Assembly (NCBI GenBank): GCA_965248695.1 | Contig: CBDFKD010000002.1 | Span: forward strand, 64,001 to 128,000 | Direction: 5' to 3' | DNA from: Acidobacteriota bacterium | Lineage (GTDB): Bacteria; Acidobacteriota; UBA890; WLXD01 | Length of the DNA: 64,000 bases | Translations under genes and position numbers: made by a program | Notes under the pieces: generated by a model | What the model saw: the letters and a program-made list of their open reading frames with translations, nothing else | Told to the model about the DNA's origin: nothing | Databases searched by the model: none | Part shown: piece by piece, positions 1-64,000 of the stretch | How the letters are laid out: the number at the start of each line of letters is the position of its first letter | How positions within the stretch are numbered: position 1 is the first letter of the stretch

Positions 1-1619
1 GAGTACTCGTTCTGTTGCGCGAAGTCACGACCCAGGAAGATCTCACCGCTGCCGCTTCGGAAAGTGAGCGGGCCCACGCGAGTGCTCATGCCCCATTCGG
101 TCACCATCCGACGAGCCAGTTCGGTGACGCGGTCCAGATCGTTTCCGGCCCCGGTGGTCTTTTCCTCCAGGACGATCTCCTCGGCGATGCGACCGCCGAG
201 CAGGACTTGCACCTGCGTCTCGAGATAGCTGAGGCTGTAGTTGTGCCGGTCGTCCAGGGGCATCTGTTGGGTGGCGCCCAGCGCGCGGCCACGAGGGATG
301 ATGGTGACCTTGTGCAGCGGATCGGCGTTGGGCAGCAGGAACGCGACCAGCGCGTGACCCGCCTCGTGATACGCGGTAATGCGCTTCTCCGCGTCGGAAA
401 TGATCATGCTGCGGCGCTCGGCGCCCATCAGCACCTTGTCCTTGGCGTATTCGAAGTCGTCCATCACGACCTTGTCTCGATCGTGGCGGGCAGCAAACAA
501 CGCTGCTTCGTTGACCAGATTCTCCAGGTCCGCTCCGCTGAACCCCGGAGTGCTGCGTGCCACCACCGACAGATCAACGTCGGCGGCGAGCGGGATGTGC
601 CGGCTGTGCACCTTGAGGATCCCCTCGCGCCCCCGGATATCGGGAAGATCGACCATCACTCGGCGATCGAAGCGCCCGGGCCGCAACAGCGCCGGATCGA
701 GCACGTCGGGTCGGTTCGTCGCCGCCATCAAGATGACGCCTTCGTTGCTGACGAAGCCATCCATCTCCACGAGCAGCTGGTTGAGCGTCTGCTCGCGCTC
801 ATCGTGACCACCACCCAGACCGGCGCCGCGATGCCGGCCGACGGCGTCAATCTCGTCGATGAACACGATGCAGGGAGCGTTCTTCTTACCCTGCTCGAAC
901 AGATCCCGTACGCGTGAAGCGCCAACGCCGACAAACATCTCGACGAAGTCGGACCCGGAGATGGAGAAGAACGGAACGCTCGCCTCGCCGGCCACCGCAC
1001 GACCCATGAGAGTCTTGCCAGTACCCGGCGGACCGATCAGCAGTACGCCTTTCGGTATGCGTCCGCCGAGGCGCTGGAACTTCTGCGGCTCCCGCAGGAA
1101 CTCGATGATCTCGGAGAGCTCCTCCTTGGCTTCATCGGCGCCGGCGACGTCTTTGAATGTGACCTTTTTCTGCTGATTCGACGACAGACGAGCGCGGCTC
1201 TTGCCGAACGCCAAGGCACGATTACCGCCGCTCTGCATCTGCCGCATGAAGAAGATCCAGACCGCGATCAAAATCAGCATCGGGGCCCACGAGATCAACG
1301 CCGCGATGTAGGGGCTCTGGTTGGCGGCCTCCACCTCCATGCCAACGCCGTTCGCGCGCAGCGTGTCGACCAGGCCGTCCCAGCCTTCCGGTCTGACGGT
1401 GGTGAACGGTCGGCCGCTCTCGACGAACTCCCCCTCGATCGTCGCGCCGGTGATTTTCACCTGTGCGACCTCGCGACTCTCGACGCGGTCGAGGAAGTCG
1501 GAGAACGGGATCTCCGTGTCGGGCGGAGTGGTCTCGTTGAACACGTTGTAGACTACGATGGCGATGGCGATGACCACCAGCCACAATGCTACCTGTTTTA
1601 TCCCGGCACCAGCATTCAT
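1..1619 (-). CDS. ftsH: ATP-dependent zinc metalloprotease FtsH (3' end runs off the window)
   Basis: Read manually on the minus strand: [16 protein letters not shown]..., two TM segments, Walker A GPPGTGKT, Walker [16 protein letters not shown] zinc motif; GGAG RBS before ATG 1619. Confidence 0.97.
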
Positions 1620-1675
1620 GAGGTCTCCAGAGTACACCAACCAGAACAAGGCGAGCTAGCTTGTTCGAACCGGCT

Positions 1676-2707
1676 TCAGGGCCTGTCCGGGGCCGCCAAA
1701 CGGCGATTTTCCAGCGGCAGCAGGCGCAGGCGCCCCGCCTCCAGGCGAACCCGCACGCCGGGAAGATCCCGCGCCGATTCCGCCCCGCTAAGCAGCCGGT
1801 CGACGATGGCTCCGATATGTGCTTGGTGAAGACCGCTCAGTCCACCTCGAACTTCAGACAGCGCCCGGCGTAGCACGCGTGTGAGGAGCGCCGGCGGCAG
1901 GCCGTGAAGCACCGCGACATCCAGCGCCAGACCGCGTACATGCGCCTCGTCACGGCGCGCACAGGCCAGCGCGTCGCGCACCAGACCCGCGAGCCACTCG
2001 TCGTCCTGCTCGAGCAGCTCGGCGGTCCGGCCGATGCTCTCCACGGCTCCCGGCAGAGCTTCCTCGAGAGCGGGCATCACGAGCCCGCGGACGCGGTTGC
2101 GGGTGAATCGATGGTCGTTGTTCGAAACGTCCTCGCGCCAGGTCAGGCCGCGCGCCTGGGCGTGCCGGCGCAGCGCCTGTCGCCGTAGCCCCAGCATCGG
2201 GCGGACCAGGAGCAAGCCGTGCACACGGTTGCGCCAGCGCATTGCCGCCAGCCCGCGGCGACCGGAGCCGCGCGCCAGATTCATGATGACGGTTTCGGCC
2301 CGATCATCGAGCGTATGGCCCAGCATCGCGGCGTCGGCACCGATGCGGTTGACGGTCTCCGCCAGGAAGCTGTGCCTGGCGTTCCGCAGCCGCTCCTCGA
2401 GCCCACCGGCGGCGGCATTCGCGTCCTCGAGGCGGCCAATCTCACAGACGACACCGTACCGCTGCGCCAGCTCTGCAACATGGCGCTCGTCGGCCTCCGA
2501 ATCGGGTCCGCGCAGGCCGTGATTCAGGTGCGCCAGGGTAACGCGAACATCGAATCGGGGAGCGAGATCGACCATCAGGTCAGCCAGCGCGACGGAGTCG
2601 CCGCCGCCGCTGCAGGCCACCACCACGTGACGAACTCCACGCAGCAGCCCGCGGCGCTCGACCGCCTCGATGACCGCATCCTGCACCGTCGTCTCGCGCC
2701 CGGACAT
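1676..2707 (-). CDS. tilS: tRNA(Ile)-lysidine synthetase (short form)
   Basis: PP-loop ACSGGGDS, HLNHGLRG, GHTLDD, RPML, RNRVR motifs; upstream of ftsH. Start set at ATG 2707 because the longer ORF overlaps a tRNA. Confidence 0.93.
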   Translation of the reverse strand: MSGRETTVQDAVIEAVERRGLLRGVRHVVVACSGGGDSVALADLMVDLAPRFDVRVTLAHLNHGLRGPDSEADERHVAELAQRYGVVCEIGRLEDANAAAGGLEERLRNARHSFLAETVNRIGADAAMLGHTLDDRAETVIMNLARGSGRRGLAAMRWRNRVHGLLLVRPMLGLRRQALRRHAQARGLTWREDVSNNDHRFTRNRVRGLVMPALEEALPGAVESIGRTAELLEQDDEWLAGLVRDALACARRDEAHVRGLALDVAVLHGLPPALLTRVLRRALSEVRGGLSGLHQAHIGAIVDRLLSGAESARDLPGVRVRLEAGRLRLLPLENRRLAAPDRP

Positions 2708-2801
2708 AACTCGACTCACTGCTGCCTTGGCGCCCGGCGCACCTGCGCGCGCTGAGGCGATCAGAGCGCTCGAAACTGCTGACGCCGCACGCTCAAAATA
2801 G

Positions 2802-2874
2802 TGGCGGTGGAGGGACTTGAACCCCCGACTCGGCGGATATGAGCCGCCTGCTCTGCCGACTGAGCTACACCGCC
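2802..2874 (-). tRNA. tRNA with CAT anticodon (probably elongator tRNA-Met; Ile2 not excluded)
   Basis: GGCGGTG TAGCTCAGTCGGCAGAGCA GGCGG-CTCATAT-CCGCC GAGTC GGGGG-TTCAAGT-CCCTC CACCGCC A; complete cloverleaf, CCA not encoded. Confidence 0.93.
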
Positions 2875-3201
2875 AGGCGTGGCGCGCAGCGCGCGGTGAC
2901 TGACCAGGCAACGGCCGTCCCAGACCCTGCCACGACGGGCCCTTCCGCCGTTGGATGGTAGGTGCCGTACCCCGTGATGTCAAAGCGCATTCCGGCCGCC
3001 GTGCGGTGCCACCTCGCCCGCACGGGCCTCGATTGAAGGGTCCCGGCCGGGCCTGTCCGGCGGCCGTGTTTTTGGGTTTGCTCGGGCTTTCTTCGGCCTG
3101 CCAAACTCACCGCAGTCATACCCCGAAACCGGCCCGAACTGGCCCTCGGCACGGCACACGAGCCGCCCCGAGTGCCTGGCTCGACACCTGGGAGTTCCGA
3201 G

Positions 3202-3732
3202 ATGCGCAAGAACGCGCCGACAATCTGCATGATCGGCCTACTCGCCCTTATCGGGCTCGGGTGCGTCGAACACAAAGGACAGCTGGCCGTCTTCATGACG
3301 AGCGGCTCCACATCGACCGCCGCGGTCACGACCGCCGCACAACAGGTGACCGTGGAAGTCGTCGGCGTCGACATTCTCGACGACGAATCAGGCAACTACA
3401 TCACCTTGTCAGCCGGCAGCCAGCTCTATGAGATCCTCGGGCTCGGCAGCAACGTGCACCTTCTGGCGCTTGCCAACCAGCTTAACGAAGGCACCTACCA
3501 GCAGGTCCGCATTCGCTTCTCCGAGGCCAACAGCACGGTGATCAACGCCGGAGGTCGAAGCTCGAAGCTGAAGATCGATCCGGAGTCCGTCACGGTAGCG
3601 GTGCCCTTCAACGTTCTGACCGATGGCAGCACCGAGCTGACGATCGCACTGGACGTGGCGCAGAGCTTGTCGCAGAAGGCTAACGGCGCGTGGGTGCTGC
3701 GTCCGGTGTTCCGTCCGGTAGCGACCAACTAG
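3202..3732 (+). CDS. Lipoprotein, DUF4382-like
   Basis: Signal peptide with lipobox LIGLGC; EGTYQQVRIRF, LTIALDVAQSL and WVLRPV resemble DUF4382. Confidence 0.65.
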   Translation: MRKNAPTICMIGLLALIGLGCVEHKGQLAVFMTSGSTSTAAVTTAAQQVTVEVVGVDILDDESGNYITLSAGSQLYEILGLGSNVHLLALANQLNEGTYQQVRIRFSEANSTVINAGGRSSKLKIDPESVTVAVPFNVLTDGSTELTIALDVAQSLSQKANGAWVLRPVFRPVATN

Positions 3733-3752
3733 CGCCTCGAGCCGACGCCGGG

Positions 3753-5021
3753 CTAGCCGGAGAACGGATCGCCATCGGCACGGTCCTCGTCGTACCAGAT
3801 CTGCCCTTCGGAAGCGGCAACCACCACTGCCGCTGACGCGTCACCGGTGATGTTGGTCGCCGTGCGCAGCATGTCGACGATCCGGTCAACTCCCAGAATC
3901 AGAGCGATACCCTCGAGTGGCAGGCCGAGCTGCTCCAGGACCATCGCCAGGGTGATCAGGCCGACGCCGGGCACGCCGGCAGCGCCGATAGAGGCGATCG
4001 TTGCCATGAGCACGATGGTCAACTGACCGCCGATCCCGAGCTCGATGCCGTAGACCTGGGCGATGAACACCGTCGCCACGCCCTGGTACAGAGCGGTGCC
4101 GTCCATGTTGACGGTAGCGCCGAGCGGCAGGACGAATGCCGCGACCTGCTCCGACACGCCGAGCTTGGTGACCGTGCGATCCATCGTCACCGGCAGCGTG
4201 GCGCTGCTCGAGGAGGTGGAGAACGCCACCAGCTGCGCCGGCCGGATGGCGGCAAAGAAGCGTCGCACGGATACCTTCCCGAGCCACCTCACGACGGTGC
4301 CGTAGACCAGCGTCATGTGTAGCAACAGCCCGACGACGACGCACAGCGTGTACAGCGCCAGCACGCGCAGGATATCCAGCCCGAACTGGCCGACCGCCGC
4401 GGCAATGAGCGCCAACACCCCGATCGGCGCCATGCGCATCACGATGTGGACAATCTGGATCATCGCCTCGCTGACGCCGTCGAAGAACACCAAGACCGAC
4501 TCGCGGTGCGACTTCTTGGGAATGAGCGTCAGCGCCACTCCGAACAGGATGGCAAAGAAGATGATCTGCAACATGTTGCCGGTCGCCAGTGCCTCGATCG
4601 GGTTGGTGGGCACGATCGCCAGGAGCGTATCCACTACGCTGGGGCGATCGCGCATGCGCTCGGCGTCGGCCTCGCTTCCGAAGCTGGCGAGCAACTGCTC
4701 CTGGGCCGCGGAGTCGATGCCGGCGCCCGGTTGCACCGCGTTCGCTAGCAGCAGGCCGATGGTGATGGCGATGGCCGTCGTGCACAGGTAGTACGCCATC
4801 GTCTTGCCGCCGATACGTCCGAGCTTCTTGGGATCCCCGACGGTGGCCGTGCCGACCAGCAGCGACGAGAAGACCAGCGGCACTACGACCAGCCGTATCA
4901 ACCTCAGGAACAGGTCGCCAATCGGCCGCAGCATCGTGGCACCGTCGGCAAAGACCGCGCCGACGAGGATGCCGACGACCATGCCGATCGCGATCTGGGT
5001 GGGCAGCGACAGCTTTCGCAT
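3753..5021 (-). CDS. Dicarboxylate/amino acid:cation symporter (GltP/DAACS family)
   Basis: AFSTSSSSATLP, GATVNMDGTALY and DMLRTATNITGD motifs; polytopic membrane protein. Confidence 0.95.
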   Translation of the reverse strand: MRKLSLPTQIAIGMVVGILVGAVFADGATMLRPIGDLFLRLIRLVVVPLVFSSLLVGTATVGDPKKLGRIGGKTMAYYLCTTAIAITIGLLLANAVQPGAGIDSAAQEQLLASFGSEADAERMRDRPSVVDTLLAIVPTNPIEALATGNMLQIIFFAILFGVALTLIPKKSHRESVLVFFDGVSEAMIQIVHIVMRMAPIGVLALIAAAVGQFGLDILRVLALYTLCVVVGLLLHMTLVYGTVVRWLGKVSVRRFFAAIRPAQLVAFSTSSSSATLPVTMDRTVTKLGVSEQVAAFVLPLGATVNMDGTALYQGVATVFIAQVYGIELGIGGQLTIVLMATIASIGAAGVPGVGLITLAMVLEQLGLPLEGIALILGVDRIVDMLRTATNITGDASAAVVVAASEGQIWYDEDRADGDPFSG

Positions 5022-5120
5022 TCAGGCGTCCCGGGTCGCAAAGAAGGTCATCAGCCGATGCTCGATGGGTCAGAGGCGGCGCCAGCTTACCAGTGCAAAC
5101 GCGCGGCGTTGATCGGCACG

Positions 5121-5155
5121 AAAAAAGCTCCGGGAGACGCTTGTCTCCCGGAGCT
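5121..5155 (-). terminator. Intrinsic terminator of carD
   Basis: Perfect 13-bp stem AGCTCCGGGAGAC/GTCTCCCGGAGCT with a 4-nt loop, followed by a U-tract on the minus strand. Confidence 0.85.
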
Positions 5156-5176
5156 GAATCCCGCCGGCGTCGTGGG

Positions 5177-5701
5177 TCAGGACGCCTTGAGATCGCGCGC
5201 CGCATTGCGCGCCTCGATGCAATCGTCCAGGGCCGTTTCGACGTCCCCTTGCACGATCTCCTCGGTGCGGTTCTGCACCATGGCGATCTCGGAGATGATC
5301 AGACCCTTCGCCTTGTCGTACATGCGCTTCTCCCGATAGGAAAGCGCCTTGCGCTGCGACAGGTGTTGCAGGTTCTTGAGAACGTCAGCCATCTCGAAAA
5401 GATGCCCTGAGCGCATCTTCTCGGCGTTTTCCTTGTAGCGACCCTTCCAGTTGCTGTGGGTCTCGAAGTTGTGATCACGCAGATGCTTGAACAGCCTTCG
5501 GATCTGCGTCTTGCCGAAGATCTTGCGGAGTCCGACCGCCTTGGAGTTGCCGACCGGAACCATCACCGTGGTTTCGTTCGCGAATAGCCGGAGGTGGTAG
5601 AAGTCCTGGTCGAGACCGGCGATTTGGGTCTGCTTGACTTCCTCTATGATCCCCACGCCGTGGTTCGGATAGACGACATAGTCGCCGACTTCAAAGCGCA
5701 A
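5177..5701 (-). CDS. carD: CarD family transcription factor
   Basis: FEVGDYVVYPNHGVG, MVPV...GLR, NWKGRY and LIISEIA motifs; TTG start after AGGAG. Confidence 0.92.
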   Translation of the reverse strand: MRFEVGDYVVYPNHGVGIIEEVKQTQIAGLDQDFYHLRLFANETTVMVPVGNSKAVGLRKIFGKTQIRRLFKHLRDHNFETHSNWKGRYKENAEKMRSGHLFEMADVLKNLQHLSQRKALSYREKRMYDKAKGLIISEIAMVQNRTEEIVQGDVETALDDCIEARNAARDLKAS

Positions 5702-5756
5702 ATGGATCTCCTGATGTTTACGAGCGGGCTGCTGCAGAACGTGCGGGAAGTTCCTT

Positions 5757-5785
5757 AGTATATTCGAAAATGAGGCAAAATTCAA
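5757..5785 (-). promoter_or_regulatory. sigma70-type promoter of carD
   Basis: TTGAAT-N17-TATACT on the minus strand in an AT-rich patch. Confidence 0.7.
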
Positions 5786-5866
5786 CGCCCGGATCAGCCC
5801 GTAGAGCCCACCGCTACGGGCGGTTTCAGGATTCTCCGGCCCTGATGTGCAGCCTGCGGCATCCGG

Positions 5867-5894
5867 TTGACAAGCGCGGCCCGGCGACCATAAT
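5867..5894 (+). promoter_or_regulatory. sigma70-type promoter firing into the ORF-free structured region
   Basis: TTGACA (5867-72)-N16-CATAAT (5889-94). Confidence 0.7.
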
Positions 5895-5897
5895 CAG

Positions 5898-6187
5898 GGC
5901 GGTTCGGGCGATCCTCATGGCCGCGCGGCGCGCGCCTGCGATCTCCGGCAACAACAATCAGGTAATACCGGCTCGCAACATGGCTCGCCCGAAAGGGCGC
6001 CAGTAACACCGGTGTGCGGCGCAGCCCCGACCGCATATCGGGCGGGAGGCTTACTGGTCGGCTTCCGAAGCCATGCGCGCTCCGGTGTGAACGTGGCCGA
6101 AAGGGGCAGACCTCGTTCCGCGCCTGGTTGGCCGGTGCCGCTTGCCGCATCGCGAGGAGGCTGTTCGCGAGGATCGCCCGTTCCGTC
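5898..6187 (+). ncRNA. Candidate ~290-nt structured non-coding RNA, family unrecognised
   Basis: Closing helix 5905-16/6169-80 (12 bp, perfect); nested helices 5945-49/6131-35, 5955-62/6123-30, 5965-71/6082-88, 5979-85/6069-75, 6000-06/6051-57; two GAAA-capped hairpins; own promoter; no credible ORF. Confidence 0.7.
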
Positions 6188-8412
6188 TACTGGAGGGCGT
6201 CGCGGCTCGCCGGTGGGGTACCAGCGACCCGTGAGTCGGCCGCCGCGCGCAGGCTGGTCGCGGCCGCGACGAGCTCGACCGTAGCCGTCCGCATCGATGT
6301 CGCCAGATCGTCGAGCTCGACCGCCAGGGCAGCACCGTCGCCATCCCGCAGCGCGCGCTGAACTCCGGGCAACAACTCGGACGCATAGAGGTCGCCGTCG
6401 GACGGCGCGTAGACCAGGTTGTTGAACCATGGGCGCGCCGCGAGCCCACCGGCCCGCGTGAAGGCTCGTTCGACCCGCAGCAAATGGTCGTTGACCGGTT
6501 GCAGCCCCGCCGCTATCCGACCCACAGAATTCTTTTGCAGTGTCAGACGGGTATGCGCCTCGAGCTCACCGGCGGCGGCCGCCAGACGACCGAGGGCACG
6601 CCATACAAGCTCGGTGCCAGCGGTACGGGCGTTGGCCCCCGGACCGGCGAGAGCGGCATCGACGTTGCTCAGCGCCGTAGCCAGCTCTGCGGCCTGATCA
6701 CGGTAATCCAGCGGCAGCACGTCCGCGCTTGCCAGGCGCCAGCCGAGCACCGCCGCCAGCGCCGCTACGGCGCGGTGCTGCCGGTAGCCGGGATCGCCGA
6801 ATCGCTCCACGAAGGTGTTGGTGTCATACGCCGAGTGGTACACGCCTGAGCTTCCCGAAAACCCGAAGCTCATGGTCGGCACACCGAGCACAGCAAAGAA
6901 GGGTGCGTCATCAGAGCCGCCAGCCGGGAGCGATACGCGCGGCTCACCGCTGGGAAGCATGGCCGCCCGCCGCCGCCAGGAGTCGTAGACGGTGGTGGTC
7001 GGCAACGTCGGGTCGGCGACCACCTTGGATGTATCGCGGATGAGGGTGCGCAGCGAAGGCGACGCCGTGGCGGAGAAATAGGGGCCACCTACGACACCGT
7101 CGAGATTGATATAGGCGACGGCGGAGTCCCGTAGCTGATCCGCGTACGCCTCCGTCCACTCGGTGGAACCGATCAACCCCCACTCCTCTGCGTCCCACGC
7201 AGCGAACAGAATGCTACGCCGGGGCGGCCAGCCGGCGGCGCTCAGCTCCGCCAGTACGCGCGCCGACTCCAGTAGAGCCACCGTGCCCGAGAGGTTGTCC
7301 ATCGCCCCGGCCGTCCAGGAGTCGTAGTGCGCCCCGAGGATTACCCACTCGTCCGGACGCTCCCGCCCGCGAAGCGTCCCGACAACGTTGCGGATGCGTC
7401 GCATCGGAGCGTCATCGAGCTCGACCCACACACGCGCCCTGACGCCGCCGAGGCCGACGTGATAGCGAAACGGGAGGGCTCCCTGCCAACCTGAGGGCGC
7501 TTCGGCGCCTTCCAGGTGTTGCAGAAGCTCGGCTGCCGAGGCGTAGCTCAACGCGACGACGGGGATCGAGGGCAAGGGCGTTGCGGGAACTTGCTGAGCG
7601 GCCGCGGCAGCGCCGACGGTCGCTGGCAGTCCGGGCGTGTTGGGGTCGCCCGGTGGTCCCGTACGTACGGAGCCGCGCTGCACCCCGGTCCACGGCCGGT
7701 ACGGACCACGCGGATAGACGTCGCCGCGGTAGTAGCCGTCGTCGAACGGATCCGAGTACAGGAGCACCGCCGCCGCACCGGCGGCTTCGGCGTTGCGTAC
7801 CTTCGCACCGCGAAACACATTGCCGTATCGCATCACGACGATCTTGCCGGTGACATCCGCGTTCAGTGCTCGGAGAGCGGTGAAATCCGCCGTCGTCCCA
7901 TAGTTGGCGTAGACCACGCCGGCTTCCACGTTGCCGGCTGCCGAGTACGCCGCCACTGCCGGATACCGACTGGCGTCACTGTCGGGGTCGTCGGTCAGTG
8001 GTTCCTCATCGAGGGTCAGCGTCAGCGGAGCCGGCGTCAGGCGGTCGACGCGCGCAGCGCGCGCGTGCGGCAATAGGACGTTGTACTCATGAACCTTGAC
8101 GTCGAGGCCCCAGCTCGTCATCCGATCGGCGATCTTGCCGGCGGCGCGCGCCGCTGCCGGTGTGCCGGCCACCCGCGCCTCGCCCCCAAGCTGCTGCGCC
8201 AGAGCGCGCAATCGGTCAGCATCGGGCGTCGTCGCGAGGCGTTGCTCGCGCTCGATGGCGGCCCCCCAAGGAGCCTGGAACCCGCGTGGGCCGGACACCA
8301 GCGGTACCTCGCCCCGTCCGGGCAACGCCGCCAGCAGCATCATCGCAGCCAGGAACCCGCGCAACGCGGCACGTGGCAAACTGGAGATGGTCCGTCGTTC
8401 GGTCGACAACAT
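6187..8412 (-). CDS. M28 family peptidase, glutamate carboxypeptidase II/transferrin-receptor-like (PA + dimerisation domains)
   Basis: Signal peptide; VYANYG, QRGSV, GAHYDSW, GAMDN, WDAEEWGLIGSTEW, GSDD and YHSAYD motifs. Confidence 0.92.
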   Translation of the reverse strand: MLSTERRTISSLPRAALRGFLAAMMLLAALPGRGEVPLVSGPRGFQAPWGAAIEREQRLATTPDADRLRALAQQLGGEARVAGTPAAARAAGKIADRMTSWGLDVKVHEYNVLLPHARAARVDRLTPAPLTLTLDEEPLTDDPDSDASRYPAVAAYSAAGNVEAGVVYANYGTTADFTALRALNADVTGKIVVMRYGNVFRGAKVRNAEAAGAAAVLLYSDPFDDGYYRGDVYPRGPYRPWTGVQRGSVRTGPPGDPNTPGLPATVGAAAAAQQVPATPLPSIPVVALSYASAAELLQHLEGAEAPSGWQGALPFRYHVGLGGVRARVWVELDDAPMRRIRNVVGTLRGRERPDEWVILGAHYDSWTAGAMDNLSGTVALLESARVLAELSAAGWPPRRSILFAAWDAEEWGLIGSTEWTEAYADQLRDSAVAYINLDGVVGGPYFSATASPSLRTLIRDTSKVVADPTLPTTTVYDSWRRRAAMLPSGEPRVSLPAGGSDDAPFFAVLGVPTMSFGFSGSSGVYHSAYDTNTFVERFGDPGYRQHRAVAALAAVLGWRLASADVLPLDYRDQAAELATALSNVDAALAGPGANARTAGTELVWRALGRLAAAAGELEAHTRLTLQKNSVGRIAAGLQPVNDHLLRVERAFTRAGGLAARPWFNNLVYAPSDGDLYASELLPGVQRALRDGDGAALAVELDDLATSMRTATVELVAAATSLRAAADSRVAGTPPASRDALQ

Positions 8413-8493
8413 TGGGGCACACTAGAGTCCCCGGAAGACAAACTCAAAGCAGGGCGGCCACGCATGACCGTGGAAGGCTATCGACTTGGAAAA

Positions 8494-8509
8494 CGTCGGT
8501 ATACCGACG
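8494..8509. promoter_or_regulatory. 16-bp palindrome, probable activator-binding site (UAS)
   Basis: CGTCGGTATACCGACG is a perfect palindrome; a related GTCGGTAT half-site follows near 8525; ~120 bp upstream of a -24/-12 motif. Confidence 0.5.
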
Positions 8510-8624
8510 ACTGTCCGAAAACGGTGTCGGTATTTGAACGCTTGCTGCCGTCCGCGACAAGCTACGGTTCCGCGCTCGGCCCGTCACCACGGGCTCGGAG
8601 ACCGCGGGCGTGCAACCCGACCGT

Positions 8625-8640
8625 CGGCACGAAGCTTGCA
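8625..8640 (+). promoter_or_regulatory. sigma54-type (-24/-12) promoter
   Basis: CGGCACG-AAGC-TTGCA, i.e. GG-N10-GC matching TGGCACG-N4-TTGC. Confidence 0.65.
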
Positions 8641-8727
8641 GACATATCCGGTGGGTCGAGGTTGATGGGTTCGTCCGCTGCCGCACGCCACGGCGCGTCG
8701 GGCGTCCCCAATCGGAGGATGGTTCGA

Positions 8728-9546
8728 ATGAGCATCACTTGGTCTGAGATTCTCGACCGCGGTCGTCGACATCTGGCCTCGGGCTGTCGAGCGACGGCGT
8801 TAGGCGCGCTGCTGGTGCTCGTTCCCGCCGTGGCGCTGGCGGCCCCTGACGATGAGCCCGAGCCCACCGGCACGACACAAGGACCGGACTTCCGATTCAG
8901 TGCTCCGCGCAACACGCTGGGGATCCGTGTTGGTTACGCCTTCAACCGCGCCCAGGGCGAGATCTTCGATTTCTTGACCGACGAGCTGACGCTCGAGCCG
9001 TCCGACTTCAAGGGCGGGATCGTGGCGCTCGATTTCGGGTTTCGGATCTCCGACCGGGTCGACCTGGTGGCCGGTTTGGAATACAGCCGCACGAGCAAGG
9101 TCTCGGAATACCGCGACTTCGTCGACCAAGACGACATTCCGATCGTTCAGGAGACCGAGCTGACGCAGCTACCGCTGACGCTGAGCTTGAAATGGTACCT
9201 GGGATCGCGCGGCCAGCGTGTCGGTCAGTACGCCTGGGTGCCGCGGCCGGTCGTCCCCTACATCGGCGCGGGCGGCGGCTTCACGTGGTATGAGTTGAAG
9301 CAGGCTGGTGAGTTCGTCGATTTCCGCGACTTTGCCATCTTCCAGGACACGTTCACCTCAGACGGCTTTACCGCCGCCGCCCATGTGTTCGCTGGGCTGG
9401 ACATCAAGCTCACACCGTCCATCGGACTGATCATCGACGCGCGCTACCATTGGGCAAACGCTGATCTGAAAGACAGTTTCGTCGGCTTTGCGCCGATCGA
9501 TTTGAACGGATTGCACGCCACCGCGGGTGTGGCGTTCAAGTTCTAA
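8728..9546 (+). CDS. Outer-membrane beta-barrel protein
   Basis: Signal peptide, amphipathic beta strands, VVPYIGAGGG, C-terminal ...AGVAFKF; GGAGG RBS. Confidence 0.8.
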   Translation: MSITWSEILDRGRRHLASGCRATALGALLVLVPAVALAAPDDEPEPTGTTQGPDFRFSAPRNTLGIRVGYAFNRAQGEIFDFLTDELTLEPSDFKGGIVALDFGFRISDRVDLVAGLEYSRTSKVSEYRDFVDQDDIPIVQETELTQLPLTLSLKWYLGSRGQRVGQYAWVPRPVVPYIGAGGGFTWYELKQAGEFVDFRDFAIFQDTFTSDGFTAAAHVFAGLDIKLTPSIGLIIDARYHWANADLKDSFVGFAPIDLNGLHATAGVAFKF

Positions 9547-9556
9547 CGGAGGGGTC

Positions 9557-10792
9557 ATGCGGCAGAACGGACGATTGCAGGTTTCGCACCGAGCGCTGTT
9601 TTGCGGGGTCGGTGCCATCGTTATGGTGCTCGCACCGGCGGCTGCCATGGCGCAGCCCGGAGTGGGCGCTTCCAACGACGCCTGGGGCGCCTGGAGTGGT
9701 TGCTGGGAGTTGATCAACGGTCTGGACGATCGTGGCCTGGGGACTGCCGACGGCCAGCGGCTGGTGTGCCTGGAACCGGGTCCTGAGCCTCAGAGCGCCA
9801 TCGTCACGACGCTGATCGATGGCGAGCTCGCCGACACGCGCACGGTCTACGGCGACGGTGGCACGCGCCCGGTCGACGATGGCGCCTGCGCCGGCACCGA
9901 GCAGACGATGTTCTCGGCCGACCGGGAACGGCTGTTCAACCTCGCGAGCCTGCAATGTGAGGACGGTCTCGCACGCAAGGCCTCGGGGATCTCCCTGCTG
10001 CCGACCGCGAACCGCTGGGTCGACGTGCAGGTGATCGACACCGACGGCGAGCGCGAGGTGCTCATCCGCCGATATCGCCGCGTGGCAGACGAGACCGGTA
10101 CCGCCATTACGCGCTTCGGACTCGATTCCTACGCAACGTCCACCACCGGCAGTCAGTCGACCGCGAGCTCGACCTTCGATGTCGAGGACGTGATTGAGGC
10201 CGTCGGCATCATCGACGCCGCCGGGGTGGAAGCAGCGTTGCTCGAAGCCAACGCCGGCTTCGAGGTCGACTCGGCGCTACTGATGCGCCTCGCGGAAGCC
10301 GAGGTTCCGACGCCGGTGATCGATGTCATGGTGGCGCTGTCGTTCCCCGACTACTTCCTCGTAGACGGCGAGGAGAACACCGAGGAAGGACGTCGACGTC
10401 GCTCCGGCTACTATCCGGTGTACGGCTACGGCTACTGGAGCCCGGCTTTCGCGCCGTTCGGCTTCGGTTCGTACTACGGCTATGGGTACGGGTATGGCTA
10501 TAGCGGTTACGGCTCCGGCTACGGCTACGGCTTCTATCCGGGCGGCACGAGGCCCGGAAGCGCGGGCCGATTCGGCGGACGCGTCGTCGCCGGCCAGGGG
10601 TACGCCCGAGTCGGCCTGAGCCAGAACGCTCCAGGCGGGTTTCGCAACGTGTTCGGTCGTCGCGGCGGACGCTCGGGCGGCTCGATGGGGTCAGGCGGTC
10701 GGTCGAGCGGCGGCTCGGGCTCGGTGAGCCCGGGGGGCCGCAGCAGTGGATCGGGAGGCACCCGTACGGCCAAGCCACGCGGGCAACAATAG
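9557..10792 (+). CDS. Secreted hypothetical protein with Tyr/Gly-rich and Gly/Ser/Arg-rich low-complexity tail
   Basis: GGAGG RBS, signal peptide ending AMA-Q, four Cys in the mature N-terminal domain, (YG)n tract. Confidence 0.8.
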   Translation: MRQNGRLQVSHRALFCGVGAIVMVLAPAAAMAQPGVGASNDAWGAWSGCWELINGLDDRGLGTADGQRLVCLEPGPEPQSAIVTTLIDGELADTRTVYGDGGTRPVDDGACAGTEQTMFSADRERLFNLASLQCEDGLARKASGISLLPTANRWVDVQVIDTDGEREVLIRRYRRVADETGTAITRFGLDSYATSTTGSQSTASSTFDVEDVIEAVGIIDAAGVEAALLEANAGFEVDSALLMRLAEAEVPTPVIDVMVALSFPDYFLVDGEENTEEGRRRRSGYYPVYGYGYWSPAFAPFGFGSYYGYGYGYGYSGYGSGYGYGFYPGGTRPGSAGRFGGRVVAGQGYARVGLSQNAPGGFRNVFGRRGGRSGGSMGSGGRSSGGSGSVSPGGRSSGSGGTRTAKPRGQQ

Positions 10793-10811
10793 CTGGCGGC
10801 ATCGTGGCGGC

Positions 10812-10847
10812 GCAGATAGCAGATAGCAGATAGCAGATAGCAGATAG
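10812..10847. repeat. Heptamer tandem repeat (GCAGATA)x5
   Basis: Five perfect copies between two convergent genes. Confidence 0.95.
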
Positions 10848-10858
10848 AGTCTGCGCCA

Positions 10859-12043
10859 TTAGCTCTCGAGGCGAAGGCGCGGCCCCTCTTCGGTCGGTTC
10901 CACACTGACTCGGGCCGCGCCGCGCAGCAACGCCAGCAACTGCTCGCCCACGTGCTCGCGACGCCAACCCTCCAGTACCGGAATCCCTCCGGGTTCGGAA
11001 TCGGCGGACGCCTCCTGGCGAACCAGGCGCTCCAGGTCGGCTCGTTTCGCCAGCAGTCGAGGCGCGAGATCGAGCTCGGCCGCGCGCGTACGGACCACGG
11101 CATCGAGAAGCGAGGCCAGTACATCGACCGTTTGCTCGTCGCCGCGCCCCCGCGGCTTACGCGCCTCCGGCCAGGTGGTCGGGTCGGAATCGAGCACGTC
11201 GCAAACGAACGCAACGATCGTGGCCGCCGATCGCTGCGCCTCGCGGGGATGTAGCCCACGCAGGCGTTCCACCTGCGCTGCCTGCTTCGGTGCTCTGCGG
11301 GCGATCTCGACCAGCACGCGGTCCGCCGCCACTCGTTGGCGCGGAATGTCCCGGCGCACCGCTTCGCGCTCCCGCCACGCAGCGGCGCGACCGAGGATCG
11401 CCAGCCCACGGCCATTCAGCGATCGTGCGCCGGCGACACGCTTCCACATCTGATCTGGATCAGGGCTAGCGTGGACGCCGCGAGCCAGCCGCTCCAGCTC
11501 TTCCTCGACCCAGGAGTAGCGGTCGCGCTCGATCAGCTGAGCTCGCAAGGTATCGGCAATTGCGAGCAGGTAGCGGACGTCGTCGAGCGCGTATTGCAGC
11601 TGGTCGTCAGACAGCGGCCGCCGCGCCCAGTCGGTGTATGCCTCCGAGCGCTTGAGCGTGACCCGAGCGACGCGCTCCACGAGCTTGGCGTGGCTGATGC
11701 TGTCGCCGTAGCCCAGGTAGGCGGCAGCCACCTGCGTGTCAAAGTGCCGCTCCGGTAGCTGACCGGCCAGCCGTTGGACGATCTCCAGGTCCTGGCCGGC
11801 CGCGTGCAGGACGATCTCCGCGCCGCCGACCAGCACTTGCCATAGCGGCTCGAGGTCGTCGACGGCAAGTGGATCGACGGCGGCGAGCAGGCCGGGCGCG
11901 GCGAGCTGGACCAGACACAGGCGTGGATAGTAGGTGCGCTCGCGGATGAACTCGGTATCGATCGCCAGCGGACTGACGCCTCGAAGCCGATCCACGAGCG
12001 GCGCCAAGGAGGCTTGGTCGCGAATGTAGAGCGTCTCGGTCAT
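10859..12043 (-). CDS. rnd: Ribonuclease D
   Basis: AIDTEFIRERTYYPRLCLVQ, LHAAGQD, FDTQVAA, TDWARRPL, YALDDV, HRDC-like region, GWR tail. Confidence 0.93.
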   Translation of the reverse strand: MTETLYIRDQASLAPLVDRLRGVSPLAIDTEFIRERTYYPRLCLVQLAAPGLLAAVDPLAVDDLEPLWQVLVGGAEIVLHAAGQDLEIVQRLAGQLPERHFDTQVAAAYLGYGDSISHAKLVERVARVTLKRSEAYTDWARRPLSDDQLQYALDDVRYLLAIADTLRAQLIERDRYSWVEEELERLARGVHASPDPDQMWKRVAGARSLNGRGLAILGRAAAWREREAVRRDIPRQRVAADRVLVEIARRAPKQAAQVERLRGLHPREAQRSAATIVAFVCDVLDSDPTTWPEARKPRGRGDEQTVDVLASLLDAVVRTRAAELDLAPRLLAKRADLERLVRQEASADSEPGGIPVLEGWRREHVGEQLLALLRGAARVSVEPTEEGPRLRLES

Positions 12044-12126
12044 GGCATCATGGCGCGCGCTGGCGGCAGACGGAAGATTGTAGTCGAACGGATTGCTGCA
12101 TGACTTGCGAAGGACGGAACCACCCC

Positions 12127-13524
12127 ATGACCTCGGAGCCACCGCTATCGGCGGAGCGCGGGCATGCAACGCCCGACGACGACACGGTCGTCGGCATCGC
12201 CCGCGGTGTCGCCGCCGGACGCGTCGCGCCAAGCGCTATTGTCGATCGTTGCTTGCGACGGATCGAGCGGCTCGACCCCTACCTGAACGCCTTCATCACC
12301 ATCACCGAAGATCGTGCCCGTGCCGACGCCGCCCGGATCGAATCGTGCAGCGAGGACGCACTACCGGCGCTGGCCGGTGTGCCAATCGCTCACAAGGACA
12401 TCCTGATGACCGCCGGGATTGCCACCACAGCGGGATCACAGCGGCTGGAGGGATGGATCCCCGACGCCGACGCGGTGGTCGTCCGGCGCCTCGCCGATGC
12501 CGGTTGCCTGATGCTCGGCAAGGTCAACACCCACGAGTACGCCACCGGCGTTACGGGCACGATCTCGGCTGCGGGTCCGACGGTCAATCCGTGGAATCCG
12601 GAACGGATTGCGGGCGGTAGCAGCTGTGGGTCGGCCGCCGCCGTCGCCGCCGGCATGGTGGCGGCGGCCACTGGCACTGACACCGGAGGGTCAATCCGCA
12701 TACCGGCAGCCTGCTGCGGCCTCGCCGGGATCAAGCCGACCTACGACAGGATCAGCCGCCGTGGAGTGCTGCCCTTCGCCTGGACCCTGGATCATGTCGG
12801 GGCGATGGCACGCCGCAGCGAGGATCTGGAGATGTTGCTCGACGCCATGCTCGACTCGTCGGCCTCGTCGGCTCCAGGGCGACCGCTGTCCGACAGCCGG
12901 TTCGCGATCCTCGACGAGCTCTGCGACCAGGCGCAACCAGCCGTCGCCGCCGCGGTGCGGGAGGTTGCCGTCACGCTCGAGGGCGCGGGTGCTCGGCGGA
13001 TCGGGGTACGGCTACCCGATTCATGGCGCCTGGTGCCGGCAACGGCGACGGCGATCTTCCTGACCGAGGGGGGCGCCGTGCACGGCGACGCACTGCGCCA
13101 GCATCCGGAGCAGTATCAGGAGCCCACCCGCAGCTTTCTGAGCCAGGCTGCTGCGCAGCTGCCAGCCCGATACACGCAGGCCCTTGACGTGCGGAAATCG
13201 CTGAGTCAACAACTCGACCGGCTGCTGCAGGAGGTCGACCTGCTCATCTGCCCAACCCTGCCGATCGTTGCGCCGCCGCTCGACGCCGGCATGATCGAGC
13301 TGCCCGACGGTACGGTCGACACGCGCGCTGCGCTGACGCTGTTCACGCGCGCGTTCAATCTTACCGGGTTGCCGGCCCTGTCGCTGCCCTGCGGCTTCGA
13401 AAACGGTCTCCCCATCGGAGTGCAGCTTGTCGGCCGCCGCGGTGACGATGGCGACTTGATTCGTGCCGGAATGGAGTTCGAGCGCCTGACCGACTGGGTC
13501 CGGTTTCCGCGAATCACCAGCTGA
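12127..13524 (+). CDS. Amidase signature family protein
   Basis: GVPIAHKD, GGSSCGS and GTDTGGSIRIPA (Ser-cisSer-Lys triad). Confidence 0.93.
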   Translation: MTSEPPLSAERGHATPDDDTVVGIARGVAAGRVAPSAIVDRCLRRIERLDPYLNAFITITEDRARADAARIESCSEDALPALAGVPIAHKDILMTAGIATTAGSQRLEGWIPDADAVVVRRLADAGCLMLGKVNTHEYATGVTGTISAAGPTVNPWNPERIAGGSSCGSAAAVAAGMVAAATGTDTGGSIRIPAACCGLAGIKPTYDRISRRGVLPFAWTLDHVGAMARRSEDLEMLLDAMLDSSASSAPGRPLSDSRFAILDELCDQAQPAVAAAVREVAVTLEGAGARRIGVRLPDSWRLVPATATAIFLTEGGAVHGDALRQHPEQYQEPTRSFLSQAAAQLPARYTQALDVRKSLSQQLDRLLQEVDLLICPTLPIVAPPLDAGMIELPDGTVDTRAALTLFTRAFNLTGLPALSLPCGFENGLPIGVQLVGRRGDDGDLIRAGMEFERLTDWVRFPRITS

Positions 13525-13645
13525 GCGGTGCCCGTGTAGAATCCGATGCGGCCGAGCGCCGAAAACCCTTCCGTCGCCGCGATGGACCGGCTCAGCGAGA
13601 ATACTGAGCTTTCGAACCTGCTGGCGCGGCACGCACCAATAAGCA

Positions 13646-14815
13646 ATGACGACTCCGTCGACGACCGCGTCCAGAATTCCCGCTCGCAGCAAGCTCGAAC
13701 GGCTCCTCGGAGCCTACGATCGAGACGTCGACGGGCCTACCGTGGTGATCGCAGCCGTGATCCACGGCAACGAGCCTGCCGGTGTCGTAGCGTTTCGCAA
13801 CCTGCTGGCGCGTCTGAACGCCGACCGTGTCGACCTGCGCGGTCGAGTTGTCGGATTGGCCGGCAATCTTGCCGCCTACGAGCTCGAGCAGCGTTTCGTC
13901 GAGGAAGACTTCAATCGAATCTGGTCGGCGGATCGCGTCGCCCAGATCCGGGCGCCGGGGTTCACCCCCAGAACAGTTGAGGCGGCCCAGCAAGTGGAGC
14001 TGCTCGCCGTTCTCGAGGGCGAGCTGGCGCGCGCCCGCGGTCCGGTCTTTTTCCTCGACCTGCATACGAGCTCGGCCGCGGGCGAGCCGTTCGTCTGTAT
14101 CGGCGACACGATTCGCAACCGGCGCTATGCGCAAGGCTTCCCGGTACCGGCAATCCTCGGCCTCGAGGAACAGATCGACGGGGCGCTGCTGGAGTACGTG
14201 AACAACCTGGGTCACGTCACCGTCGGCGTCGAGGCGGGCCAGCACGATCGGCCCCAGTCGGTCGCCCACCACGAGGCGTTTCTGACCCTGGCGCTGGTCA
14301 ACGCCGGCTGCTTGGAACGCTCGCAGGCTCCCGACGCCGACCGACATTTCGCGCTGCTCCGCGACGCATCCGGCGACCTTCCGCCGGTGCTGGAAGTGCG
14401 CCATCGGCATCCGATCGTGGCCAGCGACGGGTTCCGAATGAGCCCCGGCTATAACAACTTCGCCAGCGTCAGAGCAAGCGAGCTAGTAGCGAGCGACTCC
14501 AATGGCGAGATCCGCGCCTCGGAGACCGCCCGGATGCTGCTGCCGCTCTACCAGGGTCTCGGCAACGACGGCTTTTTCCTGGTGCGCGAGGTCCATCCGT
14601 TCTGGCTGCGGCTGTCGGCCTGGATGCGGGCCATCCGGCTCGACAGGCTGGCTCATCTGCTGCCAGGCGTGCGCCGGGCGCCGGAAGACGCGGCGACACT
14701 GATTGTCGATCGCCGGGTCGCACGGTGGCTCACGGTCGAGGTGTTCCACTTGCTCGGGTTCCGCAAGGAACGCGCCGACGGCGCCCTGCTGCGCTTTTCG
14801 AGGCGGCGCGAGTAG
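13646..14815 (+). CDS. Succinylglutamate desuccinylase/aspartoacylase family protein
   Basis: IHGNE, DFNR, LDLHTSS and VEAGQH motifs. Confidence 0.88.
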   Translation: MTTPSTTASRIPARSKLERLLGAYDRDVDGPTVVIAAVIHGNEPAGVVAFRNLLARLNADRVDLRGRVVGLAGNLAAYELEQRFVEEDFNRIWSADRVAQIRAPGFTPRTVEAAQQVELLAVLEGELARARGPVFFLDLHTSSAAGEPFVCIGDTIRNRRYAQGFPVPAILGLEEQIDGALLEYVNNLGHVTVGVEAGQHDRPQSVAHHEAFLTLALVNAGCLERSQAPDADRHFALLRDASGDLPPVLEVRHRHPIVASDGFRMSPGYNNFASVRASELVASDSNGEIRASETARMLLPLYQGLGNDGFFLVREVHPFWLRLSAWMRAIRLDRLAHLLPGVRRAPEDAATLIVDRRVARWLTVEVFHLLGFRKERADGALLRFSRRRE

Positions 14816-14863
14816 TCACGCATATCGACCCCGGCTGGCAGGAAACGCCCCGCGCTCGCGGCC

Positions 14864-15667
14864 TCATGGACTCACGTCCGCTGGTGGACGAAAGAGCCGC
14901 TGGTTTCGAAGGCCGGCACGGAACAACACGTAGCGCCACAACGTCGCCATCGTGCCCAACGCGTATACCGTGCTGCGGCGCAACGAGATGCTGCTCGACT
15001 CGGGCCCGTAGTGGGTCGGTACCGGCACGGCGCCGACCCGCAGATCGTGAGCCCGTGCCTGCACCAGCAGCTGCTGATCGAACACGAAATCGTCGGAGCA
15101 GGCCTCGAAGTCGACGCGTTCCAGAGCCCGCCGATGATAGGCGCGGTAGCCCGTGTGGTACTCGGGCAGATTGAATCCCAGGATGACGTTCTCGATGATG
15201 GTCAGCAATCGGTTGGCGAAGTACTTCATCGGCGGCATGCCGCCGCGTAGCACATCCACACGTCGCAGGATGCGCGACCCGAGCACCACGTCCACAACGC
15301 CGGCCTCGATGAATCCCACCAAGTGTGGCACCAGCGCCGGATCATACTGATTGTCCGGGTGCAGCATCACGATCACATCGGCATCAGTTTCCAGCGCCGC
15401 TCGATAGCAGGTCTTCTGATTGCCGCCGTAGCCACGGTTCACCTCGTGGCGAATGACCCGCATCGGATAGCCGCTCTGGCTCAGTGAGGTAGCCACTTCG
15501 AAGGTCCCGTCGGTACTGCAGTCGTCGACGAGAATCAGGTGCTGGCAGCATCCCGGCGGCAGCCGATCAAGCGTCTCGCGCAGCGTGTCCGCTGCGTTGT
15601 AGGCCGGCAACACGACGCAAACCGTGTGCGGTCGAACGTCGGCGAACGGCGCCGCTGTGGCATCCAC
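14864..15667 (-). CDS. Glycosyltransferase family 2 (DPM-synthase-like)
   Basis: VVLPAYN, LVDDCSTDGT, NRGYGGNQK, LHPDNQY and EYHTGYRAY motifs. Confidence 0.92.
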   Translation of the reverse strand: MDATAAPFADVRPHTVCVVLPAYNAADTLRETLDRLPPGCCQHLILVDDCSTDGTFEVATSLSQSGYPMRVIRHEVNRGYGGNQKTCYRAALETDADVIVMLHPDNQYDPALVPHLVGFIEAGVVDVVLGSRILRRVDVLRGGMPPMKYFANRLLTIIENVILGFNLPEYHTGYRAYHRRALERVDFEACSDDFVFDQQLLVQARAHDLRVGAVPVPTHYGPESSSISLRRSTVYALGTMATLWRYVLFRAGLRNQRLFRPPADVSP

Positions 15668-15670
15668 AGA

Positions 15671-16741
15671 TCAGTGACGGTGCCCGCCAGGCGTCCGCAG
15701 GTCGGTAGGCGGCGTTGCGCCGGGGGCCGGCGGATAGGTCATGTTCTGACCGCCCAGCGGGTGGTGATACAGGTACATCACCGCCATCGCATCGACGGGC
15801 GCGTCCGTGCTGTTGTCGTACACCGATTCGATCTCGTAGGTGTGGTCCGGGTGCATGACGAACCCGGTGTCGCTGGAGTACACCGGGATGCGGGTGATCT
15901 GGGAGTGATCTAGGTCGGCATCGTACTCGACGCGCGTCTCCCACAGCACACGCCCGTCGGTCACGTCCGTGAGCTTGAGCGAGCTACCGTAGTTGTGCAT
16001 GTGCACGACGCCATAGTGAACGCGCGTCGACCCCGGTACCAGCCCGGTGTGCTGCTGCCGGATCACCTGCTTGCCGGGCGGCACGATCCAGTGGCCGGTC
16101 TTGCCGTGAGCGTTCGTCGGCAGCTGGCTCGGTTGTAGCTGATCGCCCGCCAACACCGTTACGCCGCGATGCGGAAGCACGGTGACGCTAGCCCGGTAGA
16201 GCTTGTCGATGTTGTCGGCGCCGCTCGGATCGCTGGCTGAGACGTAGTCGATCAGGAACCGGATGTTGACGTCGGCGCTGAGATCCGCGTCGTGGTTATT
16301 GAGCACCATGCCCAACAGCGAGACACCTCGCCAGGGCTCATCCAAGTCTCCGATGATCTGCTGCAACGGGATACCGAACCCGCTTGGCAGCTGCAGCGCC
16401 GGGATCCCCGACGCCGCCACCATCAGTCGAGCACCGGTAGCCAGCTGGATCTGCGAATGGCAGAAGAACTCGTCGCCGAGAGGATCCCCGGTGGCGGCAT
16501 CGACCACCTCTGTACGAAACCCGGTGATCCAGCCAATGTCGCTCGTGTCGAGCATCGCTCGCTCGAACACGCCCTCCATCGAGTGATAGATGCCATCGAT
16601 CTGCAACGGGCCGAGCTCGACGACTCGGGTCCTGACCGTCGGTGGAGCACCGGGACCCGCGGCACCGGCGGGCTGAACGGTGAGCACCAGCAGCGAAAGG
16701 CCAAGCAAGGCAACGGGCACGCGGGAACTCACGTTCGACAT
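15671..16741 (-). CDS. Secreted protein, possible copper type II monooxygenase (PHM-like) fold
   Basis: Signal peptide; FCH, HMH and YDNS...DAM in an order similar to PHM copper ligands; AGGAGG RBS. Confidence 0.5.
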   Translation of the reverse strand: MSNVSSRVPVALLGLSLLVLTVQPAGAAGPGAPPTVRTRVVELGPLQIDGIYHSMEGVFERAMLDTSDIGWITGFRTEVVDAATGDPLGDEFFCHSQIQLATGARLMVAASGIPALQLPSGFGIPLQQIIGDLDEPWRGVSLLGMVLNNHDADLSADVNIRFLIDYVSASDPSGADNIDKLYRASVTVLPHRGVTVLAGDQLQPSQLPTNAHGKTGHWIVPPGKQVIRQQHTGLVPGSTRVHYGVVHMHNYGSSLKLTDVTDGRVLWETRVEYDADLDHSQITRIPVYSSDTGFVMHPDHTYEIESVYDNSTDAPVDAMAVMYLYHHPLGGQNMTYPPAPGATPPTDLRTPGGHRH

Positions 16742-16836
16742 TGAACGAGCCTCCTGAAAGGCTTTCGTTGGGCGATCGGAATTCATGAAGTTTAATAAGC
16801 ATCCCCAGGGATTTTCAAGTTGCTGAGCTAATAAAT

Positions 16837-16865
16837 TCTATAGTTTTCAGTCTAATCATAGTCAA
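16837..16865 (-). promoter_or_regulatory. sigma70-like promoter in AT-rich intergenic patch
   Basis: TTGACT-N17-TATAGA on the minus strand. Confidence 0.45.
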
Positions 16866-16977
16866 CGATGGCTATTTCTGACTCTTCATATCCGAGGACG
16901 CACAGCGCACCGCACGGAATCCAGGCGTAAGCAACCGCTCGGGGCGGCCTCACTGTCCAGGGTTGCCGATCCGCGGG

Positions 16978-19848
16978 TCAGTTCTCCGGCAGGAGCGCCA
17001 CCTGCACGTAGTTTTCGAGATCGAAGTACAGCGCCGCGGAGTCTCTGACAGTCTCCAGCGTGATCTCTTGCAGGGTCTCCTCGTACTCGAGGATCTCGAG
17101 CGGGTCCTTGGCGTGGCGATAGCTGTTCACCAGCTGTCCGAGCCAGAAGCCGTTCTCCTTGAGCGACAGCTCGTACTGGCGCCGGAAGCCCTCACGCACG
17201 TTGAGCAGCTCCTGCTCTTCGGGAAGGGTGCTGCGCAAGCGCTCGATCTCCTCGAACACCACGCCGGTAAGCTCCTCGGCGCGCTCGGGATCGGACCCGA
17301 AGGTGATCGAGATCGAATACTGCTCGGTCGGACGGTTGTCCGCCGAGGCCTCGACGCGCACGCCGTAGGTACCACCGAGCTCCTCGCGCATCACCTCGCG
17401 CAGACGCGTCTGCAACACCTCGGCCATGGCGCCGAGCGCGTTCTCCTCCGGGCTCTCGTAGTCCAGCCCGCCAGAGAACACGATCGAGGTCCGGCTCTTG
17501 GGCTCGACGCCACGGCGTACTTCCTTGCGAATCACGCCCCGCGGCGGCACCACGCCCTCGTCACGCCAGGTCTCGTCACGGTCGATATTCGGCAGGCTGG
17601 CCAGATATGTAGCCACCAGCGGACGCAGCGTGTCGATGTCGATGTTGCCGACGAACACGAAGGTGAAATCGCTGGCGTCGGCAAACCGGTCCATGTAGAA
17701 CTCGAACGACTTGCCCAGATCCATCTCTTCGAGCAATTCGACGGAGATCGGGCGGCGGCGCGGGTGATCCTGACTCAGGGTGCGCTGCAGGGTCTCCTGG
17801 AAAGCGACGTCAGGGCTCACATCGCGGTTGGCCAGCGAGGCGCGCATCTGCTGCTGGATCAAGCTGAAGATCCCGTCGTCGGCACGCGGCTCGGTGAAGG
17901 TCAGATAGGCGAGCTGCAGCAGCGACTCGATGTCCCGCGGCGACGCCGATCCGGCTACGCCCTCCTCCAGCGAGGCTACGAACGGCCGCACGTTGGCGAC
18001 CTTGTCGGACATCATGTTGGTGATCTGACGGGCGCTCAGCCCGCCGAAACCACTGGCGGCCACAACCTGGACTGCGCTGCTGGCGGCGACCCAATCTTCG
18101 TCCTCGGCCAGCGAGGTACCCCCCGGGCTGATACCCCGGAACAGGATCTGATCCTGCCGAAAATCGGTCGGCTTGAGGATCACGCGGGCGCCGTTGGAGA
18201 GCTCCCAGACCGTCAGGTCGAGCTCCGGGACGGTCGACTCGTCGACGATCTCGCCGGCCTCCGGGGTGTCCTCGAGCAACGGGCGATCCGTCGTCGTATC
18301 GACGTAGCGACGCAAGCGGCCACTGTCGGCGCGCTCGATTGCGGCCAGCAGCTCGTCTTCCGTGGGTAGCTCGACGCCCTCTTTCTCCGGTGCCGTCACC
18401 AGCACGACGCGGTTGTTCTCGCGCATCCAGCGCTCCCCCACCGCGTTGACGTCCTCGAGCGTGATCCCCGGCATGAAGCGCTGGTACAGCGCCCACTCGT
18501 AGTCGATGCCCGGCGTCGACTCGCCTTCCAGGAAGGCGCGAGTGAACTCCTCCGCGAACTGCGTCGAGTCCTGATCTTCGCGTTCGGTGTAGATGCGCTC
18601 GAAGCCACGCATCAGCTGGTTCTTGTCGCGATCCAGCTCCGACTGCGCGAACCCGTATTGGGCGACGCGCTCGAGCTCGCGGAACGCCGCCCCGAGCCCT
18701 TCGGCTACCTGCCCGTCCGGAGTGGCGGCGCCGAGCACGAACGCCTCGGAGGTGGGAATGAAGATGCTCTGGCTGGCGCGCGCCCCCAGGTACGGCGGGT
18801 TCGGCTGCTGCGCCTGCTCGGTCAGCCGACGGTTGAACATGCGACTGAACAGGCCCTCGACCATGCTGCGGCGATACGACCCGTGATATGCCTGGCGCCG
18901 CAGCGGCTGAAGCTGGAAGAACTCGACGATCGAGTTGGTCGCTTCCTTGTCAGTAACGATAGAGAACCGAGTGCCTTCCTGCTCCGGCAACCTCGTGTAC
19001 TCGCGCTCACGTCCGTCCTCGGCACGCGGCAGGGCGCCGAAGTGCTCCTCGATCTTCGCGGTGATCGCTGCGGTATCCACGTCCCCGACGACGATCACGC
19101 CCATCAGGTCGGGGCGATACCAGTCGCGGTAGAAGCGTCGCGCCGCCTCGTACGGGAAATTCTCGAGCACCTCCACCTTGCCAATCGGCAGGCGCTCCGT
19201 GTACCTCGAGTCGGCGAACAGCACTGGCAACTGGCGATCGCGAACGCGCGAGCCGGCACCCAACCCCAAACGCCACTCCTCGATGACGACGCCGCGCTCC
19301 TTGTCGATCTCCTCATCCTCGAAGGCCACGCTGTGCGCCCAGTCCTCGAGAATCTGGAACGCCGTATCGATGATGTCCTGCCGATCCGTCGGGATCTGCA
19401 AGAAGTAGATGGTCTCGTCGAACGACGTCGAGGCGTTGACGTGCGCCCCGAAACGCATGCCGAACGACTCGAGCGCCTTCACCAGATCCATCTTCGGGAA
19501 GTGCTCGGTACCGTTGAAGGCCATGTGCTCGACGAAGTGGGCCAGGCCGAGCTGGTCGTCGTCTTCCTGCAACGAACCGACGCGCACCACCAGCCGTAGC
19601 TCGGCGCGCTTCTCGGGGTAGCTGTTCTCGCGGATCCAGTAGCGCAGGCCGTTCTCGAGCTCACCGACGGTGATCAACGGGTCGAGCGGCATCGGCGCCT
19701 CGAGCGGCGCGGTGGCGGCGCTCGTCGGATCGGCAACCACGGGCGGCGGCGTCAGAGGGATCGGTCCCTGCGCCCATGCCGGCAACGGAATCGAGACGAC
19801 GAGCAGGGTCAGCGCGGAGAGCATCAAGGTCGAGCGGGTCAGTTTCAC
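16978..19848 (-). CDS. M16 family zinc peptidase (PqqL-like)
   Basis: GLAHFVEHMAFNGT (HxxEH), NASTSFDET, RLPIG and FYRDWYRPD; signal peptide; GTG start inferred. Confidence 0.93.
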   Translation of the reverse strand: MKLTRSTLMLSALTLLVVSIPLPAWAQGPIPLTPPPVVADPTSAATAPLEAPMPLDPLITVGELENGLRYWIRENSYPEKRAELRLVVRVGSLQEDDDQLGLAHFVEHMAFNGTEHFPKMDLVKALESFGMRFGAHVNASTSFDETIYFLQIPTDRQDIIDTAFQILEDWAHSVAFEDEEIDKERGVVIEEWRLGLGAGSRVRDRQLPVLFADSRYTERLPIGKVEVLENFPYEAARRFYRDWYRPDLMGVIVVGDVDTAAITAKIEEHFGALPRAEDGREREYTRLPEQEGTRFSIVTDKEATNSIVEFFQLQPLRRQAYHGSYRRSMVEGLFSRMFNRRLTEQAQQPNPPYLGARASQSIFIPTSEAFVLGAATPDGQVAEGLGAAFRELERVAQYGFAQSELDRDKNQLMRGFERIYTEREDQDSTQFAEEFTRAFLEGESTPGIDYEWALYQRFMPGITLEDVNAVGERWMRENNRVVLVTAPEKEGVELPTEDELLAAIERADSGRLRRYVDTTTDRPLLEDTPEAGEIVDESTVPELDLTVWELSNGARVILKPTDFRQDQILFRGISPGGTSLAEDEDWVAASSAVQVVAASGFGGLSARQITNMMSDKVANVRPFVASLEEGVAGSASPRDIESLLQLAYLTFTEPRADDGIFSLIQQQMRASLANRDVSPDVAFQETLQRTLSQDHPRRRPISVELLEEMDLGKSFEFYMDRFADASDFTFVFVGNIDIDTLRPLVATYLASLPNIDRDETWRDEGVVPPRGVIRKEVRRGVEPKSRTSIVFSGGLDYESPEENALGAMAEVLQTRLREVMREELGGTYGVRVEASADNRPTEQYSISITFGSDPERAEELTGVVFEEIERLRSTLPEEQELLNVREGFRRQYELSLKENGFWLGQLVNSYRHAKDPLEILEYEETLQEITLETVRDSAALYFDLENYVQVALLPEN

Positions 19849-20028
19849 GAGCGAGCGTCCTCTGTCGGTTTCGGGGGTGCCTCTGAATTCATATGGGAGC
19901 GCACCTATACATGATCGACTACCGGGCACGGGCGGTCTAGTGATTGGACGCGGGGAAGGCGCTTCCCGACGCCGAGCACGGTCGGTTCCGGGGCAATCGA
20001 CGACCCGGACACCCCGACGTGACCAAGG

Positions 20029-22458
20029 TCAGACGGGCCTCTGGCGGCGCATGCCAGCGAACGACAGCCAGGCGAGCGCGTAGATCATCAGGCCGACGAT
20101 GAGGGCGGCGCGGAAGCCGTAATTCACCGACACGACGACGCTGGCCAAGCCACCGATCACGGTGAAAAGACCGTTCATGCCCCAGCCCCACGCCACCGCG
20201 GCGCGCGAAAGATCTTGCACGGCGAGCACACCGAGTGGGAACGGCATTCCCATGAAGAACGCCACCGGAAATACCAGCGCTGCCGCCGCGATCAAACGAA
20301 CGGCGAGCGGCGTCGCCAGCAGCGCCCCGGTCACCGGACCGTGGGCGATCAGGAAGACGATGCCCGCCAGCAGCACGCCGGCGTACGGCCACCACCAGCT
20401 CGACGAGTCGGGTGTGATCCGAAGTCGATCGGAAGCCAAGCTGCCGAGCCCCGCTCCGAGCAGGACGGTGAACAGCACCAGCGAGTAGGTGTACAGCGGA
20501 TAGCCGACGAAGTGCATCAACAGCTGGATCAGCACCAGCTCGACGAGGATGAACCCGGCGCCGAGGCTGGCGAAATACACCAGCGAGGCGCCCCACCCGG
20601 GCCACCGCTGCCGGGCAACCGGCGACAGCGCCAGCGGCAGGACGACGAAGACGCCGGCGAACACCAGTGACACGAAACCCGTAACCCAGAGGTGGACCAC
20701 GTCGAGCGGCACACCGCCGCCCTGATCACGCGCCACGTTGAGGAACCAGGCCACCGCCTCGGGTACGAAGCGCTCACGGTCAGCTCGGAGCTCCCCCCAG
20801 CCGCGCCGCAAGAACTTGAAGTATGGCCGGTTGTCGGTGGTTGGAGCGACTCGATAGGGCACCCGCTCGATGATCTCGTCCGGCAACTCGCCGGTGAAGA
20901 ACTCCGGTGACAGGAACCCGTTCCGTGGGCGGAGCGGGTTCTCCTCGAGCCTGAAGATCTGCATCTCGACGCCTTCGCGCAGGCCGAGGAAGCCGCGCGC
21001 CTGGGTCATGTCGTCGCGCGTGAACGGGCTCATCTTGATGAGCACGGTCGGCAACGTGTCGTCGTCCTGCATCGTGCGCGAGGTCACCAGAACGTGGCTG
21101 CGGAAATCGTCACGCCCCATCCACTTCCACGCCAGTGCGGCGGTCGCCACGATGCGCGGGAACGTGTGGTGGTTGATCTGCAGGACGCCGTCCTCGGACA
21201 GGTGCTCGAAGTAGTCGACGAATGCGTCGGCAGTGAGCAGATACGTCGGGTCCAGCGCGCCGGCGCCAGCGGCGACCGAAGACGACGAGTGGTTGCTGAA
21301 GATCTGGATGATGTCGTAGATGCGACCACTGGAGCGAATGAACCCACGCCCCTCGCCGCGCAGACTGTTGACGCGCGGATCGTTGAAGATGCCACCGTTG
21401 AAATCGGCGTAGTCGTTCTTGCCCAGATCGACCACGGCGCCGACCATCTCGATCGCGTCAATGTGCCCGGCGCCATACGCCAGCGCGCCCTTCACTTCCT
21501 GCCCGGCGGCGCTGCCGATCACGAGCACCTGTTGCTCCGTGTCGCGCTTCATGTAGTGCGCCAGCAGCACCGCGCGCGTCCAGAAGTGGCTCTTGAAAAA
21601 GCCCTCGGCATTGGTGCGGACACCGCGATCGAGACGGTGACGGAAGAGCTCCCAGTTGCCATCGAACGGGTACAGGAAGCTGCTCTGGCTGCCGCCGTCG
21701 TAGATGATGTTCTTGACGCCGCGGAAGTGGATCACCTCGACCTTCGACACCGGATCCCAGCGGACGTACTCGGCATGGCCCATGGCGCGGGCGTCGGCCA
21801 GACCCCGATCGACCTTGTGCTCCACGAACGACAGGTATCCGGGCGACAGCAACGGCACCGCCAACATCACCACCGCGTAGGCAGCGGCGAACGACAGCGA
21901 ACGACGCGTGCCGGCGAACACGGCGGCTGCGATCGCCAGAAGTCCGGAGACTGCCAGCAACAGCCCGCCCGGCCCCAGCGCCGGAATCAGCGGAATGATC
22001 ACCACGCAGCCCACTGCCGCGCCCGCCAGATCCCAGAAATACAGCCGCTGAATGATCTCGGCCCAGGCGGAGAAGGCGCGTGCCAGCACCAGTCCGCAGA
22101 GCACGAACGGGATGGTGATGACGGCGTACATCAGCAGAAACCAGATGCCCTGCCCGAGCGGATCCGAGGCGATCGCCTCGAAGCGGAACGGGATGGCGTT
22201 GAGCGCCGGCCGGATCAGCAGTAAGGAGGCCGCCATGAGCGCCGTCAACCGAGCCAGCTGAACCGACGGGTCAACGCCCGCGGGCAGCGGCCGCAGCGTC
22301 GTGTAGATCCCCGCCAGGCCGAACGCGAACACCGCGCCGGTGATGATCATGTACGCCAGATTCGGGTACAGGATCACATCGAAGATGCGCGTCAGCAGCA
22401 ACTCGACAGCGAGCGTCGAGCCAGCGACCAGACAGATGGCGAGCGGAATTCTGCGCAC
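20029..22458 (-). CDS. Membrane protein with central spermidine-synthase-like SAM-binding domain
   Basis: N- and C-terminal TM bundles; VLVIGSAAGQE, EGRGFI, YDIIQ, TTDNRPYF and AWGWGMNG. Confidence 0.8.
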   Translation of the reverse strand: MRRIPLAICLVAGSTLAVELLLTRIFDVILYPNLAYMIITGAVFAFGLAGIYTTLRPLPAGVDPSVQLARLTALMAASLLLIRPALNAIPFRFEAIASDPLGQGIWFLLMYAVITIPFVLCGLVLARAFSAWAEIIQRLYFWDLAGAAVGCVVIIPLIPALGPGGLLLAVSGLLAIAAAVFAGTRRSLSFAAAYAVVMLAVPLLSPGYLSFVEHKVDRGLADARAMGHAEYVRWDPVSKVEVIHFRGVKNIIYDGGSQSSFLYPFDGNWELFRHRLDRGVRTNAEGFFKSHFWTRAVLLAHYMKRDTEQQVLVIGSAAGQEVKGALAYGAGHIDAIEMVGAVVDLGKNDYADFNGGIFNDPRVNSLRGEGRGFIRSSGRIYDIIQIFSNHSSSSVAAGAGALDPTYLLTADAFVDYFEHLSEDGVLQINHHTFPRIVATAALAWKWMGRDDFRSHVLVTSRTMQDDDTLPTVLIKMSPFTRDDMTQARGFLGLREGVEMQIFRLEENPLRPRNGFLSPEFFTGELPDEIIERVPYRVAPTTDNRPYFKFLRRGWGELRADRERFVPEAVAWFLNVARDQGGGVPLDVVHLWVTGFVSLVFAGVFVVLPLALSPVARQRWPGWGASLVYFASLGAGFILVELVLIQLLMHFVGYPLYTYSLVLFTVLLGAGLGSLASDRLRITPDSSSWWWPYAGVLLAGIVFLIAHGPVTGALLATPLAVRLIAAAALVFPVAFFMGMPFPLGVLAVQDLSRAAVAWGWGMNGLFTVIGGLASVVVSVNYGFRAALIVGLMIYALAWLSFAGMRRQRPV

Positions 22459-22545
22459 GTGTCCCGACGGCCAGAGGCGTTACGAGGGAGGGTGTCCGGG
22501 ATTATCGCATCGGCACTTTCGAGGCGCTAGCGAGCCCGCTGAGAC

Positions 22546-24723
22546 TCAGCCGTGCACTGGCTCCGGGCGCTCGATCGAGTCCAGGATCACCTGGAACCGC
22601 GGGTCGTCGCGGATCGGAGCCAGATCACCGTCGTGCTCGATCCAGTCGCGATGCGCGAAGCCGAAGCGCACCGCGTCCTCTAGCCGGGCAAGTGCCGCGT
22701 CGGGCTGGCCCGCCTGCGCCAGCAGACAGGCAACCGCGTAGTGCGTCGCGGCGTCGCCGGTGCCCAGCTCCAACGCTCGATCGGCCCAGTCCAGGGATGC
22801 CTGACGCTCGCCGAGCTGGAACAAGCAGCGCGCGCCGATGGAATAGGCGCGACCATCGCCGGGCTGCAGCGCCAGGTGTCGCTCGACGCGGCGTACGGCG
22901 CGACGCGCACTGGCTACCTCGCGGGTCGGATCCTGGAGATCCCTGTACACCTGACTCAGGAGCGCCGGAGCCTGAAAGTCTTCTGATCGCACCGCGCCGG
23001 CAACCTCGAACTCACGTGCGGCAAGCTCCAGCTGCCCGCACGCGAACGCGCTGCGGGCACGCGAGTAACGCGCCTCGAACGAGTCGGGGTCGAGCTTGAT
23101 TGCGGTCGTGAAGGCCCGGTCGGCCTCGGCGTGACGCTGCGAAAGCGACAATGCGAGGCCGAGTGCTGCGTACCCCTCCGCAAGCGCTGGCCCGACCTCT
23201 ACGGCGCGTTCCGCCGCCGCGATCGCCTGCTCGAGCGCCTCGCGGCCGCCTCCGGCGTGCATGTACAGGTACGAGCACGCATCGGCCAGGCCGCTGTGGG
23301 CCGGGGCGTAGCCGGGATCGTGGGTCACGGCGGCGGCGAACATGTCGCGCGCCTGGGCGATCTCTCGCGCGGTGCTGCGGTACAGCAGGCTGCGACCTCG
23401 GAGATAGTAGTCGTAGGCCTCGAAGTCCGGCGGTCGGGTCGGTTGTGGTCGCACACCCAGAACACCCTGCAACGCTTCGACCACGCTGGCCGATATCTCG
23501 TCCTCCAGGGTGAACACGTCCTCAACGTCGCCCTCGAACCGCTGCGACCAGAGATCGGCCTCGTCGGCCACATCGATCAGGCGGGCGGAGATCCGCAGCC
23601 GGTCCTTGGCTCGACGCACCGAGCCTTCGAGCACCGTCTCGACCCCGAGACGACGGCCGATATCACGCACATCCCTATTGGCGTCGCGATAGCGGAACGT
23701 CGAAGTACGCGAGGCAACGCGCAACTCGGGCACCTCCGAAAGGTCGTTGAGGATTCCCTCGGCGATGCCCTCGGAGAAATGGCGCTGGTCGCCCTCCGGA
23801 CTCAGATCGACGAACGGCAGCACCGCCACCGACCGACCGCCCCGATCGCTGCGGCGCAACCGTGCCAGCACAGAGGCGACCTCATCGGCCGACTGCGGTC
23901 GAGCCTCCGGGTCTTTGGCGAGACAGCTGCCGACGAGATCCGACAGCACCCGTGGAACGAGTGGCCGGCGCGCCGCCAGGTCGCGGGGCGTCTGGGTGGT
24001 GATCGAGGCCGCGAGCTCCCGCAGTGTCCCGCCGTGAAAGGGCCTCGCACCCGTCAGCATCTCGTAGAACAGCACTCCGAGTGAGAAGACGTCTGAGCGT
24101 TGATCGACGGCCTCGCCGCGCACTTGCTCGGGCGCCATGTAGGCGGGCGTGCCGGCCACTGCCCCATCGTTCGTGGTGAGCTCCTCGAGCGGAGTCTCGT
24201 CCAGGTGTGCCTCGACGCTGCGGTCATCCCACACATGTTGCTGCCCGCCGTGATGTACCGCCAGACCGAGATCGAGCAGCTTGACGCGCCCGGCGCGGCT
24301 CACCATCACGTGCGCCGCCTTGAGATCGCGATGGATGACGCCGGCCCCATGGGCAGCCGCCAGCCCATCGGCCAGCGGGATGGCGATCTGCAGGAACTCC
24401 TGCACCGACATGCCGCGATCGGGAATGACGCGATCGAGGCTCTCGCCCTCCACCAACTCCATGGCCAGGAAGTGGACGCCGTCCACCTCCTCGACCGCAT
24501 AGATGGTTACGATGTTGGGGTGGTTGATCGCCGCCAGTGCGCGCGCCTCACGCTCGATGGCGTCGACGTCAGCGGCCGACCCGGAGATCTGCGAGGCGAG
24601 GAACTTGAGCGCCACCGAGCGTTGCAGTCGAGTGTCCAAAGCTCGGTACACGTCGCCCATCCGCCCCTGACCCAGCTTGCGCTCGATCCGATAGGCGCCT
24701 ATAAGCTCTCCGATGTCCGGCAT
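22546..24723 (-). CDS. Ser/Thr protein kinase with TolB-N-like and TPR domains
   Basis: LGQGRMG, VALK, HRDLK, GTPAYMAPEQ, SVAVLPF, TPR-like helices. Confidence 0.9.
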   Translation of the reverse strand: MPDIGELIGAYRIERKLGQGRMGDVYRALDTRLQRSVALKFLASQISGSAADVDAIEREARALAAINHPNIVTIYAVEEVDGVHFLAMELVEGESLDRVIPDRGMSVQEFLQIAIPLADGLAAAHGAGVIHRDLKAAHVMVSRAGRVKLLDLGLAVHHGGQQHVWDDRSVEAHLDETPLEELTTNDGAVAGTPAYMAPEQVRGEAVDQRSDVFSLGVLFYEMLTGARPFHGGTLRELAASITTQTPRDLAARRPLVPRVLSDLVGSCLAKDPEARPQSADEVASVLARLRRSDRGGRSVAVLPFVDLSPEGDQRHFSEGIAEGILNDLSEVPELRVASRTSTFRYRDANRDVRDIGRRLGVETVLEGSVRRAKDRLRISARLIDVADEADLWSQRFEGDVEDVFTLEDEISASVVEALQGVLGVRPQPTRPPDFEAYDYYLRGRSLLYRSTAREIAQARDMFAAAVTHDPGYAPAHSGLADACSYLYMHAGGGREALEQAIAAAERAVEVGPALAEGYAALGLALSLSQRHAEADRAFTTAIKLDPDSFEARYSRARSAFACGQLELAAREFEVAGAVRSEDFQAPALLSQVYRDLQDPTREVASARRAVRRVERHLALQPGDGRAYSIGARCLFQLGERQASLDWADRALELGTGDAATHYAVACLLAQAGQPDAALARLEDAVRFGFAHRDWIEHDGDLAPIRDDPRFQVILDSIERPEPVHG

Positions 24724-24774
24724 GTGCTCCCCCAAGCACGATCGCCGACCCTCTGACCCGGTCCTTCTTCGCCC

Positions 24775-25173
24775 CTACCGCTCGGCGGCGTCGCAGTAGT
24801 CGACGATATCGTCCAGCGTAAAGACAAGGTCGTCGATCACGTCGACGAGGTAGGCTGCGAGGTCCTCGCCGCTCACGTCGTACAGATCTTCGATGACGTA
24901 GAGCAAATCCTCGCCCATCACCTGTTCGTCTTCATTGCCCTCGTCTACGAGGGATTCGCCGAGAATCTGGGTCGGGTCGAGCAGCGTGTTGACGTCGTTC
25001 TCCAGTCGCGACACGTCGAGGTCGCCGATATCCTCGCCGGAAGTCTCCTCGAGCGCATTGGCGACCGCGTTCCAGCCGTTGGAGACGGTGTTGATGTCGT
25101 CGCAGATCTGGGCCTCCGCAGCGGTCGGAAGCAAGGTGCAGACAGCTGTAATAATTGCGAGTCTGCGAAGCAT
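24775..25173 (-). CDS. Small secreted acidic hypothetical protein
   Basis: AGGAG RBS, signal peptide ending AEA-Q, Asp/Glu-rich mature chain, two Cys. Confidence 0.75.
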   Translation of the reverse strand: MLRRLAIITAVCTLLPTAAEAQICDDINTVSNGWNAVANALEETSGEDIGDLDVSRLENDVNTLLDPTQILGESLVDEGNEDEQVMGEDLLYVIEDLYDVSGEDLAAYLVDVIDDLVFTLDDIVDYCDAAER

Positions 25174-25293
25174 CGTGCGACTCCTTTCTTTGATCGATCT
25201 GACGCGCTTGGCTGCAGAATCTCGAGCCCGTATTTTACACCGGTAGCGAACTGCCGCCGGCAGCGCCCGGCTCATGTTTGACGTTGGTACATC

Positions 25294-25746
25294 GTGAACG
25301 ACCGCTTCGAATACCGCCGGGTCAGGACCCCTGAAGAGCTCACCCAAGCGTTACAGATACGCCAGGAGGTGTTCACCCAGGAGCAACGAATTCCGGCCAG
25401 CCGCGACAACGATGGCCTCGATCCTGACGGGCTCCACCTGCTGGTGTGCGCCGGCGACAGCTCGGTCGCTACCGGCCGCATCTCGCTCGACGGCGACCAG
25501 GCAACGCTGGCTCGAATCGCCGTACGATCGACCCACCGAGGCCGCGGCGTAGGGAAGCAGATCGTTCGGATTCTGGAGGCCTGGGCCACGGAAGCTGGCG
25601 CACGAACGTTCGTCCTCTACCCCCACGCCCATCTGGAGCGATTCTATGCCCAGCTCGGCTACAACAAAACGGCGGATGCCGGGATGGTGGGCGAGCACCC
25701 AGTTATAGAGATGCGCCGGGAGCCTGGCGAAACGAAAACCGGCTAG
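25294..25746 (+). CDS. GNAT N-acetyltransferase (ElaA/YjcF-like)
   Basis: IRQEVFTQEQ, HRGRGVG, FYAQLGY and HPVIEM motifs. Confidence 0.9.
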   Translation: MNDRFEYRRVRTPEELTQALQIRQEVFTQEQRIPASRDNDGLDPDGLHLLVCAGDSSVATGRISLDGDQATLARIAVRSTHRGRGVGKQIVRILEAWATEAGARTFVLYPHAHLERFYAQLGYNKTADAGMVGEHPVIEMRREPGETKTG

Positions 25747-25821
25747 ACACAGACGGATCCCGGAATGGCGCCCCGAACAGGCTGCGGCTATTCTTGGGCC
25801 TTGCGGCACAATGAGCAGCGA

Positions 25822-25905
25822 GCCGAGGTGGCGGAATTGGCAGACGCGCCGGACTCAAAATCCGGTGGGCTTACGCTCGTGAGGGTTCGAGTCCCTCCCT
25901 CGGTA
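25822..25905 (+). tRNA. tRNA-Leu(CAA)
   Basis: GCCGAGG TGGCGGAATTGGCAGACGCG CCGGA-CTCAAAA-TCCGG, long variable arm, GAGGG-TTCGAGT-CCCTC CCTCGGT A; CCA not encoded. Confidence 0.97.
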
Positions 25906-26113
25906 CTTCAATGATAACAACGGGTTAGCGGCCATCGGACCGGCACACCGATTGTGTCGACGCTCACTCGTTGCACCGTTTCTTGGACCACTTCAGACGC
26001 TTCCCGAACGGTCAGAGGTGTGAATGGACAGCCAGCGACGCATGGTCGGCGTCCGCCTTACCGTTGGGTGGTTGCTCTTGGGGGCTTTGGCTAAGGCGGC
26101 CGCGCTGCGGCGT

Positions 26114-27181
26114 TCAGTCGATGACCGCCTCCACCAAGAGCTTGAGCCGCGCGTTCAGGCGCTCGAAGTCGGGGTCGTTGTTGATGTCCACGCGGTGCGC
26201 CACCACGACGAGCCCGAGGCTGCGCATGACGATCACCACGCGGGCATCCCAGTTGCCGTCGGCCATGAACGTGTCCGCGGGCGCGTCGGGCCAGGGACGT
26301 AGTCCCGTCGTGCCAACGAGACCGTTGAACCACCAGGCGTAGCCGAAGATCCCAGGCCCGACATGAGTGGCGTTGCAGCCGGCGCCGAAGCTCTTCAGCC
26401 GCAGGTAGTTGTTGCAGCTCTTGTCGTCGCCCTGTGAGATGCGCTGCGTCCCCGGCACGGCGAGCTGCACGATCGAATCGAACAGCTCCCGCGGCACGAT
26501 CTGCCGATCGCCCCAGCGGCCTCGGCTGGCCCACAGCCAGCCGACGCGCGCGAAGTCGCGTATGGAGATCAACATCGCGCAGCGCTCGCGGGCGCCCGGC
26601 AGCCGGTCCTCGAACTGCAGCTTGCGAGTGCGCCGGCGAAACGACTGGGCGACCGTGCGGCCGTCGAACACCTTGCGCAGGCTGCGGCAGAGCAGGCGAG
26701 TCCCGTAGTCGTTGTAGCCCCAGGCACGACCCGGCCGCTCCGGCAGCGCGTAGCCGCTCGTGTTGTTGACGAGTTGCCCGAATGTGATCTCGCTGTCCCG
26801 ACGAGTCAGCGTGTTCCAGTACGGTCCGATCGGATCGCCAGGACCGCTCAGGAGGTTTTCGTCGATGGCGAACATGAGCAACATGCCGAGCAGCGGCTTG
26901 ATCGCGGAGGCCCAATCGAGTGGCTCGTCGACCTGCCCCCACGAGTAGGCGACGTAACCGTCGCGCACCACCATTCCGGCGCCTGCGGACATCGCCGCGA
27001 ACTGTGCCAGCTTGGCGACGTTGAGTCCGAGCGCCTGCGGGGTGCGAGATTCCCAGGAGTCGCCGGCGAAGACGACCGCTCGCGGTTGCGACCCGGCAGG
27101 CACCTGGCCGTGGGCCGACGTTGCCAGCGACAGCGACACCAACAGCAGCAGCGTAAGCAGCACGATGCACAGCCCTTTCAT
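26114..27181 (-). CDS. Serine hydrolase, beta-lactamase class C-like fold, secreted
   Basis: SxxK (WASAIKP), WGYND, ISIRDFARVG and FGYAWW; signal peptide. Confidence 0.8.
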   Translation of the reverse strand: MKGLCIVLLTLLLLVSLSLATSAHGQVPAGSQPRAVVFAGDSWESRTPQALGLNVAKLAQFAAMSAGAGMVVRDGYVAYSWGQVDEPLDWASAIKPLLGMLLMFAIDENLLSGPGDPIGPYWNTLTRRDSEITFGQLVNNTSGYALPERPGRAWGYNDYGTRLLCRSLRKVFDGRTVAQSFRRRTRKLQFEDRLPGARERCAMLISIRDFARVGWLWASRGRWGDRQIVPRELFDSIVQLAVPGTQRISQGDDKSCNNYLRLKSFGAGCNATHVGPGIFGYAWWFNGLVGTTGLRPWPDAPADTFMADGNWDARVVIVMRSLGLVVVAHRVDINNDPDFERLNARLKLLVEAVID

Positions 27182-27338
27182 GCCAGTCGGTCGACTCGTA
27201 TCCATGCGGATCCGGTTCGCACGGGAATCGGCGAGCGCGCCGCATGGTGCCCCCCGGAACCACGACGGCTTCGAGTGGAATTTTACACCCGTGGCCGCGT
27301 TTATCGTGGTTCGGCTCTACCGTACGAGATCAAAGTAC

Positions 27339-27367
27339 TTGACATAATAAAGTTCATTCCTCATACT
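27339..27367 (+). promoter_or_regulatory. sigma70-type promoter inside cassette 1
   Basis: TTGACA-N17-CATACT. Confidence 0.6.
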
Positions 27368-27478
27368 CCGCCCGAGTGGAAGCGTCGGCTTGCGGCAATC
27401 TGGAGGGGTGACAGGCGTCATCAACCCGGGCCGACGAGTCGGACCGGCGTTCTCGCCCAGCCAGGGGGTCCTCAGGCC

Positions 27479-27811
27479 ATGCAGCAAGCGCTCAGCTCTC
27501 TCGAAGACCGGATGGCTCCCGCCGAGGAGATCTTCTTCAGCTGGCTGCTGCGGGTCGCCCTCGCGGCAACGCTGTTCGGGTCCGCGTGGATCGACGACGC
27601 GCCCCCACTGGAGCTCGGGGCCTGGATCGTCACGATCTGGGTCGCGGTCCGGGTGGCCACGCAGTTCGTCAACCTTTCGGCCGCAGCGCCGTTCGAGAAC
27701 GGCGCCATGAATGCGATCTTCGCGCTCGTCGCGATCCTGACGCTCGCTCTGGCGTTCATGACGGTCACTACCCTCGTCGAGACCGTGTCGCGCTCGCTCG
27801 TCGCAAGGTGA
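27479..27811 (+). CDS. Small membrane protein (about 3 TM), unknown function
   Basis: Hydrophobic 110-aa frame with host-like codon usage downstream of the promoter. Confidence 0.6.
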   Translation: MQQALSSLEDRMAPAEEIFFSWLLRVALAATLFGSAWIDDAPPLELGAWIVTIWVAVRVATQFVNLSAAAPFENGAMNAIFALVAILTLALAFMTVTTLVETVSRSLVAR

Positions 27812-28051
27812 CGGCGGCGGGCTCGCCCCGCCGCGGAATCGTATCGATCCCGGAACCGCCGCGTAGGCGCGCCGGGCCCCCAGTTTACGCGGCGCTGGGC
27901 GCCTGCTCGTGGACGCGGTCCAGCCAGGCTACCAGCGTCGGCAGGGCGTTGCTCTCGAGGACCCGAATCACGATCAAGGCCATTGAACTTACACAGTCAC
28001 AGATTATTATTCTGTAAGTAACTGATAATAAGTTACTTGTGACTAGACTAC

Positions 28052-28113
28052 CCGGACTCAAAATCCGGTGGGCTTACGCTCGTGAGGGTTCGAGTCCCTC
28101 CCTCGGTACTTCA
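28052..28113 (+). repeat. tRNA-Leu 3' duplication (att core) copy 2
   Basis: Identical to 25849-25910; lacks the D arm and the 5' acceptor strand. Confidence 0.95.
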
Positions 28114-28459
28114 GTAGGAACAGGCACTTACGGTCGCTGATCCTAGGCAATGGCTTGGGGCTGGAGGACCGTTGGCACCGTTTTCGGCACCACTCCTGCG
28201 CAGGATGCTCGGGCCAATAGTCGGCGGCCTCCGGTCCGGGCGACGTCGCGCCGGTTCGCGGGCTACGCTGCGCTGGGGCACGAGAACGGCGGCCTTCCCC
28301 GTATATCGGTGGTGCAGCAGGACACACGCCGCAACGATCTGCACCGCCGAAGGCCCCGCGTGCGCTAGCGAATCGGCCGATTCGCCGTGTTTTCAGCCGG
28401 TTACCGAAGAGGAACCCTGCACGCACTGACTCCTTGCCACGTCAACTCCTAATCTTGTT

Positions 28460-28804
28460 TCAAACATCCGAGGGTCGAAAGATCTTGCTTGCTAGAATCG
28501 CTTCTGGATTGATCCCGACGAGGGACCACTCGAGGATGTCCGCGCCAAAGGGTCCTTCCTTGACGTACGGATCGCTCGCGGCAATCGATCGCGCCTCAGT
28601 CTCGGACTGACAATAGAGAAGGTAGCCTCCTGGTATTCCTTCAACCCCGGAGAAACCGCCCCCCAATAGGATGCTATTGCTCCGGATCAGGTCGTCAATG
28701 AAAACAACGTGCGCCTGATTGACTTCATCGGTCGGAACAGCGTCGCCTCGCAGTAAGACGAGCCAGTAACCCTTTTCACTTTCGCGTTGTTCGGGGAGCG
28801 ACAT
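28460..28804 (-). CDS. YciI family protein
   Basis: AHVVFID, LLGGGF, GGYLL and ASDPYVKEG match the YciI pattern. Confidence 0.75.
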   Translation of the reverse strand: MSLPEQRESEKGYWLVLLRGDAVPTDEVNQAHVVFIDDLIRSNSILLGGGFSGVEGIPGGYLLYCQSETEARSIAASDPYVKEGPFGADILEWSLVGINPEAILASKIFRPSDV

Positions 28805-28934
28805 TATTCAGGCTCTTCTCCTCTCTTCCGTCTTGCCGAGCGATGGACGTGACCCTTTCACACTTTCTTACACACTTTCTCCGTCACTACACGTTAAGTT
28901 ATTTTTTATCAGTCACTTACGTCTAGACGAAATA

Positions 28935-28991
28935 GACTCAAAATCCGGTGGGCTTACGCTCGTGAGGGTTCGAGTCCCTCCCTCGGTACTT
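28935..28991 (+). repeat. tRNA-Leu 3' duplication (att core) copy 3
   Basis: 57 bp identical to 25852-25908. Confidence 0.95.
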
Positions 28992-29068
28992 GAAAACAAA
29001 GGACTTACGCGGCGGCGCGGGTTCGAGTTGTTGTCTCATATCGGCTGATTGTCCCTATTCTGTCCCTG

Positions 29069-29293
29069 TCACGGGCCTCGGGCCTTCCACTGGGTGTCCC
29101 ATGCGGGGTCGTAAAGGCCGTTGGCGCCGCCAGCGTAGCCGTGCGGCAAGCGGTTCACTGTGATGGCCCCGATGTCCCGTGCTGCATCGAAGCCGCCATC
29201 TGCCGAGGTGCGCACGAAGCCGCAGCTGCCGCTCAACAAGGCACTCGGCTTGGCAAGCAAGCTTGCCGAGGCTCCGCTTGCGTGAGCACTCAT
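29069..29293 (-). pseudogene. C-terminal fragment of spermidine dehydrogenase (SpdH)-like flavoprotein
   Basis: DGGFDAARDIGAITVNRLPHGYA resembles the family motif FDPARDIxAITVNRWPHGYA; upstream part degenerate. Confidence 0.65.
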
Positions 29294-29453
29294 CCCTCTA
29301 ATTGGAAGAGTCGGTTGGCTCCGTGGAGGATGGGATCATCGGCTTGTCGAGGTTGACGCGACAGTCAATCCATCCTTCGATCTTCTCGTCGCGCGAGTCC
29401 ATGCCGTAGAAGGGTACTGTCAACTTGATCCAAACTGGTTGAGGAGGAAGGTC

Positions 29454-31190
29454 ATGAAGAGCAGGGACCGTGAGCTCGGGGTGGATCGTGAGATCACACG
29501 ACGCGACTTCCTTGACGGTGCCAGCGTAGCAATCGGCGGGGCGATGTTGTCTTCTCATGGGGCAGCTAGCGCCGAAGTAGCACAGGTGACTCAAGGCGGC
29601 ATTCGAGCCGGTGTGGATACCATTTCTGAGGAGAAACAAACTGCTATCGACTGGATAGAAGACAACGAGAAAATGCTCTCGGACTTCGACAAGAGGATCT
29701 GGCGCTACGCTGAACCCGCGTTGAGAGAGTACAAATCAGCTAGAGCGTACGTCGAGTTGCTTCGAAGTCAGGGCTTCAATGTGGAGGAGGGAACCGGAGG
29801 CATGCCAACGGCCTTCTTGGCCACTTATGGCGGGGGCAAACCGGTGCTCGCGTCCTTCGCCGAATACGATGCGGTGCCCGGGAGCAACCAGGCGGCCGTG
29901 CCATATGAGAAGTTGAGGGACGAACGTCTTCATCCATACGCGCCTGGGCACACCGACCCTCACTCAGCTCTCGGCGTCACGGCGCTGGCTGGCGTCCTCG
30001 GGGTCAAAGCGGCCATGGAGAAGCACGGGCTGCGCGGCACCATCAAGTTCTTCGGCGAGCCCGGCGAGAAGATCTGCGTCTCGAAGCCTTACCACGCCGC
30101 CAAGGGATACTACGACGGCATCGACGCCAGCATCCTGTTTCACCCCAGGAGCGTGAACCGGGTGCTCTGGGAGACCCAATGGGGGTCCTACTGGAACGTG
30201 GCGTTCACCTTTGAGGCCGACGAGCCCGAGAAGTGGTTCTCGCCGGCGGGGAGAGTGGGAGGGCCCTCTGTGCCAATGTGGTACAGGCCGAACCCCGGGG
30301 CCCTCGACGCGGTCACCATGATGTACACCATGACGAAGTACACCAAAGAGGCCATACACCCCAGGACTGCCGGCTGGACGATAACCGAGTACATCTCGAT
30401 AGGGGGGCAGAGCACCACGGCCCCCCCCCTGATAAGCGAGATAACCTACGCCTTCAGATCCCCAACCCTCGAGATGCAGGAGAGGACGCATGAGTTCCTC
30501 CGCAGAAACGCCAAGGCTGTGGCGGAGGCGACCGGATGCAGGGTCACCGAGCGCATCGTTACCAAGACCCGCGTAGGTTTGTTCAACCAGACCATGGCGG
30601 AGCTAGTGCACAGAAACCTCCGGTTGATCGGCCCTGCAGTGTACGGTGATCAGGCCAGGGAGTTCGGGAGGCAAATCCAGCGCAACCTCGGGCTGGAGCC
30701 GATGGAGGATCCTTTCACGGACAACTGCCAGAGGCTGATGACGCTGGAGGAGGGCGAGGAGATGCAGCGGAGAGCTCTGCCCGGGTGGGTAGAGAACTAC
30801 GGGTCGGACGACCACGTCGAGTACACGTGGCACGCCCCCTCGGTCCGCCTTGAGGCGGCGAAGGCCGTTCTGAGGCCTGCCGAGGGCTTCCGATACCCGC
30901 GCTGGGCGCGGCTGGCGATGACCGGTGAGCCGAGCACGATAGATCCCATGATCCTCGCCGGAGGCAAGACAATGGCCACCAGTTTCGTCGAGCTGCTTTC
31001 GGAGCCCGGGTTGCTGAAAGGGGCCTGGGAAGAGTTCAACGACCGGACGGGGGGCGGCATAGGCGGCTCCAAGTGGGTCGCACCCCTGCTACCCCCAGAC
31101 CTGGATCCTCCCATAGACATGAGGTGGCCGGAGTACATCAAGACGGAGCGCGGAGAGGAGTGGTGGATACCCACACCGAGAAAAGAGTGA
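29454..31190 (+). CDS. M20 amidohydrolase (AbgB-like) with N-terminal Tat signal
   Basis: ITRRDFL twin-arginine leader; GMPTAF, AEYDAVPG, GHTDPH, FGEPGEK and GSDD; GAGGAGG RBS. Confidence 0.88.
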   Translation: MKSRDRELGVDREITRRDFLDGASVAIGGAMLSSHGAASAEVAQVTQGGIRAGVDTISEEKQTAIDWIEDNEKMLSDFDKRIWRYAEPALREYKSARAYVELLRSQGFNVEEGTGGMPTAFLATYGGGKPVLASFAEYDAVPGSNQAAVPYEKLRDERLHPYAPGHTDPHSALGVTALAGVLGVKAAMEKHGLRGTIKFFGEPGEKICVSKPYHAAKGYYDGIDASILFHPRSVNRVLWETQWGSYWNVAFTFEADEPEKWFSPAGRVGGPSVPMWYRPNPGALDAVTMMYTMTKYTKEAIHPRTAGWTITEYISIGGQSTTAPPLISEITYAFRSPTLEMQERTHEFLRRNAKAVAEATGCRVTERIVTKTRVGLFNQTMAELVHRNLRLIGPAVYGDQAREFGRQIQRNLGLEPMEDPFTDNCQRLMTLEEGEEMQRRALPGWVENYGSDDHVEYTWHAPSVRLEAAKAVLRPAEGFRYPRWARLAMTGEPSTIDPMILAGGKTMATSFVELLSEPGLLKGAWEEFNDRTGGGIGGSKWVAPLLPPDLDPPIDMRWPEYIKTERGEEWWIPTPRKE

Positions 31191-31236
31191 ATTCTCGGGA
31201 CACCTGGCCAGGGTCCGTGAAGACGGGAGGTTCAGA

Positions 31237-32361
31237 ATGATGATGAACCGCAGAATGCTCCTTGCGGCAACGATGGCGGCCATGGGAATGAGGCACAGCG
31301 CGTTCGGATCGGATCCGAAGTCGCAGGGCTACTTCGTACCAGCGGAGGGGTCGCCCCACACCCGCACCTGGATGTGCTGGCCGTCGGATCCATCGGTCTA
31401 CAGCTCCAAACGGCGATGGAAAGCGCGATCTCTCGCAGAGCATCGTAGCTATTTCGAAAGCGTTCAAGAAACGATCGGCAGACTCGCGGCGGCGATCGCC
31501 GAGCACGAGCCCGTCACCTTACTCGCGGAGAAGAAGCATCACGCACTGGCCTCGAAATTGTGCGGGCCCAAGGTCCAGCTGCTCGACATCCCGACGGACG
31601 ATATCTGGGCGCGGGATTCCGGTCCCGTGTTCCTCCGGAACGGTAAAGGCGGTATCGCGATACTCGATCTCAATTACAACGGTTGGGGCGCCAAGACACC
31701 GCGGATTCAAAAAGACAGCCGTATTTCCGCGGCCATCGCCGAGAATTTGGGCTGTCCGTACTTTAAGGCAGACATCGTCGGCGAGGGAGGTGCGGTCGAG
31801 TTCGACGGCGAAGGCACGATCATTCTGAACGAGAGCTCCTGGGTCAACGACAATCGCAATCCGGGAAAAACGCGCGACGAAATCGAGGCCGCCCTCAAAG
31901 CGGGCCTCGGTGTGGAGACGGTGATCTGGCTCCCCGGGGTGCGCGGGGGCGTCACGGACGATCACATCGACGGCTCGCTCCGGATCGTGCGCCCCGGCGT
32001 TTTGATAATGGGGGGTCGTATCGGCGGCACGTCGGAACGGGGACGTGCCCGTGCCGAGGCGAAGAAGATCCTGTCGAAGACGAAGGACGCGAGGGGTCGA
32101 TCCTTCGAGATCACCCACATTCCGAGCGCCGTGGACGTCCGATCGACTGAGGAGTACTTCTTCACCGGATACGCTAACTACTACGTCGGCAACGGTGCCG
32201 TCTTTACGCCTTCATTCGGCGATGCCAAAGCCGACGCATACGCCGTCGAGACGCTCGGTCGCCTGTTTCCCGAACGACGTATCGTTTCTTTGGACGTCGA
32301 TCGAATCTACGAGAACGGCGGGGGCATCCACTGCGTGACGCAACAGCAGCCGGCCGCGTAG
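31237..32361 (+). CDS. Agmatine deiminase family protein, Tat-exported
   Basis: WARDSGP, GEGG, TDDHIDG, YANYY and GGGIHCVTQQQP; NRRMLL leader. Confidence 0.92.
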   Translation: MMMNRRMLLAATMAAMGMRHSAFGSDPKSQGYFVPAEGSPHTRTWMCWPSDPSVYSSKRRWKARSLAEHRSYFESVQETIGRLAAAIAEHEPVTLLAEKKHHALASKLCGPKVQLLDIPTDDIWARDSGPVFLRNGKGGIAILDLNYNGWGAKTPRIQKDSRISAAIAENLGCPYFKADIVGEGGAVEFDGEGTIILNESSWVNDNRNPGKTRDEIEAALKAGLGVETVIWLPGVRGGVTDDHIDGSLRIVRPGVLIMGGRIGGTSERGRARAEAKKILSKTKDARGRSFEITHIPSAVDVRSTEEYFFTGYANYYVGNGAVFTPSFGDAKADAYAVETLGRLFPERRIVSLDVDRIYENGGGIHCVTQQQPAA

Positions 32362-32592
32362 CAGGAGCTCAGCCCGAACGCTCGAAGAGACAGCCGTGTT
32401 GCTTCCCTGAACTGTGAAAGTCAAGAGTTGATCTGACAGACACCGCTGGTCGCGCATCCTTCGCCTCTAACGCCGGGCCCTTAGGGCCCCCGCTCCGTTC
32501 ACTGACTCGCCCCGACTCGCCGCCGTTCGGTGCTCCCCACCTCTCGTGAAGTGAAAACGACGTCCGACGCGCACCTCGGAGCGACCCCGTCA

Positions 32593-32686
32593 GCACGCAG
32601 TTACGCCGTCATGCCCGATGGCGATCTTTTCGTCATGATCCGGCCTGCCGCGACGACGGAGCGGAGGGTCAACGTCGCGCTCAACG
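32593..32686 (+). pseudogene. Possible C-terminal remnant of a kinase/PD40 beta-propeller protein
   Basis: RSYAVMPDGDLFVMIR...VNVALN resembles the YDVxPDGxRFLM...VVLNW tail of such proteins. Confidence 0.35.
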
Positions 32687-32857
32687 GATCGGTGCGTGAA
32701 GCGCGGGTGCAAAGCCGGTCGCTGCTCTGGATTTCATGGAAGGACATGTCCTTGACAGGAGCGGAGCGGCATCTAGGATCGACAGGAACTTCAGAATGAT
32801 TTGAACACCTGTTGAAAGAGTGTCTTGGACGGCTAGGAACCAGGAACGGCCCGAACC

Positions 32858-35110
32858 ATGCCACACTCGAAAACCGCACTACCGACGACGAACTGGCTCT
32901 TGCAGGCCGCGTTGGTGATGTCCGTATTTATTGCCGTGATCTTCATCCCCGCGGCGCTCGCTGCGCAGGACAGCGACGCCGATCAGGAGGCGATGGCCTC
33001 GTGGGTGGCACTCGACGTTACTACGGGGTATGAGACTCGTGTCGCGTCAGATCTGGCTGCGGGTATGTCCGGGTGGACGGTCGACCAGTGGGGGAACCTC
33101 GTGAAGCGGGTGGGTTCCGGGTCCCCGCGGCGCGTCGTCGCCTGCGCGCTGGACCGTCCCGGTTACGCGGTGACTCAGATCACCGACGACGGATACCTCC
33201 GGGTCCATCGCATTGGGAGTCGAGGAGGCTCGCGCCACCCCCTGTGGGACCAGGCGTTCGAGGCCCAGCAGGTTCGAATCCTCACCGAGCAGGGTCCAGT
33301 CGCTGGAGTCGTTGCTCGGAGCAACGGCCACTTCGCACGGCAACACCGGGACGAGACCTGGGTTGTCCGCGCCGACGACCTCTGGGTGGATGTTGGTGCG
33401 GAGTCTGCCGACGGCGTTGCGGAGCTCGGGATCGGTCTCTTGGACCCCGTTTCCAGACACCTGCCCCCGTGGACCATCTCTGGAGCGGTGGCTGGTCCGG
33501 ACTCCGGACGCCGCGTGGGCTGTGCCGCGGTGGCGGCACTGGCCGAGATCGCTGAGCGCGGTGACGCCGCCGGGGGAGAAACCCACTTTGTCCTGAGTTC
33601 CCAGGAGGTGTTCGGTTGGGTGGGACTGTCTTCATTGATCGCCCGCGGCGGGCAATTCGATGGATTGATCCTGGTGGCCCCCGGCCAGTCCTCTCGCGTC
33701 GTTCAAGAACGCCCTGCCAGATCTCTCGGTCGGGCTGGGGAGGTTCTCTCCGCCAGGGGTCTGTCCTCGTTGACCTGGATCGCTCCGGAGGTCGGCTCGC
33801 CCGGCTCCCACATGGAAACGATCCGCGTCGAAGAGGCCCTCGCGGTGCTGTCGGCGACCGCAGCGGCTGCCGGCATGAGCCTCCCGACCGGCTTTTCGTG
33901 GGTTCCCGCGCCCGCACCAGCGCCCCTCCGCACAGGTCACATGGACGTCTCACTGACGCGAATCGCTTCTGTCCTGGAGGCGCTGATTGAGCTTCATGGC
34001 GTCTCGGGCCACGAGTGGTCGGTACGACGTTTCGTGCTCGAATCGCTCCCGGAATGGGCCCGGGATCGGGCCGTCGTGGACGACATCGGCAACATTATGG
34101 TTGCGGTGGGACCGGAACGAGACACGACAGTCTTCATGGCGCACATGGACGAAGTGGGTTACGAGGTCGGATCCATCGCACCGGACGGTATCGTCACACT
34201 GGCCCGCAAGGGCGGCGCAACATCGTCGGCCTGGGAGGGCCAAACCGCACTCGTCCACTTCGATCCTGCCGGAGCGCCAAGCACGCGTACGGGGGATGGG
34301 ACCGACATCGATCCCCGCTGGAAAGCCGCGTCTCTTTCGGCATCGGCGCCCGAGCCGCTCCGGGGTGTCTTCCTGTCACGGCACGAGGCGGACGAAAGGA
34401 CCCCGGGCACGCTGACGGCCTGGTTCGGCCTCAACGGCGCGGCGCTCATGGAGCGCGGCGTGCGGGTCGGCGCCATGGTGACGAGTCACAAAGAAGGCCT
34501 GCGCATGGGACCGACCCGGTTCACCGGGCGTGGTCTGGACGACCGGGCCGGCACTACCGCCATGATTCTTGCTGTAAACGACCTGAACCCCGATCAGCTT
34601 CAGAGTCAGGTGATATTCGCATGGTCGGTGCACGAGGAAGGGGCGGCGTTCGGACGGGGGTTCGGTTCGCCGCCGTACCGCTTCACGCCGAGCCCGATCC
34701 AGTCGGTAGGCCTGCAAGGCGCCCACGCCATGGCTCGTCGTTTCGCGGCGACCACACGCAGGATCTATTCAGTAGACACGTTCGTGACGTCGGACACCCC
34801 CCTGGAGTCGCCCCACTTCGCGTACGCGCCCCTCGGAAACGGTCCCGTATTGAAGGCAATCCATGGCGCCTCAATTTCTCCGGATCGCGAACGTGCGCGG
34901 GTGAAACGCATCGCTGCCGCCGCGGGCATCCCTCTCCAAATGGCCCTCGTTCAAGGCAGTACCGACGGGACTCGGTTCACTTTCTGGGGTGCACCGAACC
35001 AGGGACTCTCCTGGCCCGGCCGATACAGTCACTCCCCGGGCGAGACGCTGGACCTACGGGACCTGACCCTCCTCGCCGAACTGATCGCCGCAGTAGCCAC
35101 CGAACCGTAA
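32858..35110 (+). CDS. M42/M20-like metallopeptidase with tandem duplicated domains, secreted
   Basis: C-terminal half has GVSGHE, AHMDE, LDDRAG, HEE, SVD and YSHSP; N-terminal half is homologous but degenerate. Confidence 0.85.
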   Translation: MPHSKTALPTTNWLLQAALVMSVFIAVIFIPAALAAQDSDADQEAMASWVALDVTTGYETRVASDLAAGMSGWTVDQWGNLVKRVGSGSPRRVVACALDRPGYAVTQITDDGYLRVHRIGSRGGSRHPLWDQAFEAQQVRILTEQGPVAGVVARSNGHFARQHRDETWVVRADDLWVDVGAESADGVAELGIGLLDPVSRHLPPWTISGAVAGPDSGRRVGCAAVAALAEIAERGDAAGGETHFVLSSQEVFGWVGLSSLIARGGQFDGLILVAPGQSSRVVQERPARSLGRAGEVLSARGLSSLTWIAPEVGSPGSHMETIRVEEALAVLSATAAAAGMSLPTGFSWVPAPAPAPLRTGHMDVSLTRIASVLEALIELHGVSGHEWSVRRFVLESLPEWARDRAVVDDIGNIMVAVGPERDTTVFMAHMDEVGYEVGSIAPDGIVTLARKGGATSSAWEGQTALVHFDPAGAPSTRTGDGTDIDPRWKAASLSASAPEPLRGVFLSRHEADERTPGTLTAWFGLNGAALMERGVRVGAMVTSHKEGLRMGPTRFTGRGLDDRAGTTAMILAVNDLNPDQLQSQVIFAWSVHEEGAAFGRGFGSPPYRFTPSPIQSVGLQGAHAMARRFAATTRRIYSVDTFVTSDTPLESPHFAYAPLGNGPVLKAIHGASISPDRERARVKRIAAAAGIPLQMALVQGSTDGTRFTFWGAPNQGLSWPGRYSHSPGETLDLRDLTLLAELIAAVATEP

Positions 35111-35188
35111 CGGCTCTCACTGCGAAAGCCGAGGCGTTGAAGAATAGGAAGAATAAGAGGCCCGTTCTAGTTGATATTGGCAACCGCT

Positions 35189-35216
35189 GGCAAGCGGTTC
35201 ACTGTGATGGCCTCGA
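35189..35216 (-). pseudogene. Second tiny SpdH-like remnant, cut by an IS end
   Basis: 35189-35218 is 29/30 identical to 29145-29174 and encodes IEAITVNRLP. Confidence 0.55.
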
Positions 35217-35401
35217 TGACCTGCCCCAAGTGTTTGGGCCACTTCGTAACTCATAGAATCGGTACTGGCAAGAGATTGTTGGAGCTGGCGAAGCGGAGCG
35301 TAGCCGGCTGCAACAACGTCGCTTCGGGTGCAGGCGGTCGATAGCCCAACGAGCTATGGGGCCGCACCTGGTTGTACTGGCGGCGCCAGCGGTGCACCAA
35401 G
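35217..35401 (-). mobile_element. IS3-family element A, 185-bp end fragment
   Basis: Identical to 38902-39086; starts TGACCTGCCCC. Confidence 0.9.
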
Positions 35402-36252
35402 TGACCTGACCCCGCGGTTAGTACCATGTCTTATCTCAGTAACTCGGTGCTGACAAGAGGTTGTTGAGGCCGGCGAAGCGGAGCGCAGCCGGCTTCAACA
35501 ACGTCGCTTCGGGTGCGGGCGGCCGATAGCTCAGCGAGCTGTGCGGTCGCATGCGGTTGTAGTGCTGACGCCATCTCTCGATCAGAACCTTTGCCTCCTT
35601 GAGCGTGTAGAAGATCTCTCCATCCAGCAGCTCGTCGCGTAGCTTGCCGTTGAAGCTCTCCACGTAACCGTTCTCCCACGGCGAGCCCGGCTCGATGAAC
35701 AGCGTCCCCACGCCCAACCGGCCCAGCCAGTCGCGAACCGCCTCGGCGGTGAACTCTGGTCCGTTATCCGACCGGATGTGCTCAGGTATGCCCCGGTGTA
35801 CGAACAACCTCCCGAGCTGCTCCAGCACGTCCTCAGAGTTGAGCTTCCGTGCTACATGGATCGCCAGGCTTTCTCGTGTGTACTCATCGACGATCGTCAG
35901 CAGCCTCATAGCCCGACCGTCGTGCGTCCGGTGGTGCAGGAAGTCATACGCCCAGACATGATCCCGGTGCTGTGGGCGCAGCCGGATGCAGGAGCCATCG
36001 CTCAGCCACAGCCGTGCTCGTTTGGGCTGTTTTCTCGGTACTTTCAGCCCTTCGCGCCGCCAGATACGCTGCACTCGTTTGTGGTTCACGGACCAGCCCT
36101 CCATGCGCAGCAACGCTGTCACCCTCCGATATCCGTAGCGCCCGTACTGTCGGGCTAAATCCACGATCCGCTCCGTCAAAATCTGCTCCTGTTGCGGCTC
36201 TCTTGGCACGTACCGGTGTGTCGTGCGTGGTTGTTTCAGTACCCGACACGCC
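35402..36252 (-). mobile_element. IS3-family element B, 851-bp partial copy
   Basis: Matches 36253-37103 and 37104-37954 (same translated ORFs, 851-bp offset). Confidence 0.92.
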
Positions 36253-37137
36253 TGACCTGACCCCGCGGTTAGTACCATGTCTTATCTCAGTAACTCGGTG
36301 CTGACAAGAGGTTGTTGAGGCCGGCGAAGCGGAGCGCAGCCGGCTTCAACAACGTCGCTTCGGGTGCGGGCGGCCGATAGCTCAGCGAGCTGTGCGGTCG
36401 CATGCGGTTGTAGTGCTGACGCCATCTCTCGATCAGAACCTTTGCCTCCTTGAGCGTGTAGAAGATCTCTCCATCCAGCAGCTCGTCGCGTAGCTTGCCG
36501 TTGAAGCTCTCCACGTAACCGTTCTCCCACGGCGAGCCCGGCTCGATGAACAGCGTCCCCACGCCCAACCGGCCCAGCCAGTCGCGAACCGCCTCGGCGG
36601 TGAACTCTGGTCCGTTATCCGACCGGATGTGCTCAGGTATGCCCCGGTGTACGAACAACCTCCCGAGCTGCTCCAGCACGTCCTCAGAGTTGAGCTTCCG
36701 TGCTACATGGATCGCCAGGCTTTCTCGTGTGTACTCATCGACGATCGTCAGCAGCCTCATAGCCCGACCGTCGTGCGTCCGGTGGTGCAGGAAGTCATAC
36801 GCCCAGACATGATCCCGGTGCTGTGGGCGCAGCCGGATGCAGGAGCCATCGCTCAGCCACAGCCGTGCTCGTTTGGGCTGTTTTCTCGGTACTTTCAGCC
36901 CTTCGCGCCGCCAGATACGCTGCACTCGTTTGTGGTTCACGGACCAGCCCTCCATGCGCAGCAACGCTGTCACCCTCCGATATCCGTAGCGCCCGTACTG
37001 TCGGGCTAAATCCACGATCCGCTCCGTCAAAATCTGCTCCTGTTGCGGCTCTCTTGGCACGTACCGGTGTGTCGTGCGTGGTTGTTTCAGTACCCGACAC
37101 GCCTGACCTGACCCCGCGGTTAGTACCATGTCTTATC

Positions 37138-38022
37138 TCAGTAACTCGGTGCTGACAAGAGGTTGTTGAGGCCGGCGAAGCGGAGCGCAGCCGGCTTCAA
37201 CAACGTCGCTTCGGGTGCGGGCGGCCGATAGCTCAGCGAGCTGTGCGGTCGCATGCGGTTGTAGTGCTGACGCCATCTCTCGATCAGAACCTTTGCCTCC
37301 TTGAGCGTGTAGAAGATCTCTCCATCCAGCAGCTCGTCGCGTAGCTTGCCGTTGAAGCTCTCCACGTAACCGTTCTCCCACGGCGAGCCCGGCTCGATGA
37401 ACAGCGTCCCCACGCCCAACCGGCCCAGCCAGTCGCGAACCGCCTCGGCGGTGAACTCTGGTCCGTTATCCGACCGGATGTGCTCAGGTATGCCCCGGTG
37501 TACGAACAACCTCCCGAGCTGCTCCAGCACGTCCTCAGAGTTGAGCTTCCGTGCTACATGGATCGCCAGGCTTTCTCGTGTGTACTCATCGACGATCGTC
37601 AGCAGCCTCATAGCCCGACCGTCGTGCGTCCGGTGGTGCAGGAAGTCATACGCCCAGACATGATCCCGGTGCTGTGGGCGCAGCCGGATGCAGGAGCCAT
37701 CGCTCAGCCACAGCCGTGCTCGTTTGGGCTGTTTTCTCGGTACTTTCAGCCCTTCGCGCCGCCAGATACGCTGCACTCGTTTGTGGTTCACGGACCAGCC
37801 CTCCATGCGCAGCAACGCTGTCACCCTCCGATATCCGTAGCGCCCGTACTGTCGGGCTAAATCCACGATCCGCTCCGTCAAAATCTGCTCCTGTTGCGGC
37901 TCTCTTGGCACGTACCGGTGTGTCGTGCGTGGTTGTTTCAGTACCCGACACGCCCGCCTCTCCGAGACGCCCAGCCGCCCCCGTACATGTGCCACCGCCT
38001 CTCGCCGCCGAGCTGGGCTCAG
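37138..38022 (-). CDS. IS3 transposase OrfB (DDE)
   Basis: YGYRR, WAYDF, IRSDNGPEF and PGSPWENGYVESFNG; GGGAAAC at the orfA junction. Confidence 0.93.
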   Translation of the reverse strand: MSPARRREAVAHVRGRLGVSERRACRVLKQPRTTHRYVPREPQQEQILTERIVDLARQYGRYGYRRVTALLRMEGWSVNHKRVQRIWRREGLKVPRKQPKRARLWLSDGSCIRLRPQHRDHVWAYDFLHHRTHDGRAMRLLTIVDEYTRESLAIHVARKLNSEDVLEQLGRLFVHRGIPEHIRSDNGPEFTAEAVRDWLGRLGVGTLFIEPGSPWENGYVESFNGKLRDELLDGEIFYTLKEAKVLIERWRQHYNRMRPHSSLSYRPPAPEATLLKPAALRFAGLNNLLSAPSY

Positions 38023-38297
38023 AAGTTTCCCTCCGCCACTTCCTTCAGGATCGACAGGTCGAGTTCCTTTTCCGCCACCAGCCTCTTGAGCCGGGCATTC
38101 TCCTTCTCCAGTTGCTTGAGCTTTCTGGCCTGGTTGAGCTTCAGTCCGCCGTACTCTCGCCGCCACCGGTAGTAGGTGTGCTCGGTGATTGCTAGCTTGC
38201 GGCAGGCATCCTTGACCGTCGCCCCTCGAGCCAGCTCCACCTCAGCCTCCCGGAGCTTGCGTACGATCTGCTCGGCGCTGTGCCTCTTACTCGGCAT
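38019..38297 (-). CDS. IS3 transposase OrfA (duplicate at 38432-38710)
   Basis: HTH plus leucine zipper (EQIVRKLRE...TYYRWRREYGG...LEKENARLK). Confidence 0.93.
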   Translation of the reverse strand: MPSKRHSAEQIVRKLREAEVELARGATVKDACRKLAITEHTYYRWRREYGGLKLNQARKLKQLEKENARLKRLVAEKELDLSILKEVAEGNF

Positions 38298-38776
38298 TCT
38301 GACCTCCCGTTCTTGACCCAGATCGTGAGATTACATCCGGATCCGTTTTCGGGGGTCAGGTCACGCCCGCCTCTCCGAGACGCCCAGCCGCCCCCGTACA
38401 TGTGCCACCGCCTCTCGCCGCCGAGCTGGGCTCAGAAGTTTCCCTCCGCCACTTCCTTCAGGATCGACAGGTCGAGTTCCTTTTCCGCCACCAGCCTCTT
38501 GAGCCGGGCATTCTCCTTCTCCAGTTGCTTGAGCTTTCTGGCCTGGTTGAGCTTCAGTCCGCCGTACTCTCGCCGCCACCGGTAGTAGGTGTGCTCGGTG
38601 ATTGCTAGCTTGCGGCAGGCATCCTTGACCGTCGCCCCTCGAGCCAGCTCCACCTCAGCCTCCCGGAGCTTGCGTACGATCTGCTCGGCGCTGTGCCTCT
38701 TACTCGGCATTCTGACCTCCCGTTCTTGACCCAGATCGTGAGATTACATCCGGATCCGTTTTCGGGGGTCAGGTCA

Positions 38777-38897
38777 CAGCCTCCCGGAGCTTGCGTACGA
38801 TCTGCTCGGCGCTGTGCCTCTTACTCGGCATTCTGACCTCCCGTTCTTGACCCAGATCGTGAGATTACATCCGGATCCGTTTTCGGGGGTCAGGTCA
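38777..38897 (-). mobile_element. IS3-family element B, 121-bp end fragment
   Basis: Matches the last 121 bp of element B, including the IR. Confidence 0.9.
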
Positions 38898-39720
38898 TCG
38901 ATGACCTGCCCCAAGTGTTTGGGCCACTTCGTAACTCATAGAATCGGTACTGGCAAGAGATTGTTGGAGCTGGCGAAGCGGAGCGTAGCCGGCTGCAACA
39001 ACGTCGCTTCGGGTGCAGGCGGTCGATAGCCCAACGAGCTATGGGGCCGCACCTGGTTGTACTGGCGGCGCCAGCGGTGCACCAAGCACTGCGCCTCCTT
39101 GAGCGTGTAGAAGATCTCGCCGTTCAGCAGCTCGTCTCGGAGCTTGCCGTTGAAGCTCTCCACATAGCCGTTTTCCCATGGCGATCCGGGCTCAATGAAC
39201 AGCGTCTTCACACCGATTCGCTCGAGCCATTCACGCACTGCCCGAGAAGTGAACTCCGGTCCGTTGTCGGAGCGGATGTGATCGGCAACACCCCGGTTCA
39301 CGAACAGCTCAGCGAGTCGCTCCAGCACGTTCTCGGAGTTGAGCCTGCGTGCTACATCGATTGCCAAGCACTCTCTCGTGTACTCATCCACGATCGTCAG
39401 TAGACGAAACGCTCGCCCGTCGTGAGTTCGTTCGTGCACGAAGTCATAGGCCCAGACGTGATCTTTCCTCTCCGGCCGCAGCCGCACGCACGATCCATCA
39501 TTGCGCCACCAGCGTCCGCGCTTGGGCTGCTTTTTCGGTACCTTCAGCCCCTCACGACGCCATAACCGTTCGACCCTCTTGTGATTCACTCGCCACCCCT
39601 CACGTACCAACAGCGCCGTGATCCGCCGGTACCCATAGCGCCCGTACTGCGTCGCCAGCTGGGTCATCCGCTCCACCAGTGCCTTCTCCTCCTGCGGCAC
39701 CTTGGGCCGATACTGTGGAG

Positions 39721-40716
39721 TTACCCCGTTTCGGTGGACAGTTGAACGCTTGGATTTGAGGCCGTAGTCGTAGTGCTGTGGGAACTCGTGGGAGCCGCAG
39801 AGCGGCTTCCAAGTGGCGGTGCGGATCGCGGCGCGATCTGCATGGGTACGGCAGTTTCCACAGCCGGTGACGGGGTCTCGGAGTAGCTCCTCTCGTAGGC
39901 GATTGGGGATTGGTTTCCGAGCGCCGAGTGGCGCCGTCGTGGGTTGTAGAACCCCTCGATGAACTCGAACACGGCCATGCGGGCTTCGACCTGGCTCTTG
40001 AAGCTCTGCCGCCATAGCAGCTCCGTCTCTAGCGTCGCGAAGAAGCTCTCGGCCATGGCGTTGTCGTAGCAGTCGCGAGCTGATCCGGTCGAGGGACGTA
40101 CACCGAGCTGCTTGCAGCGGTGGCCGAAGGCGATCGAGGTGTATTGCGTGCCCTGATCAGAGTGGTGGATCACGCTCTCAGGTCGGCGTTGCCAGATCGC
40201 CATGTTGAGCGCCTCAAGCACCAGTTCGGTACGCAGGTGGTTGGCCATCGACCAGCCCACCACCCGCCGGCTGAAGGCATCCATCACCACCGCCAGGTAC
40301 AAGAACCCCGACCACGTAGAGACGTACGTGATGTCGGCAACCCACAGGCGATCGGGTGCACCGACCGCGAAGTCACGTTTCACCAGATCGGGCACCGGCT
40401 GCGCGTCAGTACCGCGGCGCGTCGTGCGCAGCCGACGGCGGCGGCTGACACCCTCCAGCCCCGCCTGGCTCATCAGCCGTGCCACGCGTTTGCGCCCCAC
40501 CCGAACGCCGTCGGCGGCCAGTTCCGCGTGTACCCGAGGCACGCCATAGGTCGCACGGCTAAGTCGATGGATCGTCTCGATCTGCTCACGCAGCTGTGCA
40601 TCCTGTCGTGCTCGCATACTGCTAGGGCGTTGTCGCCACGCGTAGTAGCCGCTGGTGGAGACCTCCAGCACTCGGCACATCGTGGCGATCGGATAGCAGG
40701 CCTGGTGAGCTCTCAC
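39721..40716 (-). CDS. IS3 transposase OrfB of element C
   Basis: WVADITY, HHSDQGTQY and DNAMAESFF motifs. Confidence 0.92.
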   Translation of the reverse strand: MRAHQACYPIATMCRVLEVSTSGYYAWRQRPSSMRARQDAQLREQIETIHRLSRATYGVPRVHAELAADGVRVGRKRVARLMSQAGLEGVSRRRRLRTTRRGTDAQPVPDLVKRDFAVGAPDRLWVADITYVSTWSGFLYLAVVMDAFSRRVVGWSMANHLRTELVLEALNMAIWQRRPESVIHHSDQGTQYTSIAFGHRCKQLGVRPSTGSARDCYDNAMAESFFATLETELLWRQSFKSQVEARMAVFEFIEGFYNPRRRHSALGNQSPIAYERSYSETPSPAVETAVPMQIAPRSAPPLGSRSAAPTSSHSTTTTASNPSVQLSTETG

Positions 40717-41027
40717 GAACCCGAAGACTTCTTGGGTACTGCGCCGGTCTCCCGAGCGAACCAGGCCGCGGCTTTTGCCAGGATCTCCCGCTCCGTCTTC
40801 AACTGGCGGTTTTCCCGGCGTAGCCGCCGTAGTTCTTCCTTGTCCTGGCTACTCAGGCCAGCCGCGCTAAGCCCGTCATCTCGATCCGCCTGCTTGATCC
40901 ATGTACGGATCGTCCAGTACGAGGGCTCGAACTCCTCGGCGAGCTCCTGCACGCTGCGTCCTGCCCGCGCTAGCTCGACGATCTGCCGACGAAACTCCGG
41001 CGGATAAGGCGGTCGTGTTCTTCGCAT
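40713..41027 (-). CDS. IS3 transposase OrfA of element C
   Basis: YPPEFR...ELRRLRRENRQLKTEREILAKAAAWFA. Confidence 0.92.
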   Translation of the reverse strand: MRRTRPPYPPEFRRQIVELARAGRSVQELAEEFEPSYWTIRTWIKQADRDDGLSAAGLSSQDKEELRRLRRENRQLKTEREILAKAAAWFARETGAVPKKSSGS

Positions 41028-41186
41028 CGCAGACTCCTTTGGCGTTAGCCATAAGGTGTCCACGGAAGCGGGTCAACTCCAACTGCTGCGTCGAGCGCAC
41101 CTGGCCCAGTACTCTGCAGGCTCGCCTCTCGGACACACCCAACGACTGCTGTGCGTGGTGCACTGCCCGGCTCCGTCGTGCCGGGC

Positions 41187-41465
41187 TCAGAAGTTTCCCG
41201 ACGAAACCTCTTTGAGGATGGCGTTGTCGAGCATCGTCTCCGCCAGCAACTTCTTGAGCCGGCCGTTTTCCCGCTCCAGCTCCTTGAGTCGCCGTGCCTG
41301 ATCCACCCTCAGTCCACCGTACTCCTTGCGCCACCGGTAATACGTGTTCTCGCTGATTCCCAGCTTGCGGCATGCCTCCGGTGTCTTGGCCCCTTTCGCT
41401 AGCTCGATCTCTGCCTCCCTGAGCTTGGCGATGATCTGCTCTACAGTGTACCGCTTCCGCGCCAT
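41187..41465 (-). CDS. IS3 transposase OrfA of element A
   Basis: MARKRYTVEQIIAKLRE...TYYRWRKEYGG. Confidence 0.92.
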   Translation of the reverse strand: MARKRYTVEQIIAKLREAEIELAKGAKTPEACRKLGISENTYYRWRKEYGGLRVDQARRLKELERENGRLKKLLAETMLDNAILKEVSSGNF

Positions 41466-41542
41466 TCTTCCCCCTTCCCGAGCCATCCTGAGAGCCTCAA
41501 ATCCTAACTCTCAGACTGGCCCGATTATTGGGGGGCAGGTCA

Positions 41543-41780
41543 CGTAGGTCTCCGACAGGTTTGTGGTTGGCCCCCAATCCGTTTGTTCAGTCCATGCTCG
41601 GCTATGTGCGTGTTCGTGTGATCCGGGGTGGCTGCCACGAAGACCGGTAAGCGCTGGTGGGTAATACGATGGTTGGAGTGCAGCCATAACCGCTTGACTG
41701 GCACCTTCAACCTGAAACATGGAAGTCCCAGCCGCCACTAGAGAGCCATTGATAAAGTCTCTTCTCGTAATATTGCTCAA
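41543..41780 (-). pseudogene. N-terminal fragment of Tat-exported SpdH-like flavoprotein, truncated by IS A
   Basis: ITRRDFING...YYPPALTGLRGSHPGS.E.AH...ETY, cut just before the expected FAD-binding GxG motif; AGGAG RBS. Confidence 0.75.
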
Positions 41781-41816
41781 CTGGCTAACTCCTAGTTGGG
41801 CTTTCGTGGACCGATT

Positions 41817-43220
41817 GAGTTATTTGCAAATGTTGTGGATCGGTGGATTTGTTCAGGCGGCGTCTTCGCTAGCGATCAGGTGAACTCCATCGACGAATGT
41901 GGCGCCCTCGAGTACGAGGGCAGTGAGGTGAGGAGCGTTGATGCGGCGCCATCGTTGCTGTGCCATCTCCAGGAGCTTGAATGCCATCGTCAGCGCCTTG
42001 GTGCGTGAGCCGGCGCCCTTGGTGACGCGTTGTCTCAGGCGTACGGTGGCGAACGCCGACTCGATCGGGTTGGCCGTGCGCAGATGAACCCAGTGGTCGG
42101 CGGGGAAGTCGTAGAACGTCAGCAGCTTGTCGGAGTCGCGTTGCAACGACGCCACGGCCTTGGAGTACTTGGCGCCGTAGTCGGCTGCGAACCGCGCCAT
42201 GCCCTCCTGAGCATCCTCGCGCGTTGGCGCACCGATGATCTCGTGCAGCGCGCGCTTGGCTTTGGCCTGCAGCCGCCTCGGTAGCTTGTCGAGCACGTTG
42301 CCAAGCCGATGCACCCAGCATCGTTGCTCTCGAGTCTGGGGCCATACATCCCGCACCGCCGCCCAGAACCCCAGCGCCCCATCACCCACTGCCACGAGCG
42401 GCGCCCGCATGCCTCGACGCTTCAGCTCCCGGAGCACGAACGCCCAGCTCTCGGTGCTCTCTCGATACCCGTCCTCGACCGCGATGAGCTCCTTGGTTCC
42501 GTCCGGCAAAACGCCCAGGATCACCAGCGTGCACAGCCGATCATCCTCGAGTCGAATGTTGAAGTGCACACCGTCCGCCCACACGTATACGTACTGCTTG
42601 GTGGACAGATCCAGCTTCCGGAATGCCTCGTACTCCGTGCTCCAGGCGTTCGTCAGCCGGCAGATCGCCGATGCCGACAGCCCGCTGGCTTCCTGTCCCA
42701 GTAAGATCGGCAGCGCCTCCTTGAAGTCGCCCGTCGACAGGCCCCGCAGGTACAGCACCGGCAGCACCTCCGCCACCTTCGGCGAGCGCCGCATGTAGGG
42801 CGGCAGGATCCGACTGCTGAACCGCTGCCTCAGTCCCTGCTCGTCGAGCCGCTTGTCGTTGACCCGTGGCGCGGCTACTTGCACCGTCCCGCACCCCAAC
42901 GTGATCTTGCGTGCGCGAGCCCGACCGTTGCGTACCACTTGCCGACGGCCGGCTTCATCCAGTTGCCCGGCGTGGCTCTGGATATACTCCTGAACCTCCC
43001 ACTCCAGTGCTGTTGCCAGCATCTGCAGCGCGCCCTGCCGGGCGAGCTCATCGACGTCCAGTGTCAGCTGTCCTTCCTCCGCGTCCGATCCACCGATAAT
43101 CTTGAGCACGGGTGGCGTCTCCTTCCCGGCCTCCACAGCCGGCTGCTGGTTGTTGATGATCCCAGCGAAGGTTACGCCGCCTTTCTTTTTCCTCCCATCC
43201 ACAACTTCCGGTTATATCTC
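41817..43220 (-). mobile_element. IS256-family element
   Basis: Imperfect IRs GAGTTATTTGCAAATGTTGTGGAT / GAGATATAACCGGAAGTTGTGGAT; no target duplication visible. Confidence 0.85.
41853..43202 (-). CDS. IS256 family transposase (true start may be downstream)
   Basis: LYLRGLSTGDF, YVWADG, GDGALG, QRCWVH and LRTANPIES motifs. Confidence 0.93.
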   Translation of the reverse strand: MDGRKKKGGVTFAGIINNQQPAVEAGKETPPVLKIIGGSDAEEGQLTLDVDELARQGALQMLATALEWEVQEYIQSHAGQLDEAGRRQVVRNGRARARKITLGCGTVQVAAPRVNDKRLDEQGLRQRFSSRILPPYMRRSPKVAEVLPVLYLRGLSTGDFKEALPILLGQEASGLSASAICRLTNAWSTEYEAFRKLDLSTKQYVYVWADGVHFNIRLEDDRLCTLVILGVLPDGTKELIAVEDGYRESTESWAFVLRELKRRGMRAPLVAVGDGALGFWAAVRDVWPQTREQRCWVHRLGNVLDKLPRRLQAKAKRALHEIIGAPTREDAQEGMARFAADYGAKYSKAVASLQRDSDKLLTFYDFPADHWVHLRTANPIESAFATVRLRQRVTKGAGSRTKALTMAFKLLEMAQQRWRRINAPHLTALVLEGATFVDGVHLIASEDAA

Positions 43221-43344
43221 TTCGACGGCGACGGCATCCCTCTACCTGTTAGTACGCCAGGGCGCGGAAAGCGGTTTGCCGACCTGCTAAGGTGCTGGCC
43301 CTCTACTGTCCACGGGCGCGCAGCTCGGCAGGCCGGAGACCACG

Positions 43345-43842
43345 ATGAGGCAAGTGCTGGACCGTGCCGTGCTCCGTCGGTGCGCTGACCTGCTCCTGCC
43401 GACGGAGCTGTCGGCTCTGGAGCTGGACGCCGCGGTGGACGCGTTCTTGCGATGGGTACGCGGCTATCGTGCGGATGCCGATATGGATCACGGCTACGGC
43501 TTCACCCGCCTACGTGAGACCGACGCATCGCCCGCGGGCGGCTACGCCCGAGATCTCGAGGCGCTCGATGCCACGGCTCGGCGTGACCACGGCGGTGCCC
43601 TCGTGTCGCTCGACGATGAGACCTTGCTAGACCTCTTGAGCACAGCGATCGAGAGCGCCGTGCCGGAAGACGGCGGGATGTCGACACGGCCCGACGCCGG
43701 ACACGTCGTCGTGGGGCTGATGACGCATTTCTTCCGCAGTCCCGAGGCGGCGGATCGATGCTACGGAGTTCACATCCGCAGGGAGATCTGCCGCGGCCTG
43801 TTCACCGATCTCGATGGCCTCGAGCCACGGGCGAACGACTGA
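43345..43842 (+). CDS. Hypothetical partner of the GMC oxidoreductase (gluconate 2-dehydrogenase subunit 3-like); leader possibly lost
   Basis: TGATG overlap with the GMC gene; DHGYG and FFRSPEAADRCY segments. Confidence 0.55.
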   Translation: MRQVLDRAVLRRCADLLLPTELSALELDAAVDAFLRWVRGYRADADMDHGYGFTRLRETDASPAGGYARDLEALDATARRDHGGALVSLDDETLLDLLSTAIESAVPEDGGMSTRPDAGHVVVGLMTHFFRSPEAADRCYGVHIRREICRGLFTDLDGLEPRAND

Positions 43843-45425
43843 TGCGCGTGGTGCAGGCCGACGTTTGCGTTATCGGCGGTGGCATTACCGGTGCGATGAC
43901 AGCGGCGAAGTTGAGCCAGGAGACCGACGCCACGATCACCGTCGTTGAAGCCGGTTCGAAGCTGTTCGACCTCGAGAACCGGTTCGAGTATCGCCAGCGC
44001 AGCCTCGCCTACGGAGAGAACGCGTGGCCCGGCGACCACATTCCCGATCAGGCCGGCGAAGGCGTGATCTCGCGCACGATGGCCGTGGGCGGCTCGGCGC
44101 TGCACTGGGGCGGCGTGGTGCCGCGATTCTCGCGTGAGGACTTCGACGTCCGATCGCGCTACGGGGTCGGCTACGACTGGCCGATCAGCTTCGCTGACCT
44201 GGAGCCGTTCTACTGCGAGGGTGAGCGCCTGATGGGCGTGGCAGGCGAGCAAGGCAGCGCCGGTGAGGATCCGCGCTCGGAGCCCTACCCGATGCCGCCG
44301 CACCCGCTGAACTCCAACCTGCGGATCTACCGCGACTGGGCGGCTGCTGCTGAGATCCCCTTTTGGACCATGCCAGCGGCGAAGAACACCGAGCCGTACG
44401 ACGGGCGCATGATCTGCCAGCGCTGCGATACCTGCATCATCTGCCCGACCGGAGCCAAGTACTCGCCCGACTTCACGTTCAAGCGATTGCTCGACGACGG
44501 CGCCATTGATCTGGTGCCACGCACGCTTGTCCGCCGACTCGACGTGGACACCGACAGCACACGCATCACGCAGGCGCGAGGGGTCGACCGGGACAGCGGC
44601 GAAGAGCTGCGATTCGAGGCCGATGTGTTCGTGCTGGCGGCCGGCTACGCCTGGTCGCCACACCTGTTGCTGCTGTCGGCCAGCTCCAGATTTCCCGATG
44701 GTCTGGCCAACAGCTCCGGGTTACTGGGTCGACATATGGCAGGGCATCGTCCGGTAAGCGCGATGATCGAGATTCCGCATCGGGTCTACCCGGGTGTGAA
44801 CGGCTTCAACACCCTGCTCAGCCGCATGTTCATGCGGCCGCCGCTGGACGAGCCGTATGTGCGCCACGATCTGCGCATCTTCGAATCAACCTACCGACGC
44901 CAGCCGCGCCTGCGCGATGACGCCGGCCGTTTGCTGATCGGCGACGCCGTAATGCGGGACTGGCGAGCGCGCACCCAGGTCGGCACGGCGCGCCTACGCG
45001 CCTACTACGACGTGATCCCCTCGCCCGATAGTCGTCTGCAACTCGATCCGAGCAACACCAATGCCTGGGGCGATCCGATGCCCCGCATCGAGATGGCAGA
45101 TCACGACGACACCGTCAGGTTGCGTCAACACACGCAGGCACAGATCCACGAAGTGTTCGATCGCCTGGTGCAGGCGGGGCGTGGCAAGATCCTGACGACG
45201 AGCACCGGAGGCTTTCTGGATCACCCGTGCGGTGGTTGTCGGATGAGCGACGACCCGGCGACGGGCGTGACCGATCCTCATGGCCGCGCCTGGGACCACG
45301 ACAATCTGTTCGTCGCCGGGGCGCCGACGTGCGTCACCGCCGGCTGCACCAATGGCACCAACACCTTCGTGGCCCTGACGCTGCGAACAGCCGCTGAGAT
45401 CTCGCGCCAGCTGCGCTCGCACTGA
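43842..45425 (+). CDS. GMC family oxidoreductase
   Basis: VIGGGITG, VGGSALHWGG, CQRCDTC..CP, LANSSG, HPCGGCRM and HDNLFV motifs. Confidence 0.93.
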   Translation: MRVVQADVCVIGGGITGAMTAAKLSQETDATITVVEAGSKLFDLENRFEYRQRSLAYGENAWPGDHIPDQAGEGVISRTMAVGGSALHWGGVVPRFSREDFDVRSRYGVGYDWPISFADLEPFYCEGERLMGVAGEQGSAGEDPRSEPYPMPPHPLNSNLRIYRDWAAAAEIPFWTMPAAKNTEPYDGRMICQRCDTCIICPTGAKYSPDFTFKRLLDDGAIDLVPRTLVRRLDVDTDSTRITQARGVDRDSGEELRFEADVFVLAAGYAWSPHLLLLSASSRFPDGLANSSGLLGRHMAGHRPVSAMIEIPHRVYPGVNGFNTLLSRMFMRPPLDEPYVRHDLRIFESTYRRQPRLRDDAGRLLIGDAVMRDWRARTQVGTARLRAYYDVIPSPDSRLQLDPSNTNAWGDPMPRIEMADHDDTVRLRQHTQAQIHEVFDRLVQAGRGKILTTSTGGFLDHPCGGCRMSDDPATGVTDPHGRAWDHDNLFVAGAPTCVTAGCTNGTNTFVALTLRTAAEISRQLRSH

Positions 45426-45467
45426 CGAGACGACACCGTGAGATCGGCAAACCTCCGACGTGGCCGG

Positions 45468-47312
45468 CTAGCGGAGCCTCGACTCCAGCAAGACGTCGAT
45501 CTCCCGGATCGCGTGCAGAAGCGCGGCCTGCAATCGGTTGCGCTCACGCACCAGATCGACGAGCAGGAACCCGTAGCGTCGGCTGTCCACTTCGAGCCCG
45601 CCGAGCTCGCCTATCGGCGTCAGGCCGGGGAGCATGCCGACGCTCAACGCCGGGTCCGGGTGGAACGCTCCCGAGCGTGTGTGCATCACCCGGTGCAGCG
45701 GGCGCATGATGCGAACCAGAGCGCGATCGATCTCCACTCTCCGGAACCAGCGCCGCGCGCGCCAGGGCAGCAACGCCACCTCTTCGATCCGTGTCGCCAG
45801 CGCATCGCCGCGGGTGTTCAGGAGGCGGGCTGTCTCCAGGGTTCGCGACAGGTCGAACTCCATGCCGCTGATCTGCTCCAGCTCGGTCAGCTGCTCGACA
45901 ACGGCCGCGGTCTCGGCTCGGAGATCGAATGGCGGCACCTCGTCGGCGAGAAGCCGCGACAACGCCGCCGCGTACAGCTCGGCATCGAGCTCCAGAACAT
46001 CGAGGTCGATCTTGTCGCGGGTATCTTCAGCCGTATGCCACCACCAGTAGCCACCGTCCTCGGCCGACCGTGAGTGTCCGAACTGAAGCTGTGGCAGGCC
46101 GATCCCGTTGAACGCCTGATCCGAGTCGCGGCCCGGAAGCCCAATCCTGGGCTCGGATTGGGCCAGCTCGCGAACCATCTCGCTGCCGAACTCGGCAAGC
46201 GACCTACTGGCGCTGACGGAGAAATTCTGCGCGTCGATCTGCCCGATCCCATCGATGTTCATGTAGGCAATGGCGCGTGTCGACAGCTCTTCGAAATAGT
46301 GATCCGCGAACCACGCCGATCCGGCATAGCGGCCATTGCTGTGCCCCGGCCACCAGGCCACCACCAGACCACGGCGCAGGCTGTCACGCTCGGCCCAAAA
46401 GGCGCGCGCCAGCTCGACCATGGCAGCGTTCGAGGCACCCTCGTCGGTGGCGCCGTAGTACCAGGAATCAATGTGACCGCCGAGCAGAACATACGGTGCG
46501 TCGTCGAGGTCGGGCGGATCGATGCGAGCCACAACCAGCCGAAGCTCCCTCCATCCGGTCTGCGTCGCCGCATCGAGGCGCAGCATGGACCCACCGCCGG
46601 CGAGCTCCCGGAGGCGCTCTCCGTCGGAGGCGCGCACCTGCACCACCGGAAGGCTCGGGTCGCGGTGCGCGGAACGCCGCGAGGGCGTTCCCCAAACAGT
46701 GGTCGTGATGAGCTCGTTGAGACGCTCCTGGGGGTTGATGAAGACGGCGCCGGCAGCACCCATCTTCTGCAGCGCCCACGCTGCTTCCGGCATCGGCAAG
46801 CCGTCTACCAACGCGATCTTGCCCGCCAGATCGATAGCGTCGTGTGGCGCCAGCTCCAGTAGCTCACCGCTCGTCAGGTCGATGTTTGGCAGGTCGGCGA
46901 CCGCGCCGATATCCACCGCGATGGCCTCTAGGCCTTCCACCGACCCGGAGTAGGCCGCCGTGATGGCCTCGGGCTCGAAACCTACAGCCGGAACGCTGAC
47001 GGAGGCCGATACCGGATCGCTGACGTAGGCCCAGAACGCCTGCACCTCCGCCGGTACGCCAGAGCCACGTAGCGTGTCAACGATGTGATCGATGGCCGCG
47101 TTCTCGCCCAGGCTGCCGGAAGGCCGCGGGTGTACGACGATGGCGTTCACCTGGGCGCGCAGACCGGCGGCGTCAATTCGGGAACGCACGCGGGTCGCCA
47201 GCGACGCGTCATCGTCCTGACCGTGGGCACCGCCGACAAGCGCGACGGCGATTCCGACAGTACTGACAACGAGAGTCATGGGGCGAATGGACACGCTGAA
47301 TCTCCGGCTCAT
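45468..47312 (-). CDS. M28 family peptidase with PA domain, secreted
   Basis: GGHIDSW, GATD, WWPGHSNGRY, YMNID and WWWHTAED motifs. Confidence 0.88.
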   Translation of the reverse strand: MSRRFSVSIRPMTLVVSTVGIAVALVGGAHGQDDDASLATRVRSRIDAAGLRAQVNAIVVHPRPSGSLGENAAIDHIVDTLRGSGVPAEVQAFWAYVSDPVSASVSVPAVGFEPEAITAAYSGSVEGLEAIAVDIGAVADLPNIDLTSGELLELAPHDAIDLAGKIALVDGLPMPEAAWALQKMGAAGAVFINPQERLNELITTTVWGTPSRRSAHRDPSLPVVQVRASDGERLRELAGGGSMLRLDAATQTGWRELRLVVARIDPPDLDDAPYVLLGGHIDSWYYGATDEGASNAAMVELARAFWAERDSLRRGLVVAWWPGHSNGRYAGSAWFADHYFEELSTRAIAYMNIDGIGQIDAQNFSVSASRSLAEFGSEMVRELAQSEPRIGLPGRDSDQAFNGIGLPQLQFGHSRSAEDGGYWWWHTAEDTRDKIDLDVLELDAELYAAALSRLLADEVPPFDLRAETAAVVEQLTELEQISGMEFDLSRTLETARLLNTRGDALATRIEEVALLPWRARRWFRRVEIDRALVRIMRPLHRVMHTRSGAFHPDPALSVGMLPGLTPIGELGGLEVDSRRYGFLLVDLVRERNRLQAALLHAIREIDVLLESRLR

Positions 47313-47319
47313 CCGCCAA

Positions 47320-48252
47320 TCAGGGTGTGATGTCGGGACGATAGCTGGTCAAGAATTCGAGAATCGGGGTCGCCGCGGTGATGTCGGCGGCCTCGAATCG
47401 TACCGCGTGTGCGTCGGCGCGTTCGAACAACGGCAGGAAGGCCAGGAGCTGACTCGGCCGGTAGTTCTTGAACCGAACGGTCACCGTTACCGGCGTGCTG
47501 ACCTGATACGGCTCGATCTGATCAAGACGGCGCACGCCGCGCTCGACGGCGTCGCGGATCACCGCCTGCCCAGCCGCGGGCGTCAACGTGGTGGCGGAGT
47601 GGAACGAATGCGACCACTTGACCACCGCCGCCTCGAACCCGTCCCCGAGGGTCTCTCGTGCTTCTGCAATGGTAGCGTCGTCGCCCGAGATCGCGATCAC
47701 CGGCACGCCCAGATGACCGGCGACGGCCGCGTTCCACACGGTCTCGTTTGCAGCGCGATCGTTGATCCGTACAGCGGCGAGGGTGGCGCTCGAGTTAGTG
47801 TGGGCGCGAACCCCTTCCGGGTTGGTCGTGCCGCTGTGGTAGCCGATAAACACAGCGCCACCGAACGTGCTGTCGAGCCCGTGCATCATGCCTAGCCGAC
47901 GCGGCCAAGAGCGCACGACCTTGACATCATCCGGCAACTCGTCGATCAACAGGTTCTCGCCATTGCCATGCGCGTCGGCCACCAGAATCTCGCCTGCGCC
48001 TGCGGCACGCGCGCCTTCTATGGCAGCCAGAACCTCCTGGGTCATGAAACGGCGGAAGCGCTCGTACTCGAATCCCTCCGGCCCCAGCTGCTGGTCAGTA
48101 ACGACACCGGTCACGCCTTCGAGGTCGGCCGATATGTAGATTTTCGGTCCCTGCGAACCGGCAGCCGGGGCAGCAGCCTGAGCGATTGTCGGCAGGATGG
48201 CGGTCAGCGCCAACAAGGCGCCCGTGGCGACGAACGGCGACAGGTCGTACAT
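47320..48252 (-). CDS. M55 family D-aminopeptidase (DppA-like) with signal peptide
   Basis: KIYISADLEG, ADAHG, FIGYH, AHT, NE and ISGD motifs; GAGGAG RBS. Confidence 0.9.
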   Translation of the reverse strand: MYDLSPFVATGALLALTAILPTIAQAAAPAAGSQGPKIYISADLEGVTGVVTDQQLGPEGFEYERFRRFMTQEVLAAIEGARAAGAGEILVADAHGNGENLLIDELPDDVKVVRSWPRRLGMMHGLDSTFGGAVFIGYHSGTTNPEGVRAHTNSSATLAAVRINDRAANETVWNAAVAGHLGVPVIAISGDDATIAEARETLGDGFEAAVVKWSHSFHSATTLTPAAGQAVIRDAVERGVRRLDQIEPYQVSTPVTVTVRFKNYRPSQLLAFLPLFERADAHAVRFEAADITAATPILEFLTSYRPDITP

Positions 48253-48398
48253 GACTGACTCCTCGGTGAGCATGTTGGCTGGACATTCGCTCTCCAACGG
48301 CCCGCCTCGCGGCGCACAGTCTCGTTTGCTACGGTGAATCTGTGCTTGATTCATGATCCGCGCCCTCGCCGCGGCACTCGGGAGACCCTAAGTAGACC

Positions 48399-51161
48399 AT
48401 GTCTCACGCCGGTAGCATGTCCATGGGACTCGTGGTCCTCGGTGCGGTCGCGCTCGCCGCGACGCCGACAACGGCGGCGCCGCGGGGTGTGCAGAGAAGC
48501 CCCGAGCCGGCAGCCAGGACTACGACGGCGCCGAGTACGCGGACTCCGGCAGCGCCGAGCGCCCAAGCGCCGGCGGCCCGGATCCGCGTCAGTACGCTGG
48601 ACGCCGACGGCGCAGGCATCGAAGGATTGCTGGTGCAGGTGCTGGGGCCGGCACGCCAAGTCATGCGCGAAGCACGCTCGGACGCAAGCGGCTCGGCACT
48701 CCTGGATGAGCTGCGCTTCGGTTCGTATGAGCTGCGCATCGTCAGCACTACCTACGCCGACGTGTACCGCGTGCTCGATCTCCGACAAACGGAGCTAGTC
48801 GTCGAGGTAACGATGCTCCCGGCCGGGGTCGAGGAGCGGGTTACCGTGACCGCGGCACGAGGAACCCTGCAAGAGGAGACTCGAAGTCCCGCCACCGTGC
48901 GCTCACTCGACGAGGTACGTCTGAAGGCACGGGCAGTCGACCTGCTCCCGCGGATGCTCGATGAGGAGCCGGGCATCCTGACCCAGCAGACCACGCCGGG
49001 GCAGGGCTCGCCGATTCTCCGTGGTCAGAGCGCCCAGGCAGTGCTCTACCTGCTCGACGGTGTGCGCTACAACAACGCCACTTACCGTGCCGGAAACACT
49101 CAGTATCTGGCCTGGATTCCCGACGTCGCGGTCGACTCGGTGGAGGTTCTCCTCGGTCCGGCAGGCGTCAACTATGGTAGCGACGCGCTGGGAGGCGCTG
49201 TCAACGTCATCAGCAAGCCTCTTCCCGGGTTCGCGCCCGACCACACCCGCTGGTCAGGGAGCGTCCGCATGTTCGGCCAATCGGCGTCGAACGGCGGCGG
49301 CGCCAACGCCACGGTCGGCGGCTCCGGTCGCAACTGGGCCGCCTACCTCGCCACCAACGCCAGCGTTCACGGCGACCTGCGTGGTGGCCGCGGTGTCGAT
49401 TCACACCACTCGACCGTCCGGTTCCTCGGCTTCGAGCCCCAACAGGTCCGCAGTGCTTTCGGCACGCGCTATGGCGATACCGGGTACTCGGCCACTGGCC
49501 TGACCGCCAAGGCCAGCCTTCAGGCCGGCGCCGGTACGGTCTCCGGATACCTTGTGCGCTCAGAGCAATACGACGTGCGCCGATACGACCGGCTACTAGG
49601 CGGCGATGGTCGTGTGGTGGCTGCCTTCGATCCGCAGCAGCTGACGTTCGGATACCTACGCTACTCGCGTTTCTTCGCCAGTGAGTTTCTCCAAGTAACG
49701 CTGTCGCTCAACCGGCAGACCGACGGTCGACGTGACCAGCGCCGGCCGACCAGCAGCCTGCGTTCAGAAAGGAACCGGGACACCGCGCTCGGCTTCGCGG
49801 TGATTGGCTCCAAGAACCTGGGCGAGCACCTGCTGAGCGGTGGAATCGAGATCTACGACGAGGACGTCGACGCTTCCCGGACCGAGACCATGGACGGGAC
49901 CACGGTCGCCGTCCGACCGAGAGTCCCCAATGGCGCGGCCTATCGGTCGCTGGGCGTCTTCTTGCTCGACGAGTGGCACGGCATCGACGACCGCTTGCTG
50001 ATCTCCGCCGGTGCCCGCTACTCGGCATTTCGCTACCGCACCCGCTCTGCCGACAGCATCATCGACGGCGAGGCCCTGGTGCCCGACACGCAAGTAACAT
50101 TCGACGACCTGACCCTCAACCTCGGCGCCAACTACGCAGCTACGGACACCTTCGGGCTATGGGGCCGCGTGGCGCGGGGTTTCCGCGCTCCGTCGGTCTT
50201 CGACTTCGGGGAGATCGGCCTCACCGGCGGGGGCTTCGAAGTTGCGCCGGACGAAGCGGTCGGTTTCGGTGCTGTGGTCGCAGATTCGGCCGGCCGTACC
50301 GCAAGGCGCACCGACAGCATCTGGCAGCCGTTGCGGCCGGAGGTGCTCTGGAGCTATGAGGTCGGTTTCAGATGGGTCGACGACGACGTGCGCGTCGAGA
50401 TTACCGGATTCGACAGCGAGTTCTCCGATGCGATCTCGCGCCGAACGGTGATCATCGACGATCCGGTCGTCGGCCAGACGATCGGCGGTGAGACGATCAT
50501 CGGCCAGGATGCCGCCGGGCGCGTCTTTGTCGGCGCCGATCCCGATCCCGTCGTCTCACGCGCCAATATCGGGCGGTTGCGTGTCTGGGGCCTCGAGGCG
50601 TTGGCACAGAAATCATGGAGCGCGCGCTGGTTGGCGACCTTGAAAGCGTCGTTCCAACGGGGTCATGAGCTCGATACAGGCTTCTTTGCACGCCGGATCG
50701 CCCCGGACAACCTCACCGCTGTGTTGCGCTGGCGCTCCGACTCCGGACGACTCTCGATCGAGGCGGTCCTCAAAGGCGCGCGGCGGCAGGCGCGATTGAA
50801 CCCCGGGGATCTCGAGGACGCACGCATCGGGGCGTTCCGCGACGCCGACGACATCACCGACTTCTTCACCAATCAGGGGCCACGGCTGGGATTGGTGGCA
50901 AACGGCGTCCTGCTTGCCACCGGTGAGACGCTCGACGAGGTCATCGATCGCGTCCTCGGTGCCGGACACGTCGGCGCCCCCCTCTTCACCTCCACGAGCG
51001 GGTGGGCGACGCTCGGGTTGCGCGGCTCGTACGCCCTGGCCGACAACCAAACATTGGTTTTCGCGCTCAGCAACCTCACCGATACCAACTACCGCATGCA
51101 CGGATCAGGCTTCGATGCCATGGGAATCAACCTGAGCCTGGCGTACTCGGTGAGCTTCTGA
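48399..51161 (+). CDS. TonB-dependent receptor
   Basis: Carboxypeptidase-regulatory-like N-domain; plug (ILRG...LLDGVR, VEVLLGP...YGSDALGGAVNV); NLTDTNY; terminal Phe. Confidence 0.93.
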   Translation: MSHAGSMSMGLVVLGAVALAATPTTAAPRGVQRSPEPAARTTTAPSTRTPAAPSAQAPAARIRVSTLDADGAGIEGLLVQVLGPARQVMREARSDASGSALLDELRFGSYELRIVSTTYADVYRVLDLRQTELVVEVTMLPAGVEERVTVTAARGTLQEETRSPATVRSLDEVRLKARAVDLLPRMLDEEPGILTQQTTPGQGSPILRGQSAQAVLYLLDGVRYNNATYRAGNTQYLAWIPDVAVDSVEVLLGPAGVNYGSDALGGAVNVISKPLPGFAPDHTRWSGSVRMFGQSASNGGGANATVGGSGRNWAAYLATNASVHGDLRGGRGVDSHHSTVRFLGFEPQQVRSAFGTRYGDTGYSATGLTAKASLQAGAGTVSGYLVRSEQYDVRRYDRLLGGDGRVVAAFDPQQLTFGYLRYSRFFASEFLQVTLSLNRQTDGRRDQRRPTSSLRSERNRDTALGFAVIGSKNLGEHLLSGGIEIYDEDVDASRTETMDGTTVAVRPRVPNGAAYRSLGVFLLDEWHGIDDRLLISAGARYSAFRYRTRSADSIIDGEALVPDTQVTFDDLTLNLGANYAATDTFGLWGRVARGFRAPSVFDFGEIGLTGGGFEVAPDEAVGFGAVVADSAGRTARRTDSIWQPLRPEVLWSYEVGFRWVDDDVRVEITGFDSEFSDAISRRTVIIDDPVVGQTIGGETIIGQDAAGRVFVGADPDPVVSRANIGRLRVWGLEALAQKSWSARWLATLKASFQRGHELDTGFFARRIAPDNLTAVLRWRSDSGRLSIEAVLKGARRQARLNPGDLEDARIGAFRDADDITDFFTNQGPRLGLVANGVLLATGETLDEVIDRVLGAGHVGAPLFTSTSGWATLGLRGSYALADNQTLVFALSNLTDTNYRMHGSGFDAMGINLSLAYSVSF

Positions 51162-51273
51162 TCCCCACGGACGAACAGATGTCCGGATCTGCGGCCGACG
51201 ACGAAACCCGCCCCGCCTTTGGCGCGTACCTGTAGTATCGAACGCGCCCGAGCTTTGCGACGGAGGACTAGCC

Positions 51274-51924
51274 ATGCAGGCCAGCCTGCTCTCTGTATTG
51301 TTGATCGCCGCTGTGGCGGCGCCGACCGCCACGATCGAGTCTGAGGGGCAGACGCGCGAGTACCAGCGCCACTTCGACGCCTCCAACCTCGACGAGGTCT
51401 ACATCGATTTCCCCATCGGGGAGCTACGAATCGAGGGCACGGGCGCGGACCGCATCGAGGTCGAAGTGAGCATCGAGTGCACCGGATGGCGGGCCCGAGC
51501 CTGTCGCGAGCGCGCCGATGACGTCGAGCTCGAGTCCGACCGCCGCGATGATCGTCTGCAGCTATCGTTTGCGGGCTTCAGCAAGTGGCGCAATCGCGGC
51601 ATGCACATCAACATGACGGTCCGATTGCCGGCACCCATCGACCTAGCCGTGGACATGAGCATCGGCGAGCTCGACCTCCGAGAGCTTGCCGGCAACGTCA
51701 CCGTGGATATGAGCATCGGCGAGGTCTCGCTGCGAATGCGGCAGGCGGATGTCGGCCGGCTGAGCATGGACACGGGAATCGGCGAGTCGTCGCTGGTGAC
51801 GCCGGCCGGCCGCTCCGAAAGCGCCGGATTGTTCACCCGCGAGCTCCGGTGGGACCAGGGCGAGGGAGAGGCACAGATCCGCATCGACCTCGGTATCGGC
51901 GAGGTCGGCGTCCGACTGAGCTAG
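51274..51924 (+). CDS. Secreted beta-strand repeat protein (DUF4097/adhesin-like)
   Basis: Signal peptide; repeated VDMSIGE-type units. Confidence 0.7.
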   Translation: MQASLLSVLLIAAVAAPTATIESEGQTREYQRHFDASNLDEVYIDFPIGELRIEGTGADRIEVEVSIECTGWRARACRERADDVELESDRRDDRLQLSFAGFSKWRNRGMHINMTVRLPAPIDLAVDMSIGELDLRELAGNVTVDMSIGEVSLRMRQADVGRLSMDTGIGESSLVTPAGRSESAGLFTRELRWDQGEGEAQIRIDLGIGEVGVRLS

Positions 51925-52028
51925 TGGCTCGACGAGGGCGCACTGCCGGTTCCGGGGCACTGCGGTAGGATCGGTCGATACCGCCTCGACTCGTGGCACG
52001 TCTCTGCTCCTCTCCGGAGCCCCTGGTC

Positions 52029-53636
52029 ATGGACGCGATCGTCTCCAAACTCGACTCCGGCAGCGCCGACACGCGAGACAACGACGCCTACCACCGCCAG
52101 CTCGCTGACGAGCTGCGCGCGCGCGTCAGCGCGGCGCGCGAGGGTGGCGGCGAGAAGTACCGCGAGCGACACAGCAGTCAGGGCAAGCTGTTCGTTCGCG
52201 ACCGCATCGAGCGACTCACCGACGACTCCAGTCCCCTGCTCGAGCTCTCGCCACTGGCTGCGCACGAGATGTACGAGGGGCGAGGCCCCAGCGCCGGAAT
52301 CATCACCGCCGTCGGACGCGTCTGCGGCCATGAGGTCATGATCATCGCCAACGACGCCACGGTCAAAGGCGGGACTTACTACCCGCTCACGGTCAAGAAG
52401 CACCTGCGTGCCCAGCAGATCGCACTCGAGAACCGGCTCCCCTGCATTCACCTTGTGGACTCTGGCGGCGCCTTCCTGCCGATGCAGGACGAGGTGTTCC
52501 CGGATCGGCAGCACTTCGGCCGCATCTTCTACAACCAGGCGCGGATGAGCGCCGCTCGCATTCCACAGATCGCCGTCGTGCTGGGCAGCTGTACGGCCGG
52601 CGGCGCCTACGTACCCGCGATGAGCGACGAGGTGGTGATCGTCCGCAATCAGGGCACGATCTTCCTAGGCGGCCCGCCGCTGGTGAAGGCGGCCACAGGC
52701 GAGGAGATCAGCGCCGAGGATCTCGGAGGCGGCGATGTCCACGCGCGCCAGAGCGGCGTCGCTGACCATCTGGCCGACGACGACGACCACGCGCTCAGAA
52801 TCGCCCGCAACATCGTCGAGAACCTGAACCTGGTGAAGCGAGTCGACGCGAAGCTGACGGAACCGGAGGAGCCGGTCTATCCGGCCGAGGAAATCTATGG
52901 GGTGCTGCCGTCTGATCCGCGCAAGCCCTACGACGTACGCGAGATCGTCGCGAGAATCACCGACGGCAGCCGATTCCACGAGTTCAAGGCGAATTACGGA
53001 GCCACACTGATCACCGGCTTCGCGCGCCTGCACGGCTTCCCGGTCGGTATCCTGGCCAACAACGGCGTGCTGTTTTCGGAAAGCGCATTGAAGGCGACCC
53101 ACTTCATCGAGATGTGTGATCTGCGCCGGGTACCGCTGGTGTTCTTGCAGAACATCACCGGCTTCATGGTCGGTGGGCGGTACGAGGCCGGCGGGATCGC
53201 CAAGGACGGAGCCAAGATGGTGCACGCGGTGGCCAACGCCACCGTGCCCAAGCTGACCGTTATCGTCGGTGGGTCGTTCGGGGCGGGGAATTACGGTATG
53301 TGCGGGCGCGCGTACGATCCGCGATTCCTGTTCAGCTGGCCTAACTCGAGAATCTCGGTCATGGGCGGGGAGCAGGCTGCGATGGTGCTCGCGCAGGTAA
53401 AACGCGACCAGTTGGCGCGCGACGGGACCGACTGGTCAGAGGACGCCGAGGCAGCGTTCAAACAGCCGATCATCGATATCTATGAGCGCGAGGGCAGTCC
53501 CTACTACGCCACCGCACGGTTGTGGGACGACGGCATCATCGACCCGGCGCAGACTCGTGACGTCCTGGGTCTGGCGCTGTCGGCGACCTACAACGCCCCG
53601 ATGCGGGAGCCGCGCATGGGCGTGTTCCGGATGTGA
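52029..53636 (+). CDS. liuB: 3-methylcrotonyl-CoA carboxylase beta subunit
   Basis: [44 protein letters not shown] and ATARLWDDG motifs. Confidence 0.93.
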
Positions 53637-54463
53637 CCGGGCGGCCGGCAGACCGAATCCAGGACATGGACGACGAATCGCTCACCAGACTCAAGCTCGA
53701 ACGCTCCGACGCGGTGCTGGGCGTGGTGCTCGACCGACCCGAGGTCCACGACGCCTTCGACGAGACAATGATCGCCGAGGTAACCCGGGCGTTCGCCGCC
53801 ATAGCGGCTGACACCACGGTGCGCGTCGTCGTGCTCAGGTCGACGGGCAAGAGCTTTTCCGCCGGCGCTGATCTCAACTGGATGCGTCGCATGGCGGATT
53901 GCAGCGAGTCTGAGAGCATCGACGATGCGCACCGCCTGGAGACCATGTTTCGCGCCATCGCCACCTGTCCGCGCCCGGTAGTGGCGCGGGTTCAAGGGGC
54001 GGCGCTCGGGGGTGGCGCCGGGTTCGTGGCGGCGGCTGACATCGCCATCGCATCGACAGCGGCGACGTTCGGGTTTACCGAGGCTCGTTTGGGTATCTTG
54101 CCTGGGGTGATCTCGCCGTACGTGCTCCGGAAGGTCCGCCAGGGGCCGGCACAGGCGCTATTCCTCACTGGGGCGCGCTTCGATGCCCGGCGGGCGCACG
54201 AGCTGGGCCTGGTTCACCAGGTCGTGGAGCCGGAGCAGCTGGACTCGGCGATCGATCGAGTCGTAGACGATCTGCTCGCCTGCAGTCCGGATGCGCAGTC
54301 GCGCATCAAGCGCCTGGTACCGGCAATCGCGCATCTCGATGTCGAGTCCGCCGCCGATCACACCGCGAGGGCAATCGCCGCCGCGCGCGCCAGCGATGAC
54401 GGTCGGGACGGTATGTCGGCGTTTCTGGCGAAGCAGAAGCCCCCCTGGAGCCCTTCAGAGTAG
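53633..54463 (+). CDS. liuC: Methylglutaconyl-CoA hydratase (crotonase family)
   Basis: [15 protein letters not shown] and FTEARLG; operon context. Confidence 0.85.
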
Positions 54464-54531
54464 TGGCCTGTGACAGCGGAATCGATGGCGCCGCAGATGG
54501 GATTTGCGGGCCAGATCAAGGCGTTTCGAGT

Positions 54532-56018
<1,487 letters not shown>

Positions 56019-56031
<13 letters not shown>

Positions 56032-56189
56032 AAGTGTGGTGGGTCTGGCGACAGAGTCTTACGAGGCGCAGGCCAGGAGAGAGGAGGAGGCGATGGTTAC
56101 CCCATCGTTGACGACGAACGACGCAGCATCCGCGCGCAACCCCCAGTCGCCCGAAGGGTTACGGCCCACCACACTTTCACCACAGCCTG
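56019..56189. mobile_element. 171-bp MITE-like element flanked by duplicated CTAG
   Basis: 25-bp terminal IRs CAGGC(C/T)GTGGTGAAAGTGTGGTGGG with 1 mismatch; CTAG at 56015-18 and 56190-93. Confidence 0.8.
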
Positions 56190-56205
56190 CTAGCGAGGTA
56201 CCTCG

Positions 56206-56703
56206 ATGAGCATCAGGGCTTTCCGTTGCCGCAACGTCGAGCTGAACGTCGACGCATCGCGCGATGGAGCGAGGATCCGTTTGCGTGGCAACACCGGCGA
56301 GAGCCGCGAATGGGAGACACGACAGCTCGGGACTGGAGAGTTCGGCGTACGTGAGTCGGGCGATCCTTCCGGTCAGCGCACCGTCTTCGCGGTGCGCGAG
56401 GCGGGTCAATGGTGGCTGCACGTCGCAGGCCGTACGTATCACCTGGAGCTGGCGACCAGTAGCCGGACCGCACCGTCGATTGGAGAGCTCATAGCACCGA
56501 TCCCCGGCACGGTAACCGAGATCGCGGTTAGCAACGGGGACGACGTTGAAGCAGGGCAGGTGGTGATGGTGATCTCCGCGATGAAGATGCAGCTGGAGAT
56601 CAAGGCGCCGCACGCGGGCATGATCCAGCAACTGGACCTGGCGGTCGGCGACCCGGTGGATGCTGGTCGTGAGCTCCTGCGCGTCGATGCACCCGACGTC
56701 TAG
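56206..56703 (+). CDS. Biotin carboxyl carrier protein (LiuD C-terminal part)
   Basis: APIPG...AMKMQ biotinylation motif. Confidence 0.9.
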   Translation: MSIRAFRCRNVELNVDASRDGARIRLRGNTGESREWETRQLGTGEFGVRESGDPSGQRTVFAVREAGQWWLHVAGRTYHLELATSSRTAPSIGELIAPIPGTVTEIAVSNGDDVEAGQVVMVISAMKMQLEIKAPHAGMIQQLDLAVGDPVDAGRELLRVDAPDV

Positions 56704-56767
56704 TCGCTCGAGCGGCGACAGTTTCTGAGTGGCCCGCGCGACGACACCCGGCATGCTGAATGGCCTG

Positions 56768-57682
56768 CTAGGCGTGTATGGGAACCCGTCGATACGACGA
56801 CCGCAGCGCCGCCAGCGCCCGCGAAGGCAGCGTGAGGCCGGTCGATTCCGCCAGGCGAGTGCTGGCGCTGACCAACGCCTGCAGATCGACACCGGTATCG
56901 ATCCCCAGCCGATGCAGCATTGCCACCAGGTCTTCGGTGGCCAGGTTCCCTGTGGCGCCGGCGGCATACGGACAACCACCCAGGCCCCCGGCAGCCACGT
57001 CGAAGACCGTGATTCCGGCTTCGAGCCCGGCGAGCGCGTTCGCCAGCCCGCGACCATACGTGTCGTGCAGGTGCAGCGCGATCGCCGACAGATCGAACTC
57101 GGCCGCGAGACGCTCCACCATGTTGCGGACCTGCACAGGATCGGCGACGCCGATGGTGTCTCCGATCGAGACCTCGGCACATCCCAGTTGAAACAGCTCG
57201 CCTGTCACCCGCACCACATCCGCTGCTGGAACATCCCCTTGATAGGGGCAACCGAAAGCGGTCGACACGTACCCCCGCAGGCGAACGTCGCGCTCGCGGG
57301 CACGCTCGGCAACGGGTCGGAAACGTTCGATCGACTCGGAGATGGAAGCGTTGATATTTCGCCGGTTGAACGTTTCCGACGCTGCCGTGAAAACGGCCAC
57401 CTCGCCAACGCCCGCCGCCAGCGCGCGCTCCAGGCCGAAGCCGTTGGGAACCAACGTCGGGAACCTGACGCCCTCTCGCCGCTCGATGCGCGCCATCACG
57501 TCGCTGGCATCGGCCAGCTGAGGCACCCATTTCGACGACACGAAGCTGGTGGCCTCGACGGCCCGCAGCCCGGTGGCAGAAAGAGCGTCGATGAACTCCA
57601 CCTTGATGTCGGTGGGGATGAAGCGGGCGAGGTTCTGGAACCCGTCTCGCGGCCCGACCTCATACACCATCACGCTCGGCAT
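56768..57682 (-). CDS. liuE: Hydroxymethylglutaryl-CoA lyase
   Basis: EVGPRDGFQN, GDTIG, HLHDT and GLGGCPYA...GNLATED motifs. Confidence 0.93.
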   Translation of the reverse strand: MPSVMVYEVGPRDGFQNLARFIPTDIKVEFIDALSATGLRAVEATSFVSSKWVPQLADASDVMARIERREGVRFPTLVPNGFGLERALAAGVGEVAVFTAASETFNRRNINASISESIERFRPVAERARERDVRLRGYVSTAFGCPYQGDVPAADVVRVTGELFQLGCAEVSIGDTIGVADPVQVRNMVERLAAEFDLSAIALHLHDTYGRGLANALAGLEAGITVFDVAAGGLGGCPYAAGATGNLATEDLVAMLHRLGIDTGVDLQALVSASTRLAESTGLTLPSRALAALRSSYRRVPIHA

Positions 57683-57763
57683 GCTCTGTGTCCCGCCAGT
57701 AACCGGACTGGGTGTGGCAAAATCAGCGGCTCGGTGCCCGCTATCATCGCATCACGTTTTATT

Positions 57764-57781
57764 ATTAAATAAATGTTTAGT
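57764..57781. promoter_or_regulatory. Probable TetR operator
   Basis: Imperfect AT-rich palindrome ATTAAATAAATGTTTAGT between divergent lyase and TetR genes. Confidence 0.45.
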
Positions 57782-57819
57782 TAGCTCAACAATGGAGACT
57801 CCGATGGTAGGTTCACTCC

Positions 57820-58482
57820 ATGGTTGACGGACCGACCTCGCCGCGGAAAGGCGCACGCAACACAGGTGGGACGCGCGAAGCGCTCATGAGCGCCGCCACC
57901 GACCTGTTTGCCCAGCGCGGCTTCGAGGGGACGCGTGTGGACCAGATCGCCGAGACGGCGGGCGTCAACAAGGCGATGATCAGCTATCACTTCGGCGGCA
58001 AGGGCGCGCTGTACAATGAGATCTTGCGCGAGACGTTCGCCGACGCGCACCGACGCTTCGAAGCGATTCGGAGCTCGGACGATCCGGCCGACGAGCGCCT
58101 GCGGGCGTTTATCCAGACGTTCGCCGATCTCGCGCTGCTGCGTCCGGCACTCCCGGCCATGGTCCTCCGAGAGGTGATGTCCGGCGGACTCCACATCGAG
58201 AAGGATCTCCTGCCGAAGCTCCTGGCCATCTTCGGCCTGGTGCAGGAAATCATCGATCAGGGGATCGCGCAGGGGACGTTCTCGGCCGTAAACCCCTACC
58301 TGACGCATATCAGCCTGCTCGGCAGCCTGGTTTTCTTCTTCGCGTTCGCGCCCATCAGGGAGCGCATCGAGGACGGCAGGCTGCCGGTCAGTGTGAACGA
58401 AGTGCGCGAGTACGTCCGCCACCTGCAGCAAGTGCTCGGGCGCGGGCTGGCGCCGACGGTGTCGGATCCGTCGCCGGCCTGA
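57820..58482 (+). CDS. TetR/AcrR family regulator
   Basis: LFAQRGFEGTRVDQIAETAGVNKAMISYHFGGK HTH. Confidence 0.93.
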   Translation: MVDGPTSPRKGARNTGGTREALMSAATDLFAQRGFEGTRVDQIAETAGVNKAMISYHFGGKGALYNEILRETFADAHRRFEAIRSSDDPADERLRAFIQTFADLALLRPALPAMVLREVMSGGLHIEKDLLPKLLAIFGLVQEIIDQGIAQGTFSAVNPYLTHISLLGSLVFFFAFAPIRERIEDGRLPVSVNEVREYVRHLQQVLGRGLAPTVSDPSPA

Positions 58483-58497
58483 TCGTCCTGGTTGGCC

Positions 58498-60024
58498 CTA
58501 GCCGACCAGCGGGAACGCCGAGGCAAGCAGCCAGCCGAAGAACATCCCGGCACCGATCCCATAGCCCCACGGCCGGTTGATCCGACTACCGACAATGGCA
58601 AGGCAGCCGATATAGAACGGCAGCACTGGCAACATGAGAGCCACGACCCGCATCGTCGGTACCAACGCGGAAACCAGCAAGAGCCCGACGATGAGCGCCG
58701 CGGCCTGCACCAGGTAGGCGGGCCAGCGACTACGGCCGCGGGGGTCGCCCTGCATCAGCTCGGCGGCAGTGAACCACGGTATGCACGCCAACGCGAAGAT
58801 CGGGAATCTGGCCAGCCTCGTCGACACCAACCGCCAGTTCAGCCACACGAAATCGGAAGTCGCGCCGATGACAAACCACAAGAACAGAAACAAGCCAGCG
58901 CCCCACAGGACGTCGCGACCAGAGGGCGGACCGACGCGAAACCCGACGACCAGCGCCAGCGTGCCAGCAATCAAGAGCCAAAGCGCCAACCCGCCACCAA
59001 CCATCATTCCGCCAAGGTTGCCGACGTCGACCCATCGCGCCAACAGCGCCACCAGCAGGCTGGCGACAACGGGCGCTCCCGCTAGCGCCACCCACTGCAT
59101 CGGCCGACGCACCACGTGGAGCTCGCGGTCCGTATCGCGTCGATACACCGGGGCAAGCGACATGAGGACGAACAACCAGCCGGCGACGTGTACGAACCAC
59201 CAGGCGATGCGTAGGTCGCGGTACTCGACGCGCTCCGAGGGCGCGAAGTCCAGCGACTGGTCGAGCCACTGTATGACTCCCTGATGGCTGGCACTGCGAA
59301 AGAGAATCGAGAGATGATCGGCGGCGGTGATCGGTACCAGGGCACGGGCTCGCCCGCTGGCGAAATCATCACTAGGTCCGCCTGCACGCTGTAGCAAGAA
59401 CTCTCCGTTGCGCAGGTAGGAACGATCCCAGGTGCCAGCCTGGAGAAGCAGATTGCGGGGCGTCGAGCTCGTCACCTCCGCCGCGACCGGAGACACGGCC
59501 ACGGTGGCCCGATAACGCTCCGGGTTGCGCCGTGCTGCCGCCATCGCCGCGCCGCTGCCCATTGAGTGGCCCAGCAGAGCAATACGGTCCGCATCGACCT
59601 CGGGCTGGGCTACCAATACCTCGTAGGCGTGATCAATGCCCTCTTGCAGCGCCTCGGGGTCGAAGGCCAGGGCGTTGCGACCGTGGCCGGTGAAATCAGT
59701 CAACACGACCGCATAGCCGGCAAGCGCCAGCGTGTGCGCGTAGCCGAGCATCAGCCGCTCCGAGGCGGCGAAACCATGCGCGATGATGACCCCGGGGACG
59801 AGAACACCCGCCAGCTCCTCCTCGTGGTCGATCGCCTCGCCGGCATGACTGAGTCGATGTTGCTCTAGCCGGTAGAGCGGGTCGGTGACCATGAAGCGCA
59901 TCGGATGCCCGGCCCGGGTGGACTCACGAGTCAGCAGGCCCGAGCTCGCGTTCGCCAGCGGCACGGTCGAAACGATAAGCAACAGCAAGCCGACCGCCAT
60001 TCGTACCGCTGGACGAGACATCAT
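58498..60024 (-). CDS. Alpha/beta hydrolase with C-terminal multi-TM domain
   Basis: AHGF, GHSMG, DH; hydrophobic C-terminal half; ATGA overlap with the upstream gene. Confidence 0.85.
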   Translation of the reverse strand: MMSRPAVRMAVGLLLLIVSTVPLANASSGLLTRESTRAGHPMRFMVTDPLYRLEQHRLSHAGEAIDHEEELAGVLVPGVIIAHGFAASERLMLGYAHTLALAGYAVVLTDFTGHGRNALAFDPEALQEGIDHAYEVLVAQPEVDADRIALLGHSMGSGAAMAAARRNPERYRATVAVSPVAAEVTSSTPRNLLLQAGTWDRSYLRNGEFLLQRAGGPSDDFASGRARALVPITAADHLSILFRSASHQGVIQWLDQSLDFAPSERVEYRDLRIAWWFVHVAGWLFVLMSLAPVYRRDTDRELHVVRRPMQWVALAGAPVVASLLVALLARWVDVGNLGGMMVGGGLALWLLIAGTLALVVGFRVGPPSGRDVLWGAGLFLFLWFVIGATSDFVWLNWRLVSTRLARFPIFALACIPWFTAAELMQGDPRGRSRWPAYLVQAAALIVGLLLVSALVPTMRVVALMLPVLPFYIGCLAIVGSRINRPWGYGIGAGMFFGWLLASAFPLVG

Positions 60025-60470
60025 CGTTGCCCCTTGGGCGGTCGGTCCTTCAACCGATAGACGAATTTGAGGCCTGACCAATCTGCGTCTACAGCGCAGA
60101 TCTTCACATCGACGAGCCCGCCGTCGAGACCTGCCCGCCGGACGTCGGACTCGGCCAGATCCTTGGGCAGATCGGACGCCTTCTTCGGCCATGAGATCCA
60201 CAGCGTGCCGTCGCTTGCCAGGGCTCGCTTAAGGGCCGGAAAGCGACGACAAAGCTCAGCATGGCTGGCAGTGAAGAAGTGCACGAAGTCCATCCCCTGC
60301 CCCAGACGCTGCAGCACGCGTACTTCGTCCGGAAGCGGTCCGAGCAGCGTCCGATAGTGGCCCGGGGCGCCGACGAACGCGACTCTCATTCCCGTCTTGA
60401 TTCCGAGCTTCTGCACCAGTGGTGTGCCCGAGTACCCGGCACTCACCGGGGCTCCGTCCGGCGAAGGCAT
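60021..60470 (-). CDS. DUF3052 family protein
   Basis: AGYSGTPL..KLGIK, WISWPKK and GLVDVKICAVD..WSGLKFV. Confidence 0.85.
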   Translation of the reverse strand: MPSPDGAPVSAGYSGTPLVQKLGIKTGMRVAFVGAPGHYRTLLGPLPDEVRVLQRLGQGMDFVHFFTASHAELCRRFPALKRALASDGTLWISWPKKASDLPKDLAESDVRRAGLDGGLVDVKICAVDADWSGLKFVYRLKDRPPKGQR

Positions 60471-60655
60471 GCTGAGCGCTCCTCTGTCTGCACCAGTCGG
60501 CCACCGTCTCCGTGTGAGTGAGACGACCGCGAGTCGGCAATGTCCTGTGCAAGAATAGTCGCCCCTGCGGCAAAGCGAGCGACATATCCAAACCGCTAAT
60601 CGAAACCGTACGCCAAAAGCCGTGCCTAGCGGCCACGGGATCCCGGAGGCGACGC

Positions 60656-63130
60656 ATGAACCCGTCCCCTGACGCCTACGAGAAACTGGGTGCGTTCTAC
60701 CTCGGGCGCGAATACGACCTCGAGCGCGGCGCGATGAAGGACGAGCTGCTGCTCTACGACTCCAAGGATCTGACCACCCACGCGATGTGCGTGGGTATGA
60801 CCGGAAGTGGCAAGACAGGCCTGTGCGTGGGTCTGCTGGAGGAAGCGGCGATCGACGGGGTCCCGGCGCTGATCATCGACCCGAAGGGAGATCTCACCAA
60901 CCTGCTGTTGACCTTCCCTGACCTCCGGCCGAAGGACTTCGCACCCTGGGTCGATCCGGATGATGCCCAGCGCCAGGGCATGACTCCGGATCAGTTTGCC
61001 CGGGCTCAGGCCAAGCTGTGGCGCGACGGTTTGGGCTCGTGGGGGCAGGACGGCGAGCGCATTCGGCGCCTGCGAGCCGCCGCCGACTTCGCGGTCTATA
61101 CGCCCGGGTCCGAATCCGGGCGGCCGCTGTCGATTCTGTCTTCGTTCGCCGCGCCCGGCCCGGAGGTGATGGCCGACGCCGATCTGTGCCGCGATCAGAT
61201 CAGCTCGGCCGCCACGAGCTTGTTGGGCCTGATGGGCATCGACGCCGATCCCCTGCGATCGCGCGAGCACATCCTGCTTTCGACGATCATCGATCACACC
61301 TGGCGTCAGGGACAGGATCTCGACCTGGGGCGGCTCATCCAGTTGATCCAATCGCCACCGATTCAGCGGGTCGGCGTGCTGGATCTGGACTCGTTCTTCC
61401 CACCGAAGGACCGTTTCGACCTCGCACTGGCGCTCAACAACTTGCTGGCCGCGCCGGGCTTCGGCGCCTGGATGACCGGCGAGTCCATCGACCCGCAGCA
61501 CCTGCTGTATGACGCGCAGGGGAAGCCGAGGGTGTCGATCGTCTATATCGCTCACCTGTCGGACGAAGAGCGTATGTTCGTGGTCACGCTGCTGCTGAAT
61601 CGGTTGCTGGGCTGGATGCGCACGCGGTCCGGCACCACGAGCCTGCGCGCTCTCCTCTACATGGACGAGATCTTCGGCTACATGCCCCCGGTGGCGGAGC
61701 CGCCGTCCAAGAAGCCACTGCTGACGCTGCTCAAGCAGGCCCGCGCTTTCGGCGTCGGCGTCGTCATGGCGACGCAGAATCCGGTAGACCTCGACTACAA
61801 GGGCCTGTCGAACACCGGTACGTGGTTTCTGGGTCGCCTGCAAACGGAGCGCGACAAGCGCCGGGTTCTCGACGGTCTGGAAGGCGTGGCAGCGACGGCA
61901 GCGACGCGCTTCGATCGCGGCGCCATGGAAGAGACCCTCGCCGGGCTCGGCAAGCGAGTGTTTCTGATGCACAACGTGCACGAGGACGGCCCCGTGATCT
62001 TCCACACACGCTGGGCGATGTCGTATCTCCGCGGCCCGTTGACCAGATCACAGCTTCGCCGGCTGACGCAGGCCGACACCATGGCGACACCTATCGCAGA
62101 GTCCGCCGCGCCTGTCGGCCCCGGCCCAGCGGTGCGCGCAGCGCCCACCACCGCTGCCCAGGTGGCCGCCGATGGCGCACCGGTGCTCCCACCGGGCGTT
62201 CCGCAGTGCCACCTGCCGATCCGCGGCACGATGACCTCTGCACAGGTGGTGTACCTGCCGCGCGTCGTTGCGAGCGCGGACGTGCATTTCGTTGACTCAC
62301 GCCGCAGGCTAGATGCCGAGGAAACACTTACGCTGATGGCGTCGTCGGACCTGCCTGCAGCATCCGGACTCGACTGGGACGACGCCGCCACCCTGAAGCT
62401 GGCGCCCGGCGAGTTGCTGTCCACCGCCCCCGTGCCGGGTCGCTTCGCGGCGATATCCGGCCCCGCGTCGCAGGCACGTAGCTACGCTACATGGAAACGA
62501 TCGCTGGCGGCATGGCTGTACCGCACACGCCGCTACGAGCTGTTCCGCTGTCCGGCGCTCAAGCAATACTCAGAGCCGGGAGAGTCCGAAGCCGAGTTCC
62601 GCATCCGTCTGAGCGAGCGTGCTCACGAGGAGCGCGACCTTCAGGTCGAGAAGCTTCGCAAGAAATACGCCAGCAAGTTCAACTCGATCCGCGAACGGAT
62701 CCGCAAGGCCGAGCTATCGGTGGAACGCGAGCGCGAGCAAGCCCGCGGCGCAACCCTGCAGACTGCGATCTCCGTCGGCACGACGGTGCTGGCGGCCATC
62801 CTCGGACGAAAGCTGAGCTCGTCCACGATAGGCAAGGCCACCACCGCCGCCCGCGGGGCCGGTCGCGCCATGACGCAGGCCCAGGATGTGGGTCGCGCCC
62901 GCGCCAACGTCGAGGCAGCCGAGGAGCAGCTGGTCGTTCTGGAGACCGAGTTCGAGGGCGCCGTCAATCAGATCCGCTCGGAGCACGATCCGGCCCGTCT
63001 CGCCCTCGACGTCATCGCGCTCAAGCCGCGCAAGACCGACATCGAGATCAAGACCCTGGCGCTCGGATGGGTGCCGCACGAGCAAGCCGCGGACGGATCC
63101 CTGACGTCCTTAGTGGCCAGTAGCAGATGA
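60656..63130 (+). CDS. HerA/FtsK-superfamily ATPase (DUF87-like)
   Basis: GMTGSGKT, IIDPKGD, LYMDE, QARAFG and ATQNPVD; coiled-coil C-terminus; GGAGG RBS. Confidence 0.88.
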   Translation: MNPSPDAYEKLGAFYLGREYDLERGAMKDELLLYDSKDLTTHAMCVGMTGSGKTGLCVGLLEEAAIDGVPALIIDPKGDLTNLLLTFPDLRPKDFAPWVDPDDAQRQGMTPDQFARAQAKLWRDGLGSWGQDGERIRRLRAAADFAVYTPGSESGRPLSILSSFAAPGPEVMADADLCRDQISSAATSLLGLMGIDADPLRSREHILLSTIIDHTWRQGQDLDLGRLIQLIQSPPIQRVGVLDLDSFFPPKDRFDLALALNNLLAAPGFGAWMTGESIDPQHLLYDAQGKPRVSIVYIAHLSDEERMFVVTLLLNRLLGWMRTRSGTTSLRALLYMDEIFGYMPPVAEPPSKKPLLTLLKQARAFGVGVVMATQNPVDLDYKGLSNTGTWFLGRLQTERDKRRVLDGLEGVAATAATRFDRGAMEETLAGLGKRVFLMHNVHEDGPVIFHTRWAMSYLRGPLTRSQLRRLTQADTMATPIAESAAPVGPGPAVRAAPTTAAQVAADGAPVLPPGVPQCHLPIRGTMTSAQVVYLPRVVASADVHFVDSRRRLDAEETLTLMASSDLPAASGLDWDDAATLKLAPGELLSTAPVPGRFAAISGPASQARSYATWKRSLAAWLYRTRRYELFRCPALKQYSEPGESEAEFRIRLSERAHEERDLQVEKLRKKYASKFNSIRERIRKAELSVEREREQARGATLQTAISVGTTVLAAILGRKLSSSTIGKATTAARGAGRAMTQAQDVGRARANVEAAEEQLVVLETEFEGAVNQIRSEHDPARLALDVIALKPRKTDIEIKTLALGWVPHEQAADGSLTSLVASSR

Positions 63131-63224
63131 ACGTCGCATATCGCAGATGGGCAAACATCGTCTCGTCGGTGCGTCTTGCATCCAGGCCACTTTCGTCACC
63201 ACGATATGCAACGTTCATCTGCTA
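63121..63224. repeat. 104-bp element with 23-bp terminal inverted repeats
   Basis: TAGCAGATGAACGT(C/T)GCATATCG at 63121-43 and inverted at 63202-24 (22/23). Confidence 0.85.
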
Positions 63225-63231
63225 CAGGCCA

Positions 63232-64000
63232 CTAGTCTGAGTCGTCGGGATCTCCGTCGGCCTCACCCGTAGGAGCTCCGTCAACGTCCCAGCGTTTGGA
63301 CATGAGCGGATGCAGCACCAGCTCCTTCGTCGCTACCACGACCTCTCCCTGACGCAGCTCGAGCTTGACCAACTCGTTCGACTTGCCGCGCATGAGCAGG
63401 TCGCCTGGAGCCTCGGCGGCGTGGACGCCGTTGACCCAGACCTGGCAACCTTCGCGGCTGGTCTGCACGCGTAGCTCCCACTCTGGATCGAGCGGCCCCG
63501 CCGTGAGGTTGCGGGCCTCATCAGAGTCGCGAACCGAACGGCGTCGGGCCCGCCTCCAGTCGGCATTGTAGGCATCGCGCTCGGCCCAGGCGGTGTGGTC
63601 CAACCGCCCGCTGCGACCACGCCACAGGCTCGAGATAGACCGCCAGACAGCACCCGGTGCCGACGTCCTCCGGCGCCGCCCAGTCGCACCTGCAGGCGCA
63701 TCACCATCATGCTCTTCCGCCGCCGACAGCTCGATGACACCGCCCTCCGCCGGGGGCGGGGGTATGTCGATGTGAATGCGCGGCAGATCATCCTGAGGAC
63801 GCGCCACATTGTCGTCCGCAGTAGCCTCCGTAGCCGCCGTGCCGTGGTCGGGGCTCTGCACCTCCGGAGGATCGTCGAGTGGATCGGAATGCGGCGCCGC
63901 CAGGCGCCCACTCGCGTCGTCCTCATCGACGGGCGATGGGCTCGCCGGCGAATCGGCGGTCTCCACAGCAGCGGCGGCGTGGATGTCGGGTGAGCCGGAT
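63232..64000 (-). CDS. C-terminal part of a hypothetical protein with PEGA-like domain (start outside window)
   Basis: Frame open to the window end; LRVQTSREGCQVWVNG...P resembles PEGA; acidic Pro-rich linker. Confidence 0.55.
   Translation of the reverse strand, partial: SGSPDIHAAAAVETADSPASPSPVDEDDASGRLAAPHSDPLDDPPEVQSPDHGTAATEATADDNVARPQDDLPRIHIDIPPPPAEGGVIELSAAEEHDGDAPAGATGRRRRTSAPGAVWRSISSLWRGRSGRLDHTAWAERDAYNADWRRARRRSVRDSDEARNLTAGPLDPEWELRVQTSREGCQVWVNGVHAAEAPGDLLMRGKSNELVKLELRQGEVVVATKELVLHPLMSKRWDVDGAPTGEADGDPDDSD

Follow-up and report, generated by a model that had tools for sequence, protein, structure and literature searches.

A probable gene for a large structured RNA divergent from carD in one class of Acidobacteriota

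What is encoded in the gap between carD and the gene of an M28 peptidase in this genome of an uncultured Acidobacteriota bacterium, and what might its product do? The first-pass annotation of the window (the whole stretch of DNA that was analysed, 64,000 nucleotides long) had read the gap as an unrecognised structured RNA transcribed divergently from carD, and as a free-standing, possibly undescribed class of non-coding RNA. That reading is upheld by the presence of a dedicated promoter, a conserved fold and the lack of a match in Rfam. The segment is very probably a free-standing gene whose product is a stable, highly structured non-coding RNA of ~270-290 nt (~340-350 nt in the sister family), transcribed on the + strand from its own strong sigma-70-type promoter and belonging to an uncatalogued family restricted to one small class of uncultured Acidobacteriota.

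Organisation of the carD locus

The features of the locus, numbered from the first letter of the window, are the following.

5177-5701 (-): carD, encoding an RNA-polymerase-binding factor (Pfam CarD_TRCF_RID 1.7e-16, CarD_C 4.6e-26)
5757-5785 (-): promoter-like site that fits carD (9/12, consensus match only)
5867-5894 (+): promoter of the RNA gene (11/12; box pair common to 16/16 loci)
5901-6190 (+): structured non-coding RNA of ~285-290 nt, ends inferred (fold, covariation, single copy, no Rfam match)
6187-8412 (-): gene of an M28 peptidase with PA and TFR-dimer domains, convergent with the RNA gene (context)

The TTGACA-N16-CATAAT promoter that had been proposed to point into the gap was recovered by a promoter scan, with its boxes at 5867-5872 and 5889-5894 separated by a 16-nt spacer. 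Two promoter-like sites were found between positions 5600 and 6400 versus 0.2 expected from shuffles. The spacing of the boxes places the probable start of transcription near position 5901. A GGTTGAC(A/T) sequence followed at equal spacing by a -10-like box is found upstream of the closing helix of the RNA in all 16 loci read. The RNA promoter and the promoter-like site of carD are arranged back to back, ~80 bp apart. The initiation codon of carD is the TTG at 5701, located behind an AGGAG sequence, while the start of the longer ORF at 5785 is not used. carD adjoins the RNA gene in divergent orientation in each of the 16 RNA-bearing loci, which are distributed between two families, and it is the sole neighbour kept in all of them. 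The M28 peptidase gene found beside the RNA in the window is not conserved in the second family.

The gap closes at the stop codon of the convergent peptidase gene, as first described. The gene that follows the RNA is convergent, and carD divergent, in the window and in 12 other loci of its family; the layout of a riboswitch or cis-acting leader (same strand, upstream of the controlled gene) is absent from this set. Because the next gene is convergent, nothing connects the RNA with a gene that it could regulate in cis. A side observation concerns the window ORF 8089-9546 (+): the C-terminal part of its product resembles an outer-membrane beta-barrel whose last residue is phenylalanine, and a similar gene appears to lie downstream of the RNA in loci of the sister family.

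The gap had also been described as devoid of a credible ORF. Four mechanically defined ORFs overlap the RNA and none of them (0/4) matches Pfam. A small protein was considered and rejected: the sole AUG-initiated frame in the window's RNA is missing from another genus, where CUG stands in place of the AUG, single-base indels separate close relatives, and Pfam is blank.

Predicted fold, covariation and coding strand

The minimum-free-energy (MFE) fold of positions 5895-6190 of the + strand has a free energy of -158.1 kcal/mol (z = -4.17), and none of 200 shuffled sequences is as stable. The minus strand folds less stably than the + strand (-147.1 kcal/mol, z = -3.41). The predicted architecture is a rod that ends in a three-way junction, one arm of which bears a four-way junction. 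It is composed of the elements listed here.

5905-5916 (+): P1, 5' strand of the 12-bp closing helix (120/120 cells paired in 10 sequences; two pairs change on both sides)
5917-5922 (+): P2, 5' strand ATGGCC, pairs with 6159-6164 (14 G-U versus 0 A-C cells)
5924-5949 (+): P3, 5' side of a variable irregular helix, pairs with 6131-6157 (MFE fold)
5955-5962 (+): P4, 5' strand CAATCAGG, pairs with 6123-6130 and closes the three-way junction (covariation)
5965-6088 (+): main arm, P5-P10 (MFE fold)
5965-5971 with 6082-6088 (+): P5 (MFE fold)
5979-5985 with 6069-6075 (+): P6 (MFE fold)
5986-5999 (+): hairpin P7 (MFE fold)
6000-6006 with 6051-6057 (+): P8 (100% paired; 4/7 pairs covary; 13 sequences)
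6009-6041 (+): hairpin P9 (92% paired; 13 sequences)
6042-6050 (+): invariant bulge GCGGGAGGC of the main arm
6058-6068 (+): hairpin P10 (MFE fold)
6089-6118 (+): P11 side arm, outer stem GAACG/CGTTC around a GGCC-loop-GGGGC(A/C)GAC module (local folding)
6153-6168 (+): 3' purine-rich element GAGGAGGCTG with the P2 3' strand and a 4-nt bulge (invariant columns)
6169-6180 (+): P1, 3' strand, followed by a weak T-rich tail (6181-6190)

The two ends of the RNA pair with each other, the segment 5905-5916 (CGGGCGATCCTC) being the exact complement of 6169-6180 (GAGGATCGCCCG). Every helix listed from inspection of the sequence is present in the MFE fold of the + strand: CCGGC/GCCGG, CAATCAGG/CCTGGTTG, ATACCGG/CCGGTGT, the four-way junction (5979-6075) and the side arm (6089-6118). 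Two of the earlier proposals were retained in part. TGTGCGG and CCGCATA, put forward as an alternative pairing or a pseudoknot, do pair in the MFE fold, where they form an ordinary nested hairpin and not a pseudoknot. The four-way junction, described as free of unpaired linkers, has this form in three genera, the window's included, and does not have it in a fourth, where P7 and P10 are weak as hairpins and distant segments may pair in an alternative helix. The linker-free junction is thus lineage-specific, since the small hairpins P7 and P10 yield to this possible long-range helix in one genus.

The length from P1 strand to P1 strand is 268-281 nt among the members and ~275 nt in the predicted fold. 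A clear T-run follows the closing helix in other genera, the tail of the window being only weakly T-rich, and no canonical hairpin terminator was found in the window by a simple terminator scan. In five loci of one genus (L008, L009, L010, L060 and L064) the P2 3' strand and the bases that follow P1 (AGGCC...GGCCU) could form a local hairpin before the T-run; such a hairpin might act as a terminator during transcription, before the long-range P1 helix forms.

Covariation was assessed in two alignments. In a plain MAFFT alignment of 10 sequences, with slid partners and shuffles as controls, 83.0% of the cells are paired at the 101 pairs of the window's own fold versus 33.7-43.1% for slid partners and 29 pairs change on both sides versus 11-19, values that 0/500 shuffles reach, in a test biased toward structure by a fold that comes from one member. 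In a core alignment of 13 distinct sequences (60 pairs), itself biased in the same direction by having been fitted to the model, the paired cells amount to 84.2% versus 30.2-39.7% and the pairs that change on both sides to 30 versus 6-12. The promoter, the fold and the T-run are retained in 13 distinct relatives. The covariation and the conserved gene order that the first-pass annotation had proposed to look for are therefore both present, the latter as the adjacency to carD in 16/16 loci.

The elements differ in their conservation. Seven of the nine P4 pairs change on both sides (13 sequences), while the P5/P6 region is 71% paired in the core alignment and P3 aligns poorly between genera (64-73% of cells paired). 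The main arm is the best-conserved stretch in BLAST comparisons, with 82-88% identity over 46-56 nt between genera. P11 folds alone into a matching two-tier hairpin in 14 of 16 sequences; its outer stem differs between the two families and its inner module is retained. The P2 5' strand region (5917-5922) includes a nearly invariant GGCCGC, and the 3' purine-rich element reads GGGAGGCCG in most relatives. Invariant bases cluster in unpaired positions: the ACACCG junction, the P9 loop AGCCCCGAC, the GCGGGAGGC bulge, the P11 module and the 3' GGGAGGC(C/U)G. GGGAGGC is invariant in the 6042-6050 bulge, and most members, as well as the RNAs of the sister family, have a second copy of it close to the 3' end; this 3' copy varies, with GCGAGG in one member and GAGGAGG in the window. 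Two further motifs were considered and discarded. An H-type pseudoknot between the P9 loop and the GGGAGGC bulge was rejected by reasoning on geometry, a single linker base having to span a stem of 11-13 bp, and a K-turn in P11 was rejected by reading, the tandem G-A pairs being absent.

A location of the RNA on the + strand, which had been proposed from GNRA loops and G-U pairs, is supported by the promoter conserved in 16/16 loci, the T-run of other genera, GNRA-type loops and the G-U excess. The firm helices P1, P2, P7, P8, P9 and P11 contain 39 G-U versus 6 A-C cells, which favours the + strand; over the whole structure the excess is modest (82 G-U versus 52 A-C) and is clear only in the well-aligned helices.

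Distribution, transcript signal and known RNA families

The host class comprises 26 species genomes, which belong to a single order and two families. The RNA is present in 13 of the 26 and was found nowhere else in the searches described here, carried out with BLAST and with a covariance model of a 180-position core. In the window's family 10 of 11 genomes carry it, the window's own included. In the remaining genome (G008, 71% complete) 245 nt separate carD from the peptidase gene, with no RNA between them (locus L052), which suggests a clean loss of the RNA gene. Of the 15 genomes of the second family, 3 have the RNA in a longer form (336-352 nt), located at the equivalent site and divergent from carD. 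This variant is preceded by a TTGACA promoter and closed by another 12-bp helix, and it shares with the window's family the GGCC-loop-GGCC-GAC hairpin and an identical GGGAGGCCGCT at the equivalent place, before the closing helix. The RNAs of the two families have only parts of their sequence in common, and no convincing shared structure was identified between them beyond P1, P11 and the 3' element. The carD loci of three other members of the second family (G012, G014 and G016) contain no RNA.

Outside the class, the core covariance model gave nothing credible in 150 sampled genomes of the phylum, a search whose prefilter scored 17 candidates per genome versus 104 in the class, so that distant variants could be missed because few candidates were scored. 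A 23-bit match in another family (L051) lies inside a histidyl-tRNA synthetase (hisS) ORF and was dismissed as a false positive. A strict core pattern found 6 contigs among ~186,000 species genomes, all of them Acidobacteriota metagenome-assembled genomes (MAGs), and 5 contigs in JGI metagenomes, of which 3 are new and distinct, 1 is a duplicate and 1 is identical to a known genome. In a set of 401 genomes from the phylum, a loose pattern (P11 module plus GGAGG) gave matches as often as its backward control did, and the true P11/GGAGG motif was found among them in known members of the class only. The carD loci of three other families without detectable 6S, inspected in one genome each, contain no such RNA: a tRNA gene is present in one of them and protein genes in the other two. 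The position of the RNA is occupied in locus L101 (G031), which belongs to a different Acidobacteriota family, by a tRNA gene that has a long variable arm and is divergent from carD.

The lack of a transcript had been named as a point that would speak against the RNA. Six metatranscriptome runs from two studies share a few sampled words with the stretch, and contigs of four of them were aligned. Two sponge metatranscriptomes of one study have one contig each, of 254 and 253 nt, which align over their full length on 5908-6161 with 93% identity to the window and depths of 16.9 and 45.7. Two marine metatranscriptomes of the other study have contigs of 151-161 nt on the conserved core, the deepest at 36-51, whose flanks are unlike the window. 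The RNA-matching sponge and marine contigs stop short of carD and of the peptidase gene; other pieces, which are short, have a depth of ~2 in carD (one marine run) and 3.1 in the peptidase gene (one sponge run). These contigs from the RNA libraries of relatives, which cover the RNA and not its flanks, are a hint, rather than proof, of a discrete and abundant transcript: they show neither ends, strand nor level and may include contaminating DNA.

Comparison with Rfam agrees with the initial reading of the RNA as unrecognised. At the gathering thresholds of Rfam 15, the 64-kb window gives only two tRNAs, both located away from the RNA. A permissive search (E <= 10) of positions 5650-6300 gives two matches at chance level (E = 1.2 and 3.3), with scores of 19.1 bits (threshold 55) and 16.3 bits (threshold 112). 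The signatures of RNase P, SRP, tmRNA and 6S had also been reported missing. The first three RNAs are encoded elsewhere in the genome, over cut-off (290 bits for RNase P, 70 bits for SRP and 167 bits for tmRNA), and the 6S model (RF00013) has no match at E <= 10 in the region and none in the whole genome. The element has a single match in the 5.89-Mb assembly, which goes against a dispersed REP, REPIN or MITE, a possibility raised at first pass. A full-text literature search found no description of the RNA. We rate it as an undescribed family, absent from Rfam 15 and without a counterpart found in that search.

Two side observations arose from these searches. The two window tRNA genes, 2802-2874 (-) and 25822-25905 (+), are its only Rfam matches, and the first also gives a weak sub-threshold match to the tmRNA model, as tRNA-like sequences do. 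The small bacterial SRP model has two matches over cut-off in the genome, at G000:C2:2283459-2283558 (69.9 bits) and G000:C2:2816376-2816463 (52.8 bits); a second SRP-like RNA would be unusual.

Possible roles and comparison with known RNAs

The RNA may well act in trans as part of a protein-RNA particle, a general mode for which we consider the case to be evenly balanced. The RNA, whose 5' and 3' ends are brought together by the 12-bp helix, probably ends after it; in such a particle the P1-P4 rod would hold these ends together and shield them. The head, formed by the P5-P10 arm and the P11 hairpin, would offer invariant, mostly unpaired purine-rich surfaces for binding, namely GGGAGGC present twice and the GGCC-loop-GGGGC(A/C)GAC hairpin. 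The likeliest single partner, proposed tentatively, would be the transcription machinery, that is RNA polymerase with or without CarD, the RNA being then a stand-in for 6S or Ms1.

By analogy, the RNA is perhaps tied to transcription control. In favour of this link, carD is the sole neighbour that both families retain and no canonical 6S is detected in the class; against it, the predicted fold is not 6S-like. The Rfam 6S model matches 0/26 genomes of the class versus 95/140 sampled Acidobacteriota outside it, a difference to be read with the low sensitivity of this model, which detects 6S in only 4-5 of 14 control genomes. Other families of the phylum are also low in detectable 6S (f20 0/10, f7 0/4, f8 0/3, f24 0/3 and f30 1/9), and 6S is found in most of the remaining ones. 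The RNA is not the general 6S replacement of the class because only 13/26 genomes carry it and several carD loci are without it; it is absent from well-assembled members. The linkage to carD could reflect gene order inherited within one class. As these points go against a simple 6S replacement, the reading on which we settle is that of a trans-acting, protein-binding RNA.

The RNA might also be an orphan ribonucleoprotein component that binds or scaffolds proteins unrelated to transcription, next to carD by inherited gene order, a possibility to be kept with reserve. It fits the invariant unpaired purine-rich elements repeated two or three times, the two-tier hairpin found across both families, the fold unlike 6S and the fact that about half of the class does without the RNA. 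It suffers from the lack of a linked candidate partner gene, carD being the only conserved neighbour. CsrA is the best-known protein titrated by GGA-rich RNAs, and a CsrA sponge of the CsrB/RsmZ type is excluded because Pfam finds no CsrA in the genome (0 matches; 96% complete); the RNA has just two or three GGA-bearing elements. The same invariant nucleotides, concentrated outside the stems of a multi-branched RNA of more than 250 nt, at its junctions, bulges and loops, would be expected if the conserved junctions and loops formed the active site of a large ribozyme or ligand-binding RNA, and bacterial RNAs with such traits often proved to have sophisticated biochemical roles. This idea is nevertheless improbable: covariation supports no long-range tertiary pairing (the possible pairing of GCCCC in the P9 loop with GGGGC of P11 survives in one variant only via G-U pairs), the peripheral hairpins P7 and P10 vary or disappear, the interior of the sister-family RNA is very different, and no substrate-related gene is linked.

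We give little credence to a regulator acting by base pairing, in which the exposed, Shine-Dalgarno-like GGGAGG or the C-rich P9 loop would target mRNAs or the 16S rRNA 3' end. The invariant GGGAGGC of the bulge and its second copy would suit this role, but the inconstancy of that 3' copy does not, and an RNA of 270-350 nt with ~100 base pairs is far larger and more ornate than typical base-pairing small RNAs. The idea that the element is a mobile or repetitive palindrome (REP or MITE), that it leads a neighbouring gene, or that it arose by divergence from a housekeeping RNA (6S, RNase P, SRP or tmRNA) retains next to no probability and is considered refuted. The position of the element directly after a stop codon would agree with such origins; yet it is single-copy in 5.9 Mb with a fixed place in 16 loci, has its own promoter and, with a convergent next gene, nothing to lead, and the housekeeping RNAs are encoded elsewhere while Rfam gives chance-level matches at E <= 10.

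Few bacterial RNAs of more than 250 nt have a conserved multi-junction fold and, to our knowledge, all those that have been solved are ribozymes, ribonucleoprotein cores or polymerase regulators. The adjacency to carD in a class without detectable 6S turns the trans-acting, protein-binding reading into a concrete question, that of binding to RNA polymerase or to CarD. Whether types of polymerase-binding RNA exist beyond 6S and Ms1 is described as an open question by a recent RIP-seq study (PMC11077062). It is unlikely that the RNA represents a third kind of polymerase-associated regulatory RNA after 6S and Ms1, differing from both by its branched fold, with a gene back to back with carD, and acting with or against CarD in a class that would have lost canonical 6S. 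Should the polymerase idea fail, it would still be a well-defined new orphan RNA family of an uncultured lineage. Its interest is real, not exceptional, pending a demonstrated function.

The closest terms of comparison are found among polymerase-binding and orphan RNAs. 6S is an unbranched rod of ~180 nt whose large central bubble imitates an open promoter; it binds the sigma-70 holoenzyme and templates product RNA, and 6S-flavo (RF01685) is a lineage-specific variant of it. The RNA described here resembles 6S (RF00013) in being apparently stable and abundant, with paired ends and its own strong promoter, and by analogy it could take the place of the 6S that goes undetected in the class. It differs from 6S by its ~100 nt of additional length, by a predicted fold that is branched and lacks the large central bubble, by the lack of a match to 6S models and by its absence from half of the class. 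Passages of the literature on Ms1 present it as a ~300-nt RNA of Actinobacteria that binds the RNA polymerase core, with a 6S-like structure formed by a central bubble and two short terminal hairpins and with genes of an HAD-IB hydrolase and an oxidoreductase as neighbours (PMC9130861). As far as this study and a second one go, the likeness to Ms1 extends to a size of ~300 nt, a highly structured, free-standing and abundant RNA, a lineage in which canonical 6S is missing or hard to find, and a poorly conserved sequence within a conserved gene neighbourhood (PMC9130861; PMC4191392). The length of 268-281 nt fits Ms1, whereas the predicted fold branches at a three-way and at a four-way junction, and the neighbours are here carD and the M28 peptidase gene in MAGs of Acidobacteriota. 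No sequence or model similarity to Ms1 was seen in the Rfam search.

OLE, raiA, GOLLD, ROOL and IMES are large structured bacterial RNAs of the orphan type, identified through comparative genomics and metatranscriptomics. Among motifs of Acidobacteria, Acido-1 and Acido-Lenti-1, both included in Rfam, are listed in passages of Weinberg et al. 2010 (PMC2864571). The present RNA has in common with such orphan RNAs, as outlined in part in that study, a complex conserved fold, a narrow taxonomic range, uncultured hosts, a presence in environmental RNA libraries and a function unassigned at discovery. It has no Rfam match to OLE, raiA, GOLLD, ROOL, IMES, Acido-1 or Acido-Lenti-1. What sets it apart from these orphan RNAs is its fixed divergent site beside carD, together with its repeated GGGAGGC and GGCC-loop-GGCC-GAC modules.
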